A DNA stretch of 64,000 bases, from the NCBI GenBank assembly GCA_965199855.1, contig OZ241326.1:2816001-2880000 (forward strand), in the 5' to 3' direction. Source of the DNA: a bacterium (lineage in GTDB: Bacteria > UBA8248). Shown in pieces: positions 1 through 64,000 of this stretch (positions within the stretch are counted from its first letter, which is position 1; every line of letters starts with the position of its first letter). A program made the position numbers and the translations under genes. The notes under the pieces were generated by a model, which was not told the origin of the DNA, did not search any database, and saw only the letters and a program-made list of their open reading frames with translations.

Positions 1-1620
1 AGGGGCGAGAAAGTCATCGCTCGCCTTGGCGTCGTCATCCCATGGCGACCCTTTCCCCAGCGTCTTCATGGCTTCTTCTATCTCGGCGATGGCCTCCCGC
101 ATCGCGTCGATCCGACTCCTGGCAAAGAGATCCTCAGGCCCGGAGCCTCGCGCGTAAGCCTCCAGGGTCGCCGGGGCGCAAAGGTAATTTTCGATTTCCC
201 GCTTTTTCCACATCAAAAATTCGAGAGGCCCGCCTTCCGGCGAAGCCCCCTCAAGACGGTCGAAGAGAGCCACGCCTTTCAGGTCCGGCGAAGCCTCCTT
301 GAGGCCGTAATAGTGCCGTTCCGCCTTTGTGAACTGGTCGCCGACATAATGCACGAACGGACGTTCGAGCGCCCGGACCGCCTCCTCATGCCCGAGGCGC
401 TCGGCGAAAGCCTGCAGGATCGCCAAATCCGTCGAGCCTTCGAGATAAAGAACCCAGCCCGTCTGCTCGGCTTGGTAGTATTGCTCGAACCCTATCTCTC
501 TGAGCGCCTTCAGCACCTGGCTTCCCCTGTCCGCGCCTCCGATCCGGTGCGGCGAGCCGACGAAGGCGATGACCATGTCCCTGTCGGCGGCCTCGTTGAG
601 AAGCACCTCCGAATGACTCGCCGCGATGATCTGGCTGTCGCGCTCCCGGGCGCTATCGGCGATCAGCCTGTAGATTTGGCGCTGACGAAGAATTTCGAGA
701 TGCGCGTCGGGTTCATCCAGCAGAATGGCCGCGCCGGGATTCGCGGACATGTACGCCAGAATCAGCAGGGTCTGCTGCAGCCCCCGTCCGCTGGAAGACA
801 GGTCGAGACTTTTGGAGGCGCGGGGCCGCTTTCTTTTCGACTGCAACTCCCGCCCGATGGAAGAAGGATCGAGGTCCATCCCGGGCTCCCGATACCCCAT
901 GACGATTTCCCCCCGCTCCTCCACGTAGCGGGGCTCCTCAAGTTCGGAGCCGAAGAGATCGCGCATCCGCTCCACCAGTTCTTTCCACAAGTCGGGATCG
1001 CCGCTTTGAATCCTGTAGCAAAGATTGCGCAAAACTTCGGCTGTGCGCCCCTCTCCCACGCGCACGTTCACCGCGCCCTGATCGAGCCGCGTTTCGGTCG
1101 CCGCGAGGCCGGACATGGGGGGAAGAAAGGCGATGCGCGTCGAGGCGGCGGCTTCGGGAACCGGCATCCGCTTCGGCTTCTCGCCCTCGCCCAGCCGCAG
1201 GGGGCGACAGTAAAATGATTCGGGATTCGCGTAGTCGAATTCGAGACCGCAGGCCCACGCCTCGCCCTTGCTGACCCCCTCGACGATGAGCTCGATGCGA
1301 ACGTTGCTCGTTCGCTGACACCCGGCATCGTCCCTTCGCGCGTCCCTCGTATGGAGTTCGCGCCACAGGAGCTCCGCGGTCGGAACGGGAATGGCGAGAA
1401 GGTCGCGGCGGTTGATGGTGACGCCCGGCCGATTCTCCGGCGCCTTTTTCCCCGAGCGCTTCTCGCGCCAGCGCTTCAGTCCGATATCCCAGAGAGCCAG
1501 AGCCTGCATGGCCGAGGTCTTGCCCGAGTTGTTCGGGCCGATGAACACCACGGGGTTCCCCAGCTCGATTTCGACTTCATCGAAACGCTTGAAGTTGCGA
1601 ATGGTAAGTTTCGTGAGCAT
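1..1620 (-). CDS. OLD-family-like ABC ATPase with C-terminal TOPRIM-like nuclease domain (3' end beyond window)
   Basis: Not in the ORF track because it has no stop inside the window. Manual translation from ATG at 1620: MLTKLTIRNFKRF...FIGPNNSGKTS (Walker A), LSSSGRG (ABC signature-like), ILLDEPDAHL (Walker B/D-loop), AASHS (H-loop), then VLYLEGSTD...ALFDRL...KREIENYL (TOPRIM-like). Frame is open to position 1. Confidence 0.85.
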   Translation of the reverse strand, partial: MLTKLTIRNFKRFDEVEIELGNPVVFIGPNNSGKTSAMQALALWDIGLKRWREKRSGKKAPENRPGVTINRRDLLAIPVPTAELLWRELHTRDARRDDAGCQRTSNVRIELIVEGVSKGEAWACGLEFDYANPESFYCRPLRLGEGEKPKRMPVPEAAASTRIAFLPPMSGLAATETRLDQGAVNVRVGEGRTAEVLRNLCYRIQSGDPDLWKELVERMRDLFGSELEEPRYVEERGEIVMGYREPGMDLDPSSIGRELQSKRKRPRASKSLDLSSSGRGLQQTLLILAYMSANPGAAILLDEPDAHLEILRQRQIYRLIADSARERDSQIIAASHSEVLLNEAADRDMVIAFVGSPHRIGGADRGSQVLKALREIGFEQYYQAEQTGWVLYLEGSTDLAILQAFAERLGHEEAVRALERPFVHYVGDQFTKAERHYYGLKEASPDLKGVALFDRLEGASPEGGPLEFLMWKKREIENYLCAPATLEAYARGSGPEDLFARSRIDAMREAIAEIEEAMKTLGKGSPWDDDAKASDDFLAP

Positions 1621-1710
1621 CCGCGCGCTCCCTGAAAATTCTCTCCGCCGCCCGCATCCCTGAGATGATCCCGCCGCGCGCCGGAACGCGGCTGTTTTAC
1701 CTTCTCCCCC

Positions 1711-3093
1711 CTACAGCCACGAGAGGTTGACGCCCCTCTCGTTCGCCAGCTCGGCCTTGAACTCGGCCTGGGTTCTGGAGCCCTTCCGGCGGTTGCAGCT
1801 GCCGCACAGCAGCTGAAGGTTGGCGGCGTGGTTCGTCCCGCCCTTCGACCGGGGGGTGACGTGATCCATCTCCAGGTGCCGGGCCTCGAAATGCTCCTGG
1901 CATCCGTTGCAGTAGCCCTCCTGGAGGCCGTAGAGGGTTCTCTTGAAGTCCGCCATCTCGGCGGGGCGAAGCTCGTCCCCCTGATCCGTGCGCATGGGGA
2001 TGTCGCCGCGCGCCGTGATGTCCCGGAACAGCCCCTGGTTGTCGCGGATGCGCTGAACGACCAGCTCGGCCGCGCGCGCCGAGATGTCGATGCCCACCCA
2101 GTCGCGCCTCAGCTCGTCCGCCGCCACGAGGGTCGTCGCGCACCCGCAGAAGGGGTCGAACACCACGTCGCCCTCGCGCGAGCTCGCCTCGATGACGCGC
2201 CGCAGCAGCGCCAGGGGCTTCTGCGTGGGATAGCCCGTGCGCTCGGATCTCGGAGCGGGATATATGTCCTTTATCACGTCGCGCGCGGCGATGCCTCTCG
2301 ATTCGTGGAGATAGCGCTTGTAGCGCGGCACTCCCCCAAGCTTTTTGGGAAAATGTATTCTTCCCTCCTTCTCCAGTTCGCGCATCCTGTTTTCCGGATA
2401 CCGCCACGGCCCCCGATGGCCGTGAAAGTCGTAGGAATATCCTCCGCCGCTCAAGCCTTTCGCTGTCAACTGATCCGACTGATATCTTCCCCGCTCGTCC
2501 TCGTGCCTGTAATCGCGCCGGATCTGCCTCTCGCCGAGCGGCTGCCACGCGCCGTTCCAGATGAATCCCTTGCCCATGCCGTAGTAGAGGAGGTCGTCAT
2601 GCACTCTTGCGAATCTCTTGGCGTCGCTTCTCCCGGTGGTTCTCTCCCATATCACGTCGTTCCTGAAATTCTCCGCGCCGAAAATCGCGTCCATCACTAT
2701 TTTGAGATAATGGCTGGCCGTGGGGTCGCAGTGCAGGTAGATGGAGCCTGTGGGCCTGAGGACGCGCTTCATCTCGATGAGGCGGGTCGCCATCATCACC
2801 AGATAGGAGAACATCCCCTTCGAGTGCGCATGCCGGGCGGAGGCGAGCAGGGCGTAGAGGCCGACGTTCTCGTCCTTCAGCCGGTTGTGCTCGACCAGGT
2901 CCACGTCCGAGAGCGTCCAGGAATCCTTGAAGGCCGCCCCCGCCGCGCGGCTGCCGATGGGCGCCGCATACGCCTTGTTGGAATTGAAGGGCGGGTCGAG
3001 ATAGACGAGATCGACGCAACCGGAGTTCATCCCCCGCATGACGTGGAGGTTGTCGCCCGTGAAGATGGTCTTGCTCTTCCAGTTCGGCTTCAA
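1711..3093 (-). CDS. Beta-class N6/N4 DNA methyltransferase fused to C-terminal HNH endonuclease
   Basis: YLDPPFNS (motif IV) near the N-terminus and YPTQKP...VFDPFCGCATT (motif I) later. C-terminal CNGC...MDHVTPRSKGGTNHAANLQLLCGSCNRRKG is a zinc-binding HNH. Confidence 0.9.
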   Translation of the reverse strand: MKPNWKSKTIFTGDNLHVMRGMNSGCVDLVYLDPPFNSNKAYAAPIGSRAAGAAFKDSWTLSDVDLVEHNRLKDENVGLYALLASARHAHSKGMFSYLVMMATRLIEMKRVLRPTGSIYLHCDPTASHYLKIVMDAIFGAENFRNDVIWERTTGRSDAKRFARVHDDLLYYGMGKGFIWNGAWQPLGERQIRRDYRHEDERGRYQSDQLTAKGLSGGGYSYDFHGHRGPWRYPENRMRELEKEGRIHFPKKLGGVPRYKRYLHESRGIAARDVIKDIYPAPRSERTGYPTQKPLALLRRVIEASSREGDVVFDPFCGCATTLVAADELRRDWVGIDISARAAELVVQRIRDNQGLFRDITARGDIPMRTDQGDELRPAEMADFKRTLYGLQEGYCNGCQEHFEARHLEMDHVTPRSKGGTNHAANLQLLCGSCNRRKGSRTQAEFKAELANERGVNLSWL

Positions 3094-3205
3094 GGGGGCG
3101 CGCCTTCCGGGCGGATGGAGAGCGAGGCGTCACGCGGGGAGAATACCACGCCCGCCGCGGGGGCGTCAGGGGGGGGGCTTGGCGATTCGCCTCGCCGCCC
3201 CGCGC

Positions 3206-3225
3206 GGGCGGTTCACGAACCGCCC
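3206..3225. repeat. REP-like palindrome
   Basis: gggcggttc-ac-gaaccgccc, a perfect 9-bp stem in the intergenic region. Related sequences at 28193 and 53190. Confidence 0.55.
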
Positions 3226-3283
3226 CGGCGGAAAACCCGAAGAGGCGCCCGAAACCTCAGCCCGCCCCCCGAAAGCGGCGGCG

Positions 3284-4003
3284 TCAGGAGGGCTCGCGCG
3301 CGGCTTCGTGAAGGATGACGACGCCGCCCGTCATCGGGCGGTGGCGCACCTGGCCGAAGCCCGCCTCGCGGATCATCTCCGAGAGCCTCTCCGCTCCGGG
3401 AAACTCCGACACCGTGCGGGGCAGGTAGCTATACGCCCGGGGATGGCTCGAGACCAGGCGGCCGACGAGGGGGACGAGAACGCGGAAATACGCGGCGTAC
3501 AGAAGCCCGAAAAGCCCCCCGGGGCGGCCGAACTCCAGCACCACGAGCCTGCCGCCCGCGCGGGTGACCCGCCCCATCTCGCGCAGGCCGGCCTCTCGAT
3601 CCTCCAGGTTGCGCAGGCCGAAGGAGACGATTACCCCGTCGAACGCCCCGTCCCGAAAGGGGAGCCCGAGCGCGTCGCCCTGGACGAGGGAGAGGGCGGC
3701 GTTCGCCTTCGCCGCCTTCTTTCGCCCGCGCGCGAGCATGGGGAGGGCGAAATCGACCCCCGCCACGCGCGCGCGCGCCCCGGCCTGGCGGCGAACCTCG
3801 AGCGCCACGTCCGCCGTGCCCGCCGCCAGGTCGAGAAGCCGGGGGCGCGCCTCGCCCGCGACGCCGCGCAGCAGGATCGCCGCCGCCCGCCTTCGCCAGA
3901 GGCGATCCGCCCCCAGGCTGAACGCGCGGTTCAGGAAGTCGTAGGTGGGCGCGATGTCGGAGAACATCGCCCGCACCTCGCCCCTCTCGATTCGGGTCGG
4001 CAC
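3284..4003 (-). CDS. menG: Demethylmenaquinone methyltransferase (UbiE/MenG)
   Basis: VRAMFSDIAPTYDFLN...LLDLAAGTAD...SFGLRN...LEF; lies in an operon with UbiA and UbiD homologues. Confidence 0.88.
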   Translation of the reverse strand: MPTRIERGEVRAMFSDIAPTYDFLNRAFSLGADRLWRRRAAAILLRGVAGEARPRLLDLAAGTADVALEVRRQAGARARVAGVDFALPMLARGRKKAAKANAALSLVQGDALGLPFRDGAFDGVIVSFGLRNLEDREAGLREMGRVTRAGGRLVVLEFGRPGGLFGLLYAAYFRVLVPLVGRLVSSHPRAYSYLPRTVSEFPGAERLSEMIREAGFGQVRHRPMTGGVVILHEAAREPS

Positions 4004-4013
4004 GCGAAAGCCC

Positions 4014-4892
4014 TCAGCCCGCGCCGACGAGCACGTCGGCTATCGCCCCCGCCGAGATGACGACGGACACCCAGGCGTTCAGGTTGAAGAAGGAGAGGTT
4101 CACGCGGCTGAGGTCGTCGGGGCGCACGATCCGGTGCTCCCAGAACAGGAGGCAGCCCGCCGCGGCGAGCGCCGCCCAGTAGAGCGCGCCCAGCCCGAAC
4201 GCGCGGCCGGCGGCGAAGAAGCAGGCCATCGCCGCGAGATGAAGGGCGGCCGCCAGCATGAGCGCGCCCCGCGTCCCCAGCAGGCGCGGCAGGGAATGGA
4301 GTCCCGCCGCCTCGTCGAAGTCCGCGTCCAGGCAGGCGTAAATCAGATCGAAGCCGGCCACCCAGACGGCGACGCCCGCGAACAGGAGAACGCTCACGAG
4401 GCCCACCTCGCCGCGCACGGCCACCCAGGCGCCGGCGGGGGCGCAGCCCAGCGCCGCGCCCAGAATGAGGTGCGTCCAGGAGGTGAAGCGCTTGGCGTAG
4501 CTGTAGAGGACGATCCAGCCCGTCACCGCGAAGGAGAGGGCGAAGGCGAGCGGGTTCAGCATCCAGGCGGAGAGGTGGAAGAGGGCGAGAAAGCCCGCCA
4601 TCACCGCCAGGATCGCCTTCGAGCGGAGCATGGGCTGGAACTCGGCGCGGTGCGCCGTGCGGGGGTTTCGGGGGTCGATGTCCCTGTCGGCGAAGCGGTT
4701 GAGCGTCATGGCGAAGTTCCGCGCCCCCGCCGCCGCCGCCACCATCCAGAAGAGCGCCCGCGCGGAGGGAAGCCCGTCCGCGGCCATCACGCCCGCCATC
4801 AGCACGAAGGGAATCCCGAAGATGGTGTGCTCGAACTTCACCATGCGCAGGAAGCGCCGGACGCTTCCCGGAACCGGCGCCTCAGCCGCCAA
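4014..4892 (-). CDS. mqnP: UbiA-family prenyltransferase, futalosine-pathway MqnP type
   Basis: VKFEHTIF, NRFADRDIDPRNPRT, YSYAKRF, GFDLIYACLDADFD; multiple TM helices. Confidence 0.85.
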   Translation of the reverse strand: MAAEAPVPGSVRRFLRMVKFEHTIFGIPFVLMAGVMAADGLPSARALFWMVAAAAGARNFAMTLNRFADRDIDPRNPRTAHRAEFQPMLRSKAILAVMAGFLALFHLSAWMLNPLAFALSFAVTGWIVLYSYAKRFTSWTHLILGAALGCAPAGAWVAVRGEVGLVSVLLFAGVAVWVAGFDLIYACLDADFDEAAGLHSLPRLLGTRGALMLAAALHLAAMACFFAAGRAFGLGALYWAALAAAGCLLFWEHRIVRPDDLSRVNLSFFNLNAWVSVVISAGAIADVLVGAG

Positions 4893-6345
4893 GCCCGTAT
4901 TCCTCCCAGCGCCTCGTGACGCGCTCCTTGATCTCCTCGGACATCACGATCTCGGGCGGCCACTCGCGCGCGAAGCCCTCGGAGGCCCACTTGCGGGTGC
5001 CGTCCACCCCCACCTTGCTCCCCACGTGGAGGAGCGGGGCGGCGTGCTCGAGCGCGTCCACCGGGCCGTCCACGAACACGAGGTCGCGCCGGGGGTCGAT
5101 GCTGCCCAGCGTCTTCCAGGAGACCTCGCTGACGTCGCGCACGTCCACGTCCTCGTCCACGACGACGATGACCTTGGCGAGCGCCATCTGCCCCATCCCC
5201 CACAGGGCGTACATCACCTTCCGCGCGTGGTGGGGATACGCCTTGCGGATGGAGACGATGACCATGTTGTGGAACACGCCCTCGGCGGGCATGTGGACGT
5301 CCACGATTTCGGGCAGCTGCATCTTCATCAGGGGCAGGAAGATGCGGCCCGTCGCCCCGCCCAGCCAGTAGTCCTCCATCGGCGGGCGGCCCACGATGGT
5401 GGTGGGGTAGATGGCCTCGCGCCTCCTCGTGATGGCCGTGACGCGGAAGACGGGGTAGTCGTCCGCCAGCGAATACCAGCCCGTGTGGTCGCCGAAGGGC
5501 CCCTCCTCGCGCAGCTCGTTCGGGTTCAGGTAGCCCTCCACCACGATGTCCGAATCGGCGGGCACCTCCACGTCCACCGTTCTGCACTTCACCAGCTCCG
5601 CGCTCTTGCGCCTGAGAAAGCCGGCGAGGTTCAGCTCGTCGATTCCCGGCGGCAGGGGCGCGCTCGCCGCGTAGACGTAGACCGGGTCCCCCCCCAGGGC
5701 GACGGCCATCTCCATGCGCTCGCCCCTCTCCGAGCTCGCCAGGAAGTTCTGCGCCCCGTCGTGGTGGAGGTGCATGTGCATCCCGGCGGTCGCCGCGTCG
5801 AAGAGCTGGACGCGGTAGAGGCCCACGTTTCTGCGGCCGGTTCGCGGATTCCGCGAATAGACGTGTCCGAAGGTGATGTAGCGCCCCGCGTCCTCCGGCC
5901 AGCACTTGATGGCGGGAAGCGAGAAGAGGTCCGGCTGCTCCGTCTCGACGATCTCCTGGCAGGGCGCCGCGCTCACCGTCTTGGGGGAGAAGGAGGCGAG
6001 CCGCGCGAGCCTGGGCAGCATCTTCACCTTCTCGATGATGCCCTCGGGCGGCTTGATCTCCAGAAGCTCCGCCACCTCGTCCGCCGCCGCCTCCAGGCTC
6101 TCGACGCCCAGCGCCATCCGCATCCGCTCGTCCGAGGCGTAGGCGTTGATGAGGACGGGGGCGTCGAACGTCCGCCCGTCGGGGGCGACGGGGCGCTCGA
6201 ACAGGAGGGCGGGGCCGCCCGCCTTCACCATGCGGTCGGCGATTTCGGTGATCTCGAGCTCCACGTCCACCGGCGCGGAGACGCGGCGCAGCTCCCCCGC
6301 GCGTTCGAGGGCGTCCACGAATTCCCTGAGAGATGCGTAGGCCAT
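4882..6345 (-). CDS. mqnL: Menaquinone biosynthesis decarboxylase (UbiD family, MqnL type)
   Basis: Start re-set to MAYASLREF. Motifs WPEDAGRYIT, NVGLYR, EGPFGDHTG, GPVDALEHA; adjacent to mqnP and menG. Confidence 0.85.
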   Translation of the reverse strand: MAYASLREFVDALERAGELRRVSAPVDVELEITEIADRMVKAGGPALLFERPVAPDGRTFDAPVLINAYASDERMRMALGVESLEAAADEVAELLEIKPPEGIIEKVKMLPRLARLASFSPKTVSAAPCQEIVETEQPDLFSLPAIKCWPEDAGRYITFGHVYSRNPRTGRRNVGLYRVQLFDAATAGMHMHLHHDGAQNFLASSERGERMEMAVALGGDPVYVYAASAPLPPGIDELNLAGFLRRKSAELVKCRTVDVEVPADSDIVVEGYLNPNELREEGPFGDHTGWYSLADDYPVFRVTAITRRREAIYPTTIVGRPPMEDYWLGGATGRIFLPLMKMQLPEIVDVHMPAEGVFHNMVIVSIRKAYPHHARKVMYALWGMGQMALAKVIVVVDEDVDVRDVSEVSWKTLGSIDPRRDLVFVDGPVDALEHAAPLLHVGSKVGVDGTRKWASEGFAREWPPEIVMSEEIKERVTRRWEEYGLGG

Positions 6346-6401
6346 GCGCTCAAAATCCCCCCGTTCGATGATTCGCGGCGCGCCCGCCCTTCCCCGCTCC
6401 G

Positions 6402-8336
6402 CTACAGGTTCGCCGAATAGGGCAACGACTTCACGAACCTTTCCATGAACTCCAGGTCGGGCTCGCCCCCGAGCGCTGCGGGAAGCCTGATTTTCGCCTT
6501 CCGCAGCCTCGTCTGGCTGCATTTGCGCCCGTAATTATACCGATACCGCTCGAGGTTGATCACCGCAACCAGAAACATCGCGGCGTATTTGTTCATGCGG
6601 AACCTGGGCGTCAGCTTCTCCACGTGGTCCGACGCCGAGAAGGACCTGTCCTGATACGCGCAGTATCCCGAGACGGCGCTGTCGATGGTGAGCGCGCCGC
6701 CCTCGCCCACGGATTCCGTATACGCGCGGCAAAATCCCTTGACCCCGTTGTTGGTCGCCTGCGTTCCTACGTAAGGCCAGCCCTCCCGCGGCGCGGCGGG
6801 CTCCAGATCGCGGTAGAGCGTCGTCCTCGTTCCCGAAATTCTGAAGAGATCGCCGAAGGAGAACGCCTTCCACGCCCGCGCGTCAAGCGGCTCCTCCACG
6901 CCGCGCGTTGCGGGCTCGGAGGAGGCGCTCTCCACGATCCTGTTGGCGAACAGATACGCCGAATAGCCATACAGGGCGTCGACGAACAGGTCGCGGGTTA
7001 CCCTGGAATAATCCGTCTCCATGTAGGCTTCCGCAACCCATTCATCCTCCGCGGCGAGCCGCCTCTTGACGCCGCGGCCGGGCGCCGCGCGCCTGTTGAC
7101 GTAAGCGTCCAGCCATTCGCGCTTGACCTCCTCCCATCGGCCGTGCAGGTCCGATCTGCCGGTCGTTTTGCGCTTCACGAAGCCGTCGTCCTTGCAATAG
7201 CCCAGATACGTCTCCTTGCCGGCGGGGTGCGGGCGATGCGCCGTGAACGCCATGACGCAGGTCACGACCCCGACTCCGGAGTTGAAGAACAGCTCGTCCG
7301 GCATGGAGAACACGGCTTCCAGCGTGTGCCTCTCCATGAGGCGGCGCTTCACCAGCCCCGTCTTTCCCGATGCCGCCAGAGCGCACTGCATGGGGACGAT
7401 GGCGACGCACGCGCCGCCCTGCTGCAGGCATTCCAGATTATTGAAGACGAACTCCAGCTCCTCGATATCGTTTTTCTTGTCGGATTTGTAGGGCGGATTC
7501 AGAAGGCCCACGGTCGGCTTCTTCGCCTTGATGGCGTCCATGATTTTCCGGCTGAAGCAGTCGCCGAGCAGAATGTTCGATTTGCCGTCCTGGTGGATGT
7601 ACATGTTGGAAACGGCCAAGGGATAGATTTCCGACTGGAGTTCGACGCCGTAGATTTGCGACTCCTTGATGCTCCTTATCTTCTCCGCGTCGCCCCCGGC
7701 GTCCTCCACCATCCTGCCCAGAGCGTGAATCAGAAAGCCCCCCGCGCCGGCGCAGTTGTCATACGCGACGGATTCCTTGTTCACCTGCGCCAGATCGACG
7801 AAAAAATCCGCGATGTGCGGCGGCGTCAGGACGATGCCCAGCCCCTTGTCGCTGTTCGCGTATTGCAGAAACTCCGTGTAGAGGCCGCCGAGCACGTCGC
7901 GGTATTGATGATTCCTGATGTATGAGTTCACCTCGGCGTCAATCAGCCTGATGATGTCGGCGAGTTCGCCTCTTTTGGTGGTCAGCACCGTATCGACCGG
8001 CAAGAAGCCGAACTTCTGCTTCAGGATGTCGAGCTTGGGGCGTTCGATTCCCGCCTCCGACAGCTCCCGCATGACGGCGTCGACGACCAGGCCGGCGACG
8101 GCGCGGGGATTCGGCTCAAGAGAATAGGACTGCCGGAAGGACTCGCGCTCCAAGGCGATCAGAATCGCGCTGATGAGAAGCGCCCGGTTTCTCTCCGAAA
8201 CCTTGTTGACGTGCAACCGCGCGTTCATCCCGCGAATGAAGGCGAGCAGGGCGTCATAATCCTGCCTCCGCTTGTGGGGGCTTTTCATGCAGCCTTCGAG
8301 ATAATCCCCCGGCGGCAGCAGCTTGTCCCCGAACAT
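6402..8336 (-). CDS. BcgI-like (Type IIB/IIG) N6-adenine methyltransferase with fused specificity (S/TRD) domain
   Basis: LGIVLTPPH, YDNCAGAGGFL (motif I), LLNPPY (motif IV). C-terminal WKAF..GDLF...NNGV...YNYGRK..RL...IRLP....PD.EFME resembles one Methylase_S repeat. Confidence 0.8.
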   Translation of the reverse strand: MFGDKLLPPGDYLEGCMKSPHKRRQDYDALLAFIRGMNARLHVNKVSERNRALLISAILIALERESFRQSYSLEPNPRAVAGLVVDAVMRELSEAGIERPKLDILKQKFGFLPVDTVLTTKRGELADIIRLIDAEVNSYIRNHQYRDVLGGLYTEFLQYANSDKGLGIVLTPPHIADFFVDLAQVNKESVAYDNCAGAGGFLIHALGRMVEDAGGDAEKIRSIKESQIYGVELQSEIYPLAVSNMYIHQDGKSNILLGDCFSRKIMDAIKAKKPTVGLLNPPYKSDKKNDIEELEFVFNNLECLQQGGACVAIVPMQCALAASGKTGLVKRRLMERHTLEAVFSMPDELFFNSGVGVVTCVMAFTAHRPHPAGKETYLGYCKDDGFVKRKTTGRSDLHGRWEEVKREWLDAYVNRRAAPGRGVKRRLAAEDEWVAEAYMETDYSRVTRDLFVDALYGYSAYLFANRIVESASSEPATRGVEEPLDARAWKAFSFGDLFRISGTRTTLYRDLEPAAPREGWPYVGTQATNNGVKGFCRAYTESVGEGGALTIDSAVSGYCAYQDRSFSASDHVEKLTPRFRMNKYAAMFLVAVINLERYRYNYGRKCSQTRLRKAKIRLPAALGGEPDLEFMERFVKSLPYSANL

Positions 8337-8742
8337 CTCTTTCGGTTCGGTGATCGTTCTTCAAAAGCAGATAGTGGGAGACCCGCGCGGTTCTTTCGTC
8401 CGTCCCGCTCACGCCTATGGCCAGAACGTCGAACTCCCGGCCGAGGCAGGAGGCGTAGAGAAGCGCGCCGTCAACGGCGAACTCACGGTATCGATTCCGC
8501 CCGGGGCTGGAATGCTTCAAGGGGTCGGCCTTGCATTCGACGACGATCAGGAAGTCGGGATGCCCGTCGAATTCGATCAGAAAATCGGGGAACCCCCGCC
8601 CCGGGCCGCCCTTGGACGCCGATTTCAGCAATTTGTCGATGCGGGGATTCTTCGACGCCTGCTCGTCGATTCTCCGGATCCCGCTCCCGTATTTCTCGAA
8701 ATGTCGGCGAACAATCCGCTCCGCGTCGCGTTCGTTCCTCAC
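8254..8742 (-). pseudogene. N-terminal PD-(D/E)xK endonuclease domain of the BcgI-like enzyme, out of frame with the MTase part
   Basis: GFPDFLI...VVECKAD...AVDGALLYA. Overlaps the next ORF in a different frame, and the tail after ...HYLLLKN looks like read-through. Confidence 0.7.
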
Positions 8743-8841
8743 GCCGCCGAATCCTTCCGGTTCATTCCGCGTCCGCCCGCGCGGGCGGCGAGGCGGGAAT
8801 ACCCTCTGTTTTCCCCGTGTTCGCTTCGGGAAGCGGGGCGA

Positions 8842-9780
8842 TCATTCTATCAGGCTTCTCAGGTTTCCGGTCAGTTCGTCCGCGCGGAACCAACGGGGAT
8901 CGTTCCGGATGAATATCTCCCGCCCCTTGTATCGCGCGCTTCGGAAGCCGTCCTTTTTCTTCGCCCCGTTTCTCTGGTCGTCCGTCCGGTTGATCGTGTA
9001 GTGCCAGCTTCGGTCGTCGATGGCGCACGCCCACCCGTAGAGGCTCCGCACTTCTTCATGATCGTCATAGGTGAGAAGAAACGGCAGGCGCTTCTCGTTC
9101 CGACGCAGACACGCGGCCAGCCGCTCATGATCCTCCGGCGAGAACGGGCAGTTGTAGAACTTCTGCTGGTCGGCGTCGTAGTAGGGCGGATCGACGAACA
9201 GGAAGCTGCCGTCCGGCAGCTCGTCGATGACGCCCTCGAAGTCCCGCGAGGAGAGCTCCACCCCCTGCAGTTTGTCGGAGACCGTCCGCAGGTGCGGCGG
9301 CCAGTTCTCTGGGCGCATGGAGTATTTCTCGCCGAAGCCCCAGTAGCAGTTTTCCGGCCGCATGATGCCGCTGTAGGAGGTCCGGTTCAGATAATACCAG
9401 CGAAAGGCGCGCTCGAGGTCGCTCTCCGGCCTGTATTCGCTCTTGTAGAAGGCGTGGTTCTCCTTCGTGGCGCGCACGCCGTCGAGCAGGGAGATCAAAG
9501 ACTCCACCCTGTCCCTGATCTGCGCCAGCGTGTTGATGACCTCGGCGTCCAGATCGTTGAGGATGGAGACCCGCGCCTTCCGCTTCGCGAAGAAGATGGA
9601 GGCGCCGCCGGCGAAAGGCTCGCAGTAGCAGGCGTGCGGCGGGACGAGATCGAGAACGAGGCGGCGGGCGTAGAACTTTCCCCCGGGATAGCGGAAGGGC
9701 GAATTCGATTTTCTCGAACGCGGTCTTTCCCCGGGCTTCGCCTCCGCGGCGCGCCCGAACAAAGACGCCTGCGCATTCAT
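8842..9780 (-). CDS. Dam-family (D12 class) DNA adenine methylase
   Basis: SPFRYPGGK, YCEPFAGGASIFF, ILNDLD, YLNRTSYSG, LFVDPPY. Confidence 0.9.
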   Translation of the reverse strand: MNAQASLFGRAAEAKPGERPRSRKSNSPFRYPGGKFYARRLVLDLVPPHACYCEPFAGGASIFFAKRKARVSILNDLDAEVINTLAQIRDRVESLISLLDGVRATKENHAFYKSEYRPESDLERAFRWYYLNRTSYSGIMRPENCYWGFGEKYSMRPENWPPHLRTVSDKLQGVELSSRDFEGVIDELPDGSFLFVDPPYYDADQQKFYNCPFSPEDHERLAACLRRNEKRLPFLLTYDDHEEVRSLYGWACAIDDRSWHYTINRTDDQRNGAKKKDGFRSARYKGREIFIRNDPRWFRADELTGNLRSLIE

Positions 9781-9814
9781 CGTCCCCGCGTCTCCGCCGC
9801 CCGCCCCGGAAAGG

Positions 9815-10099
9815 CTACCCGATCGCCTTCGGGACGCGGAAGTGGCCCCTCCTGAAGTCGGGCGCCATCCGCTCCATGTTCTCGATGGGGGATTCGGTGA
9901 CCTCGTCCTCGCGGAACACGTTCACCAGGTCGAGGACGTGCGAGGTGGGCGGAACGCCCTCGGTGTCCGCCTCGTTCAGCTTCGAGACGTGCTCCAGAAT
10001 CGCGCCGAGCTGCCCGGTGAACTTCTCGACTTCCTCCTCGCTCAGGTTCAGGCGCGCGAGCCTGGAGACGTGAATCACCTCTTCGCGCGAAATCGGCAT
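9815..10099 (-). CDS. gatC: Asp/Glu-tRNA amidotransferase subunit C
   Basis: ISREEVIHVSRLARL...LNEADTEGVPPTSH...NVFREDE...FRVPK. Confidence 0.93.
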   Translation of the reverse strand: MPISREEVIHVSRLARLNLSEEEVEKFTGQLGAILEHVSKLNEADTEGVPPTSHVLDLVNVFREDEVTESPIENMERMAPDFRRGHFRVPKAIG

Positions 10100-10131
10100 G
10101 ACGCTCCCCTCCCCCGCTTCGACGCCCGCCC

Positions 10132-12444
10132 TTATACCTTCGGCCTCTCGCCCGCGTCAACGCCCTCCTCCGCGGGCGAGAGGCGCGCGTAGTTCAGCAC
10201 GAGCTTCCTGCGGCCCGCCTCCTCGAAGTCCACGCTCACCACCGCGCGATCCCCGGTTCCATGGCGCTCCACGACGACGCCCCGCCCGAACTTCTCGTGC
10301 CGCACGCGCGCCCCGGGCGCGTAGGGGCCCAGAGCGGCGGGCGAAACGGCGGACGCGGCGTCCGCCCCGGCGCGGGGCGCGGCCTCCCCCGCCTCCGAGA
10401 GAATCTCCTCGTAGCGCGCCCCGGCGGCGTCGCGCGGCGCGCCCGGGCGTCGCGGGGGCTTTTTGCGGACGGGCGCGTGGTCGCCCACCCGCTTCAGGAA
10501 TTCGGGCGCGATTCCCTCCAGGAACCGGCTCGGCCTGCCCGCCCAGCTCTTCTCCGCCCCCTCCGGCCGCCTCTCCTTCGCCCAGGAGAGGCACAGAATC
10601 TCCTTCGCCCGCGTCGCGCCCACGTAGAGAAGCCTCCGCTCCTCGTCCAGGGACGCCGGCGCGTCCAGGGCGCGGCCGTGCGGAATCAGCCCCTCCTGCG
10701 CGCCGACGATTCCCACCGCCGCGAACTCGAGCCCCTTCGCCGCGTGCAGGGTCATCAGCGAGAGCGCGCCGCTCTCCGCGGAGAACTCGTCCGCCTCGCC
10801 CATCAGCGCCAGCTCCTCGAGAAACAGCGCCTTCGCCTCCTCCGACTCGGGCGCGGCGGCGCCCTCCTCCCGAATCCGCTCCTCGAACGCGGCGGCCGCT
10901 GCGGCGAACTCCCGCGTCCCCTCGATCGCGCGGGCGGCGGCGCGGCGGCGATCGGCCGAGGCGCTCGCGTTCGCGGCTCCCTCCAGCCAGGCGCGATAGC
11001 CCGTCCGCTCCAGCAGCTCCTTGATCAGCCGCGCGGGGCCGGCCTTGAGGGAAGCGAGCGCCCTGATCGTCTCCGTCAGCTCTCCGAGGCTCCGCGCGGC
11101 CTCCCCCTTTATCCGGCCGGCGGCGACGGCCTCCTCCGCGTCGGCCATGGTGAAGCTCTCCGCCCCTTCGGGGGAGATCGCCCGCGCGCGCGTCTCCCCC
11201 AGGCCCCGGGGCGGGCGGTTGACGACGCGGGCGAAGGCCGCCCCGTCCTCCGGCCGGATGAGCGTCCTGAGATAGGCGGCGAGGTCCCGCACCTCGGCGC
11301 GGTCGAAGAAGCGCTGGCCCTTCACCACCCGGTAGGGAATTCCCCGCCTTCGCGCCGCCGCCTCCAGGGGGCGCGACTGCGCGTTGACGCGGTAGAAGAC
11401 GGCGACCTCCCCCCAGGGAACGCGCCCGCCCGCTCCAGCCTCGACGAGGCGGGCGATGATCGCCTCCGCCTCCGCCTCCGGGTCGTCCGCCGCCAGAAAG
11501 CGGACCGCCGCCCCCTCCGGGTTGCTCGTGACCAGGCGCTTGGCGCGGCGCGCGGCGGCGCCGCCCATGACGCGCGAGGCGAAGGCCAGGATGGCGCCGC
11601 TCGAGCGGTAGTTCTCCTCCAGGCGGAACGCGCGCGCCCCGGGGAACCTGCGCTCGAAGTTCAGAATGTTCTCCACGCGCGCCCCCCGCCAGCCGTAGAT
11701 GCCCTGGTCGTCGTCCCCCACGGCGAACACGCGCCCGCGCGCGCGGGAGAGCAGGGCGACCAGCGCGTCCTGGGCTGGGTTGGTGTCCTGGTATTCATCG
11801 ACGAGTATCTCGACGAAGCGCTCCTGATACTTCCGGAGAACGCCGGGACGCGCGCGGAACAGGCGCGGGGGAAGCGCCAGCAGATCGTCGAAGTCCACCG
11901 CGCCCGCCTCGCGCAGGGCGCGCTCGTAGCCGGGCGCCAGCTTCCGCGCCGTCTCGCCCACGCTGAACGGGAGCGGCGGCTCCTCCTCCCCGACCGCCGT
12001 CTTGCGCCGCCCTATCCACTCCAGGACGGCGCGCGGCGAATAGCGCTCCGCGCTGACGCCCGCCGCCTCCATGCGCCGCCTGACGAGCGCGAGGCATTCC
12101 GAGCGCGAGAAGACGGCGAAGTTCCGGGGAAGGCCCGCCGCCTCCGCCTCGGCTCTCAGGATGCGGGCGCAGACGGCGTGAAAGGTGCCCAGCCAGACGC
12201 CCCGCGCCCCCTCTCCCAGGGCGGCGGCCAGGCGCTCGCGCATCTCGCCCGCCGCCTTGTTCGTGAAGGTGATGGCCAGGATCTCCGAGGGGGCGGCGCC
12301 CTCCTCCAGCAGGCGCAGGACGCGGCGGACGAGCACCCGCGTCTTGCCGGAGCCCGCCCCCGCCAGAACCAGGTTCGCGCCCGGAGGCGCCAGCACGGCC
12401 TCCCTCTGCTGGGGGTTCAGGTTCGCCAGGTAGTCCGCGGACAC
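10132..12444 (-). CDS. pcrA: UvrD/PcrA-family DNA helicase
   Basis: LAGAGSGKT, ITFTNKAA, LVDEYQDTN, VGDDDQGIYGWRG, ENYRS, MTLHAAKGLEF, EERRLLYVGATRA; C-terminal Tudor-like VRHEKFGRG. Confidence 0.92.
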   Translation of the reverse strand: MSADYLANLNPQQREAVLAPPGANLVLAGAGSGKTRVLVRRVLRLLEEGAAPSEILAITFTNKAAGEMRERLAAALGEGARGVWLGTFHAVCARILRAEAEAAGLPRNFAVFSRSECLALVRRRMEAAGVSAERYSPRAVLEWIGRRKTAVGEEEPPLPFSVGETARKLAPGYERALREAGAVDFDDLLALPPRLFRARPGVLRKYQERFVEILVDEYQDTNPAQDALVALLSRARGRVFAVGDDDQGIYGWRGARVENILNFERRFPGARAFRLEENYRSSGAILAFASRVMGGAAARRAKRLVTSNPEGAAVRFLAADDPEAEAEAIIARLVEAGAGGRVPWGEVAVFYRVNAQSRPLEAAARRRGIPYRVVKGQRFFDRAEVRDLAAYLRTLIRPEDGAAFARVVNRPPRGLGETRARAISPEGAESFTMADAEEAVAAGRIKGEAARSLGELTETIRALASLKAGPARLIKELLERTGYRAWLEGAANASASADRRRAAARAIEGTREFAAAAAAFEERIREEGAAAPESEEAKALFLEELALMGEADEFSAESGALSLMTLHAAKGLEFAAVGIVGAQEGLIPHGRALDAPASLDEERRLLYVGATRAKEILCLSWAKERRPEGAEKSWAGRPSRFLEGIAPEFLKRVGDHAPVRKKPPRRPGAPRDAAGARYEEILSEAGEAAPRAGADAASAVSPAALGPYAPGARVRHEKFGRGVVVERHGTGDRAVVSVDFEEAGRRKLVLNYARLSPAEEGVDAGERPKV

Positions 12445-12459
12445 GGGCGCGCGGGGGGG

Positions 12460-13236
12460 CTACAGCGGGCGGGGGGCGACGCGCGGCCTCGCGCCCCGGA
12501 AGAACGACTTGGCGGGCCAGACCCCCCTGGCGACGACGGCGCCCGGCGCCACCCAGCAGCCGGGGCCCAGAAGCGCGCCCGGCGAGGTCACCGCGTTGCA
12601 GCCGAGCTCGGCGTCGTCGCCCACCACGGCGCCGAACTTCCCGAGCCCTGTGTCGAGCTCCCCGCCCTCCGCCCGGACGCGGACGCTCCGCGCGGCGCCC
12701 GCGCGCTTCTCCTCCTCCGTCCGGAACCGGAGGTTCGCCAGCTTGACGCCCGCCCCCAGGTTCGCCCGCGCCCCCAGGAGGCTGTCCCCCACGTAGGCGA
12801 AATGCCCCGCCTCCGCGCCGTTCAGAAGCGCGCTGTTCTTCACCTCCGTCGCGTGGCCCACGACCGCGCCGGGGCCGATGAGGCAGTTCTCGCGCAGATA
12901 CGCTCCGTGCCGCAGCTCGGCGCCCCCGCAAAGGAGCGCGGGGCCCTTGATGACGACGCCCGGCTCGACCCGCGCCCCCGCCTCGATGAGCAGGCCGAGC
13001 GAGGGGACTTTCAGCCTCTCCTTCGGGACGAGGAGCCCCTCGCTCACCGCCAGCCCCTCCTCGACGCGCAGGGCGGGGACGTCGGGCGCGGGAGCGTCCG
13101 CCGCGTCCGCCAGCGCGCGGAGGAAGCCTCCCAGCAGGGCGACGGCCTCCCAGACGCGCTCCGCGCCCTCGAACAGCTCCCGGTGGGGAAACGCGCCGAG
13201 TTCCCGGAAATAGGCGTCGGGGGCGGTCGCGCTCAT
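12460..13236 (-). CDS. Stand-alone left-handed beta-helix acetyltransferase (GlmU C-terminal-like)
   Basis: Hexapeptide repeats, HATEVKNS, HFAYVGDS.LG, ANLRF, KFGAVVGD. ATG overlaps the upstream stop (ATGA). Confidence 0.8.
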   Translation of the reverse strand: MSATAPDAYFRELGAFPHRELFEGAERVWEAVALLGGFLRALADAADAPAPDVPALRVEEGLAVSEGLLVPKERLKVPSLGLLIEAGARVEPGVVIKGPALLCGGAELRHGAYLRENCLIGPGAVVGHATEVKNSALLNGAEAGHFAYVGDSLLGARANLGAGVKLANLRFRTEEEKRAGAARSVRVRAEGGELDTGLGKFGAVVGDDAELGCNAVTSPGALLGPGCWVAPGAVVARGVWPAKSFFRGARPRVAPRPL

Positions 13237-15155
13237 TCGCCGACCCCCAGATGCCACGCGCCCAGCGGCGTGATGCGCAGGCCGTCCCCCTCCGTCTCCG
13301 CCAGTCCGCCGCGCAGCGCCTCCCCGCGGACGCCCGCCGGGCGGACGGGCGCGCCGAAGTCGTCCGCGTCCAGAAGCGCGTCCATCGCCGCCGCGTCCAT
13401 GCCGCCCTCCCGCAGGGCCTCGAGCAGGCGCCTCTCCGCCCGCGCGCCGGGAGAGGCGGCGTCCTTCATCCGCGCCAGAATCTCGCGCAGAACCTCCTCC
13501 CCGACGGCGGAGAGCCTCTCCGCCCAGGCCGCGGGGCCCCTGAGAACCACGCCCGTCCTGCTCTCGGTGCCCGAGCTTCTCGCGTAGATCGCCCCCAGCG
13601 GCGCGCCCGCCGCGTCCTCCAGGACGAGGCGCAGGACGCCGGGGTCGTCCTCCAGGGGCGCCCAGCGCGGCGCGGCGGCTCCCTCGAAGGCGGCCTCCGC
13701 GCTCGCCATGAGCCTCGCCGCCACGGCCTCGCGCGCCGCGCCCCCCGGCGCGAGGCGGCGCCTGTCCACGTGGTAGGCGTAGCGCGACTCCTTGAACCCC
13801 CGCGGAAACGGGGCGGCGAGGACGGCGTGCGCCTCCTCCGGCGTCGCGTCCTCAAGGAGGCCGCGCGCCGCCGCGCAGGTGTTGAGAAAGCTCTTGAGGC
13901 CGTCTCCCGCCGCGATTCTTCTTCCCTCGCCCGCCGCGTTGGCGAGCAGGCCCGGAACGACCGTATGCCCCGATTCCTCCCCGCCCATGACGAAGCCGTC
14001 CCCCAGCCTTCGCGCCTCGCGCAGAATCCACTTGTCCCCGACGGGGGTGAAGACCACCCGCAGCCCCATGCGCGCGAGCGCGGACGCCGCCCCGGAGTCG
14101 CTCTCTATCGTGAGGACGGCCGCCCCGCCCTCGGGCAGCTCGCCCTCGCGCGCGAGAAAGCGCGCCTGGAGGACGAGGGCGTCGTCCCCGTCCAGGACGC
14201 GGAGCGCGTCCCCGAAGGGGTCGTAAAAGAGGGCGCAGCTCCTGTCGCCGTCCGCGTCGAAGACGCAGGCCGCCGCCAGCCCCTCGCCGCGCCGAAGCGC
14301 CCCGCGCCGCGCGCGGCCCGCCTCGAGGAGCGCGCGCGCCCCCGCGTGGGCGGCGAGGAAGCTTTCGTCCGTCCTCCGGACGGCGCGCCTGCCCTCGAGC
14401 GCGACCGCGCCGCCGCCCTCGTTCACCCGCCCGCGGCCCAGGGGGTTCACCTCCCTGACGCTCCGGGGGGAGAACCCCTCGACAATCTGGGCGGCCAGCC
14501 CGCTCCACGCCCCGCCCGCCGCGTCGATCGCCACGTCCCACCCGGCGAGCGCGCCCTCGCGCAGCCAGCAGTTGGGCAGCCGCGCGAGGTAGTCCGAATA
14601 GAACGCGCGCGCCTCCGCCGCCGCCTCCACGCGGCGCCCGCCCGCGCGGACGCTCTCGGCCGGAGGCCAGCCGCCCGCCCAGACGCGGGCGCTCAGGGCG
14701 GCGTCCTCCTCCGGCAGGGGCTTGGCCGAATCGGGGGAGAGGAGGATTTTCACGCCGTTCTGCTCCGCCGGGTTGTGCGAGGCGGTGAGCGCCGCCGCCC
14801 CCGCCCCGCCCACGCCCGCCAGATAGACCGCCGCCGCCGGGGTGGGCAGCACGCCCGTCACGAGGACGTGCGCCCCCGCGCGGGCGAGGGCGTCCGCGCA
14901 CGCGGAGGAGAGCTCTCCGCTCTCGTCCCTCGGGTCCCAGGCCAGCACGACCGCCGTCGGGGAGATGAGCCGCTCGGAGGCCCTCTCCAGCAGCCAGACG
15001 CCCGTCTCGAAGACGTAGTGCGCGATGAACGCGGGCGTGAGGACGCCGCTTTCCGCGAACGCCGCGCGGGCGTCCGCCCCCGCCGCCCGGGGGTGGGACT
15101 CGTCCACCACCAGGCCGCGAACCCCGTCCGTTCCCTGAAGCGCGGCCTTCGGCAT
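13233..15155 (-). CDS. glmM: Phosphoglucosamine mutase / alpha-D-phosphohexomutase
   Basis: Start re-set to MPKAALQGTDGVRG. Motifs LTASHNP (phosphoserine), FDADGDR (metal), GGEESGH, SGTE; follows glmS. Confidence 0.8.
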   Translation of the reverse strand: MPKAALQGTDGVRGLVVDESHPRAAGADARAAFAESGVLTPAFIAHYVFETGVWLLERASERLISPTAVVLAWDPRDESGELSSACADALARAGAHVLVTGVLPTPAAAVYLAGVGGAGAAALTASHNPAEQNGVKILLSPDSAKPLPEEDAALSARVWAGGWPPAESVRAGGRRVEAAAEARAFYSDYLARLPNCWLREGALAGWDVAIDAAGGAWSGLAAQIVEGFSPRSVREVNPLGRGRVNEGGGAVALEGRRAVRRTDESFLAAHAGARALLEAGRARRGALRRGEGLAAACVFDADGDRSCALFYDPFGDALRVLDGDDALVLQARFLAREGELPEGGAAVLTIESDSGAASALARMGLRVVFTPVGDKWILREARRLGDGFVMGGEESGHTVVPGLLANAAGEGRRIAAGDGLKSFLNTCAAARGLLEDATPEEAHAVLAAPFPRGFKESRYAYHVDRRRLAPGGAAREAVAARLMASAEAAFEGAAAPRWAPLEDDPGVLRLVLEDAAGAPLGAIYARSSGTESRTGVVLRGPAAWAERLSAVGEEVLREILARMKDAASPGARAERRLLEALREGGMDAAAMDALLDADDFGAPVRPAGVRGEALRGGLAETEGDGLRITPLGAWHLGVGE

Positions 15156-15178
15156 GGCGGGAGAGGGGGCCTGAGGTC

Positions 15179-17002
15179 TCAGGCGACGGTGACGGACTTC
15201 GCCAGGGCGCGCGGCCTGTCCACGTCGCGCTTGAGCGCCACCGCGAGAAAGTAGGCCAGCAGCTGCCCCGCCACCATGTGCAGGAAGGGGGCGAGCGTCG
15301 CGGAGACCCTCGGCAGCGCGATTTCCTCGCTGAACAGCCCCCGCGACGCCTCGTCCCCGTCGAAGCGGTAGCCCAGCAGGAAGCCGCCCCGCGCGCGAAC
15401 CTCCTCCGCGCTGCTCCGCGTGAGGGCGTGCAGCGCGGCCTCCTCGGGCGCGGGCATGAGGACGACGCTGCGCATGTTCTCGTCTATCAGGGAGATGGTG
15501 CCGTGCTTCAGGAAGCCCGCGCTCATGCCCTCGGCGTGGAGGTAGGTGACCTCCTTCATCTTGAGGGCGCACTCGAGCGCCGCGGGGTAATAGACGCCCC
15601 GGCCCAGGTAGAACCAGTTTTTCATGTGCTGGTGCGCTCCCGCCGCCGCGTGGAGGAAGCCGGAGCGCTCGTTGAGCGTCTCCAGCACCAGCTCCGGCAG
15701 GGAGGCCGCCTCCTCGCGCAGCGCCGCGGCCCCGCGCGCGTCCAGGCGTCCGCCGAGGCGGCCCAGCTCGAGGGCGGCGAGCAGCAGGATGACCGCCTGG
15801 CTCAGGGCGGCCTTCGTGCTGATGACGCACTTCTCCGGCCCCGCCCGCTGGAGAACGGGGACGTCCACCGAGCGCGCCAGGGTGGAGCCCGGCACGTTCA
15901 CTATCGCCGCCGTCCGCGCCCCTCCCTCCTTCGCGTGGCGCAGGGCGCTCAGGGTGTCGTAGGTCTCCCCCGACTGGCTGACGGCGCAAAAGGCGTCCCC
16001 GGGGCCGACTTCGGCGAGATGGGGAAATTCGTCCGTGCTGACGACGGGCAGGTATCTCCCGGCCAGGCGGCTGAAGAAATACTGGCCCATCGAGGCGGCG
16101 TAGAAGGTCGTGCCCACCCCGCCCAGGAAGCAGCGCTCCGACCCGTGAATCATCCGCGCCAGCGCGCGAATCTCCTCCGCCGGTATGTCGAGGGCGGCCT
16201 GGACGGTGGAGGGCTGATCGTAAATCTCCTTGAGCATGAAGTGGGGATAGCCGCCCCGGCGCGCCGTCTCCGCGCTCCATTCGATTTCGGTGACCCGCCT
16301 GTCGATTCTCTCGCGCGTGAGCAGGCTCCTGACCACGCAGCCGGCGGGGGTCACAAGCGCGTATTCGCCGTCCTCCATGATGATCGCCTGACGGGTGAAC
16401 TCGATGAACGCGCTGAAGTCGGAGCCCACGTAGCTGGCGTCGTCGCCCAGCCCGATGATGAGGGGCGACTCGCGCCTCGCGCAGAAAATCGTCCCCGGCG
16501 CGTCGGCGGAGACCATCGCCAGCGCGAAGGCGCCCTCCAGCTCCTCGATCGCCTCGACGAAGCCCGCCTCCGCGTCGCCGCCGCTCCGCGCGATCTTCTC
16601 CGCCGCCAGATGCGCGATCACCTCCGTGTCGGTCTCGGAGCGGAACGCGGCGCCCCCCGCCGCCAGCCGCCCGCGCAGCTCCCTGTAGTTCGAGATGATG
16701 CCGTTGTGCACCACGGCCAGGCGGCTCTCGCCGTCGGCGTGGGGGTGGGCGTTCGCCCGGGTCACCCCGCCGTGCGTCGCCCAGCGCGTGTGGGCGATGC
16801 CCACCGCCCCCTTCATGTCCGAGAAGCGCTCGACGGCGTTCACCGCCTCGACGGTGCCCACGTTCTTGCGGATGTCGATGACGCCGTTCCGCTGGACGGC
16901 CATGCCGCAGGAGTCGTAGCCCCGGTATTCCAGGGCGGCTATCGAGCGCAGGAGCTTCCTCGACACGTTCGCGCGCGCCGCCATGCCCGCGATGCCGCAC
17001 AT
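15179..17002 (-). CDS. glmS: Glutamine-fructose-6-phosphate transaminase
   Basis: MCGIAG N-terminus, LEYRGYDS, HTRWATHG, SQSGET, ALKMKE, LKHG, LAKSVTV. Confidence 0.95.
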   Translation of the reverse strand: MCGIAGMAARANVSRKLLRSIAALEYRGYDSCGMAVQRNGVIDIRKNVGTVEAVNAVERFSDMKGAVGIAHTRWATHGGVTRANAHPHADGESRLAVVHNGIISNYRELRGRLAAGGAAFRSETDTEVIAHLAAEKIARSGGDAEAGFVEAIEELEGAFALAMVSADAPGTIFCARRESPLIIGLGDDASYVGSDFSAFIEFTRQAIIMEDGEYALVTPAGCVVRSLLTRERIDRRVTEIEWSAETARRGGYPHFMLKEIYDQPSTVQAALDIPAEEIRALARMIHGSERCFLGGVGTTFYAASMGQYFFSRLAGRYLPVVSTDEFPHLAEVGPGDAFCAVSQSGETYDTLSALRHAKEGGARTAAIVNVPGSTLARSVDVPVLQRAGPEKCVISTKAALSQAVILLLAALELGRLGGRLDARGAAALREEAASLPELVLETLNERSGFLHAAAGAHQHMKNWFYLGRGVYYPAALECALKMKEVTYLHAEGMSAGFLKHGTISLIDENMRSVVLMPAPEEAALHALTRSSAEEVRARGGFLLGYRFDGDEASRGLFSEEIALPRVSATLAPFLHMVAGQLLAYFLAVALKRDVDRPRALAKSVTVA

Positions 17003-17062
17003 TTTCATTCTCCTCCCGGGCGAGAGGGCGGCGTCCTCGGGAGGCGCCGGGCGCCGCGCATT

Positions 17063-18268
17063 CTAGTCCGCCTCCGCCGGCCAGGTGCAGTGGTGCGGAA
17101 TGACCTCGCCGGGCGGAACGACGGAGCCCGGCGCCAGCGTGTTCGAGGCGCCCACCCGCGCCCCGTCGCCCAGGAAGGAGCCCACCTTGTCGAGGCCGGA
17201 ATCCACCGCTCCCCCCGGCATCCGCACCGCGACGGGAGACTGATCCTCGTTCTGGATGAGCGTCATCGTCCCCGAGCCCACGACGGCGCCCTCGCCGACC
17301 ACGCTGTCGCTCACGAACGACATGCGCCCCACCCGGACGCCGTCCAGCAGGGTGCAGTTCTTGAGCTCCACGCCGAACCCGACGACGGCGTTCGCGCCGA
17401 TGGCCGTGTAGGGGCGCACCAGAACGCCGTTTCCCAGAAACGCGCCCTCCCCGATGAAGCAGGGGCCGAAGATGGAGGTGCCCGATTCGATCACCACGTT
17501 CCTCTCGATCCGCGCGGGGCCGCGAAACTGCACCGTGCCCCTGAGCCGCACGCTGCCGTCCACGCGCGCCTCCGTCCATCCGTCCATGACCATCCGGTTG
17601 CCCTTGAGCAGGTCCCAGGGATGCCGGGCGTCCAGCCAGGGATCCTCCTGGATCGAGGAGCGCAGGCCCTCCTTCGCGCAAAGCTCGTTCATCGCCTCGT
17701 CCATGTCGAGGCGCTCCAGCAGGTCGAACAGCCGGTAGGGCATGACGAACAGGCCGGCGAGAACGTAGTTGCCCATCTCGCGCGCCGCGGGCTTCTCCAC
17801 CAGCCGCTCGATGCGCATGTCCTCGCCGAGGTAGACCGTCCCGTAGTTCTGGGCGTCGGAGGTGTGGCAAATCGCCGCCACGGGCTGCCCGAAGGAGCCG
17901 AACATCTGGACGACCCGCCGATACATGCCCTCCGACGCCAGCACGTCCGCGTACGCCAGCAGAAACGACTCGTCCTCCCGGAAGCATTCCCTCGCCAGCC
18001 GCGCGGCGTCGCGGATGCCCGTCGGCTCGCTCTGGCGAACGTAGCGAATCGTCACCCCGTGGCGCGCGCCCTGGCCGAACTCGTCGATGATGCACTCGGC
18101 GCGATGCCCGACCACGACGACCAGGTCGCTCACGCCGGCGGCGCGCATCTTCTCCACGGCCGAGCGCAGGAGAACCTCGCCCGCCACCGGCAGCATGGAC
18201 TTGGGCCGGGTGCTCGTGAAGGGGTAGAGGCCGGCACCTTGGCCGGCCGCCAGAACCAGAGCTCTCAA
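17063..18268 (-). CDS. Archaeal-type bifunctional sugar-1-phosphate nucleotidylyltransferase/acetyltransferase
   Basis: LVLAAGQG...PFTSTRPK.MLPVAG, LVEKP, PWDLL, followed by hexapeptide repeats and VELKNC...SFVSDSVVG. Confidence 0.8.
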   Translation of the reverse strand: MRALVLAAGQGAGLYPFTSTRPKSMLPVAGEVLLRSAVEKMRAAGVSDLVVVVGHRAECIIDEFGQGARHGVTIRYVRQSEPTGIRDAARLARECFREDESFLLAYADVLASEGMYRRVVQMFGSFGQPVAAICHTSDAQNYGTVYLGEDMRIERLVEKPAAREMGNYVLAGLFVMPYRLFDLLERLDMDEAMNELCAKEGLRSSIQEDPWLDARHPWDLLKGNRMVMDGWTEARVDGSVRLRGTVQFRGPARIERNVVIESGTSIFGPCFIGEGAFLGNGVLVRPYTAIGANAVVGFGVELKNCTLLDGVRVGRMSFVSDSVVGEGAVVGSGTMTLIQNEDQSPVAVRMPGGAVDSGLDKVGSFLGDGARVGASNTLAPGSVVPPGEVIPHHCTWPAEAD

Positions 18269-18320
18269 AAGACGCCTCTCGGAGGTTCGCCGGGCATGGC
18301 CCGGAAGCGGGCGGCTGCGC

Positions 18321-19136
18321 TCATTCGCTCATCGAAGGCCCGGGCAGTATAGCAGAACCGGGGCGGCTTTCGCGCGCCGCATCCCCGAGGCGCCGCCGGT
18401 GGATTTCCTCCGCCCGCGCCAGGTCCGCCTTCGTGTTCACCCCCAGCGCCTCCTCGGGCGCGGCCAGGGCGGCGCCCAGAACCGCGCGCCCCCCGGCGCG
18501 CGCGAGGGCGATGACGTCGGGCAGGTGGAACTCCCCCCGGCTGTTCCCGGGGCGGACGCGCGGCAGGGCTTCGCGCAGAAAGGCGGCCTCGAACGCATAG
18601 GCGCCCGCGTTGACCTCCGCGATTTCCCTCTGCGCCTCCGACGCGTCCGCCTCCTCCACCACGCCCAGGAGCGCGCCGCCCTCGCGCAGCACGCGCCCGT
18701 AGCCGCGCGGATCGTCCAGGACGGCCGTGAGCATGGTGACGGCCGCGCCCGCCTCCTCGTGCAGGCGCGCCAGCCGCCCGAGCGTCCCGGCGCGCAGCAG
18801 GGGCGCGTCGCCGCACAGCAGGAAGAGGCGCTCCGCGCTCTCCGGCAGGGCGGCGAGGCCCACCCCGGCGGCGTGGGCGGTGCCGCGCTGCTCCTCCTGA
18901 CGGGCGAAGAGGAGGTCCGCGCCCTCGCCCGCGAAGGCTTCCCGCACCGCCCCGGCCTGGTGGCCCACGACGAGGACGACGGGCGACGCCCCCGCCTCCC
19001 GCGCGGCGGCCACCACGCGGCGCGCCATGGGCCTGCCGCCCAGGGGATGGAGCGCCTTCGCCAGGGGGGATTCCATGCGCGTCCCCCGGCCGGCGGCGAG
19101 AACGACGGCGGCGAACCCCGCCCTCCGGGACGCCAA
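18321..19136 (-). CDS. GlmU N-terminal uridylyltransferase domain only
   Basis: TTG start after a GGAGGTGAGG RBS. VVLAAGRGTRMES..AK.LH, QRGTAHA, LCGDAPL, GYGRV, VEEADA, EVNAGAY, GVN; ends before the beta-helix. Confidence 0.8.
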   Translation of the reverse strand: MASRRAGFAAVVLAAGRGTRMESPLAKALHPLGGRPMARRVVAAAREAGASPVVLVVGHQAGAVREAFAGEGADLLFARQEEQRGTAHAAGVGLAALPESAERLFLLCGDAPLLRAGTLGRLARLHEEAGAAVTMLTAVLDDPRGYGRVLREGGALLGVVEEADASEAQREIAEVNAGAYAFEAAFLREALPRVRPGNSRGEFHLPDVIALARAGGRAVLGAALAAPEEALGVNTKADLARAEEIHRRRLGDAARESRPGSAILPGPSMSE

Positions 19137-19141
19137 GCGCC

Positions 19142-20524
19142 TCACCTCCGCCGGGCGGCGGGCGGCTTGAGGAGGCCGAACTCCCGGAGCTTTCTTCTGA
19201 GCGTGTTGCGGTTCATGCCCAGCAGGCGCGCCGCCCGCGTCTGGCTGCCGCCCGCCTCGCGCAGCGCCAGCTCCAGCAGGGGCTTCTCCACGCTGCGGAT
19301 GGCGTGCTCGTAGAAGTCGCCGCCCCCTCCCTCCCCCAGGGCGGCGACCACGGAGGAGAGCCGCTCCCGGAAGAAGTCCTCCATGTCGCCGCTCGCCCGC
19401 TTTCGGGGCGCGGGCCGCAGGTCCCCGAGCGAGATCGATCTCCCCTCGCTCGTGAGAAAGGCGCGGCAGACGGCCATCTCCAGCTCCGCCTCGTTTCCCC
19501 ACCACTTCTGCCGGGAGAACCACGCCAGCGCGGCGGGCGCGATGCGCCGCCTCGGCCGCCCCACGCGCTCGGCGAACTCATCCAGAACGCCCTGGGCCAC
19601 GAGCGCGATGTCCTTTCTCCTCTCGCGCAGCGGGGGAATCTCGACCGCGCAGGCCGCCTCCCCCCGATGCAGGCGCTTGATCACCTTGTCCTGTATCAGC
19701 CTCTCCGGGTCGCGCTCGCGCGCGAGTATCAGGCGGAACCCCTCGGAGACGCCGCCTCCCTCCAGCGCCTCCGCCAGCGCCTTCTGGCGCGCCGCGTCGA
19801 TGAGCTGGACGCTCTCGACGAAGAGCGTCCCGCCCCGCCGCATGACGTCGCCCTCCTCCCCGCGCCTCTCCGCGACGCGCCGGATGCCCCTGTCCAGAAG
19901 CGAGGCGCGCCGCATCCCCGGCCCCCAGCGCAGGAAGGGGTGGCGCGCCCCCGGGTGCCGGGCGTGCAGCGCGCGCGCGACCAGCCGGAAGTTCAGCCCC
20001 TTCTCGCCCTCCAGCAGGATGGCGCGGTATTTCGCGCCCGCCGCCCGAATGGCGCGCCTGAGCCGCCCGGCCGCCGCGCTCTCCCCCTCGAGCCGCCAGC
20101 CGCCGCTCCCCTCGCGCGCCTCCGCGCGAAGCCAGCCGAGCTCCCGCCGGCGCAGGCCCTCCTCGCCCAGGGCGCGGGCGAACTGGAGCACCTCCTCGGG
20201 CTGCACCTCGTCCACGAAGACGGCGCGCGCCCCCGCCTCGATGCTCAGGGGGGCGAGCCCCTTGTCCTCGGGGCGAAGCACCGCGGCCGCCGGCCTGCCC
20301 GCCGCGCCGATTCCGCGCAGCGCGCCCGCCCCGGCGCGCCCGGCCACCGCCTGGAGAACGAAGTCGCACCACTCCAGCCGGGGGCGCGCCGAGGCCGCGC
20401 TCTCCAGGTGGAGCGCCTCCACCCCGGCGGCGCGCAGGCCGCCGATCATGCGCTCCCTGCCCGGCGTCATGCCGCCGACGAAGAGCATCCTGGCGCGAGA
20501 CGCCTCTTTTTCGATCAGGCTCAC
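19142..20524 (-). CDS. Degenerate NtrC/sigma54-activator-like regulator with Fis-type HTH
   Basis: IPPLRERRKDI, WWGNEAELE, and C-terminal VEKPLLELAL...GSQTRAARLLGMNRNTLRRKL. Walker A and GAFTGA are not recognisable. Confidence 0.8.
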   Translation of the reverse strand: MSLIEKEASRARMLFVGGMTPGRERMIGGLRAAGVEALHLESAASARPRLEWCDFVLQAVAGRAGAGALRGIGAAGRPAAAVLRPEDKGLAPLSIEAGARAVFVDEVQPEEVLQFARALGEEGLRRRELGWLRAEAREGSGGWRLEGESAAAGRLRRAIRAAGAKYRAILLEGEKGLNFRLVARALHARHPGARHPFLRWGPGMRRASLLDRGIRRVAERRGEEGDVMRRGGTLFVESVQLIDAARQKALAEALEGGGVSEGFRLILARERDPERLIQDKVIKRLHRGEAACAVEIPPLRERRKDIALVAQGVLDEFAERVGRPRRRIAPAALAWFSRQKWWGNEAELEMAVCRAFLTSEGRSISLGDLRPAPRKRASGDMEDFFRERLSSVVAALGEGGGGDFYEHAIRSVEKPLLELALREAGGSQTRAARLLGMNRNTLRRKLREFGLLKPPAARRR

Positions 20525-20536
20525 CGGCGCGCCACC

Positions 20537-20845
20537 TCAAGAAACTTTCCGAAACACGGGCCCGGCCTCCGAGAGGCCCGAGAAGGCCACGGGGTCGCCG
20601 ATGGCCGGCTCGCCTCCCCCCGCGTCCTCCAGGCGGGCGAGAACCCGTCCTCCCTCCTCCAGCTCCACCAGGGCGAGCAGGTAGGGCGTCGGCGTCCCGG
20701 GAGGCCCCACGTGGACGGCCGAGAAGGCGTAGAGCGTCCCCCGGCCGGAAGCCTCCCGCGCCTCCGTCTCCCCGCCGCAATGCGCGCAGCGGGCAGCGGC
20801 CTCCAGGCGAACCCGCCCGCAGCCCCCGCAAACGGATGCGTCCAT
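20537..20845 (-). CDS. DUF35 Zn-ribbon/OB-fold protein
   Basis: CGGC...CAHC, GRGTLYAFSAV, PYLLALVELEEG; follows a thiolase. Confidence 0.85.
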   Translation of the reverse strand: MDASVCGGCGRVRLEAAARCAHCGGETEAREASGRGTLYAFSAVHVGPPGTPTPYLLALVELEEGGRVLARLEDAGGGEPAIGDPVAFSGLSEAGPVFRKVS

Positions 20846-20872
20846 GGGCGATTCAGCCGTCCCCGGCCGCGC

Positions 20873-22030
20873 TCAGGCGGCGGCCAGAATGTGGACGGCG
20901 CACGTGGCGCCCGAGCCGCCCAGGTTGTGAGCCAGCCCCGTCTCCGCGCCCGGAACCTGGCGCGCCCCCGCCTCGCCGCGCAGCTGCAGCGCGAGTTCGT
21001 GAATCTGCGCCACCCCCGTCGCCCCCACGGGGTGGCCCTTCGCCTTGAGCCCCCCGCTCGCGTTCACCGGCAGCACCCCGCCGAGCCGGGTCACGCCCTC
21101 GGCGGCGCCGCGGCCGCCCTCGCCCCTGGCGAAAAACCCGAGGTCCTCGAGCGCCACGATCTCCGCGATCGTGAAGCAGTCGTGCACCTCCGCCAGGTCG
21201 ATGTCCTCGCGGCCGAGCCCCGCCCGGGCGAAGGCCTCCTCCCCCGCCCGCCGCGCGGCGCGAAAGGAGGTGATGCCGCGCTTGTCGGAGAGGGCGGGAG
21301 AGTCGGACGCCTGCGCCGAGGCCAGCACCCGGACGGGCTTCGCGCGATGGTCGGAGGCCATCTCCGTCGGGCACAGCGCGACGGCCGCCGCCCCGTCGCT
21401 GATGAGCGAGCAGTCGAACACGCCGAGCGGCTCGGCCACGCGCCTCGCGTCCAGCACCTGGGCGAGCGAGACTTCCTTTCGCGCGTGCGCGTTGGGGTTG
21501 AGCCTGCCGTGGGCGTGGTTCTTCACCGCCACGTGGGCGAGCTCCTCGCGCGTGGTGCCGTGCTCGTGCATGTGGCGGCGGGCGATGAGGCCGAACAGCG
21601 CGGGGAAGGTGGCGCCGACGCGCCCCTCGACCCCCACGTCCCCGGCGGCGGCGAGGATGGCGGCCGTCTCCTCGGAGGAGGCGGATGTCATCTTCTCCGC
21701 GCCGGCGACGAGGACGAAATCCGCCTGGCCGGAGGCGACCGCCAGCGCCCCCTGGCGCATGGCGAGTCCGCCCGAGGCGCACGCCCCCTCGAGCCGGGCG
21801 CAGGGAATCGCCCCCAGCCCCGCCGCGTGCGCCACCACGGGCGCCAGATGGCTCTGCCCGACGAAGGCGTGGCCCGCGAAGTTTCCGAGAAAAAACGCCT
21901 CGATTCGCCCGGGCGCCAGGCCGGCGTCGGCGAGCGCGCTCCGGCAGGCCGCCGCGCCCAGGGCGGCCAGGCCCTCCTCGCGCGCCCCGAAGGGCGTGAC
22001 GCCGATTCCGATGATGGACACCTCGCGCAA
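20873..22030 (-). CDS. Thiolase (SCP-x-like family)
   Basis: EGACASG, AEVHDCF, NASGGLKAKGHPVGATG, HNLGG. Confidence 0.9.
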   Translation of the reverse strand: MREVSIIGIGVTPFGAREEGLAALGAAACRSALADAGLAPGRIEAFFLGNFAGHAFVGQSHLAPVVAHAAGLGAIPCARLEGACASGGLAMRQGALAVASGQADFVLVAGAEKMTSASSEETAAILAAAGDVGVEGRVGATFPALFGLIARRHMHEHGTTREELAHVAVKNHAHGRLNPNAHARKEVSLAQVLDARRVAEPLGVFDCSLISDGAAAVALCPTEMASDHRAKPVRVLASAQASDSPALSDKRGITSFRAARRAGEEAFARAGLGREDIDLAEVHDCFTIAEIVALEDLGFFARGEGGRGAAEGVTRLGGVLPVNASGGLKAKGHPVGATGVAQIHELALQLRGEAGARQVPGAETGLAHNLGGSGATCAVHILAAA

Positions 22031-22049
22031 CGCCCGTCCTCCTTCCCGC

Positions 22050-23378
22050 TCAGAGCCTCGACCCGCGCAGGTCGAGAAGCCTTTGCGCCTTGAACGTCGT
22101 CCTCTCGAAAGAGCCCGCCGGCAGCACCTCCACCTCCGGCGTCACCAGAAGCGCCGCGCCCAGCCGCTCGCGCAGCGCGTCGGCCAGGCCGCCGCCCGCC
22201 TCGCCCCCGGCGGATTCGGCGACGACGACGCAACGATCCCGCCCCGTCGCCGCGTCCGGGCGCAGCTCCACGCGGAACTCGCTGCTCAGGCCGGCGAAGC
22301 CCCGCACCACCTCCTCCACCTGGACGGGGTAGAACTTCGCCCCCTTGTAGATGACGAGGTCGTCAAGGCGGCCCAGAATGCCCCCCGGCGAGCGCAGGTG
22401 CGTCCTCCCGCAGGGGCTGGGCGCGCCGACGGCGCGCGCGAAGTCGTTCGTCCAGTAGCGCAGCATGGGCGTGGCCTCGCGCGTGAGGTGCGTGATGACG
22501 AGAACGCCGACCTCCCCCTCCCGCGCGGGCTTTTTCGTCTCCGGATCGATCACCTCGACGACGTGGTGATCCTCCGACCAGATGAGGCCCGACTTCGCCG
22601 TCGATTCGCTGGCGAAGGTGGGGCCGATCTCGCCCAGCCCGTAATAGTCGTAGGCGTCGATTCCGAGGGCGGCCTCGACGCGCGCGCGCGTGGCGGGATT
22701 CTGCGCGCCCGCCTCGCCGCCGAAGGCGCCGATTTTCAGGGGAATCTCCCCGGGGTCCACGCCGCTCTCCCTGAGCCTCTCGCCGATGTAGAGGCCGTAG
22801 CTCGGGGTGCTCAGGAGCGCGGTCGAGCCGAGGGTGGTGAGGTAGAGGATCTGCCGATCCGTCATGGCCGCGCCGATGGGGATGATGAAGCAGCCGATCT
22901 TCCGCGCGGCGTAGTGGACGCTCATGCCGGCGACCCACAGGCCGTAGCTGAAGGCGTTCTGGACGACGTCGTCCGGCCGCGCCCCGAAGCTCCACATCGT
23001 GCGCGCCGTGAAGTCCGCGATGCTCTCCACGTCCGCCCGGCTCCAGATCGTGCTGACGGGAACCCCCGTCGTGCCCGTGGAGGGGTGCAGCTCCGCCCAC
23101 GTCTCCGGCGGAGCGACGGCGTAGCGCCCGAAGGGCGGGTGGCTTCGCTGCTCGTCCCGGAGCTCCTGCTTCGTGACGAAGGGAACGTTCCGGAGATCGT
23201 CGAGCGAGCGCACGGAGCCGGGCCCCACGCCGCCCGCGTCGAGGCGCTCGCGGTAGAATTCCGAGCCTTCATAGCAGCGGCGAACCTGGCACTTCAGGCG
23301 CTCGAGCTGAAGGGCGGCGAGCTCGTCCCTCGCCATGCGCTCGACGCGCTCATCCCAGAAATCCCCGCTTCCCGCCAC
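22050..23378 (-). CDS. Phenylacetate-CoA ligase family protein
   Basis: Start re-set to GTG (MAGSGDFWD). PFVTKQELR, STGTTG, FSYGLWVAG, YGLGEIGP, LRYWTND, GRLDD. Confidence 0.85.
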   Translation of the reverse strand: MAGSGDFWDERVERMARDELAALQLERLKCQVRRCYEGSEFYRERLDAGGVGPGSVRSLDDLRNVPFVTKQELRDEQRSHPPFGRYAVAPPETWAELHPSTGTTGVPVSTIWSRADVESIADFTARTMWSFGARPDDVVQNAFSYGLWVAGMSVHYAARKIGCFIIPIGAAMTDRQILYLTTLGSTALLSTPSYGLYIGERLRESGVDPGEIPLKIGAFGGEAGAQNPATRARVEAALGIDAYDYYGLGEIGPTFASESTAKSGLIWSEDHHVVEVIDPETKKPAREGEVGVLVITHLTREATPMLRYWTNDFARAVGAPSPCGRTHLRSPGGILGRLDDLVIYKGAKFYPVQVEEVVRGFAGLSSEFRVELRPDAATGRDRCVVVAESAGGEAGGGLADALRERLGAALLVTPEVEVLPAGSFERTTFKAQRLLDLRGSRL

Positions 23379-23574
23379 GGCCGAGCGCCCTTCGGAACGA
23401 GAAAAAGAGGACGGAAGACGCGCGCGGCGTCTCCGAACCGCCCCAGAATTTTTCCGGGAAAATCGCCCGCGAAAATAGCACGCCGCGCCGCGCCGCGCAA
23501 GGAGCCGCGCTTTCGGCAAGACGCGAGAGGGCGGAAAGGCCCCACCAGGCCGTCTAGGCGGCGCGCCGGGGGCT

Positions 23575-25452
23575 TCAGGGCGTTATCGTGGTTCCCGCCG
23601 CCTGCGGGTCTCCCAGCGCGTCGAGCATCGCGCCCACCACCCGCGCCGTTGAGGGGCGGCCCGTCAGGTTCAGGACGAAGCCCTCCATGAGCTCCCGCCG
23701 CATCCAGCCGGCGACCACCGCCGCCTCGTCCAGCGCCTCCGGCGCCGCCTTCGGGCGCCTGAAGCCCTCATCCCGGAAGATCTCCCCTATCTTCTCCTCC
23801 AGGGCGCGAACGGGCGGCGCGCCCCGCTCGAAGGCGAGCTCGTGCGCCAGCAGCCCGTCCCGGATGAGGTAGCAGCGCCTGCGCTCGCGCGTCTCGCCCG
23901 GCTCGACGATGACGATCCTCCTCCTCTCGACGGAGGGGCCCGAGAGCGCGTACGTCCGCGTCAGGTGCACAAGGCGGCCCAGGCGCCGCCTGAGCCTGCC
24001 CGCCGGGGGCGCCTCCTCCTTCCAGGCGCGCCGCAGGAGGGCGAGCGCCTCCCCCTCGTCCCGCCTGCGGAGGCGGCCCTCCAGAACGGCCTCCAGGACG
24101 CCCAGCAGCGCCTCGCGCCCGGAATCCGCCGGCCCGGTGGATTTTCTTCCGCGCGGGAGGGCGCCGCGCTCTCCGTCGCCGCGGTATTCGGCCGGCGTCT
24201 CGCCCGGTATCGGAAAGACGCCGCAGACGGCCTCCAGCAAATCGGCCAGCTGCGCCTTCTTGCGGAAGGGGCCGTAGTAGCGCGCCCCGTCCTGGAGGAG
24301 GCGGGCGGCGACCGACGCCCCGGGCCGCGCCCCGCCGGAGGCGATCCGCAGAAAGCCCGCCCCCGCCACGGAGAGTCCCCCGTTCGTCAGGCGCGCCTTC
24401 CGCATCGCGCGGAACGCCTCCAGGTTCATGACGAGTTCGCTACGGAGCGGCTGCGCCTCCACGCGGCGCGCGTCCTTCAGCTTCAGGGCGAAGCGCCCGG
24501 CGGCGCGATTCCTGGGGTGGAGCAAATCCCGCGCCGCCCGCCGCAGGTCGTTCGCCCTGCCCGCGAACAGGAGCCCGTCCGCCCCGTCGTAGAGGCGATA
24601 GACGCCGCGCTCCCGGGGGAGCGCCTCGATTTCCGAGGGGTCGATGCGGACCCCCTTCGCCATCGGGGGCGGGGGCGCCTCGGCCGGCGCCTGGAACGCG
24701 AGCAGGGATTCCAGGCTCTCAAGGCCCAGAAGCCTGCACATCCGCGTGAGGCGGATGAAAATCTCCGCCGTCGCGCGCGCGTCGCCCAGGGCGCGGTGCC
24801 TGTCCTCCCCGCCGCCGCGAACCCCCAGCGCCGCGCCCAGCTCGCCCAGGTTGAAGCGCTTCTGCTCCGGCAGGAGGCGGCTCGCCAGCTCGAACGTGCA
24901 CAGAACCGGAGGAGAAAAATCGCGCCCCAGGAACTCCTCGGCGTAATAGCGCAGAAAGCCGAAGTCGAAGTTCGCGCAATGGGCGACGAAGACGCAGCCC
25001 TCGATGAAGTCCAGAAACCCGGGCAGGGCGTCCATGAGGCCCGGCTTGTCCGCCACCATGGCGTCGGTGATGCCGGTGAGGCGCGAGACGTTCCAGGGAA
25101 TCTCGCGGCGCGGATTCACCAGGGCGTCGAAGGAGTCCGCCGCCCGGCCCGCGCGAACCTTGAGGGCGGCGAGCTCCGTGATGCGGTGCTGGGGGGGGCG
25201 TCCGCCCGTGGTCTCTATGTCGACCACGGCGAAGGTGGTTTCGGGCAGATGCGGGCGCGCGAGCAGGCGCGCCGCCTCGTCCGCGTCCAGGGGGCCGCGG
25301 CCGTTGCCGTCGATCCCGCCGAGAAGGGGGGCGACGGCGGCGAGCGCCGCGGAATCGTCCGCGCATTCGAGACCCAGGGCGTCCCGGACGCGCCGGAACG
25401 CGGGGGACTCCCGAATCGCCTCTCTCCGCTCTCTCTCCGCTTCGCGATCCAT
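23575..25452 (-). CDS. DEDDh (Pol III epsilon-like) exonuclease fused to UvrC-like GIY-YIG region
   Basis: FAVVDIETTG, VAHCANFD, HRALGDARAT; then LPRERGVYRLY...LLFAGRANDLR and YYGPF. Confidence 0.8.
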   Translation of the reverse strand: MDREAERERREAIRESPAFRRVRDALGLECADDSAALAAVAPLLGGIDGNGRGPLDADEAARLLARPHLPETTFAVVDIETTGGRPPQHRITELAALKVRAGRAADSFDALVNPRREIPWNVSRLTGITDAMVADKPGLMDALPGFLDFIEGCVFVAHCANFDFGFLRYYAEEFLGRDFSPPVLCTFELASRLLPEQKRFNLGELGAALGVRGGGEDRHRALGDARATAEIFIRLTRMCRLLGLESLESLLAFQAPAEAPPPPMAKGVRIDPSEIEALPRERGVYRLYDGADGLLFAGRANDLRRAARDLLHPRNRAAGRFALKLKDARRVEAQPLRSELVMNLEAFRAMRKARLTNGGLSVAGAGFLRIASGGARPGASVAARLLQDGARYYGPFRKKAQLADLLEAVCGVFPIPGETPAEYRGDGERGALPRGRKSTGPADSGREALLGVLEAVLEGRLRRRDEGEALALLRRAWKEEAPPAGRLRRRLGRLVHLTRTYALSGPSVERRRIVIVEPGETRERRRCYLIRDGLLAHELAFERGAPPVRALEEKIGEIFRDEGFRRPKAAPEALDEAAVVAGWMRRELMEGFVLNLTGRPSTARVVGAMLDALGDPQAAGTTITP

Positions 25453-25618
25453 CCGAGCCTGCGCTTTCGTGAAAACCCAAGGGGCACTCCGCGCCGACGC
25501 GCGGGCGGCGAATGTAGCAGAAAGCGCGCGGGAATCCCAGCCGCCGCCGCGCGCGTTCACCGGGCCCGCCCGTTCTGGTATAAACGCGGGGAATCGTCCG
25601 CCATCGGGGAGAGCAGCC

Positions 25619-25924
25619 TTGTTCGGAAGCATCGGCATGACGGAGCTGATCGTGATCCTCGTGGTCGCCCTGGTCGTCATCGGCCCCAAGCGTCTGCCGG
25701 AGCTGGCGCGCACGCTCGGAAAGGCGCTGGGCGACTTCAAGCGCGCGACCTCGGACTTTCAGGACAGCTTCAGCCTGGAGGACGACTACGACCTTCTCGA
25801 CGAGGACGAGAAGAGGAAGGAGGCGCAGGGCGGGAAGAGCGGGGAGGAGGAGGAGGCCGCCCCCGGGAGCGGGACGGAGCCCGGAAAGACCGAAGCCGCG
25901 CGAGAGGACGGCGCGAAGACGTGA
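25619..25924 (+). CDS. Twin-arginine translocase subunit TatA/TatB
   Basis: TTG start: MFGSIGMTELIVILVVALVVIGPKRLPELARTLGK; acidic tail; overlaps tatC. Confidence 0.9.
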   Translation: MFGSIGMTELIVILVVALVVIGPKRLPELARTLGKALGDFKRATSDFQDSFSLEDDYDLLDEDEKRKEAQGGKSGEEEEAAPGSGTEPGKTEAAREDGAKT

Positions 25925-26670
25925 GCGGCGACGCCTCCATGTCCCTCACCGGGCACCTGACGGAACTGCGCAACCGAATCCTCTACATCCTCGGAGCAAT
26001 CCTCGCCGCGTTTCTGGGCGCCTATTTCTTCTCGAACGAGCTGCTGGCGATCGCGCAACGCCCCATCGCCGGCCAGAAGCTCGTCTTCCTCTCGCCCACG
26101 GAGGCGTTCTTCGCCCACATCAAGGTCTCGTTCTTCTGCTCGGTGTTCGTGAGCCTGCCCGTCATCCTGCTCCAGATCTGGCGCTTCTGCGCCCCGGGGT
26201 TGCGGGATCGGGAGAAGCGCTACGCCGCGCCCTTCGTGTTCTTCTCGACCCTGAGCTTCATCGCGGGCGCGCTCTTCTGCTACTTCCTGATTCTCCCCTA
26301 CGGCCTCGCCTTTCTCCTGAGCTTCGCCACCGACGCCCTCACCCCCCAGATTTCCATCGGCTTCTACATCTCCTTCGCCTTCAAGCTCATCCTCACGTTC
26401 GGGCTGGTGTTCGAGGTGCCCGTTCTCACCGTCCTGCTCGTGCGGCTCGGCGTCATCACGCCCGCCTTCCTCTCCAGGAACCGGGGATACGTCTGCGTCG
26501 GCGCCTTCGTCATGGCCGCCCTGCTCACGCCGCCGGACGTGGTGACGCAGGCGCTTCTGGCGGGGCCCATCATCGTCCTGTTCGAGATCAGCATCCTCGT
26601 CTCGAAAGTCATCGTCCGCCGCAAGAAGAAGCGCGAGGCGGAGCGGGAGAGGGAGGAGGAGGACGGCTAG
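25921..26670 (+). CDS. tatC: Twin-arginine translocase subunit TatC
   Basis: MSLTGHLTELRNR, SPTEAF, QIWRFCAPGL, FGLVFEVP, LTPPDVVTQ. Confidence 0.95.
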   Translation: MSGDASMSLTGHLTELRNRILYILGAILAAFLGAYFFSNELLAIAQRPIAGQKLVFLSPTEAFFAHIKVSFFCSVFVSLPVILLQIWRFCAPGLRDREKRYAAPFVFFSTLSFIAGALFCYFLILPYGLAFLLSFATDALTPQISIGFYISFAFKLILTFGLVFEVPVLTVLLVRLGVITPAFLSRNRGYVCVGAFVMAALLTPPDVVTQALLAGPIIVLFEISILVSKVIVRRKKKREAEREREEEDG

Positions 26671-26718
26671 GCCCGCGCGGCGCCGCGAGAAAGCCCGCGG
26701 CTCGCGGGCCAGCGTCCG

Positions 26719-27492
26719 CTACGCCGGAGCCGACGTTCGCGGCTCAAGCGCCGCGTCTATTTCGTCCATGATCCCCTGCGCCGCGGCTCGCGGGTCCCGG
26801 GCGTTCAACACGGGCCTGCCCACGACGAGATAGTCCGCTCCCAGCCCTATCGCCTCGCCCGGAGTCGCGCTTCTTTTGTGATCGTCCGCCGCCGCCCCCG
26901 CCGGCCTGATTCCGGGGCTCACGATGTCCGCTTCCGGGAAACGCTCTCGACAAGCGCCTATGGCACCGCCGGAAACGATCAATCCGTCGCATCCCCGCTC
27001 CAGCATCGCCCCCCCCCGCTCAACGATATATTCGGTCGGGTCGAGCTTCACGCCCTTGGCGCTCCGCAAATCGTCGGCGTTGAGGCTGGACAGCAACGGC
27101 ACCATCAGCAGTTTTGGATATTTCCGATCGCCGCGCGCATCTATGGCGATTTCAATCGTTTTCGCCGTGATCGCGAGCGCCGCGGATTCCACCAGGGTGA
27201 TGAATTTGACGTTCAGATTGCCGCAACTTTCGACGAATCTGGCGATCGTATTGCCAATGTCGCCCGACAGCTTGAGGTCGAGGAAGACGCCCCCGCGCCC
27301 GGCGCGCCGCTCCTGAAGATTCTTGATGAACCCGAGAACGTCGCCGGCGAGAAACAACTCGAGGCCGACCTTGAAGAAGGAAACGTTGTCGAGCCGCTCG
27401 ACCATCTCGAACGCCCGCTCGTGCGTGGGGACGTCGAGCGCGACGATGAGGCGGCCTTTTCCTCTCAGCCCCCCCGACCGCTCCTGAGCCAT
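26719..27492 (-). CDS. pyrF: Orotidine-5'-phosphate decarboxylase
   Basis: LIVALD, FFKVG, FLDLK, VSPGIRP, DDHKR..TP, YLVVGRP. Confidence 0.88.
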   Translation of the reverse strand: MAQERSGGLRGKGRLIVALDVPTHERAFEMVERLDNVSFFKVGLELFLAGDVLGFIKNLQERRAGRGGVFLDLKLSGDIGNTIARFVESCGNLNVKFITLVESAALAITAKTIEIAIDARGDRKYPKLLMVPLLSSLNADDLRSAKGVKLDPTEYIVERGGAMLERGCDGLIVSGGAIGACRERFPEADIVSPGIRPAGAAADDHKRSATPGEAIGLGADYLVVGRPVLNARDPRAAAQGIMDEIDAALEPRTSAPA

Positions 27493-28192
27493 TTTTCACC
27501 CCTCCCCTTGCGGCTTGCTTTCACCCGCGCCTTGGGCGAGAAAACGAGAGGTTTCCGCGCCGCCGCCGTCGCTTTTCGGGAGATTCTCTTTTCGATTCGA
27601 GGCAATCCTATCAAAAAAGAGGCTTGCGGCGAAGGCGGCATTTCGCGCGGAGCGCATCCGCGACATTCGCCGTTTCCCTGCTCGCGCCTCCCGCGCGCGT
27701 TCCCACAATTACGGGACGCATGAAACCGGGAGAAGACGAGCGCCGCCTCGCCCGGCGGATCTCATTTCTCCGCTCTCCGCCCCGCGTCCGGAAAACCGGC
27801 CTCCCGGCCCCGCAGGTGAAGCGCGAGAGCGCCTCCATTCATGCCTCTCGCCCGCGCCGCGAAAGCGATGGATGCGCTCGCGCCGATTTCGACAAAATCA
27901 GACAAATTCAAGGCCGATACAGACAAATACGCAGCTATTTCCCGTCCTTTTTCGACCCTTTTGAGACCCCTTTGAGCATTCCGCCCGCCCCCCGGTTCGC
28001 CCGCCTTCCCTCCCCCCGTGGGCGCACTCCCGCCGCGTCAGGAATATACTCCGGCCCGGCGCCGTCTCCGCCCCGCAGATGCGGGCAGTTGCGGGCAAAT
28101 GCGCGCGAGGCTCCTCCGTGGGGTGGTTCGAGGGCGAGATTCTCGGGGAATGCGCCCGTTTCCGGGCCCGGGCCGCCGCCCGGCGGGAGGGC

Positions 28193-28268
28193 GTAGGGGC
28201 GGTTCGGGAGCCGTCCGTTTCCGGATCGGCGGCCGAACGGCGAACGGGAGGCATGGATGCGCCCCTGC
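28193..28268. repeat. Degenerate GTAG-tagged REP pair (REPIN-like)
   Basis: gtaggggcggttcgggagccgtcc ... gcatggatgcgcccctgc; the outer ends are near-inverted (gtaggggcg / cgcccctgc). Confidence 0.45.
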
Positions 28269-28388
28269 AAACCCCATCCGTCAGGCGGCGGGACGCGAAT
28301 CGCGGCGCGGGGGGAGGCTTCGGCGCCCGCTTGCCCTCGCCCGCCTCCGGGCGGATAATGGGGCTTTCCCCCGCCCGGGCCGCTCCTT

Positions 28389-29267
28389 TTGCTTGATTCG
28401 GCGCATCCCAACCTGCTGGCGCTGCTCTCGGCACTGTTCATCTCCGTCGCCAGAACCCTCTACCGGGGCGCGCTCGCGAGCCTGAGCCCCCTGGCGACGA
28501 CGGCGGCGGCGACCATCATCACGACAATCCTCGCCTTCGGCCTCTACGCCCTGGACGAGGGGCTGGAACGCTGGCCGCTCCGGGGGATTCTGTGGTTCGC
28601 GCTCGTGGGCGCGATCGGCGGGCTGGGGGGGCGCTACGCGGGCATGATCTCCATCAAGCTCGTGGGGCTGGCGCGCACGCCCATCCTCACGCAGACCGGC
28701 CTCGTCTGGTCCTCGGGCCTGGCCGTCCTCCTGCTGGGCGAGCGGCTCACCCCGCTCGTGACGCTGGGAACGCTGGGCGTCATGGCGGGCGGCGTCCTGC
28801 TCCTCTACGACGGGAAAGCCGCCGCGCGGCGCATCCCGCGCGCCTACTACCTCATTCCGGTGGCGGGGGCGGCCTTCGCCAGCGTCTCGCACGTCATCCG
28901 CAAATACGGCTTCCTCCACATCCCCTCGGTGCCCTTGGGGATGGGCGTCTCGAACCTCACGACGCTGGCCCTGCTCATGGCGAGCGCCTTCTTTCTGCCG
29001 AGCCTCAAGAGCGGCCCCCTCACCCGCCGCGCCCTGACGATTACGGTTCTGGGCGCCGCGTGCAACTTCCTCGCCGCCTTCTTCTTCTGGGGAGCGATCA
29101 AGAACGGAGAGATCATCCAGGTCGTTCCCATCAACCGGCTCTCCGTCCTCATCGTCATCCTCCTCTCCTGGCTCTTCTTCAGGAAGCAGGAGAGGGTGAG
29201 CGCGCGGGTCGTCATCGGCGGCGTCTCCTCCGTCCTGGGGGCGTGGGCCATCGTCCGGGGCGAGTGA
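28389..29267 (+). CDS. DMT/EamA family transporter
   Basis: About ten hydrophobic segments in two repeats, with LLLGERLT and LFFRKQERV motifs. Confidence 0.85.
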   Translation: MLDSAHPNLLALLSALFISVARTLYRGALASLSPLATTAAATIITTILAFGLYALDEGLERWPLRGILWFALVGAIGGLGGRYAGMISIKLVGLARTPILTQTGLVWSSGLAVLLLGERLTPLVTLGTLGVMAGGVLLLYDGKAAARRIPRAYYLIPVAGAAFASVSHVIRKYGFLHIPSVPLGMGVSNLTTLALLMASAFFLPSLKSGPLTRRALTITVLGAACNFLAAFFFWGAIKNGEIIQVVPINRLSVLIVILLSWLFFRKQERVSARVVIGGVSSVLGAWAIVRGE

Positions 29268-29301
29268 TTCCGGGGAGGAGCGGCCGCCGCCTTCGGCGGG
29301 C

Positions 29302-30078
29302 TCAGGGCGCCTTGCGTCCCAGGATGGTCAGCCGCTTTCTGGTGATGGAGAGCTCCGCGCCCGCGCCGCGCTCCTCATACCAGCTTCCCCCCTCGTCGCG
29401 CAGCGCCTCGAAGGCGCGCCTGAGCGCGGGAACCGCCCCGGGCGGGGCGTGGGAGGCGTTCATCCATTCATCGAAGCGCGCGTCGAGCCTGTCGAAGGCG
29501 ACCTCCTCGACGCGGACGCCCTCTTCCTCGAAAAGCGCCTCCATCTCCTTTTGCGAGAGATGCCGGGTGATGGAGGGCTCACGCGCGCGATCCAGGCTTT
29601 CTATGCGCGCCCGCTCCGCCGCCTCGTCGGGATAGTGGTAGTCGATGAGGAAGAGATGCCCCCCCGGCCGCACCGAGCGCGCCATCTCCCGAAAAACGCC
29701 TCCGGGATTCTCCAGGTGATGGAGCGTGTGCCGGCAGACGGCGGCGTCGGCCGCCCCTTCCGCCAGAGGCGGGGCGCCCGCGTCGGCGAGGACGTATCGC
29801 GCGCGGGCGTGAACGCCCCATTCGCGCAGGCGCGCCCGCCCGCTCCGCACCATCGCCGGCGTGAGCTCCAGCCCCACGACGCGCCCCCCCGCCTTGAGGA
29901 AGGGCAGCGCGGAGGTGGCCGTGCCCATCCCGAAATCGACGAGCCGGCTGCCGGGCCCGAAGCCGATGCGGCGGGCCATCCCGTCCAGGCGCTCCTGCTC
30001 CTCGCCGCTGAAGTATCCGCCGTAGCCCTCGGCGCGCCTCGTGAAGGCTTCGACGCTGCGCCGGTTCGCGTCGTTCAT
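29302..30078 (-). CDS. Class I SAM-dependent methyltransferase
   Basis: Start re-set to MNDANRR. LVDFGMGT, VGLELTPAM, CRHTLHHL, VRPGG. Confidence 0.82.
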   Translation of the reverse strand: MNDANRRSVEAFTRRAEGYGGYFSGEEQERLDGMARRIGFGPGSRLVDFGMGTATSALPFLKAGGRVVGLELTPAMVRSGRARLREWGVHARARYVLADAGAPPLAEGAADAAVCRHTLHHLENPGGVFREMARSVRPGGHLFLIDYHYPDEAAERARIESLDRAREPSITRHLSQKEMEALFEEEGVRVEEVAFDRLDARFDEWMNASHAPPGAVPALRRAFEALRDEGGSWYEERGAGAELSITRKRLTILGRKAP

Positions 30079-30174
30079 GCGCTCCCCCGCCGCCGGCTTT
30101 CGCCCGATTTGCAAAAATGCGCGCGATGCCGCTAGAATGGGGAAAAGCCAACCTTCCGAAGAGGAGACCATATC

Positions 30175-30678
30175 ATGGGGGAAATACTCGACGCATTCGC
30201 CGCCGAGTGCCGCGGCATCCTCAGGCGCGACTCCGGCAAGGCGGGCCTCCAGCAGGTGAGCGACAGCCTCGAGAAAATCCTGGTGAACCGCGAATTCGTC
30301 CAGGAGCATCTGGGGCCGGACAACGAATCTCCGAGAACGCTTCTGTATGAGGACTCCGAGCTGGGATTCTGCATCTTCGCCCACGTTCACAAGAGCGGCA
30401 GCGGAAGCCCGCCCCACGACCACGGCGCCTCCTGGGCCATCTACGGCCAGGCGGTGGGCACCACCACGATGACGGACTACGAGCTCGTCGAAAGACCCGC
30501 CGGCGGCGCGCCGGGCAAGGTGCGCGCCGTGCGGAGCTACGACCTCGCCCCGGGCGTCTCGAAAGCCTACGACGTGGGCGAGTTCCACTCTCCAAAGCGA
30601 GAGGGCGAGACGCGCCTCATCCGCATCGAGGGAATCAACCTGGACACGATCACGCGCGACAAATACGAGGCCGTCTGA
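30175..30678 (+). CDS. Cysteine-dioxygenase-like cupin protein
   Basis: LLYEDSELGF, SPPHDHG.SWAIYG, EFHS. Confidence 0.7.
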   Translation: MGEILDAFAAECRGILRRDSGKAGLQQVSDSLEKILVNREFVQEHLGPDNESPRTLLYEDSELGFCIFAHVHKSGSGSPPHDHGASWAIYGQAVGTTTMTDYELVERPAGGAPGKVRAVRSYDLAPGVSKAYDVGEFHSPKREGETRLIRIEGINLDTITRDKYEAV

Positions 30679-30851
30679 GCCTGCCTCGACCGGGGGCGGC
30701 GGCTTTCAGGCCGTATGAGCCTGCCGCGCCCCCGTAGAGCAGGGGGCGGTCCGCGCTTTTTTTCATCGCGGCGCGCGAAGTCGGGCGCGCCGGCGCGAGC
30801 GAGGGAGGATTTACGCCATACGCGCGGCGGACGCCGTCCGCCGCGAGAACA

Positions 30852-30995
30852 GCCCGCAGGTGTTCGGGAATCCGGTGCGAATCCGGAGCTGCCCGGCAGC
30901 TGTAAGCGACGCGCCTCTCATGCGATCCACCGGGACGTTCCCGGGAAGGAATGGGAGGCGGCCATCGGCGCGAGCCAGAAGACCGGCCTGCGGGC
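30852..30995 (+). promoter_or_regulatory. Cobalamin riboswitch
   Basis: GGGAAtccGGTGcgAATCCggagCTGCCCggCAgCTGTaa ... CCACcggg..cccGGGAAGG ... GAGCCAGAAGACCgGCC. Closed by P1 gcccgcagg/cctgcgggc, and directly upstream of a TonB-dependent receptor. Confidence 0.92.
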
Positions 30996-31061
30996 ATCTT
31001 CCACGCCGGGCCCCGCCAAGGGGCCCATTTCGAGCGCTTGGGCCGCTCGGGGAGGCGAACC

Positions 31062-33110
31062 ATGAAGCAATACGCAGAAAACACCCGGACATTCCGCATC
31101 GCATCCGCGCGGAGCGCGCTCATCCTTTGGACGGCGCTCCTCGTCCTGCTCGGAGGGGCCGGGCGCATCGGCGCCCAGGACGCCGCGCCGGAGGAGGAGC
31201 TGCATCTCGACCCCATCACCGTGACGGCCACGCGGACGCCGGAGCGGCTCGGCGACGTGGCCGATTCGGTGGAGGTGTTCGCCCCGTCCAGAATCGAGAG
31301 CCTCCTGCCGGGCGACGCCGCCGAATTCCTCACCGAGGCGGCGGGCGTCTCCCTCCCCCGGACGAGCGGAAGGGGCGGGCAGACGAGCCTGTTCCTCAGG
31401 GGGAGCGAAAGCAACTTCACCAGCGTCCTGCTGGACGGCTTCAAGCTCACCTACCCCGGCGGGGGGGGGTATGACTTCTCGCATCTCTCGCCCGAGTGGA
31501 TCGGCTCCGCCGAGGTGCTCAAGGGCCCCCAAAGCCCGCTCTACGGCTCGGACGCGGCGGCGGGCGTGGTGAATTTCCTGCCCGACATCGGAAGGCCGGG
31601 AGAGGCGCCGACTTTCGCGGCGCGCTTCCGGGGCGGGAGCCATTCAACGTTCGAGGAGGTCTTCAAGCTCAAGGGCGGCGCGGAGAAAAGCGGATACGCG
31701 GCGACCCTGAGCCGCCTCGACACGGACGGCCACCTCCCCAACGACGGCTATTCGCGCTCCGTCGGAACGCTCGCCCTGGATTACTTCTTCTCGGACAAGG
31801 CGAAGGCGCGCCTCCTCTACCACGCCAACCGGAACGGATACGACGTCCCGGGGCCCGACCACAGAAACTACGCAGAGCCCAACACGTCCCTGAAGAACCT
31901 CGAGCAGCTCATCGGCGTCCGGGCGAGCGTCCGCCCCTCTCCATGGCTCGAATTCGTCCCGCGCGTCTCCATGTATCTGCGCGACACGCTCTTTGAGAAC
32001 AAGGCGGACGCGCTCAGCAGCGCCTTCTCGAAGCGGGACTCGAGCGAGACGAGACTGAGCCTGGACGGACAGGTCAACGTCCGGCTCTCCGGCGCGCGCC
32101 TGGGGTTCAGGAGCCTGCGCCGCTCCGTCTCCACGCTCGGCGTCGAATGGGAAGAGGAAAAAATCGCGGGGAAAAGCGCCTCCAACTTCGGGAGAAGCGA
32201 TTACGACCGCGCGAGGCGGGCCGTCTCCCTCTACGCGCACCAGCAGCTCCGGTTTCGGGCGGGCTTCACCCTCGCGGGCGGGGTTCGGGTGGACGATTTC
32301 GACGTCGGCGAGGACGCGGCGACCGGAAAAATATCCGCCTCCTGGCGAATCCCGCGCTCCGGAACCCGCATTCGGGGTGCTCTGGGCGAAGGGGTCAAGC
32401 GTCCCGCCTTCAGTGAATTGCTCGATGTGTATGGACCCGGCAACCCGAACCTCAGAAGCGAAAGGCAGAAAAGCCGGGAGGTCGGCTTCGATCAGTTTAT
32501 CGGAAGCAGAAGCCTCAAGTTCAGCGCGACTTACTACGAAAACGACATAGAGGACCTGATCGCCTATTCGTTCAGCGGGTTCCCCGGCGGCGCGAACTAC
32601 GAGAACGTCAGGAAAGCGCGGATCAAGGGAGCGGAATTCTCCCTCGCCCTCGTGAATTTTCACGACTTTTCGGCGTATGCGAGCCTCAACGCGATGAACG
32701 CGATCACGGTGGACGAAGGAGGCGTTGACGGCGCTCCGAATTTCGTAAAGGGAAAAGCGCTCCTGAGGCGGCCCGACTGGTGGTGGAGCGGCTCGATCAC
32801 CTACCACCCGCACCGATGGAAGGCCGCGCTGCGGGTGAACTCGGTGAGCGATCGGCGCGACATCGACGACTCCGCGCCCTGGCCCTATCCCCGGACGCGC
32901 AACCCGGGATTCACGAGGGTGGACGCGGCGCTCTCTCTCGACCTCGTGAAGGATCGGATTTCCTTGCTCGACGGGACGAGAAGCGCGAGGATCCGGGACT
33001 TCACGCTCGAACTGAAGGTGAACAACCTCCTCGATGAGGACTACGAGGAGGTTCTCAACTTCAGCGCGCCCGGCGCGCAGTGGTTCGCGGGCTTCCGGCT
33101 GGCTTTCTGA
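31062..33110 (+). CDS. btuB: TonB-dependent receptor, probable cobalamin transporter
   Basis: Signal peptide, ITVTATR TonB box, LFLRG, EVLKGPQSPLYGSDA.AGVVN, GNPNL.SE, C-terminal F; downstream of the riboswitch. Confidence 0.85.
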   Translation: MKQYAENTRTFRIASARSALILWTALLVLLGGAGRIGAQDAAPEEELHLDPITVTATRTPERLGDVADSVEVFAPSRIESLLPGDAAEFLTEAAGVSLPRTSGRGGQTSLFLRGSESNFTSVLLDGFKLTYPGGGGYDFSHLSPEWIGSAEVLKGPQSPLYGSDAAAGVVNFLPDIGRPGEAPTFAARFRGGSHSTFEEVFKLKGGAEKSGYAATLSRLDTDGHLPNDGYSRSVGTLALDYFFSDKAKARLLYHANRNGYDVPGPDHRNYAEPNTSLKNLEQLIGVRASVRPSPWLEFVPRVSMYLRDTLFENKADALSSAFSKRDSSETRLSLDGQVNVRLSGARLGFRSLRRSVSTLGVEWEEEKIAGKSASNFGRSDYDRARRAVSLYAHQQLRFRAGFTLAGGVRVDDFDVGEDAATGKISASWRIPRSGTRIRGALGEGVKRPAFSELLDVYGPGNPNLRSERQKSREVGFDQFIGSRSLKFSATYYENDIEDLIAYSFSGFPGGANYENVRKARIKGAEFSLALVNFHDFSAYASLNAMNAITVDEGGVDGAPNFVKGKALLRRPDWWWSGSITYHPHRWKAALRVNSVSDRRDIDDSAPWPYPRTRNPGFTRVDAALSLDLVKDRISLLDGTRSARIRDFTLELKVNNLLDEDYEEVLNFSAPGAQWFAGFRLAF

Positions 33111-33125
33111 AGAGGCGGGGCGAGC

Positions 33126-33980
33126 ATGGGCGGAAAACGGAAAGTCCCGCATCCGGCGGCGGCGCTTCTGTTCCTCCTCTGCCTTCACGCGCCCGGCGAG
33201 CCCGCGCTCGCCGCCCGAAAGCCCGCGCGCCTCATCGCCATGACGCTCGCCTCCGCCGAGACGCTCGTGGATCTGGCGCCCAGGAGAAGAATCGTGGGTC
33301 TCCACAAACTGGCGGGAGACCCCGCCTATTCCAACGTGGCGGACAGGGTTCGGGGCGTCCCCCTGCTCGGAAGCGCGCCCGAGAGCGTCATCGCCCTGCG
33401 GCCGGACGTGGTGTTCGTCGCCTCCTACACGAGCGCCTCGTTCCTGAACCACCTGCGCGCCGCGAAGGTTCCGGTCTTCCGGTTTTCCGCTTTCGGGAGC
33501 GTGGAGGACATCTTTGCGAACGTCGAGAAGATGGGGCGGGTGATCGGAGAGGAGGCGAAGGCGCGAAGCCTCATCGCGCGCGCCCGCGAGCGCCTCCGCG
33601 CCATTCGCTCCCGCGTCCCGCGGAACGCGAAGCCCCCCCGCGTTCTCGCCCTGCTGGGAGGAGGCTGGACGCCGGGCGGCCGCACCTCGCAGGACGCGAT
33701 GATCCGCCTCGCGGGAGGCGAAAACGCGGCGGCCAAGGGCGGCGTCCGGGGAACCCGCCGGGTGTCGGCGGAGCAGGCGCTCGCCTGGAATCCCGACGTC
33801 CTCGTCGTGGGCGCGGACCCGAAGTCGGGCGCGAGCCTCAAGACCATGCTCCGCGAGAGCGCGATATACGCCCCCCTGCGGAACAGGAGGATCATCGAGA
33901 TTCCCTATCCCCGCTTCTCGAGCGCGTCCCACTACATCGTTCGCGGAATCGAGGATTTGGCGAAGGCGCTCCATCCATGA
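33126..33980 (+). CDS. Cobalamin/iron-chelate ABC substrate-binding protein (BtuF-like)
   Basis: ESVIALRPDVVF, AGGENAA, VSAEQALAWNPDV. Confidence 0.82.
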   Translation: MGGKRKVPHPAAALLFLLCLHAPGEPALAARKPARLIAMTLASAETLVDLAPRRRIVGLHKLAGDPAYSNVADRVRGVPLLGSAPESVIALRPDVVFVASYTSASFLNHLRAAKVPVFRFSAFGSVEDIFANVEKMGRVIGEEAKARSLIARARERLRAIRSRVPRNAKPPRVLALLGGGWTPGGRTSQDAMIRLAGGENAAAKGGVRGTRRVSAEQALAWNPDVLVVGADPKSGASLKTMLRESAIYAPLRNRRIIEIPYPRFSSASHYIVRGIEDLAKALHP

Positions 33981-35011
33981 AAAAGCGCGCCGTCCTCGCG
34001 GGGACAGCCGCCGCCGCCCTGCTGATCGCCGCGCTCGGCGTCCGGCTCGGGGCGGCGGACATCGGCTGGAGCAGGATTCTCGAAATCATCCTGGCGGAGA
34101 CGGGCCTCCTCTCCCCCGAGGGGATCGCCGCTCCCGCCCACGAGCGGGTCATCATCTGGCGCATCCGCGTCCCCCGGACGCTGACGGGCGCCCTCGTCGG
34201 GGCGTCGCTCGCCCTCTCGGGCGCCATGCTCCAGGGGCTTTTCAGAAACCCGATGGCCGGCCCCGGCGTCATCGGCGTGAGCGCGGGAGGCGCCCTGGGC
34301 GCGACCACGGCCATCGCCCTCGGCCTGGGGGCCGTCTCGATCTGGGCGATTCCCCTCCTGGCGTTCGCCGGCGCGCTCCTGGCCGTCCTCTGCGCCTCCG
34401 CGGCGGCGACCCACAAGGGCCATGCCCCTCTCGGCGCGCTCATTCTCTGCGGGATGGCGGTGAACGCCGTCGCCGGCGCGCTGACGACGCTCGTGCTGAG
34501 CTGGAGCGTGAGCGACTTCGAGATCGGCCGGCAGATTCTGTTCTGGCTCATGGGCGGCTTGACGAACCGCACCTGGGAGCACGCGCTCCTGGTCGCGCCC
34601 TTTTTCGCCGCCTCCGCGCTCGCCGCCATGCTCTTCTCGCGCGATCTCAACCTGATGATGTCGGGCGAGGAGTCGGCCATGGCCCTGGGCGTGGACGCGG
34701 CGCGGACGAAGGCGTGGATTCTCGTCATCGCGGCGGCGGCGGCGGGAGCCTCCGTCGCCGTCTCGGGCGTCATCGGCTTCGTGGGGCTGCTCGTTCCGCA
34801 CGTCGCGCGGATATGGACGGGGCCGGATCATCGCCGCCTCCTGCCCGCGAGCATGATCGCCGGCGCCCTGTTCGTGATGGGGATGGACCTCGCGGCGCGC
34901 GCCCTCTCGCCCATCGAGGAGATCCGCCTGGGGGTTCTCTCATCGAGTGTCGGCGGGCCGTTCTTCCTCTGGCTGATCATCCGGAACCGCCGCCGCGCGG
35001 AGGTCTTCTGA
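33977..35011 (+). CDS. FecCD/BtuC-family ABC permease
   Basis: IRVPRT, LQGLFRNPMAGP..IGVSAGG, GEESA.ALG, GVIGFVGLLVPH, GGPFFLWL. Confidence 0.92.
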   Translation: MKKRAVLAGTAAAALLIAALGVRLGAADIGWSRILEIILAETGLLSPEGIAAPAHERVIIWRIRVPRTLTGALVGASLALSGAMLQGLFRNPMAGPGVIGVSAGGALGATTAIALGLGAVSIWAIPLLAFAGALLAVLCASAAATHKGHAPLGALILCGMAVNAVAGALTTLVLSWSVSDFEIGRQILFWLMGGLTNRTWEHALLVAPFFAASALAAMLFSRDLNLMMSGEESAMALGVDAARTKAWILVIAAAAAGASVAVSGVIGFVGLLVPHVARIWTGPDHRRLLPASMIAGALFVMGMDLAARALSPIEEIRLGVLSSSVGGPFFLWLIIRNRRRAEVF

Positions 35012-35808
35012 TGCGGCTCGCCGCGGAGGGGGCGCGCGTGGAACTGGGCGGGCGCGCCGCGCTGAAGGGCGCCTCGGTCGATTTTCGCCCGGGCGCGCTC
35101 ACGGGCGTCATCGGCCCGAACGGCGCGGGGAAGACGACGCTCCTGCGCGCCCTGGCGGGCCTCCTGCCGCCGGCGGCGGGAAGCGTCCTGCTGGACGGCA
35201 GGCCCATCGGCTCCTTCGACAGGAGGGAGGCGGCGCGCCGGGTCGGCTATCTCGCCCAAAGCCAGGGGCCGACCTTCCCCTTTCGCGTGGACGAGGCGGT
35301 GCTGATGGGCCGCTATCCCCACCTGGGGAGGCTCGCGCCCGAGACCGCGGCGGATCGAGAGGCGGTGGAGGAGGCGCTCCGCCACGCGGACGCGGGCGCG
35401 CTCAGAAGCCGCCTCGTCAGCGAACTCTCGGGGGGGGAGCGCCAGCGCGTCCTGATCGCCAGAACCCTCGCGGCGCGAACGCCCATCCTCCTGCTGGATG
35501 AGCCCGTCGCGAACCTCGACGTCCGGCACTGCCTCGACATCCTCCGCATCCTGCGCGCGCAGGCGCGGGAGGGGCGCACCGTGGTGGTCTCGGCGCACGA
35601 CCTGAACCTCGCGCACCGCTTCTGCGACGATCTGCTCCTCCTCCACGAGGGGGAAATCCTCGCCCACGGGGAGGCGCGGAGCGTCCTGCGGCCGGAGCGC
35701 ATCGAACGGGCCTTTCAGGTGCGCGCGCGGGTTCTCGAAGCGGACGGGGAGCGGCATTTCGTCATGCGCGCGCCGGAGGATCGCCCGGCGGGGGAGGGAA
35801 CGGCGTGA
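35011..35808 (+). CDS. ABC ATPase (BtuD/FecE-like)
   Basis: GPNGAGKTT, LSGGERQRV, LLDEP, HDLNLA. Confidence 0.92.
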   Translation: MRLAAEGARVELGGRAALKGASVDFRPGALTGVIGPNGAGKTTLLRALAGLLPPAAGSVLLDGRPIGSFDRREAARRVGYLAQSQGPTFPFRVDEAVLMGRYPHLGRLAPETAADREAVEEALRHADAGALRSRLVSELSGGERQRVLIARTLAARTPILLLDEPVANLDVRHCLDILRILRAQAREGRTVVVSAHDLNLAHRFCDDLLLLHEGEILAHGEARSVLRPERIERAFQVRARVLEADGERHFVMRAPEDRPAGEGTA

Positions 35809-36251
35809 AAATCCTCTCCTGCCTCCTGCTCCTCGCCCTCGCCGCGCCCGCGCGGCCCGACGCCCAGGAGATCGAAGCCTCCATCGCCGCCCCGCCCGCG
35901 AAGGCGGCGCCCGGCCGCTCCCCCCCCCCCGGCGCGCCCCGCCTCACCTTCCGAAAAAGGCGGGTCGGCGCAGAGTCCGATCCGCGCCTTCGGGCGATAC
36001 TCGACCGCATCGGACGGGGCGGGCGCTACCCGCGCCTCGCGCGGCGCGCGGGCGCCGAGGGCGCGGCCACCGTGCGCTTCCGCATCCTGCCGAACGGGGA
36101 GCCGGGCGGCCTCGCCATCAAGCGGACCTCGGGCAACGCCCTGCTGGACGCCGCCGCCCTCGAAGCGGTGCGGCGCGCCGCCCCCCTGCCCTATCTCGAC
36201 AGGACGCTCGTGCTCACCATCCGCTACCGGCTCAGACGAGCGGCGCCCTGA
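35805..36251 (+). CDS. Short TonB C-terminal domain protein
   Basis: YPRLARRAGAEG..TVRF.I...G...TSGNALLDAAALEAV, with an N-terminal hydrophobic segment. Confidence 0.8.
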   Translation: MKILSCLLLLALAAPARPDAQEIEASIAAPPAKAAPGRSPPPGAPRLTFRKRRVGAESDPRLRAILDRIGRGGRYPRLARRAGAEGAATVRFRILPNGEPGGLAIKRTSGNALLDAAALEAVRRAAPLPYLDRTLVLTIRYRLRRAAP

Positions 36252-36365
36252 GCCTCCCCCGGCCCGCTCGGGGCGCGAGGGTCGAGAGGGTCGAGAAGAC
36301 GCCCGCCGTGGGCTATAATTCCCGATGATCCGTTCAGAGGAATTTCCCGGGAGGCGAGGCGCTCC

Positions 36366-36938
36366 GTGAAGCCCATCGCGCGATACCGAGAGGAAACCCA
36401 CCCGGACGGGAGCCTCCTCGCCGTCTGGGAGTTCGAGCCTAGACGAGAGCTCCTGGAGGCGCTCCTGCGAGACTTGTTCGAGAACCACTGGGAATCCATC
36501 GTTTTCGGCCCCTGCGTCCAGGGCGCCGTGTTCGAGTGCCGCTCCGAGTCCCCGCCCCGCCGGATCGCCTACCGGGACGGCTATCTCACCGTCGATTTCG
36601 GCGACTGGCACTTTCACCTCTGCATCGGCGAGCATCGGGGGGAGCCGGGGCATCCCTGCCCGCCCGCGCTGGCGCGGCGGCGCAGGTGCGCGCGCGGCAG
36701 GCTCCAGCGCGCCCTCATGAATCCCCCCGTTCCGGGCCACGCCCCCCTCGCCTATTCGCTCGTCCTGCTGAACGGGGACGGCGAGCAGATGACGACCATC
36801 CACCTGCCCAACCCCTTCTACGATGAGGCGTTCCGGGTTCTCGACGCCCCCGACTGGGGGAAGCTCACCCTCTGGAACCATATCCGGACGCGTCACCTGG
36901 GGCTGGAGGCGGACCCGGGGCCCTGCGCGGGAGTGTGA
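36366..36938 (+). CDS. Hypothetical protein downstream of the cobalamin uptake operon
   Basis: GTG start with a GGAGG-like RBS upstream. Globular composition: IVFGPCVQGAVFE, DGYLT, HFHLCIG, LNGDGEQ, LPNPF. Confidence 0.75.
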   Translation: MKPIARYREETHPDGSLLAVWEFEPRRELLEALLRDLFENHWESIVFGPCVQGAVFECRSESPPRRIAYRDGYLTVDFGDWHFHLCIGEHRGEPGHPCPPALARRRRCARGRLQRALMNPPVPGHAPLAYSLVLLNGDGEQMTTIHLPNPFYDEAFRVLDAPDWGKLTLWNHIRTRHLGLEADPGPCAGV

Positions 36939-36982
36939 GCGAGAGAAGAGCGGGGCGAAGGCGAGCCTGACGCGGGGATGCG

Positions 36983-37168
36983 CTACCCTGTTTTCTGCGC
37001 GGCGATGAAGCCTTCTACAATCCCCGCAAGTCTGCCCATGCGTTCGCTCAGCTGAATTTCGAGCCGCGTCATCCGCTCGCGGAGATCGGCTATATCCCGA
37101 TGAAGGCGGGCATGTGAAGCGACAACCGTCAAAACCACGACGATGAAGCCTGGCCATGTATTATCCAT
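36983..37168 (-). CDS. Small protein with N-terminal TM helix and coiled coil
   Basis: Start re-set to MDNTW after a GGAGAG RBS; FIVVVLTVVA then DIADLRERMTRLE...GRLAGIVEGF. Confidence 0.55.
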   Translation of the reverse strand: MDNTWPGFIVVVLTVVASHARLHRDIADLRERMTRLEIQLSERMGRLAGIVEGFIAAQKTG

Positions 37169-37297
37169 TTTTCTATCTCTCCAGGCATTTCCATCATGGA
37201 TCGCTTGAGGGATTGTCCCTCCCCCTTCTCCATTCTGCAATAACCCTGGCAATCATCACCCTACGAATCAACCCGGATTTTCGGGCGGCGCGGCCCC

Positions 37298-40200
37298 TCA
37301 GCCCGGCTCCCCGACGCCCGGATCCGGCAGGTCCTGGACGATTTTCACGGTCTCGAGGCTTACGGCGATGACCTTCCCGACGAGCCGGACGATACGCTTC
37401 GGGTCGTCCTTCCGGTTCGGGTCGCTGACGATGCCGCTTCGCCTGTCCGTCCTCACCCGGTATTGGTCGATCACCCATTCGAGCGCGGAGCGGTTGCCGA
37501 GCCGATACTGAAACGCCTCCGGCGGAACTCCCTCGAGGGCGAGAAAATCGTTGTAGCGGATGCTCGTCCCGTCCTTCGAGAGCCGCATCCTCTCCACGCG
37601 CCAGTCGAGCGGCGCGCCCGGCTTTTCGACGAAGGCGAGGGGATGCTCCGCCATATCCTCGTAGCCCGTGTGAATTTCCGCCAGCCGGCGCCCCGCCTCC
37701 GAGAACGCGCGGAAGTCCAGGGCGAAGGGGAGGCGCGGCAGGTCGCGCCTGAGGTTCGCCCGATAGCGCTCCCGCCAGGCCGGGTGATGCAGAAGCCCAT
37801 AGACGTAGTGGAAGACGTCGCGCTTCGTGATGGCGTCGTCCGCATAGCGCGCGCGGAAGCGCGCCAGCGCCCAGTCGGTAACGTTCTCCCGGCGTCCCGT
37901 TCCGTCCTCGGCGTAGGCGTAGAAAGGGAAGCACTGCGTATTTTCGATGAGGTGAAGACACGGAATCGCCTTTGTCATCAAGGCATGAAAGGGCTTGTTG
38001 CTTCCAGGCCCACTGACGCAAATCACGCGATTTTCCGCTTCGGTTTCTGGCGTGGGGAAGATGGAGGGAAACACATAAACCCTCTGGTTCATCACCCTGT
38101 CGAAGTAGAGATTCGTTTTCGTAAAGGGGCGATAGTGGAATTCCCTTACCTTGCATTCTGAAAAATCAACAGTTTTCCCATTTCTCAGTTCCTTCTTCAG
38201 GACATCCGTCCATTTGATTTTCCTGTCATCGGACGCCACGAAATGATCTACGTTCGCGTCCCTGTCCTCGCGCCGCTCCCATTTGAGCGTTTGCTCGTTG
38301 TAGAAGGCGATCATCCGGCTCATGTTCCCGGCGAGCGCGCCCCGGTCGAAGTTGCAGGCCCATGCGTCTCGATTCGTCGTCACTCCCAGGCTGTAGGTCT
38401 TGAAAATCGCTTCCGCCGCCTCGCCCTTCGCCGCCTTCGCTTCCTTCGTTCCCAACGGAGTGAAAGCCGCGAATTCCGGGCGCAGCCCCTCCGTGAACCA
38501 GGTATGCCGCTCGTCCGGCGTTAGCGGCCGCCACGCCACGTTGCCTGAATGCCGGCGTTCGTTCAGAAAATCGAATTTCTGTTTTTTGGTCCACAGGTCA
38601 TCGGTTCGATGGTAGAAGATGCGGGCCTTCTCTGATGGCTTCCCTTTTCTCTTTACGAAAAAACTGACGCTCACGCCGACCCGGATGCCGAACACGTTGG
38701 AGTCCGACACCTTCAGCTCCTTGCGCGCGTTTCCGCCCAAATCGAGGACATAGATCGCGTTGAAATCACCGGCCAAATGCTTCCGCATCCCGTCGAACGC
38801 CAGGCCGTCCAGAAATCCGTTGTTGGTGACGAAGGCGACCACGCCCTCCTCGCCGATTCTGTCCGACGCCCAGCGAATCGCCTTGACGTAAGGGTCGTAG
38901 AGTTTGTTCTTGAGCGTGGCTTGCGAGTCCCTGGCGTAGGTTTCCTTGACGCGCGCGTCCATCGTCTCGTATCTGCGGTTCCTGTTGTTGTCGTTCTCGT
39001 TCACCTGTCCCATGTTGTAGGGCGGGTTTCCGATGACGACGAACATGGGCGCCGCCTTCTGCCGCTCGACCCGCGCCGCGTTCTCCTCGGCGAAGAGCGG
39101 CCGCTGGCGCTCCTCGGCCAGCTCGAAAGTGTCCACCAGGCAAAGCCCCCCGAAAGGCCGGTAGCTTCCCGTCGCCTCGTAGAACTCGCGCTCGATGTTC
39201 ATGCTGGCGATGTAGTAGGGCAGGAGCATCACCTCGTTGCAGTGGAGCTCATTCGCGTATTTCTCCTCCAGCGCGGTCTTCCTGATCTCGCGCATGACGC
39301 GCACCATGAAGTTGCCCGTCCCCACGAAGGGGTCGATGACGTGGACGCCCGGGGCTGAGAGCGAGCGGCCGAACTCCGTCCGCAGCAGCTCCTCCACGCT
39401 CCGCGCCATGAAATCGACAATCGGCTGCGGCGTATAGACGACGCCGTGCGTGTCGGCGACCTCGACCGAGAAGCCCTGGAAGAACTGCTCGTAGACCGTG
39501 TTGAGGAAGTGCTGCTTCTGCGAGAAGTCGCCTATCGCCGCCGCCGTCCGCTCGATGGCCCCGTAGAAGCGATCGAGGCTTTTCAGGAAGTCCGCGCGGC
39601 TGAACGACTTCGAGGTGAGGGCGTCGATGACCTTCTCGATCTCGCCGGCGATGACGTTGCGGTGGGCGAAGTCGGGATTGCCGAATACGGTGCGGAAAAT
39701 CCGCTCGGTCAGCAGGTGCTGGACGAGCATCTCCTCGACCGCCGCTTCCGCGAGGTCGGGGTTTATCGCCAGCCGGCATTTTTCGAGAAAGCCGGCGAAG
39801 GCGGCGGCGAACCCGCGGCTGCCCTCCCGCTCCCTGCGGATGAGCCTCGCCAGGCCGCGCCCGATGTCGGGCACCCTGTCCCTGAAGCGCGCGACCGCCT
39901 CCTCCCATTCGGCGATCTCCTGCGGACGCCAGGAGAAGAACGCCTCGAGCGCCTCGATCAGCCGCTTCGGGTCGCCCAGATCGCTGTCGAGGACGGGCCG
40001 GCCGTTCTGCCAGAGGATGGCGCGGCGGGGCGTCTGAAAGAGAATGTTGTCGCGCGGGTAGCCCGCCTCGAACTTGCGCCGGACCTCCCCGGCCAGGTCG
40101 TCGTGAACGTCCTTCGCCTCCCACCAGCCGTGGGCGAGGCCGAAGGCGTCGATGAGCGCGCCGTCCACGACGACGCGCCCCCCGCTTCGGAGGGAGACGG

Positions 40201-40372
40201 GGTGCTCCGGCGCGAGCGTCCACTTGCGCTTTCCCGCGCAGAACTCCAGCAGCGCCTGAAAGGCCGAGCGCACCGCCGTCTCGCGCGTGACGCCGAGCCG
40301 CTCGAAGTCGGCGAGCGATTCGTAATATGTCCTAACGGCCTTGTGCGAGGGCCTGAGGCCGAGGGTCGCCAT
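37298..40372 (-). CDS. Type IIG restriction-modification enzyme with Type ISP-like C-terminal recognition region, no helicase
   Basis: Start re-set to MATLGLRPS. VDG...WEAKD nuclease motif, GVVYTP, IDPFVGTGNF, VIGNPPY, YRPF, QCFPFY, YVYGLLH, Y.LGNRSALEWVIDQY. Confidence 0.85.
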   Translation of the reverse strand: MATLGLRPSHKAVRTYYESLADFERLGVTRETAVRSAFQALLEFCAGKRKWTLAPEHPVSLRSGGRVVVDGALIDAFGLAHGWWEAKDVHDDLAGEVRRKFEAGYPRDNILFQTPRRAILWQNGRPVLDSDLGDPKRLIEALEAFFSWRPQEIAEWEEAVARFRDRVPDIGRGLARLIRREREGSRGFAAAFAGFLEKCRLAINPDLAEAAVEEMLVQHLLTERIFRTVFGNPDFAHRNVIAGEIEKVIDALTSKSFSRADFLKSLDRFYGAIERTAAAIGDFSQKQHFLNTVYEQFFQGFSVEVADTHGVVYTPQPIVDFMARSVEELLRTEFGRSLSAPGVHVIDPFVGTGNFMVRVMREIRKTALEEKYANELHCNEVMLLPYYIASMNIEREFYEATGSYRPFGGLCLVDTFELAEERQRPLFAEENAARVERQKAAPMFVVIGNPPYNMGQVNENDNNRNRRYETMDARVKETYARDSQATLKNKLYDPYVKAIRWASDRIGEEGVVAFVTNNGFLDGLAFDGMRKHLAGDFNAIYVLDLGGNARKELKVSDSNVFGIRVGVSVSFFVKRKGKPSEKARIFYHRTDDLWTKKQKFDFLNERRHSGNVAWRPLTPDERHTWFTEGLRPEFAAFTPLGTKEAKAAKGEAAEAIFKTYSLGVTTNRDAWACNFDRGALAGNMSRMIAFYNEQTLKWERREDRDANVDHFVASDDRKIKWTDVLKKELRNGKTVDFSECKVREFHYRPFTKTNLYFDRVMNQRVYVFPSIFPTPETEAENRVICVSGPGSNKPFHALMTKAIPCLHLIENTQCFPFYAYAEDGTGRRENVTDWALARFRARYADDAITKRDVFHYVYGLLHHPAWRERYRANLRRDLPRLPFALDFRAFSEAGRRLAEIHTGYEDMAEHPLAFVEKPGAPLDWRVERMRLSKDGTSIRYNDFLALEGVPPEAFQYRLGNRSALEWVIDQYRVRTDRRSGIVSDPNRKDDPKRIVRLVGKVIAVSLETVKIVQDLPDPGVGEPG

Positions 40373-40546
40373 GTCTCGCCGGGTCTCTCGTCGGGGGCGG
40401 AGCGCGCCATGCGCCGGCCTGAACGCCTCCATTCTAATACGCCGCCGCCTGAAGTCGAACCCGCGCCCCCCGTTTGCGCGCGCCGCCGCTTCGGGGGAAT
40501 ATGCGGGGCGAGCAGGCGCCCGCGCCGTCCGGGGGAACGACTCGTT

Positions 40547-40936
40547 ATGCGGCGAAAAATCTCCCGCCCCTTCTTCCTGACGCTGGGGCTTCTCTCCCTG
40601 GGGCTGGGCGTCATCGGCGTTTTCCTGCCCGTCCTCCCCACCACGCCCTTCATTCTGCTCGCCGCCTTCGCCTTCTCCCGAAGCTCGAAGCGGCTCCACG
40701 CCTGGCTGATGAACCACAGATACTACGGCCCCCTCATCTCGAACTGGCAAAGGCACGGCGTCATCCGCCCCCGCGTCAAATGGACGGCCGCCCTGCTCAT
40801 TCTCGCGCTGGCGGGCTCCTCCATTCTCCTTCTCGACGCGCCCGCCTGGGCGAAAGCCCTGCTCGCCCTCGTCTGCGGGTGCGTCCTCTGCTTCATTCTC
40901 ACCCGCCCGGGCGCGATTCCGGAGGAGAGCGGCTGA
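40547..40936 (+). CDS. YbaN/DUF454 family membrane protein
   Basis: LGVIGVFLPVLPTTPFILLAAFAFSRSS.RLHAWL...YGP.I.NW. Confidence 0.9.
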   Translation: MRRKISRPFFLTLGLLSLGLGVIGVFLPVLPTTPFILLAAFAFSRSSKRLHAWLMNHRYYGPLISNWQRHGVIRPRVKWTAALLILALAGSSILLLDAPAWAKALLALVCGCVLCFILTRPGAIPEESG

Positions 40937-40996
40937 GGGCGGCCGCCGCGGAGAGAAGGGACGCGAGAAAAAATCAAACCCTCGAAGGAGAAGCCC

Positions 40997-41389
40997 ATGA
41001 GCGAGGAGCGCTACGAGAAGGGACTGGAGATCAGAAAATCCCTGGGAATCTACGGGGAGGACGGCTTCGCCGGCGCGTTCACGGAGCTGCGGGAGGTCGC
41101 CCCGGCCCACGCCCGCGCCATCGTGGAATACTGCTTCGGAACCTGCTGGAGCCAGCCCCTGCTCGACCGGCGGACGCGCGAGATGCTCGTTCTCGCGGCG
41201 ACGGCGGCGCAGGACCTCCCGGCCGAGGTGGAGATTCACGCCGAGGGGCTGCTGAACCAGGGAGCGGCGCCGGAGGAGGTGATAGAGGCCATCGTCTCCC
41301 TGTGCCCCTACATCGGCTTCCCGAAGACGAACCACGCCCTGCGCGCGGCGAAAAGCGCCATCGAGAAAAAGAAGGCGGAGAGCGCCTGA
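40997..41389 (+). CDS. Carboxymuconolactone decarboxylase family protein
   Basis: ERYEKGLEIR, EYCFG..W, LDRRTREM, EIH...LNQG..PEE, YIGFP. Confidence 0.85.
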   Translation: MSEERYEKGLEIRKSLGIYGEDGFAGAFTELREVAPAHARAIVEYCFGTCWSQPLLDRRTREMLVLAATAAQDLPAEVEIHAEGLLNQGAAPEEVIEAIVSLCPYIGFPKTNHALRAAKSAIEKKKAESA

Positions 41390-41526
41390 GCCCGCGGGAG
41401 GCGCGCGCGGGTCGGGGGAGTTTCCGCGAAGACGATGATATATTGAACGCCCACGCGAGGCGGCGAACCTTTCAGCGCGCGTCGAATCCGCCGGCGCCTT
41501 CACGAGAATCCATAGGGGAACGCGGG

Positions 41527-42555
41527 GTGAGCGAGGTGGATGAATTCGAGTTTTTCATGGAAAAGCCCTGGTCGGACGGCCTGCCGGTGGTCCCGCCGAC
41601 GGAGGCGCGCGTCTCGCGGATGCTCGAAGGGACGCGGAGGCCGCCCGATGAGGTCATCGGCCCCGTCCCGCCCCTGGGAGAAGTCGCCACCGCGCGCGAC
41701 GCCGCCGTCCACGCCGTCATGGCGGGGTGCAGGCCGGAATACCTCCCCGTCGTCATCGAGGGGCTGGCGCTCATGCTGGAGGAGCCGCTCAACCTGGGCG
41801 GCGTCCAGGCGACCATGCACAGCGTCGCCCCCCTGCTGATCCTGAACGGCCCCTACGCGAAGCGCATCGGGGTGACGGGCGGGGCGGGGTGCTTCGGCCC
41901 CGGCTTCCGCGCGAACGCCGCCATCGGCCGCGCCATCCGCCTGATGCTCCTCAACCTGGGCGGGGGCGTCGCGCGCTCGGGCTCCATGACCATCTTCGGC
42001 CAGCCCTCGCGCTTCACCTTCTGCGTGGCGGAGAACGAGGAGGCGAGCCCCTGGGAGTCGCTCGCCGTCTCGCGGGGCTACGCCGCCGACGAGGACGTGA
42101 TGACCGCCGTCATGGTCGAGAACCCCCACATCGTCTTCAACGACGTGGACCGCGACCCGAAGCGCCTCCTCGTCTCCCACATGGACACCATGGCGGCGAT
42201 GGGCTCCTGGCCCATCTGGGTGCGCTCGGACGTCGCGCTCGTCCTCTCGCCGGAGCACGCCCGCCTCTGCGCGCGGGCGGGCTTCTCCCGCGCGGACGTT
42301 CACGCCTACGTGCGCGAGAACGCCGGGCGGACGGCAGGCGAACTCAAGCGGGGCGGCCCCTGGCGCGAGGACAGGCCGAACGGGCGGTGGAGCTATCCCG
42401 TGGACAGGGAGGACGACGACTTCTTCATCCGGGTGATCAACGAGCCCGAGGATCTGCACCTGATCGTCGCCGGAGGCGAGGGCCCGCTGGGCGCGGTGAT
42501 GCCGGGCTGGAACGGGGCGAGCCGCGCCGTTCACCGGGCGTATCGGCCCCGGTAG
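41527..42555 (+). CDS. Hypothetical protein (WxDGLPVVPPT family)
   Basis: GTG start. WSDGLPVVPPT, AVMAGCRPEY, QAT, GPGFRANAAIGRA, AENEE.SPW, LIVAGG. Confidence 0.75.
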   Translation: MSEVDEFEFFMEKPWSDGLPVVPPTEARVSRMLEGTRRPPDEVIGPVPPLGEVATARDAAVHAVMAGCRPEYLPVVIEGLALMLEEPLNLGGVQATMHSVAPLLILNGPYAKRIGVTGGAGCFGPGFRANAAIGRAIRLMLLNLGGGVARSGSMTIFGQPSRFTFCVAENEEASPWESLAVSRGYAADEDVMTAVMVENPHIVFNDVDRDPKRLLVSHMDTMAAMGSWPIWVRSDVALVLSPEHARLCARAGFSRADVHAYVRENAGRTAGELKRGGPWREDRPNGRWSYPVDREDDDFFIRVINEPEDLHLIVAGGEGPLGAVMPGWNGASRAVHRAYRPR

Positions 42556-42591
42556 CGGCCGCGCCGCCGGTTCCGGCGCGCGGGCGGCGCC

Positions 42592-44865
42592 TCACTTCCG
42601 CGCTTCTTCAATCGCCTCGAGCACGCGCTCCGGGCTGATGGGCAGGCTGCGGACGCGCGCCCCGCCCGTCGCGTGGCAGACGGCGTTGCAGACCGCCGCC
42701 GAGATCGGGTTGATCGCCACCTCGGCCAGCCCCTTGGCGCCGAAGGGCCCGTGCGGGTCCATGGACTCGAAGAAGTCGTGCTCGATCGGCGGAGCGTCCA
42801 TCGAGGTGGCCATGAGATAGTCGTGGAAATTCGTTCCCCGCAGGCGCCCCTCGACCGGCGCGAGATTCTCCATCATCGCGAAGCTCATCCCCTGCACCGC
42901 GCCGCCCTCGACCTGTCCCTCCGCCCCCAGCCTGTTGATCACCCGGCCCGGGTCGTGGCCGCAGCAGATCCGCAGAACGGTCACGACGCCCGTCTCCATG
43001 TCCACTTCCACCTCGGCGGCGTGGGTGCTGAAGGAGTAGGTGGTCGAGGCGTTTCCGTATTTGTCCCGTCCCGGCACGACGCCGCCGGCGAGCCATTTTC
43101 CGCCGCCCTCCACCGCCCCGCCCGACCGCCTGGCGACCTCGCCCACGGACATCCTGCGCTCGGGGAGAGCCTTCGCCTGAATCTCTCCCTCGACGATATC
43201 GAGTTCGTTCGCGGGAATCTCCATGAGCTCCGCCGCCGCCTCGAGAAGGTTCTCGCGCGCGGCCTCGGCGGCGCGCTTCACGGCGTTTCCGCCGATGAGG
43301 GTGATGCGGCTGGCGAACGCCCCCAGGCCGAAGGGCATGATATCCGTATCCGTGGGCGGCACGCGGAACCGCTCAGCGGGAATCCCCATGACCTCCGCGG
43401 CGATGTAGGCCATCACGTTCGCGGAGCCCTGGCCCAGGTCCGACTCGCCCGAGCGGATTTCGACCCCGCCCTCCGCGTCCACGCGAACCACGGCGCTCGA
43501 GGGCTCCTCGCCGTCCGTCCGCCCGAGGCCGACGCCCGCGGCCTTGTTCCCCGAAACGTGGATGCAGCTGGCGAGGCCCACGCCGCGCCCCGCGCCCCCC
43601 CGGGCGCGCCCGGCCTTCCAGTCGATTTTCTCCATCACGTATCGCGTCGCGTCGGCCACGGCGCAGCTCGCTATCTCCCAGCCGTGAAGCGAGACGTCGC
43701 CCTTTTCGGTGTAGTTCCTCAGGCGCAGCTCCGCCGGGTCCATCCCCAGGCCGTCGGCCACGCCGTCGAGGTGGCTCTCCCAGGCGTAGGTCGCCTGCAC
43801 GTTGCCGAAGCCGCGCATCTGGCCCGAGGGGATGACGTTCGTGTAGAGGAGCTTCCCCCGAATCTCCACGGCGGGCGTCCTGTAGAGGTTGTCCGGCCGG
43901 AGCGATACGGAGCTCATGATGGAGGGAGAGAGCGAGCTGTAGGCGCCGTTTTCCGCCACGACGCCGACCCGCTTGCCCGCGAGCTTCCCCTCGCGCGTCC
44001 AGGCGGACTCGAGGGAGATGTGCGTCGGCATCCGCGGACGCATGGCGATGAGGTCCTCCTCCAGGCTCAGCATGAACCGGACGGGCCTCCTCGCCGCCCG
44101 GCTCAGCATCGCCGCCAGAAGCGCCGCCTTCACGTCGAGCTTTCCGCCGAAGGCGCCGCCCGGCTTGGTCTGCACCACGCGGAAGTCGTCGGGCGCCATG
44201 CCCATGGCGGGGGCGAGCATGAACAGGCGAATCACGAACGCCGACTGGAGGCAGCCCCAGATGGTGATTCTCCCGTCGGGATGCCATTGCGCGGCGCAGC
44301 CCGTGGGCTCGAGATACGCCTGGTGCGCGAGGTGGGTGTGAAACTCCTCTTCGAACCGGGCGTGGGCCGCCTCGAAGGCCGCGTCCACCTCGCCGCGCCG
44401 GATGTGAAACTCGTTCGCCGCGTTTCCGGGGACGGAATCATGGACGAGGGGCGCGTCCGGCGCCTGCGCCATGAAGGGGTCCGCCACCGTGGGCAAAACC
44501 TCGTATTCCACGCGGATGAGGGAGAGCGCCTCGCGCGCCGCGTCCTCGTCCGCGGCCGCCACGGCGGCGATCTCATCCCCCGCGTAGCGCGCCTTCTCCC
44601 GGCAGATCGCGGTCTCGTCCTTGTCTATGATGCCGAAGGGCGCGTCCGGCGTGTTGTTTCGGGAGAGGACGGCGGCGACGCCCGGCAGACGCTCGGCCGC
44701 CGAGGCGTCCACGTTCAGTATCCTCGCGTGGGGGTGGGGGCTCCTGAGCGCCATGCCGGTGAGCGCGCCCGGAAGCGCCATGTCGTCGATGAAGGTCGTC
44801 GCGCCGGCGACCTTCTCCACGGCGTCGATGCCCGGATGGGGCCGGCCCACGACGCGCGCGCTCAT
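42592..44865 (-). CDS. Xanthine-dehydrogenase-family molybdopterin-binding subunit
   Basis: Start re-set to MSARVVG. LRSPHPHARI, HQAYLEP, GGAFGGK, MRGFG, DLGQG, GQVEGG, GPFGAKGLAE. Confidence 0.92.
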   Translation of the reverse strand: MSARVVGRPHPGIDAVEKVAGATTFIDDMALPGALTGMALRSPHPHARILNVDASAAERLPGVAAVLSRNNTPDAPFGIIDKDETAICREKARYAGDEIAAVAAADEDAAREALSLIRVEYEVLPTVADPFMAQAPDAPLVHDSVPGNAANEFHIRRGEVDAAFEAAHARFEEEFHTHLAHQAYLEPTGCAAQWHPDGRITIWGCLQSAFVIRLFMLAPAMGMAPDDFRVVQTKPGGAFGGKLDVKAALLAAMLSRAARRPVRFMLSLEEDLIAMRPRMPTHISLESAWTREGKLAGKRVGVVAENGAYSSLSPSIMSSVSLRPDNLYRTPAVEIRGKLLYTNVIPSGQMRGFGNVQATYAWESHLDGVADGLGMDPAELRLRNYTEKGDVSLHGWEIASCAVADATRYVMEKIDWKAGRARGGAGRGVGLASCIHVSGNKAAGVGLGRTDGEEPSSAVVRVDAEGGVEIRSGESDLGQGSANVMAYIAAEVMGIPAERFRVPPTDTDIMPFGLGAFASRITLIGGNAVKRAAEAARENLLEAAAELMEIPANELDIVEGEIQAKALPERRMSVGEVARRSGGAVEGGGKWLAGGVVPGRDKYGNASTTYSFSTHAAEVEVDMETGVVTVLRICCGHDPGRVINRLGAEGQVEGGAVQGMSFAMMENLAPVEGRLRGTNFHDYLMATSMDAPPIEHDFFESMDPHGPFGAKGLAEVAINPISAAVCNAVCHATGGARVRSLPISPERVLEAIEEARK

Positions 44866-45353
44866 GCGTCCTCCCCCCCGACCATCTGGCGGGCGGCGGC
44901 CTCGACGGCCTCGAAAATTTTCTTGTAGCCCGTGCAGCGGCAAAGATTTCCCGCGAGGCCGCGCCGGATTTCCTCGCGCGTGGGCGCGGGGTTCTCGTCG
45001 AGAAGCGCCTTCGCCGCCACCACGATCCCCGGCGTGCAGAAGCCGCACTGCACGCCGCCCTTTTCGACGAGCTGCGCCTGAATCGGATGAAGATCCTCCT
45101 CCGTGCCGATGCCGCGCACGGTGACGACCTCGGCGCCTTCGGCCTGAGCGGCGAAGACGAGGCAGGCGTTCACCGCCGCGCCGTCGAGCAGAACGGCGCA
45201 CGCCCCGCAGTCGCCCCCCTCGCAGCTGAGCTTCACCTCCACGTAGCCGATGCGCCTGAGCGCGCGCAGGAGCGTCTCCTCTCCGCGCGCCGCGAGGGTT
45301 TCTTCCTTTCCGTTGACGCGCAGCCTTATCTCCCGCATATCCCGCTCGCTCAT
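44862..45353 (-). CDS. [2Fe-2S] subunit (CoxS/XdhC-like)
   Basis: CEGGDCGAC...C, QCGFCTPG, NLCRCTGY. Confidence 0.95.
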   Translation of the reverse strand: MSERDMREIRLRVNGKEETLAARGEETLLRALRRIGYVEVKLSCEGGDCGACAVLLDGAAVNACLVFAAQAEGAEVVTVRGIGTEEDLHPIQAQLVEKGGVQCGFCTPGIVVAAKALLDENPAPTREEIRRGLAGNLCRCTGYKKIFEAVEAAARQMVGGEDA

Positions 45354-45384
45354 CGCCTCTGCGCCTCGCGCCCGGAAGCGCCCG

Positions 45385-46239
45385 TCACGCCACCGCCGCC
45401 TGCGGCATCCCCAGCGCCTTTCTCAGCAGGCGGCGAACCAGCACGCCGCACATCTTCCGGCGATACGCCGCCGACGCCCGCAAGTCGTCAATCGGCCGCG
45501 CGCTTTCGGCCGCCGCCGCGGCGGCCGCCTCGATTTCCGCCTCCCCGATCTCCCGTCCGCGAAGATGCGCCTCGGCCGCCCGCGCGCGATAGGGGACGGC
45601 GGCCACCGACCCCAGACCGATGGCGGCCTCCTCGCAAGCCTCCCCCTTCATTCTGAGGGAGACGGCCACGCCGACCAGGGCGATCGCCATCGCCCGCCTG
45701 AGCTGGAGCTTGCAGTAGGCGCTTCGATCCTCCGGCGCCAGCGGGCGAATGACGACGGCCGTCAAGAGCTCCTCCGGCCGAGCGGCCGTCTTTCGGTAGT
45801 CCAGGAAGAATTCGTCGAGCGGCACGGAGCGCGCGCCCTCCGTCGAGGCCAGCTCGACGACGCCCCCCTGCGCCAGCAGGGGCGGCGCCAGATCGGCGGC
45901 GGGCGAGGCGTCCATCAGGTTGCCCGCCACGCTCGCGCGGTTTCGCACCAGAGGCCCCGCGAACTCGAGGGCGCTCTCATACAGGGGCGGGGCGGCTTCG
46001 CGCGCCAGCTCGGAGGCCAGCAGGTCCGAGACCGTCGCCAGCGCCCCGATCCGCACCTTCCCGTCCGCCTCCTCGATGAAGCGAAGCTCCCCGAGGCGGC
46101 TGATGTCCACCGCGCGCGCGATTTTCTTCCGTCCGAAGAGCACGTCGGGCACGAGGTTCGTGCCGCCCGCCACGAAGGCGGCCCCCTCCGCCGCGGCGGC
46201 CAGCGCCTCCTCCACCGATGCGGCCCGCAAGAGCTCCAT
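45385..46239 (-). CDS. FAD-binding subunit (CoxM/XdhB-like)
   Basis: Start re-set to MELLRAA. AGGTNL, VRNRASVAGNL..ASPAAD, PIDD.RAS..YR. Confidence 0.92.
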   Translation of the reverse strand: MELLRAASVEEALAAAAEGAAFVAGGTNLVPDVLFGRKKIARAVDISRLGELRFIEEADGKVRIGALATVSDLLASELAREAAPPLYESALEFAGPLVRNRASVAGNLMDASPAADLAPPLLAQGGVVELASTEGARSVPLDEFFLDYRKTAARPEELLTAVVIRPLAPEDRSAYCKLQLRRAMAIALVGVAVSLRMKGEACEEAAIGLGSVAAVPYRARAAEAHLRGREIGEAEIEAAAAAAAESARPIDDLRASAAYRRKMCGVLVRRLLRKALGMPQAAVA

Positions 46240-46419
46240 GTCCCGCTCCTCGAAATTACGCCCCGGCGCGGCGCCGGAGCATCCCCGCCGCGCCGATTCC
46301 ATAGGGAACGGCGCCCGCCTTCCCGATGCGAATCAGCGACATGAACACGGGCGTGCGGACGATCTGGCCGATCAGCTCCCGCTGCGCCGCGCAGCCGACG
46401 CAGAGCATGGCGGCCGGCG

Positions 46420-47475
46420 TCAGTCGATGATTTCCCATTCGCCCGAATGCCGATCCAGCTGCGCCGCGCTGTAGGGGTCCACCTCGTGGTCGCGCTCGGG
46501 AATTTCGACGCGCTTCTCCTCGCCGCACAGGGCGGTGGTGAAGTAGCGCTGCCCCGTGTCGTTGACGTTCGTGACGATGCTCTCCAGCTCCGGGTGCAGG
46601 CGCGCCACCTTGAGCGCGGCCGCCGCGTTGCAGCCCGAGGAGACGCCGCAGAAAATACCCTCCTCGCGCGCCAGGCGCCGCGCCGCCTCCAGCGCCTCCT
46701 CCGTCGTCGTCGTCACGACGCCGGAGAGTAGCGAGAGGTCGAGCGCCTTCGGCACGAAGCCGTCCCCGATGCCCTCGATGCCGTGCGGCCCCCAGCCCCT
46801 TCGGCTCAGGAGCGGACACTCGGCCGGCTCCACCGCGTAGAGCTTCACGTCCGGGCTGCGCTCGCGCAGAAACCTGCCCACCCCGCTCACCCAGCCGCCC
46901 GTGCCCTGGGAGGCCACGACGGCGTCCACGCGCCCGTCCAGCTGCTCCCATATCTCGGGCCCGGTCGTGAGGTAGTGCGCCTCGTTGTTGTCGAGGTTGT
47001 CGAACTGGGCGGGAACCCAGTATCCATCGGGCGCGGCCGCACGGATTTCCTCGAGCCTCGCCAGCGCGAGGTCCACGTCGCTCTCCCCGCCGGGCGTGAA
47101 CACCAGGTCGGCGCCGTAGGCGCGCATGAGCTTCTTGCGCTCGTCGCTCATGCCCTCGGGCATGACCACGACGCAGGGGTAGCCCTTTACCGCCGAGACG
47201 AACGCGCAGGCGACGCCCGCGTTGCCGGTGGAGCATTCGAGCACCGTCATGCCCGCCTTCAGGTCGCCGCGCTCCTCGGCCTTCGAGATCATGTTGAGGT
47301 AGATGCGATCCTTGAGGCTGCCGGTGGGCGAATACCACTCGAGCTTCGCATAGACGGCGGGGCGGACGCCGGACGCCGCCCGGCGCAGGCGCACCAGGGG
47401 CGTTCCGCCGATGGCGTCCAGGATGCTTTCCGAACGGCGCCTGTAGGAATCCCACTCCCGCTTCCGAATGCCCAT
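46420..47475 (-). CDS. PLP-dependent cysteine synthase family protein
   Basis: IGGTPLVRL, KLE..SPTGSLKDR, STGNAG, GTGG, IEGIG, GVSSG, DTGQRY. Confidence 0.85.
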   Translation of the reverse strand: MGIRKREWDSYRRRSESILDAIGGTPLVRLRRAASGVRPAVYAKLEWYSPTGSLKDRIYLNMISKAEERGDLKAGMTVLECSTGNAGVACAFVSAVKGYPCVVVMPEGMSDERKKLMRAYGADLVFTPGGESDVDLALARLEEIRAAAPDGYWVPAQFDNLDNNEAHYLTTGPEIWEQLDGRVDAVVASQGTGGWVSGVGRFLRERSPDVKLYAVEPAECPLLSRRGWGPHGIEGIGDGFVPKALDLSLLSGVVTTTTEEALEAARRLAREEGIFCGVSSGCNAAAALKVARLHPELESIVTNVNDTGQRYFTTALCGEEKRVEIPERDHEVDPYSAAQLDRHSGEWEIID

Positions 47476-47632
47476 GCCCCGCGCCTTATGAAGGAGAAAG
47501 ACTCATTCGCCGACGTCCCGTGAATCCCTGAACTTCTGAAGCGTTCTCTCCCCTGTTCCCCTCGCCTTGAAGCCGCCGGCTTCCAGACGGAAACGCGCGA
47601 ACTGCATCGCCGCCGAGAGGCCGCGCCCCGCC

Positions 47633-48589
47633 CTAGCCCGCCCGGAGGCGGGGGATGATCTCCTTCGCCAGAATCTCGACCTGCGCCATCTCGTATTTGT
47701 AGGGAACGAAGATGAGCCTATCCACGCCCGTGGCCACGTGCGCCCGCAGCTGCTCCACGCACTCCTCGATCGTTCCCATGACGGCGCTTTCGGCCGTGGA
47801 CTCGCTCCAGGAGGCGTAGTCCCACTCCTTGTGGAGCCATTCGTTCATCGGCCCCTCCACCTCGGCGCGGGACGCCCCCGCCATGACGGGCAGCTGGTTC
47901 GCGCTCTCGAGCGCGTCTGGGTCGCGCCCCGCCGCTTCGGCGAAGCGGCGCACCTTCTCCCAGGAGCGCGCGAAGCTCTCGGGCGTGTAGAAGTAGGTGA
48001 GCCAGCCGTCGCCCTTCTCGCCCGCGCGCCTGAGCGCGCGATCCACGTAGCCGCCTATCAGGATGGGCGGCCTCGGCCGCTGCGCGGGCTTGGGGAACAT
48101 GACGGAATTCCGCAGGTTGTAGGGGCCGTATTCCGCGCGCACCATGTCCTCCGTCCACAGGCGCGTGAGAATCTCGATGCTTTGATCCATGAGGGCGCCG
48201 CGCCGCTCGAAGGGAACGCCCACGGCGTCGAACTCGCGCTTGTACCAGCCCGCCGCCATGCCGAGCAGGAGGCGGCCGTTCGATATCTGATCGATGCTGG
48301 AGAGCTGCTTGGCCAGCACGAGCGGGTTCCTGAGCGGGAGGACGAGCACCCCCGTGCCGAGCCGGATGCCGCGCGTCCGCGCGGCCACGGCGGTGAGAAG
48401 CGTCAGCGACTCGATGATGGGAAAATGCGGCTCCACGCCCAGCAGGATGTGATCCCACACCCACAGGGACTCGAAGCCCAGCTCCTCCATGGCGACGCCG
48501 TATTCGATGAGCGCGCCGGCGTCGGGCAGTTCGGGATGCGCGGTGAAGTTGCGCATGGCGATTCCGAATTTCACGTCTTTTTCCGGCAC
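47633..48589 (-). CDS. LLM-class flavin/F420-dependent oxidoreductase
   Basis: GFESLWVWDH, LGTGVLVLPLRNP, SNGRL.LG, PKP.Q.P.PPILIGG, GDGW. Confidence 0.88.
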   Translation of the reverse strand: MPEKDVKFGIAMRNFTAHPELPDAGALIEYGVAMEELGFESLWVWDHILLGVEPHFPIIESLTLLTAVAARTRGIRLGTGVLVLPLRNPLVLAKQLSSIDQISNGRLLLGMAAGWYKREFDAVGVPFERRGALMDQSIEILTRLWTEDMVRAEYGPYNLRNSVMFPKPAQRPRPPILIGGYVDRALRRAGEKGDGWLTYFYTPESFARSWEKVRRFAEAAGRDPDALESANQLPVMAGASRAEVEGPMNEWLHKEWDYASWSESTAESAVMGTIEECVEQLRAHVATGVDRLIFVPYKYEMAQVEILAKEIIPRLRAG

Positions 48590-48605
48590 GTCGGCCTCCT
48601 CGATG

Positions 48606-49871
48606 TCATTCCGCGCCGCACCAGTTCAGGATGGAGAGCGCCAGCGTCTTCGTCGCGTCAATCACGTCCTCCACGGCCACCCACTCGTTGTTCGCGTGCA
48701 TCTGGGTGGTGGGGCCGGGCCCGAAAATCACCGTCGGGACGCCGAAGCCGATCAGAAAGCGCGTGTCGGCGGCGCCCTGCCTGCCGGAGATTTCAGGCGC
48801 CGCGCCCGACGCCTCCTCATAGGCGTCCGCCACCGTCCGCACGATGGGGTGCGCGGGGTCGATGGCGGCCGATTCGGCGTAATACCCCGTGAAGCGGACC
48901 TCGGGCGGATGCTCCCGCATCCAGGGATCCTCGCGCGCCGCCTGCGCCACCTGCTCGACCAGGCTCCGCTTGGCCGCGTCGTGATCCTCCCCCGGCACGG
49001 TGGCCAGGCTCCCCTTGAGGACGCAGGTGTCCGGGAAGGCGCTCGGAAAGCTCCCCGCCTCCATCGAGCCGACCATGCAGGGAATCGCGTCGATGATCCT
49101 GGGATAGAGCGGATGCGAGACCGTCTCCAGACGCTTCTCCTCGAGCGCCGCCACGGCCCGGACGATCCTGCAGCCCAGGTCGATGGCGTTCACGCCCCGG
49201 TATCTGCGCTGAATGCCCGCCGCCTTTCCGCGCACGAGAATCTGGAACCAGATTCTGCCGATGCAGCCGGGCTGAACGGCGTTTCCGCTCGTCTCGCAGC
49301 AGATGCCCGCGTCCGCCGTATAGCCGCGCAGCAGGGTGTCGAGCGTGCCGTGGCCGCTCAGCTCCTCATCGACCACGAAGTCGAGGATGACGTCGCCCCC
49401 GGGCCTGAGCCCCGCCGCCATGAAGCACTTCGCCGCCATGATGATGGCCGCCACGCCGCTTTTCATGTCCGAGGCGCCGCGTCCGTAGAGGCGCCCCTCC
49501 TCGATGTCGGCGGAGAGCGGCCCGTGCTCCCAGGCGTCCGCCGGGCCGTGGGGGACGGTGTCGGTGTGGCCGTTGAGCAGGAGCGACCTGCCCCCGCCCG
49601 CGCCCCTGAGCACGCCGACCACGTTCGGCCGCCCCTCGTAGCCCCGCGTGACGGGCACGTATTCGGGGCGCTTCTTGAGCGCCTCCCAGTCCGACTCCCA
49701 GACGTCCACCTCGAGGCCCATCCCGCGCAGAAGCCCGGCGACGTGGGCCTGAATCTCGCCCTCCTCCCCCGTCACGCTCGGGATGCGGACGAGGGTCGAG
49801 AGCAGGGCGATGATCTCCTCCCGGTGGGCCTCGACCTGCTCCAGAATCCTTTCCCTGCGCCCTTCGCTCAT
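48606..49871 (-). CDS. ArgE/DapE (M20) family deacylase
   Basis: LLLNGHTDTV, LYGRGASDMKSG, VVDEE, FGPG...HANNE. Confidence 0.9.
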   Translation of the reverse strand: MSEGRRERILEQVEAHREEIIALLSTLVRIPSVTGEEGEIQAHVAGLLRGMGLEVDVWESDWEALKKRPEYVPVTRGYEGRPNVVGVLRGAGGGRSLLLNGHTDTVPHGPADAWEHGPLSADIEEGRLYGRGASDMKSGVAAIIMAAKCFMAAGLRPGGDVILDFVVDEELSGHGTLDTLLRGYTADAGICCETSGNAVQPGCIGRIWFQILVRGKAAGIQRRYRGVNAIDLGCRIVRAVAALEEKRLETVSHPLYPRIIDAIPCMVGSMEAGSFPSAFPDTCVLKGSLATVPGEDHDAAKRSLVEQVAQAAREDPWMREHPPEVRFTGYYAESAAIDPAHPIVRTVADAYEEASGAAPEISGRQGAADTRFLIGFGVPTVIFGPGPTTQMHANNEWVAVEDVIDATKTLALSILNWCGAE

Positions 49872-49886
49872 GGCGGCTCCCTGCGT

Positions 49887-50660
49887 TCACGCGGTGTAGA
49901 TTCTCTCCGGATCGAGATGGCGAAGCGCGGCCAGCTCCTCCTCGGCGGGAGGCTCCGTGGTCGGCGCGTCGGGGGCGATGAGGAGCTCGAAGCCCGCGTT
50001 CTCCCGCACGCGCTCGGCCGTCACGCCCGGGTGCAGCGCCTTGACGCGCATCCGCCCCGTCTCCTCGTCGAAGTCGAAAAGCGCGAGGTCGGTGACCACG
50101 AGGCGCATCCCCCCCGCCGGCAGGCCGGCCTCGCGCCTCGACGCGCCGCCCCGCAGATAGCCGGGGCTGGTGATGAAGTCCACGCGCTCCACGAAGCGGC
50201 GCTTCTCCAGGGGCATCGCCACGATCATGCTGGTGAGGCTCGAAATGTCGTTGCCCCCGCCCGTGCCGGGCAGCCGCACGGCGGGCGCGTCCGCCGCGCC
50301 GATGAAGGAGCTGTTCAGGTTGCCGTACCGGTCGATCTGCGCCCCCCCCATGAAGCCCACGTCCACGTAGCCGCGCTGGAGCAGGAGCAGCACCTCCGTG
50401 ATGCTCACGAGCATGTTCGCCTTGCGCGTGCAGCGCTGCTCGTTCGTGGTGGGCGGAAGCCGGCCGGGGACGATGTGGGGGCCGATGGTGCCGCCCTCGA
50501 AGAGAATCGTCAGGCCCGGGGCGTGAAGGCGCTGGGCCAGCGTGGCCGCCAGCAGGGGAACGCCCACGCCCGCGAAAACCACCTGGCCCTCCTCGAGCGC
50601 GCGGGCGCTCATCACGCACAGCAGCTCCGACGCCGTGAAGTCCCTCGCCTCAATCGTCAT
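49887..50660 (-). CDS. Family I CoA transferase subunit B (GctB/CatJ-like)
   Basis: FAGVGVP, ILFEGG (catalytic Glu), GAQIDRYGNLNS, RLPGTGGGND, VDFITSPG. Confidence 0.88.
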   Translation of the reverse strand: MTIEARDFTASELLCVMSARALEEGQVVFAGVGVPLLAATLAQRLHAPGLTILFEGGTIGPHIVPGRLPPTTNEQRCTRKANMLVSITEVLLLLQRGYVDVGFMGGAQIDRYGNLNSSFIGAADAPAVRLPGTGGGNDISSLTSMIVAMPLEKRRFVERVDFITSPGYLRGGASRREAGLPAGGMRLVVTDLALFDFDEETGRMRVKALHPGVTAERVRENAGFELLIAPDAPTTEPPAEEELAALRHLDPERIYTA

Positions 50661-51603
50661 GCACGCTCCTCCCCCGGCGCGCCGCGTCCAGGAGCGCGTC
50701 CAGTCCGAGGCACTCCAGATATTCCGTCCAGCTGCCGGGCGCGTGGTAATACTCCTCCAGATACGCCTTCACGCCCTCCATCGGCTCCTTCCGCGTGCGC
50801 TCGGCGTAGTCGTCCATGTGCGCGAACAGGGGCTCATAGACGCCGTAGCACTCGTGCGGGGCGCAGCCGTAGGGCGCCTCCACCACGGCGTCCACGGCGA
50901 AGAAGGGAATCCTCGTCCTGTCGGGCGCCCGCCTGATCTGATCGTTCGAGATGACGCGCTCGGTGGTGAGGACGACGCGGTTCGCCGCCATGGCCATGTC
51001 GACGTCCATGAAGGTGAGGCCGTCGAGCTGCGCGTTGCCGTAAGGGTCGCATCGCTGGACGTGAATCAGCGCCACGTCGGGGTTGAGCGCCGGCGCGAGG
51101 AGGATTTTATCGCCCGTGAAGGGGCATTCCATCTCCTCGAGATTCCCGAGGCGGGCGGCCACGTCCGAGCCCATCATGGAGCGCATGGGCATGAAGGGAA
51201 CCCCCATCGCCCCCGCCCTGTATCTGAGGCCGATCGACATGTGGCTCCACTCCTCGAAGCGCGCCAGCCCGTTTTCGGTGAAGTGCCGCATGACGCGCGA
51301 GACGCCCCAGACGATGCCCTGGCTGAACCAGCTCGTGAGGATGCGATCCCCCAGGCCCGAGGCGAAAATGAGGTCGCCCTCGGTGGAGACGATGCTCCGC
51401 GAGAAGGAGAGCCCCTTCCTCCCCGCGCGAATCAGCGCCCAGAGCATGGCGAAGGGCGTTCTCGACGCCGTGCAGCCGCCGAGGGCGACGTGGTCGCCCT
51501 CGTTCACGAACGCGCAGGCCTCCTCCAGGGTCATCACCTTCTCCCGAAGGCTGCGATCCCGCGCCTGGGTGCGCTCCCTGAGCGAAAGATAATCGCGCGT
51601 CAC
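50650..51603 (-). CDS. Family I CoA transferase subunit A (GctA/CatI-like)
   Basis: KVMTLEEA, AGAMGVPF.P, GSD, PDVALIHVQRCD.YGN, V..PYG..P. Confidence 0.88.
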   Translation of the reverse strand: MTRDYLSLRERTQARDRSLREKVMTLEEACAFVNEGDHVALGGCTASRTPFAMLWALIRAGRKGLSFSRSIVSTEGDLIFASGLGDRILTSWFSQGIVWGVSRVMRHFTENGLARFEEWSHMSIGLRYRAGAMGVPFMPMRSMMGSDVAARLGNLEEMECPFTGDKILLAPALNPDVALIHVQRCDPYGNAQLDGLTFMDVDMAMAANRVVLTTERVISNDQIRRAPDRTRIPFFAVDAVVEAPYGCAPHECYGVYEPLFAHMDDYAERTRKEPMEGVKAYLEEYYHAPGSWTEYLECLGLDALLDAARRGRSVHDD

Positions 51604-51816
51604 GTCCTCTCCCCGCCGCGCCGAAGCCGTGGAGGCTCATGGGATTTCCCGCGAATCCCCGCGCCGCTCGTCCCATGAGGGAATGTCTCCTCCAGCATAA
51701 ACGCGCCGCGCCGGACGCGCAAGGCGGAAAGCGGCGCCGCCCGCCTCTCGCGCGCGGGGCCGGCGCGGCGCGCCCGCGCTTTTGACGCCGCGTCCCCCGT
51801 TTGCCATGATGGGCGC

Positions 51817-53145
51817 ATGAACGCCGCGGACTTCAGAACCTGGCTCGCGCATCTCGAGGAAAGCGGGCGGCTGAGGCGCGTCGCCCGCAAGGTCGCCCTG
51901 CGCCACGAGGTCGCCGCCCTCTCGCGGAAGGCGGACGGCGAAGCCGCGCTCCTCTTCGAGAAAACCGACGGCGCGCCGATGCCCGTCGCCGCCAACGTCG
52001 CCTGCCGGAGGTCGTGGTACGCAGAAACCATGGGGGTCGCGCCCGAGGCGCTGCTGCCCGAGCTTCAGCGCAGGCAGGAAATCAGGCTCAAGCCCCGAGA
52101 GGCGTCCGACGCGCCGTTTCTCCACGAAGTCATCACGCGGGACATCGACGTCCGGCGCATCCTCCCCCTGCCCACCTACCACGAGCTGGACGGGGGGCCT
52201 TACGTCTCCGCCGGCGTCTTCATCGCGCGGGACCCGGACACAGGCGCAGGCAACGTCTCGATTCACAGGATGCACGCCCTGGAGCCGGACCTCTTCGGCC
52301 TGCTCGTCCTCCCGCGCCACCTGAAGGGCATGATGCGGCGCGCGGCCGAACGCGGGGAGGCGCTCCGCGCGGCCGTCTGCGTGGGGCTGGACCCCCTGCT
52401 CCTCATGGCGAGCCAGCTGGTGCTCGCCCCGGGAGAGGACGAGCTGGAGGCGGCGGGCGGGCTTAGCGGCCGCGCCGTGGAAACGGCGCCCGCCCCCTGG
52501 TCGGGCATTCCCGTCCCCGCGGGGGCGGAAATCGTCATCGAGGGGGAGATTCCCCCGGCAGAGCGCAGGCGGGAGGGGCCCTTCGGCGAGTTTCCGCGCT
52601 ACTACGGCCCGGCGGCGGAGCGCGAGGTGTTCCGGGTGAAGTCCGTCGCCATGCGGGAGCGCCCGGTGTTCTACTCCATCCTGGCGGCGGGCTGCGACCA
52701 TCTGCTCATGGGCGCGATTCCGAGGGAGGCGGCGCTCCTGCGCGACCTTCAGAAGGCGGTTCCCTCCGTCACCGACGCGGCTCTCCCCCTCTCCGGGGCG
52801 GGCCGCTTCCACTGCGTGATCCAGATGCGCAAGGCAAACGAGGGGGAGCCCAAAAGCGCGCTCATGGCCGCGCTCGCCGCCCACTACGACGTGAAGCGCG
52901 CCGTCTGCGTGGATCACGACATCGACGCTCACGACCCCGCGCAGGTCGATTGGGCGCTGGCGACGCGCTTTCAGGCGGACGCGGATTCGTTCATCGTCCC
53001 CGGCGCCTGGGGCAGCCGCCTCGACCCCTCCGCCAGCGAGGGCGTGACCGCCAAGATGGGCATGGACGCCACCGCGCCCCTGGGCGGGCTGGAGGGCGCC
53101 TTCCGCCCCCTGAGAATTCCGGGCGCCGAGGACGCGGCGTTCTAG
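51817..53145 (+). CDS. UbiD-family (prFMN-dependent) decarboxylase
   Basis: DGGPYV, NVSIHRM, AEIVIEG, EGPFGEF, VD.DID, WALATRFQ, LDPS, KMGMDAT. Confidence 0.9.
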   Translation: MNAADFRTWLAHLEESGRLRRVARKVALRHEVAALSRKADGEAALLFEKTDGAPMPVAANVACRRSWYAETMGVAPEALLPELQRRQEIRLKPREASDAPFLHEVITRDIDVRRILPLPTYHELDGGPYVSAGVFIARDPDTGAGNVSIHRMHALEPDLFGLLVLPRHLKGMMRRAAERGEALRAAVCVGLDPLLLMASQLVLAPGEDELEAAGGLSGRAVETAPAPWSGIPVPAGAEIVIEGEIPPAERRREGPFGEFPRYYGPAAEREVFRVKSVAMRERPVFYSILAAGCDHLLMGAIPREAALLRDLQKAVPSVTDAALPLSGAGRFHCVIQMRKANEGEPKSALMAALAAHYDVKRAVCVDHDIDAHDPAQVDWALATRFQADADSFIVPGAWGSRLDPSASEGVTAKMGMDATAPLGGLEGAFRPLRIPGAEDAAF

Positions 53146-53240
53146 ACGCGGGGGAGATTTCGCGGAGGATTGAAAGAGGCGGCCGTTTCGCAGGGGCGGT
53201 TCGGAACCCGCCCTTTCAAGGACGACGGAGCGGCGAGGCG

Positions 53241-53262
53241 CGTCATTCCGGCGGCAATCCAG
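53241..53262 (+). repeat. Internally deleted CGTC-tagged repeat copy
   Basis: cgtcattccggcggcaatccag keeps both ends of the 28-mer but lacks the centre. Confidence 0.7.
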
Positions 53263-53271
53263 CCGAGCGCG

Positions 53272-53299
53272 CGTCATTCCGGCGAAAGCCGGAATCCAG
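53272..53299 (+). repeat. CGTC-tagged palindromic repeat, left arm
   Basis: cgtcattccggcgaaagccggaatccag, containing the hairpin attccggc-gaaa-gccggaat. Confidence 0.9.
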
Positions 53300-53300
53300 C

Positions 53301-53588
53301 TCAGGCGAGTTCCGCCAGCAAATCGCGCCATGCCGGATTGTCTTTTTCAATCAGCGCGAGCTTCCACGCCCGTTTCCAACTTTTGATGTTCTTTTCACGG
53401 GTGATCGCGCTTTCCATCGTTTCGTGGCTTTCATACCAGACCAGTCTGTGGACGCCATAGCGCCTCGTGAAGCCTTCGATCGAATGATTCTTGTGCTGTT
53501 GGACGCGCCGAAGGAGATTGGAAGTGACGCCGACATAGAGCGTCCCGTTGCGCTTGTTCGCGAGAATATAGACGCAAGGCTCCTTCAT
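53301..53588 (-). CDS. Stand-alone GIY-YIG nuclease (UPF0213/YhbQ-like)
   Basis: Start re-set to MKEPCVYIL. VYIL...LYVGVT.NL.RRV.QH...FT..Y...LVWYE...AITREK.IK.WKR.WK..LIE..NP.W.DL. Confidence 0.92.
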   Translation of the reverse strand: MKEPCVYILANKRNGTLYVGVTSNLLRRVQQHKNHSIEGFTRRYGVHRLVWYESHETMESAITREKNIKSWKRAWKLALIEKDNPAWRDLLAELA

Positions 53589-53605
53589 GCGTCCGGGCAA
53601 TTCCC

Positions 53606-53633
53606 CTGGATTCCGGCTTTCGCCGGAATGACG
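53606..53633 (-). repeat. CGTC-tagged palindromic repeat, right arm
   Basis: ctggattccggctttcgccggaatgacg is the exact reverse complement of 53272-53299. Confidence 0.9.
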
Positions 53634-53796
53634 GCTTGGGACGGCTCCTGAATCCACCAGTCCCGAAATGGAATCCGCCAGTCCCGGCAATGAAAGCGAT
53701 GGTCAACCGCTTCCCTGCCAAGCGGAATGGCGGGGCGATACCGGCTTCTCCGGTCTCTATCAGCGTCCGCGAGCCCGCTGTCCAGAGCCTTCGGGA

Positions 53797-53824
53797 CGTC
53801 GTTCCGGCGAAAGCCGGAATCCAG
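53797..53824 (+). repeat. CGTC-tagged palindromic repeat, additional copy
   Basis: cgtcgttccggcgaaagccggaatccag, one mismatch to 53272-53299. Confidence 0.85.
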
Positions 53825-53938
53825 CGTCTTTTTCGTCGGCTCCGGCTCGCGGCTTCCACCGCCACGGCGAAGGGAAGCGAAAAGCCTCCTGGCTCGGCGG
53901 GGCGCGTCATCGCCCCGGACAGCGAGGGCGATTCCGCT

Positions 53939-54901
53939 TCATCCCAGATTCAGATGCGGCAGAACCTCGCGCGTGAACCGCTCCAGCTGGCCCGCCTGAT
54001 CCCGGTGGGTGAAGCGAAGCGATACGTGCCGGGCGCCCGCCTCGATGAAGGCGTTGACGCGCTCTATCAGCGCCTCCGCCGGGCCGTAGATGCCCCACTT
54101 CTCGATGGAATCGCCCCAGAAGGGCGCGTAGTAGTAGTCGAGCAGGAACGCCTCGGCGTTCCGCATGGCGGATTCCCTGTCGTCGTCGATGCAGGTCGTC
54201 ATATACCACGCGGGGGTTCCGGGCTCGCGTCCGTTCTCGCGGGCGAGGCGGACGATCCTCCCCCAGGTTTCCCTGAATTCCTCGGGCGTCACGCGGTTGG
54301 GAAACCAGCCGTCCCCGTAGAGGGCGACCCTCCGCCAGGCGGTCTCCACCGTGGCCGAGGCTATCCACATGGGCACGGTCTTCTGGATGGGCCTGTGCGC
54401 CAGCGTGACGCCGCGCACATGATAATACCGACCCTCGAAGGTCACGCTCTCCTCCGTCCAGAGCCTGCGCATGAGCGTCATGTGCTCCTGCATGTAGAAC
54501 ATGCGCTTTCGGAAGGGAACGCCCAGGGTCTCGAACTCGTGGACGCACTCCTCGGGCTTGGGCGGGCCGATGCCGACGCCCAGAATCACGCGCCCGCCCG
54601 AGAGGACGTCCAGCGTCGCCACCTGATAGGCGAGAAAAACGGGGTCGCGCAGGCAGGGGAGGAAGACGGCGGTGCCGAGCTTCACGCGCTTCGTCCGCGC
54701 GGCGACGGCGGAGAGCACGGCCAAGGCCTCGAGCCGGGGCTTCGCCAGGACGGAATCGCCCACGAACACCGAATCGTAGCCCATGTCCTCCGCGCGCTCG
54801 GCCAGGTCGATGACGGGCGCCGCGTCCGGCGCGCCGCCGCTCCAGAGCAGCGCCCCGCGCGTGGGGAGCAGCACGCCGAGCCTTACCCTTCTCTCGCTCA
54901 T
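53939..54901 (-). CDS. LLM-class oxidoreductase
   Basis: Start re-set to MSERRVRLG. LLPTRG, GYDSVFVGDS, LGTAV, SGGRVILGVG, GDGW. Confidence 0.88.
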   Translation of the reverse strand: MSERRVRLGVLLPTRGALLWSGGAPDAAPVIDLAERAEDMGYDSVFVGDSVLAKPRLEALAVLSAVAARTKRVKLGTAVFLPCLRDPVFLAYQVATLDVLSGGRVILGVGIGPPKPEECVHEFETLGVPFRKRMFYMQEHMTLMRRLWTEESVTFEGRYYHVRGVTLAHRPIQKTVPMWIASATVETAWRRVALYGDGWFPNRVTPEEFRETWGRIVRLARENGREPGTPAWYMTTCIDDDRESAMRNAEAFLLDYYYAPFWGDSIEKWGIYGPAEALIERVNAFIEAGARHVSLRFTHRDQAGQLERFTREVLPHLNLG

Positions 54902-56292
54902 TCCGAAGCCGGGAGGCGGACGCCCGCGCTCTCCAGGATGCCGCGCACGCGCGCGCGCCGCTCCTCGGGAATATGGAGCCGCTCGGCGAAGTCGCGGCCC
55001 GAGGGCTTCGTGGCGTCCACGCCGACCTTCGTGAGGGTATGATCCTCCGGGTCGGAGGTCGGGTCGAGAATCGCCCCCATCGCCCCGTGAATGAAGTTGA
55101 TGTCGCGCTCCGCGCGCGTTCTCGTGAGAACCGCCCAGGCCACGTCCGAGAGATTGAAGATGTCCACGTCCTCGTCCACCACCACCACGCACTTGCAGTA
55201 GAACTCGGCTCCCAGCGCGGCCATGATGGCCTGCTGCGGCTGCCCCTCCGCCGTCTTCTCCATCCGGACGATGGCCAGAAGCGCCCCCGCCGTGTTCGAG
55301 GGGACGTGCACGGCCGAGACGCCGGGCAGGTTGCGCCGGAGGACGTTCAGGATTTCCGCCTCCCGGCTCACGCAGGAGATGAGGATGTGATCCGCCGACA
55401 TCCCCGAGGCCACGCTGTGGAGCATGGCGTCCCCCCGCATCCGCGCGCGCTTCACGACGAACACGTTCTGCGTGCTGCGGTAGGAGGCGTAGCCCGTGAA
55501 CTCGCTGAAGGGGCCCTCGGGCTCGCGCTCGCCCGCGAGAATCTCGCCCTCGAGCACGATTTCCGCCTCCGCCGGCGCCTCGAGCGCCCCCGTCCCGCAT
55601 CTGGCAACGCGGTAGGGTTCGCCGAACAGGGCGCCGATGATCTCGTATTTCCGCACCCCCGGCGGGTAGTGCCAGGCCATCGAGCCCATGTAGTGCGCCG
55701 GATGAACGCCGATGACGATGGCCGCCGGCAGGGGCTCGCCCGCCTCCTCGGCCTTCCTGTGAAAGTGATACATCCGCCGCCTCGAGTGCAGGGAGAGGCC
55801 GAGCCGGTTCCTCCCCTTGAGCTGGAGGCGGTGAAAGCCCGTGGTGTCCACGCCCGTCTCGGGGTCGCGCGCCACGATCTGCCCCGCCGTGATGTAGGGG
55901 GCCGCGTCCACGGGAAAATGAAGGGGGATGGGGAGCTTCTCCAGGTCCACCTCGTCCCCTTCGAGGACGACCTCGCGCCAGGGCGCCTCCTCCACCACCT
56001 CCACGGGCTGGTAGTTCTGGCAGCGCTCCCTGTAGGCCGCGGGCAGGTCGCCCGGCGCCACGCCGAGGCACGCCGCCAGGAGCTTCCGGTTGGCCGCCGT
56101 GTTCGTGACGACCGAGCCGGCGAAGCCCTCCACGCGCTCGAAGAGGAGGACGGGGTATCTGCCCGCGCGCTCGAACTCGAAGACGGCGGGGGTGATGTCC
56201 TCCCTGGAGACGGGCTCGCGGACGCGGACGAACTCCTCGGGGTGGTCCCTCTCCACCATCGCCAGAAAGCCGCGCAGGCTCTGGTCGGCCAC
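54898..56292 (-). CDS. UbiD-family decarboxylase
   Basis: SLRGFL, DAAPYIT, GFHRL, AEIVLEG, EGPFSEFTGY, VVDEDVD, LDP, KVGVDATKP. Confidence 0.9.
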   Translation of the reverse strand: MADQSLRGFLAMVERDHPEEFVRVREPVSREDITPAVFEFERAGRYPVLLFERVEGFAGSVVTNTAANRKLLAACLGVAPGDLPAAYRERCQNYQPVEVVEEAPWREVVLEGDEVDLEKLPIPLHFPVDAAPYITAGQIVARDPETGVDTTGFHRLQLKGRNRLGLSLHSRRRMYHFHRKAEEAGEPLPAAIVIGVHPAHYMGSMAWHYPPGVRKYEIIGALFGEPYRVARCGTGALEAPAEAEIVLEGEILAGEREPEGPFSEFTGYASYRSTQNVFVVKRARMRGDAMLHSVASGMSADHILISCVSREAEILNVLRRNLPGVSAVHVPSNTAGALLAIVRMEKTAEGQPQQAIMAALGAEFYCKCVVVVDEDVDIFNLSDVAWAVLTRTRAERDINFIHGAMGAILDPTSDPEDHTLTKVGVDATKPSGRDFAERLHIPEERRARVRGILESAGVRLPASE

Positions 56293-56305
56293 GCCGCGCC
56301 CCTCC

Positions 56306-57097
56306 CTACTTCGCCCAGGCGCCGCGATCCGCGTAGGGGCTGTCGAGGGGCGGCAGCGGGGGCGCGCCCTCCCGGGGCGGCTCCTCGTCCCAGAACTCGA
56401 TGGCGATGACGCGGGCGGGCGCCCCCTCGGTGTCCTTGAGCTTCACCGCGCCCGTCACCAGCAGGACGCGCTCCCTGCGGATCGCGCCGATGTTCGTACA
56501 CCACTCGATGAGGCAGATTCCGCGCTCGAGGAACTTGACGTGGTTGGGGCTCCAGTCCGGGGCGGGCCACCTGCGCTCCTCGGGCGGATGAAGCGGCGAG
56601 TCGCACGTCATGAAGTCCTGGACGAGCGCCTTGACGCCCTTGCCGATGAGCCAGTCCGCCGCGTCGGTGGAGAGATAGACCATGCGCTCCCAGAAGTCGC
56701 GCGAGCCCCACATGCGGTCGGTCCACTCCGTGCTGACGATGGCGATGTCGCCCGGGCGCACCTCCACGCCCGTCGCCTCGAGGTCCGCGGCCGTCACCGC
56801 CTCGGAGTCGCCCTTGCCCGGCACCTTGAGCACGCAGGCGTCGCCGCACACGTGGTCGAGCGGCACCTCGTCGTTCTTCAGCCCGTCGTGAAAGAAGTGG
56901 TAGGGCGCGTCGTAGTGCGTGTAGCTCTGCGTGGTCGTGGAGAAGCCGAAGTTGCAGATGTGGTCCACGTCCAGCGTGGCGATGGGGGTGATGGTCGTGC
57001 CCGGCGCGGGCTTGTCGTATATCTCATCGCGCGGAAACTGGACGTAGGTGTCCTTCGGGTCGACGGTGAGCGTGAGATCGACGAAGCGATACGGCAT
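56306..57097 (-). CDS. Cyclase/kynurenine formamidase family protein
   Basis: FVDLT, THYDAPYHF, H..FL..G...IE, K....EGAPARVIA. Confidence 0.85.
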   Translation of the reverse strand: MPYRFVDLTLTVDPKDTYVQFPRDEIYDKPAPGTTITPIATLDVDHICNFGFSTTTQSYTHYDAPYHFFHDGLKNDEVPLDHVCGDACVLKVPGKGDSEAVTAADLEATGVEVRPGDIAIVSTEWTDRMWGSRDFWERMVYLSTDAADWLIGKGVKALVQDFMTCDSPLHPPEERRWPAPDWSPNHVKFLERGICLIEWCTNIGAIRRERVLLVTGAVKLKDTEGAPARVIAIEFWDEEPPREGAPPLPPLDSPYADRGAWAK

Positions 57098-57193
57098 GGC
57101 TCTCCCCCAGGCGGAGCGTCCGGGCTTCTGGATGGAGGCACTCCGCCGCCCGCGGGGGCCAGGCCCGGGCGGACGGCGGAGGCGCGCCCTCGG

Positions 57194-58174
57194 CTAGTTC
57201 CAGCCCTTCTCCTTGCAGTAGCGCGCCGCGCCCGCGTGAAGCGGCACGCCCATCTGCGACTCCTTGCAGCCCGTCTTCGCCGGCTGGAAGTTCCGGAGGC
57301 CCTTGTGGCCCGCCCGCAGGTCGGCGACGTTGTCGAGCAGCGCCTTCACGATCCTGTAGGCCGTGCCGTTGTCCATGGCGGTGGAGGCGATGACCGCCGT
57401 CGTGAAGCCGAAGGTCTTCCGGGGCACCGTCTGCCCCGGGAAGGTGTTCGCCGGCATGGTGGCCTTCAGGAAGCCGATGCCCAGCAGCTTGTCGCGGTAT
57501 TCGTCGGCGATCTCCAGGAACTTCAGCTTCTTCTGAACCGCGATGGAGGTGAGCGCGGGATGGCCCGCGTTCACGGTGTGGCTCAGCATGTCGGCCTGGC
57601 CGTCCTTCATGCGGCTCTTGATGGCGCCGAAGCCCGTGTGCGTGACCGAGCCGCCCATCTTCTTGATTCCCTCGTAGGTGACGCCGTGGGCGCCCAGCAT
57701 GGCGCGCGTGGCCCACTGGCCCAGGCCGCCGCGCGGCACCGTCACGTAGTTCACCGGAACCTTCCTGAGGTCGGTGACGGCGCTCACCTTCGGGTTCGTG
57801 GTGACGATGCCCAGGTAGTATTGATCCAGCCCCCCGAGCAGCCCGCGAAGGTTCTTGTAGGGCTTCTTGTAGGCCACCTTCCCCTGGTAGGCCCACGCCG
57901 CCGCCACGCTGAAGGTGAGCGCGGTGTTGAACTTGCCGGTGCCCACGTTCACGGGGTTGCCCACGCCGCCGCCCTTCGAGAGGGCGTCGATCTGGACGCC
58001 CGTCTTCGCGTTGTTGACGATGTTCGCCATGGTGGCCGAATAGACGTGCCAGCCGCTGCCCTTGCGCCAGCTGCCCATGGTGAGGCGGCTCGCCGCCTCC
58101 GCCGCCTGGACGGCCAAGAGCGCTCCGAGAGCCGCCGCGAGAACGAAACCCCTCTTCCAAGATGTGCGCTTCAT
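57194..58174 (-). CDS. TAXI-family TRAP transporter solute-binding protein
   Basis: Signal peptide, GS...G.W, GGGVGN, MKDGQAD, VPLHAGAARY.KE.G. Confidence 0.88.
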   Translation of the reverse strand: MKRTSWKRGFVLAAALGALLAVQAAEAASRLTMGSWRKGSGWHVYSATMANIVNNAKTGVQIDALSKGGGVGNPVNVGTGKFNTALTFSVAAAWAYQGKVAYKKPYKNLRGLLGGLDQYYLGIVTTNPKVSAVTDLRKVPVNYVTVPRGGLGQWATRAMLGAHGVTYEGIKKMGGSVTHTGFGAIKSRMKDGQADMLSHTVNAGHPALTSIAVQKKLKFLEIADEYRDKLLGIGFLKATMPANTFPGQTVPRKTFGFTTAVIASTAMDNGTAYRIVKALLDNVADLRAGHKGLRNFQPAKTGCKESQMGVPLHAGAARYCKEKGWN

Positions 58175-58232
58175 GCCGGAAACTCCTCTGTTGGAAAGAA
58201 TGCGGAGGCGCCCGCGCCCATGGCGCGCCCGC

Positions 58233-60104
58233 CTACCGGGAAGCCTGGCCCGCCGGACCCGGGGCCGCGCTCCTCCTCGCGCGCGCGAGGTGGCTCCAGA
58301 AAACGGCGAGCAGCAAAGCGGAGCCGATCACGTCCGTGAGCTTCTCGGGAACGATCAGCCCCAGCGAGCAGATGAAATACGCCGCGCGCTCCCGGCCCGA
58401 GAGCGGAAGCGAGACGTGCCCCGTAATCGCCGCCGCCAGCGCCGCGACCCCGATGGCGCAGGTCGCCGTCACCCAGAGCGTCTCGCCGAGCGCGCCGATG
58501 AAGAGCATGGAGGGATTATACACGAACGCCAGGGGGACGAGAAAGCCCGCCAGCGAGAGCTGAAACGCCTTCCAGCCCGTGGCGTTCAGGTCCGACTCGG
58601 CGACGCCCGAGGCGACGTAGGCCGAGAGCGCCACGGGCGGCGTCAGCATCGAGAGAATGGCGAAGTAGTAGATGAACATGTGCGCCGCCAGAACGGGAAG
58701 CCCCAGCTTCGAGAGGGCGGGCCCCAGAAGCGTGCCCGCCATGATGTAGGCGGCGGCCGTGGGCATCCCCATGCCCATGATGATGCAGCCGAGGAGGGTG
58801 AGGCCCAGGGCGGGCAGAATCATCCCCCCCGAGATGCTGACGATGAGGCCGGAGAACTTGAGCCCCAGGCCGGTGTCGTCCACCACGCCGACGACGACGC
58901 CCGCGATCGCGCAGGGGACGGCGACGGCGACCGTCATGCGGCCGGCTTTCTCGAGCGCCTCGAGAATCTTCTCCGCGCCCATGCGCGTCGCCCGCCGCGC
59001 CCAGCTCAGCGCGACCACCCCGATGGCCGCCGAGGTGGCCGACCACATGAGCGTGAAGCCGGCGACCATGTAGCCCACGAGCAGGACGATCGGGAGCAGA
59101 AGAAGGCCGCGCTCCAGGAGAATGCTCCGCAGCTCGGGCATCTCCTCCCGGCTCAGCCCCCGCAGGTTCAGCTTCTTCGCCTCGAGGTCCACCATGAAGA
59201 ACAGCGAGACGTAGTAGATGACGGCCGGGATGGCCGCCGCGCCCGCCACCCGCAGGTAGGGGGTGCCCGTCATGTCGGCGAGGATGAAGGCGCCCGCGCC
59301 CATGATGGGCGGCATGAGCTGCCCGCCCGTGGAGGCGACCGCCTCCACGGCGCCCGCGTAGTGGGGGGCGAAGCCCAGGCGCTTCATCAGCGGAATGGTG
59401 AAGACGCCGGTTCCCACGACGTTCGCCGTCGCGCTGCCGCTGATGGTTCCCATGAGGCTGCTGCTCACGATGGCCGCCTTGGCCGGGCCGCCCCGGAAGG
59501 CACCCGTCAGGCGGATGGCCAGGTCGATGAACATCCGCCCGCCGCCCGAGACCTCGAGCGCCGCCGAGAACAGGACGAAGTAGAACACCACCTCCACGCT
59601 CACCCCCAGGGGGACGCCCAGCAGCCCCTCGATGCTCAGGATCTGGAACTCGATGAAGGAGGGAAGCTCGATGAAGCGGTGCCCCAGCGCGCCCGGAATC
59701 AGGTGGCCCAGAAAGTTGTAGGCGAGCGCGGCGACGGCCACCGAGGTGACGCCCCAGCCGAGGTAGCGCCGCGACGCCTCGACCGTCAGGAGGATATAGA
59801 CGAGGCCCAGCCAGATGTAGCGCGCGGGCACCTCGTCCACGTCCCGGATGCGCTCGTTCAGGAAGTTCCACTCCCACAGATAGAGCAGCGCGATGCCCAT
59901 GGCGAGGGCGGCGAGCGCGTAGTCCGCCGCGCCGACGCGGCCTTCCTTGCGAAAGGGCTTGGTGAGAAAGACGATGCCCAGCGCGAAGCTCAGGTGCAGC
60001 GGCCGGGCGATGAAGACGTGCAGCATCCCGAAAAACGCCCAGTAGAGCTGGATGGACGCCCAGGCGATGGCCAGCGCGGCGACCGGGTTCAAAAACCGCT
60101 TCAT
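58233..60104 (-). CDS. TRAP transporter fused 4TM/12TM permease
   Basis: GGPAKAAI.SS..MGTISGS..ANV.GTG..TIP, EAVASTGGQ.MPPIMGAGAF, GMGMPT.AAY, TPPVAL. Confidence 0.92.
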   Translation of the reverse strand: MKRFLNPVAALAIAWASIQLYWAFFGMLHVFIARPLHLSFALGIVFLTKPFRKEGRVGAADYALAALAMGIALLYLWEWNFLNERIRDVDEVPARYIWLGLVYILLTVEASRRYLGWGVTSVAVAALAYNFLGHLIPGALGHRFIELPSFIEFQILSIEGLLGVPLGVSVEVVFYFVLFSAALEVSGGGRMFIDLAIRLTGAFRGGPAKAAIVSSSLMGTISGSATANVVGTGVFTIPLMKRLGFAPHYAGAVEAVASTGGQLMPPIMGAGAFILADMTGTPYLRVAGAAAIPAVIYYVSLFFMVDLEAKKLNLRGLSREEMPELRSILLERGLLLLPIVLLVGYMVAGFTLMWSATSAAIGVVALSWARRATRMGAEKILEALEKAGRMTVAVAVPCAIAGVVVGVVDDTGLGLKFSGLIVSISGGMILPALGLTLLGCIIMGMGMPTAAAYIMAGTLLGPALSKLGLPVLAAHMFIYYFAILSMLTPPVALSAYVASGVAESDLNATGWKAFQLSLAGFLVPLAFVYNPSMLFIGALGETLWVTATCAIGVAALAAAITGHVSLPLSGRERAAYFICSLGLIVPEKLTDVIGSALLLAVFWSHLARARRSAAPGPAGQASR

Positions 60105-60272
60105 GGCGATTCCGTCCACTGTGAGGAAGCCCGAGAGCGCGCGAGAAGGCTCAAAGGTAGCAGGAAACCGCCGGAATATCCAAAAGGAGGGAAGCGCCGC
60201 GCGGGGGAAGCCCCCGAAAGGCGCGCGAGAGCCCGGGCCGCCTCCGGCCGTCCTCTTCCCGGCCGGCGCGCC

Positions 60273-61457
60273 TCACGCCGCCCAGGGGCGCGCGGGGGTT
60301 TTCGTGAGGAGCTCGCAGCCGTCCTCCTCCACGAGCGCCATCTGCTCGATGTTCACGCCGCCGGCGTCGGGCAGCACGAACTGCGGCTCCACGCAGAGCA
60401 CCATGCTGCGCTCGAGGGGCGCGTCGTTGTCGGGCCGGATGATGGGCGCCTCCACGGTCTCGAGGCCGATGCCGTGTCCCGCCATGGGGAAAAGATGCTG
60501 CCCCGCCCCGTCCGCGTTCTCATCCAGAAAGCGGCTCGCCGCCGCGTGAACCTCGGAGGCGGCCGCCCCCGCGCGAACGGCGGCCAGCGCCGCCTCCGAA
60601 GTCGCGGCGGTCAGCTCCAGCATGGCCTCCACCTTGCTCTCCAGCGGCTTGCCGGGAACCACGGCGGTGCGGTTGACGTCGAACCCGTAGCCCTCCACCG
60701 CGCCCACGTAGTCGAAGCGAATCAGGTCGCCCGCCTCGACCCTCCTCCGGGTCGCCTGCGGCCAGCGCGAACCCCAGCTCGCCCAGGGGCCGCTGTGGAC
60801 GCGCACGTAGCGCACGAAGTCCGCCCCCGCGCGCATCCCCGCCGCGTGCCCCTCGGCGCACAGGTCACTCTCGCGCGCGCCGGGGCGAATCGCCTCGAAT
60901 ATGGCGGCGTAGCCCACCTCGACGATCTCCGCCGCGCGCCTGAGCCAGGCGACCTCGGCTTCGCTCTTCCGCGCCCGCAGCCGCTCCACCAGGGCGTTCG
61001 CGTTCGAGAACCGCGCCTCGGGAAGCACCGAGGCGAGGTCGATATACATGGTCGCCGGCATGATATCCTCGCCGGCGACGCCCACCCGCGCGTCCGCCGC
61101 GCCCAGGCGCTCGAGCCTGCTCACGAGGGCGGCGGACATGTTCGCCTCCACCCGCACGTCCTCCACGCGCACCATGTCGCGGCGATAGTTGCGGTGATCC
61201 GCGAAGAGCGTCGGCGCCTCCTCGAGCGGCAGGACGAGCGCCCCGTGCCCCATGCCGCGCACGGCGTCGCTGAACGCTCCCGGCGGAAACGGCGGGAAAT
61301 GGTTGGTGAGGTAGGCCAGGCTCCCCATGCGGTCGTAGAAGGAGCGCCCGATGACGAGGAGGACGTCCAGCCCCCCGGCGCGCATGAGGCCGCGCGCGGC
61401 GGCGATTCTCCCTTCTATCTCCTCGCGGGAGGCGCCCTCTCCGCTCTCGATCACCAT
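60273..61457 (-). CDS. M24 (Xaa-Pro peptidase/creatinase-like) hydrolase
   Basis: RARKS.AE, FD......GY.FD..RT, GHGIGL, LCVEP, IE metal ligands. Confidence 0.85.
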   Translation of the reverse strand: MVIESGEGASREEIEGRIAAARGLMRAGGLDVLLVIGRSFYDRMGSLAYLTNHFPPFPPGAFSDAVRGMGHGALVLPLEEAPTLFADHRNYRRDMVRVEDVRVEANMSAALVSRLERLGAADARVGVAGEDIMPATMYIDLASVLPEARFSNANALVERLRARKSEAEVAWLRRAAEIVEVGYAAIFEAIRPGARESDLCAEGHAAGMRAGADFVRYVRVHSGPWASWGSRWPQATRRRVEAGDLIRFDYVGAVEGYGFDVNRTAVVPGKPLESKVEAMLELTAATSEAALAAVRAGAAASEVHAAASRFLDENADGAGQHLFPMAGHGIGLETVEAPIIRPDNDAPLERSMVLCVEPQFVLPDAGGVNIEQMALVEEDGCELLTKTPARPWAA

Positions 61458-62426
61458 CTACCTGAACCTGGGCAGCAGCTCGGAGACGAAATTCTCCAGC
61501 TGCTCCTCCTGGCTTCCCCCCGCGAAGCGGACGATGAACGCGCGCGCCCCCTCCCGCGCGTATTCGCGCAGCTGCGCCTCTATCCCGTCTCCGTCCCCGG
61601 CGAGGACGAGCAGCTGCCTGCGCACCTCCTCGAAGCTCTTGCGGTAATACTTCGAGAGAAACTCGCCGCACCGCGCCTCGGCCTTCGCGCCGTCGGGGTT
61701 CACGTTCATGGTGACGTAGAGGCACTGGGGGATTTTTTCGATCTCCCCGCCCCGGCCGGCCTCCTCCGCGAAGCCGCGTATCCTCTCCCAGCACCGGCGA
61801 TAGACGTCCGCCGTGACGGCGTTCGTAATCCAGCCGTCGGCGAAGCGCGCCACGCGCCTGAGGCCCGAATCCACCAGGTTGCTCGAAAGCCAGACGGGGG
61901 GGCCGCCGGGGGTGCGCGGCCTCGGCTCGAGCGCCACGCCCTCGAAGGAGAAGTGTTTGCCCCGGTAATCCGCCCGGGGCTCCCGCAGGAGGAGCTTGAG
62001 TATCTCCACCGTCTCGGAGAAGCGGCGCGCCCGCTCGTTCAGCGGCACCCCGAGCGTCTCGAACTCGAATTCGAGGTCCCTGCGCCCCACGCCCAGGCCG
62101 GGGAGGACGCGCCCCGGAAACATGCAGTCGAGCGTGCTCACCGCCTGCGCGAGCATCACCGGATGGCGCAGCGCGGCGAGCATCACCGCCGTGCCCACCT
62201 GAACGCGCCCGGTCGAGGCGAGCGCCGCCGCCCAGGTCGTGAAGCTCTCCATGCGGGGCTTGGCCAGCACGCTGTCGCCCAGCCACACCGAATCGAGGCC
62301 GAGCGCCTCGGCTCTTCGGGCGAGCGAGAAGACGGGCGCCGCGTCCGGCGCCGCGCCCGCGGCCGCCACCACGACGCCGCGCGTGGGCAGCAGATAGCCG
62401 AAATGAAAGCCGCTCTCGTCGCTCAT
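61458..62426 (-). CDS. LLM-class oxidoreductase
   Basis: LLPTRG, GLDSVWLGDS, VGTAV, GRV.PGLGVG, ADGW; paralogue of 53939-54901. Confidence 0.88.
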   Translation of the reverse strand: MSDESGFHFGYLLPTRGVVVAAAGAAPDAAPVFSLARRAEALGLDSVWLGDSVLAKPRMESFTTWAAALASTGRVQVGTAVMLAALRHPVMLAQAVSTLDCMFPGRVLPGLGVGRRDLEFEFETLGVPLNERARRFSETVEILKLLLREPRADYRGKHFSFEGVALEPRPRTPGGPPVWLSSNLVDSGLRRVARFADGWITNAVTADVYRRCWERIRGFAEEAGRGGEIEKIPQCLYVTMNVNPDGAKAEARCGEFLSKYYRKSFEEVRRQLLVLAGDGDGIEAQLREYAREGARAFIVRFAGGSQEEQLENFVSELLPRFR

Positions 62427-62618
62427 GGGGCGGGACTCCTTATTTCACATTTCCCGGCATGGAAGAGGCGCGTCAGGGAAGCGCCTCGACGCGCTCCGAA
62501 GCGCCCTCGATGAAGACCGGGGCCGCCCCTCTTTCCGCGCGGGAGGCGGGCGGCGCGCGAAGTCCCCAACCCCCGGCGGGATTGAGGACTTTGTCACTCC
62601 GCGCGCGATGAAGGCGTT

Positions 62619-62694
62619 TGGTGGAGCTGAGGGGGATCGAACCCCTGACCTCATGACTGCCAGTCATGCGCTCTCCCAGCTGAGCTACAGCCCC
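62619..62694 (-). tRNA. tRNA-Ala (GGC)
   Basis: Reverse complement GGGGCTGTAGCTCAGCTGGGAGAGCGCATGACTGGCAGTCATGAGGTCAGGGGTTCGATCCCCCTCAGCTCCACCA: 76 nt, anticodon GGC, encoded CCA. Confidence 0.97.
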
Positions 62695-62864
62695 GCGTCG
62701 GCGAAACCGGACGGACGGCGACGCGCGTCCCCCCGGCGAGCCTTCATGCGAGGGGTTTTCGCGCTCCCGCGCCTGCGTCCATCCTCCCTTTACCATCATT
62801 CCGGCGCCGTTGTCCATCCGCGCCGCATGGCCCTTTCCGGCGCCGCGCGGCAGTGCGGATTCCT

Positions 62865-63410
62865 TCATCCACGCTTGGCCCGCGCCGGCGCAAACCCGAT
62901 TTCTCTCTTTTTCTTCGATTCGGGCGGCGCCATGAGTTCACGTATCGCTCCGAAAACAATCTTGAACTTGTCATCGTATTTCTTTTCCAGGGCGGAGAGC
63001 TTGCGCGAGAGCTCCGCGTGGCCCTCAAGCATCCGCCGCAGGCGGACGAAAGCGCGCATGATCTCGATGTTCACCTGGATGGCCCGCTCGCTGCGCAGGA
63101 CGCCGGAGAGCATGGAAACGCCCTGCTCGGTGAAAGCGTAAGGCGGATAGCGCCTGCCTCCCCGGCTTGAGGTCACAAATTGTGACCTCAAGTCATCAAA
63201 TTCCTGTTTCGTGAGCCGAAACATGAAATCTTCCGGAAAGCGTTCGATGTTCCTCTTTACAGCCTGGACAAGGACCTTGGTCTCGACGCCGTAGAGAACG
63301 GCCAAATCAACGTCCAGAATGATTTTTTGATTCCGCAACAAAAAAATGGAATGCGCAATCCGCTCCATCGGTATCAGCGGGGCGCCGGCCTTCTTCTTCC
63401 TGGCTCCCAA
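62865..63410 (-). CDS. ORF6N-domain DNA-binding protein
   Basis: [62 protein letters not shown]. Confidence 0.9.
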
Positions 63411-63617
63411 ATCCCGACCCTTTCAGGATATGAGCGATAATGGCGTCCCGCCTCGCGCCTGCCGTTCAGCGTGGACGTGAAGAGCTACGAGCGGACGGCC
63501 CGGCCGCCGCTCAGGGCGCGCATGGACGCAGCCGCCCGCCCCCTTTTCACCCAGGAGGAGCTCAGGGCCGCCTCCCGGGAGGCGCCGGAGGCTTAAAGGG
63601 CTGCCGCGCCCCTCTCC

Positions 63618-64000
63618 TCAATCGCCGGGGTCGGGCTCCCGCGCGAAGGCGCGCACGCGCTCCTCCAGCTCCCGGAAGTCGGCGGAGCCCGTCGCGTCCT
63701 CCGCGAGAATCTCCACCTCCTCCGGCCCCCGCGCGCCCAGCCCCAGCCCGACCGCGCGTCTGATCTGCCGGTGCGACCAGACGGGACAGTCCCGCAGGAG
63801 CTCCGCGCCCATGGCGCGCACGACGGAGGCGCCCACGACGTCCACGGCGATTCGGTCGTCCCCTGCGATCATCACGTTCGGGGCGCGCTCCTCTCCCTCG
63901 TAGGGACCGCCCGATATCCAGCACTTCGTCCCGTCCAGCACGATGAGCGAGGGCGAATAGAGCAGGTTCGTCTCCACGATCATCTCGGCCATCTGGGGGA
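63618..64000 (-). CDS. DUF362-like protein, C-terminal part (5' end beyond window)
   Basis: LIVLDG....SGGP..G.....MIAGDD.IAVD.VG...MG......I..A...GLG. Confidence 0.7.
   Translation of the reverse strand, partial: PQMAEMIVETNLLYSPSLIVLDGTKCWISGGPYEGEERAPNVMIAGDDRIAVDVVGASVVRAMGAELLRDCPVWSHRQIRRAVGLGLGARGPEEVEILAEDATGSADFRELEERVRAFAREPDPGD

Follow-up and report, generated by a model that had tools for sequence, protein, structure and literature searches.

A small gene for a GIY-YIG nuclease has a copy of a hairpin repeat on each side, the two in inverted orientation, and the locus raises the question of whether enzyme and repeat belong together and whether such a unit serves the cell or its own spread. 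An earlier note on this DNA had proposed a system analogous to REP/RAYT, in which the nuclease recognises or nicks the tagged hairpins and spreads them or itself. The window analysed is a stretch of 64,000 nucleotides, to which positions refer unless another scope is given; the host genome is closed, with a size of 3.04 Mb and 67% G+C.

The gene, called ssn here, occupies 53301 to 53588 on the minus strand, stop codon included, and was identified by translation, by Pfam and by homology to a protein of Neisseria gonorrhoeae; its frame of 288 nt encodes 95 residues and a stop. Two NTS/SRM hairpins, recognised from their inverted pairing, their fit to the SRM motif and their fold, bracket it. The first (53272 to 53299) runs forward on the plus strand and lies 1 nt past the stop codon; the second (53606 to 53633, minus strand) has CGTC first on the strand of the gene and lies 17 nt upstream of the ATG. 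The two 28-nt arms form an inverted pair with 100% complementarity. When folded as single-stranded DNA, both gave an 8-bp stem with a GAAA loop (−9 kcal/mol) and left the CGTC head, which points outward, and the CCAG tail unpaired. A repeat search returned two further copies on the plus strand. One (53797 to 53824) has a single mismatch (A to G at position 5) and folds at −10.4 kcal/mol; at that position it does not fit the published SRM motif, and it was not returned by the SRM pattern search of the locus. The other (53241 to 53262) is decayed, with a 6-nt internal deletion and one mismatch; its stem is lost and its fold is no better than that of shuffled sequences (z −0.96).

The cassette of hairpin, ssn and hairpin measures 362 bp and has a GC content of 55.8% (53.8% in ssn), against 71.9% and 68.4% in the flanking genes; GC3 is 0.69 in ssn versus 0.91 and 0.87 in those genes. 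The neighbours are convergent and encode a UbiD-like decarboxylase (51817 to 53145, plus strand) and a luciferase-like monooxygenase (53939 to 54979, minus strand). No direct repeat adjoins the two outer ends of the cassette, so that there is no target-site duplication. On all these points, from the exact inverted pair with GAAA loops and outward tags to the two copies nearby, the lower GC content, the convergent neighbours and the missing duplication, the earlier note had described the locus correctly.

Some features of the surroundings are recorded here in their own right. UbiD-family decarboxylase paralogues (51817 to 53145 and 54898 to 56292) lie on either side of the luciferase-like monooxygenase gene, and a gene for a CoA-transferase is found farther left of this group. 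A degenerate GTAG-type palindrome is present at 53189 to 53217, just left of the hairpins. Upstream of ssn, between two hairpins, a 16-nt direct repeat (53650 to 53665 and 53671 to 53686) is 94% alike in its two copies, which are 21 nt apart from start to start. In the interval 53100 to 53990, no promoter-like sites were found by scan, and one terminator-like site was found versus 1.3 expected.

The Ssn protein matched the Pfam GIY-YIG profile (PF01541) with an E value of 1.2e-19 and 70.8 bits over residues 4 to 76. No second domain was found in the 95 residues by profile search with Pfam and NCBIfam. An alternative frame of 129 residues starts at a TTG, and its extra residues are encoded by the hairpin only; homologues begin to align at residues 1 to 3 of the 95-residue protein. 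The gene is single-copy and the sole strong GIY-YIG match in the genome, the other match to PF01541 being inside a frame of 993 residues. A 94-residue homologue from N. gonorrhoeae is 64% identical to Ssn (59/92, no gaps, E 5e-46). It has Tyr6, Tyr17 and Glu64, and in the gap-free alignment these fall on Tyr7, Tyr18 and Glu65 of Ssn, in agreement with the catalytic residues that the earlier note had considered intact. The protein compared is that of N. gonorrhoeae, which has the length and the residue numbering published for SsnA of Neisseria meningitidis. The gonococcal gene has hairpins on both sides as well, facing inward. Two N. gonorrhoeae records of 2.17 Mb that are filed among plasmids (NZ_CP119140.1 and NZ_CP119142.1) are chromosomes, judging by their size.

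Among solved structures, the sole match to Ssn was a distant UPF0213 protein (1zg2, E 3.6e-4). GIY-YIG homing endonucleases join a nuclease domain to a DNA-binding domain, and their genes lie within an intron or intein. This identity was ruled out for Ssn, which has no second domain and whose gene sits between genes; with the NCBIfam model for group I intron endonucleases, Ssn scored 22.9 bits, below the cut-off of 56.05. Homologues 65–70% identical to Ssn were found in Endozoicomonas ascidiicola, Methylocucumis oryzae, Dyella mobilis and Novosphingobium resinovorum. For these four species, Supplementary Data 4 of Chenal et al. (PMC11893778) gives an SsnA homologue of more than 60% identity with a hit to cd10448; two of the four homologues were found here in a different assembly from that of the paper.

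A protein and hairpins of this kind have been described together (Chenal et al., Nat Commun 2025;16:2388; PMC11893778). In that article, the Neisseria Transformation Sequence (NTS) is a 28-nt hairpin with a CGTC head, and SsnA of N. meningitidis is a single-domain GIY-YIG protein of 94 residues that requires the NTS hairpin to be single-stranded for binding; it cleaves the forward strand only, a few nucleotides upstream of the CGTC tag. Cleavage was abolished by the mutations Y6A, Y17A and E64A, and activity of the Neisseria enzyme was abolished when the palindrome was changed and the hairpin kept. Three more homologues cut at their own hairpins, which brings the members shown by experiment to four. 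Among ssnA homologues across bacteria, 71% are flanked by at least one such hairpin and 42% on both sides. Membership of the family was defined there by an E value below 1e-10 to SsnA and by the CDD family cd10448, and the sole in vivo role shown is an effect of five-fold size on transformation with NTS-bearing DNA. The same hairpins had been named CGTC-1 repeats, dRS3 in Neisseria, and in that work they were concluded to be without a dedicated transposase (Di Nocera, De Gregorio and Rocco, BMC Genomics 2013;14:522; PMC3733652). A literature search found no later study of the Ssn family.

Both flanking 28-mers match the SRM search motif of Chenal et al., and they differ from the NTS consensus by a single, compensated stem pair. 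The locus combines a single domain, homology, the catalytic residues and flanking hairpins that recur genome-wide, as in Ssn systems, with the CGTC head, the 8-bp stem, the 4-nt loop and the short unpaired CCA tail of CGTC-1 palindromes. Judged by sequence, gene and hairpins very probably represent a site-specific single-strand DNA nuclease belonging to the Ssn family and the NTS/SRM hairpins that are cognate to it, which are of the CGTC-1 class of REP-like repeats. The locus is a further example of the pairing published in 2025 and not a novel type of element. What the earlier note had supposed of a GIY-YIG nuclease that recognises and cuts the hairpins stands, with four members of the family behind it; the locus is not an undescribed analogue of REP/RAYT, because the partnership of nuclease and hairpin was shown by experiment by Chenal et al. 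(2025; PMC11893778). Identity with REP/RAYT (a REPtron) was rejected as well: the protein is GIY-YIG and not HUH/Y1, and the tag is CGTC and not GTAG.

The 95-residue protein would most likely work as its four tested homologues do. On single-stranded DNA it would bind the hairpin, with recognition of the stem, the GTC that precedes it and the C that follows, and it would use Tyr7, Tyr18 and Glu65 to cleave the bound strand a few nucleotides away, on the 5′ side of CGTC. About 120 such sites would be offered across the genome, almost all of them between genes. Because both forward copies point away from the gene, one cut per strand is predicted, immediately beyond each end of the cassette. From the 64% identity and the conserved catalytic residues, we strongly infer that Ssn cleaves single-stranded DNA on the 5′ side of its own hairpins. 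Its exact specificity is not simply transferable from the Neisseria enzyme, because one stem pair is altered here and the sequence of the palindrome mattered there. Such cutting may serve the cell by trimming single strands that enter it or become exposed, in the manner known from transformation in Neisseria, or it may serve to spread the cassette and its hairpins.

A genome-wide count of the 28-mer, suggested by the earlier note, showed that it recurs throughout the genome. With up to 5 mismatches, 122 copies were counted in the whole genome versus none for the reversed pattern, and with up to 3 mismatches 114 versus none for the backwards control; the copies are not due to chance. The SRM motif occurred 129 times, versus 26 to 35 times in three first-order simulated genomes. 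The commonest form of the hairpin has a GAAG loop (52 copies), and the GAAA form that flanks ssn has five exact copies. Over the 122 copies, conservation was 90–100% within the 28-mer and about 40–60% outside it; in 14 copies, a stem pair was altered on both sides with the pairing kept. By gene calls that were crude, 8 of the 122 lay inside genes, versus 73% of random 28-mers. Tag-to-tag pairs within 150 nt, with the tags pointing inward, numbered 22 (examples are C1:472693-472844 and 1990577-1990728). A conserved spacer of 95–97 nt and conserved outer flanks were found in 14 of these, and others had a spacer of 112–122 nt that encloses a GTAG palindrome. Because of these conserved spacers and outer flanks and the enclosed GTAG palindromes, the hairpins are regarded as parts of larger mosaics, similar to NIMEs and BIMEs.

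The genome also holds a RAYT-like gene, which served as an internal control. It encodes about 180 residues, is the one match to Y1_Tnp in the genome (24.5 bits) and lies outside the window (C1:2895300-2897800); an HUH motif and a tyrosine motif are recognisable in it. It is bracketed by GTAG-headed palindromes, and a third copy is inserted in frame inside the gene (790-828, 1277-1315 and 1642-1677 within that interval). No CGTC hairpin was found within 3 kb of it with up to 6 mismatches allowed. The genome therefore has two families of repeats, GTAG palindromes and CGTC hairpins, and each brackets a single-copy gene of its own, the RAYT-like gene and ssn, respectively.

The association of gene and hairpin was followed in the 80 closest homologues, taken from one genome per species, 62–79% identical and labelled as at least nine phyla. 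An SRM lay within 150 nt of the gene in 56 of the 80, and in 24 there was none. The density was 3.99 per kb near the gene versus 0.045 per kb beyond 500 nt, an enrichment of about 89-fold, and the expectation of the earlier note that the flanks of homologues would be enriched in such hairpins was confirmed. Within the same 150 nt, a forward copy was found upstream in 35 loci, a reverse copy downstream in 34 and both in 17. When the hairpins were labelled by stem and placed on the protein tree, 24 changes were needed versus a mean of 30.3 in 1000 shuffles, none of which was as low; for the two main stems, there were 5 changes versus 11.4 in shuffles. The covariation of repeat and protein tree foreseen by the earlier note was found in this sense, that the stem label clusters; co-evolution of specificity does not follow from it, because the hairpins are physically linked to the gene and the two are shared among related genomes.

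These counts bear on whether gene and hairpins are connected at all. The hairpins might be ordinary REP-like elements that terminate transcription or stabilise mRNA and that the RAYT of the genome perhaps moves, and the gene might lie by chance in a repeat-rich gap. The mixing of hairpins with GTAG palindromes in mosaic clusters agrees with such an origin, and so does the gap itself, which is a hot spot: it measures 793 nt here versus 35–722 nt in nine loci of relatives that have both flanking genes, three of which hold hairpins and no gene. However, the roughly 89-fold density beside the gene is drawn from homologues of many lineages, the RAYT-like gene has only GTAG palindromes at its flanks, and four homologues cut at their own hairpins by experiment (PMC11893778). 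A chance neighbourhood is for these reasons highly improbable, and the cognate pair of nuclease and hairpin is retained in what follows.

The distribution of ssn was determined in 22 genomes of the same genus. The flanking genes were present in all 22, and ssn lay between them in none. A homologue of ssn at no more than 76% identity was found in 10 of the 22, and the nearest relative (G001) has none. The cassette was inserted at this site and is present at other places in related genomes; it is a compositionally foreign insertion of 362 bp between two convergent genes. These comparisons establish the insertion and do not point to the enzyme that moved it. A syntenic locus inherited vertically, which the earlier note had named as evidence against its reading, was not what these genomes showed. 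Nine cassettes at other sites in the genus align from exactly 53272 to 53634–53644, that is, to 1–11 nt past the right hairpin, and from these sharp boundaries the shared unit is taken to be hairpin, gene and hairpin. Alleles without the cassette, also foreseen by the earlier note, were found insofar as the flanks lack ssn in all 22 genomes; the exact junction could not be read. In comparison with G001, whose flanking genes are 93% and 90% identical, no exact empty-site junction was obtained, and only the stretch of the GTAG palindrome was alignable. This stretch, at about 53155 to 53198 around the palindrome at 53189 to 53217, is the sole part of the gap that still aligns with G001. No clean junction was found at another cassette site either (G010 and G012 versus G006), where it was blurred by other palindromes.

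Such a distribution invites the reading of the earlier note, an autonomous mobile cassette, in which Ssn would nick the hairpin ends in single-stranded DNA and so move the cassette and gene-less hairpin derivatives. The model for it is TnpA of IS200/IS605, and the same has been proposed for RAYT with REPs. The absence of the cassette from this site in all 22 genomes with the gene elsewhere in 10, the sharp boundary that nine copies share at the outermost base of the left hairpin (53272), and the foreign base composition all agree with it, as does the presence of close homologues (62–79% identity) whose records bear the labels of nine phyla or more. Against this, a GIY-YIG nuclease hydrolyses DNA, and we know of no strand-joining step for it. 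No report of transposition was found in the literature for any member of the Ssn family. Neither a target-site duplication nor a clean empty-site junction was obtained, and ssn is single-copy in the genome. The orientation of the hairpins showed no replication-strand bias over the whole genome (53 versus 69, p 0.17). The arrangement of the ends speaks both ways: by nearest hairpin, forward-gene-reverse was preferred in the 80 homologues (15 loci versus 1 with the opposite layout), but the opposite layout was found in six cassettes of the same genus and in N. gonorrhoeae, so that the ends are not fixed. Mobility has been raised before, in a Discussion that likens NTS-ssnA-NTS to insertion sequences and to REP/RAYT and leaves movement as a hypothesis (Chenal et al., PMC11893778). 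On balance, we consider an autonomous mobile cassette rather unlikely.

The numbers of hairpins in the genus bear on the same reading. They ranged from 0 to 327, with a median of 139 in genomes with the gene (n = 11) versus 57 in genomes without it (n = 12), and these higher numbers where the gene is present agree with a mobile cassette; the p value of 0.0006 for this comparison overstates the case, because the genomes are related and hence not independent. The gene is lacking in all five genomes that have no more than 10 hairpins, and one genome without ssn (G011, 93% complete) has 134 hairpins. In a sister genome (G020), eight gene-less hairpin pairs share the hairpins only and not the spacers, and because the spacers are unlike they are not simple deletion derivatives of a cassette. 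The hairpins of G020 occur mostly as outward-facing pairs, about 107–127 nt from start to start, with the spacing kept and the sequences of spacers and flanks unlike.

Contigs from four public runs, belonging to four studies, carried the cassette at the same site and broke at the hairpins. No credible joint without the cassette was seen in contigs of the four runs; contigs of this kind drop rare variants. Two low-depth contigs of run X8 that join hairpins, with 7–9 letters between them and sides of 27–29, were set aside as most likely hairpin pairs from elsewhere. A contig of the same run (depth 38.6) has a 2-nt insertion in ssn at 53545, near codon 15, which would shift the frame; this suggests that the gene is dispensable, and ssn may be decaying in the population of that run. 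The constancy of the site, with no convincing joined form, counts against an autonomous mobile cassette. Were the cassette nonetheless to mobilise itself, it would be an element of a new mechanistic class. The 95-residue hydrolase would cut the hairpins at its own ends in single-stranded DNA, the transfer would be finished by repair or replication of the host, and the hundred or so hairpins, single or in pairs, would descend from the cassette as non-autonomous derivatives; we hold this extended form to be doubtful. If true, it would give the CGTC superfamily the mobilising enzyme said to be missing from it and explain the spread across phyla.

The same constancy across the four runs agrees with a purely domesticated function. 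The enzyme would then trim DNA at the hairpins during natural transformation, as in N. meningitidis, or wherever else single strands are exposed; the cell would retain the hairpins for recognition, and mobility would belong to the past. In its favour, no in vivo role other than an effect on transformation has been shown for the family (Chenal et al., PMC11893778). Homologues of ComEC and DprA are encoded in the genome; their presence says little, because matches were also obtained for ComEC in 10 and for DprA in 11 of 14 control genomes, E. coli included. The patchiness of ssn within the genus (10 of 22 genomes) and its frameshift in one run argue against a function of this kind. We give a purely domesticated role somewhat less than an even chance.

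Whether it moves or serves the cell, the Ssn cassette enlarges by one natural pair of nuclease and hairpin a family that attracts interest as a source of tools for single-strand DNA, and the pair differs from the known ones in a swapped stem base pair and in its preferred loop. It is a clear case of a cassette insertion that differs between relatives, which bears on whether such nucleases spread their own repeats. Existing knowledge of the Ssn family is left unchanged by the locus.

Set beside known systems, the locus resembles REP/REPIN-RAYT units (REPtrons) in having a single-copy enzyme gene between inverted copies of a hairpin repeat that occurs genome-wide, and in both RAYT and Ssn systems the hairpin is recognised as single-stranded DNA. 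Unlike RAYT, the enzyme is a GIY-YIG hydrolase and not an HUH/Y1 transposase, and the tag is CGTC and not GTAG; we know of no covalent intermediate or strand transfer for a GIY-YIG enzyme. With IS200/IS605, the locus shares a small gene set between subterminal hairpins, which are read when the DNA is single-stranded (PMC11893778), whereas it has no tyrosine transposase and no replication-strand bias, and the orientation of the hairpins around the gene is variable. Like CGTC-1/dRS3 repeats, the hairpins have a CGTC head, an 8-bp stem starting with A-T pairs, a 4-nt loop and an unpaired CCA tail; they likewise occur mostly as head-to-head dimers (22 inward pairs here) and coexist with GTAG repeats. 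In contrast to the conclusion drawn for those repeats, that no dedicated enzyme exists (PMC3733652), the work of 2025 gives the CGTC repeats a partner, and the pairing is seen again here. From the SsnA/NTS system, the locus differs in one swapped stem pair (CCGG/CCGG here versus CCCG/CGGG), in the commonest loop of the genome (GAAG), in hairpins that face outward where those of N. gonorrhoeae face inward, and in a host from an uncultured lineage outside the 29 example genomes of the paper (PMC11893778). In all else it follows SsnA and the NTS: a single-domain GIY-YIG protein of 94–95 residues with the same catalytic residues and 64% identity (to the N. gonorrhoeae protein), hairpins with a CGTC head, an 8-bp stem, a 4-nt loop and a CCAG tail that flank the gene, and more than 100 further copies between genes.
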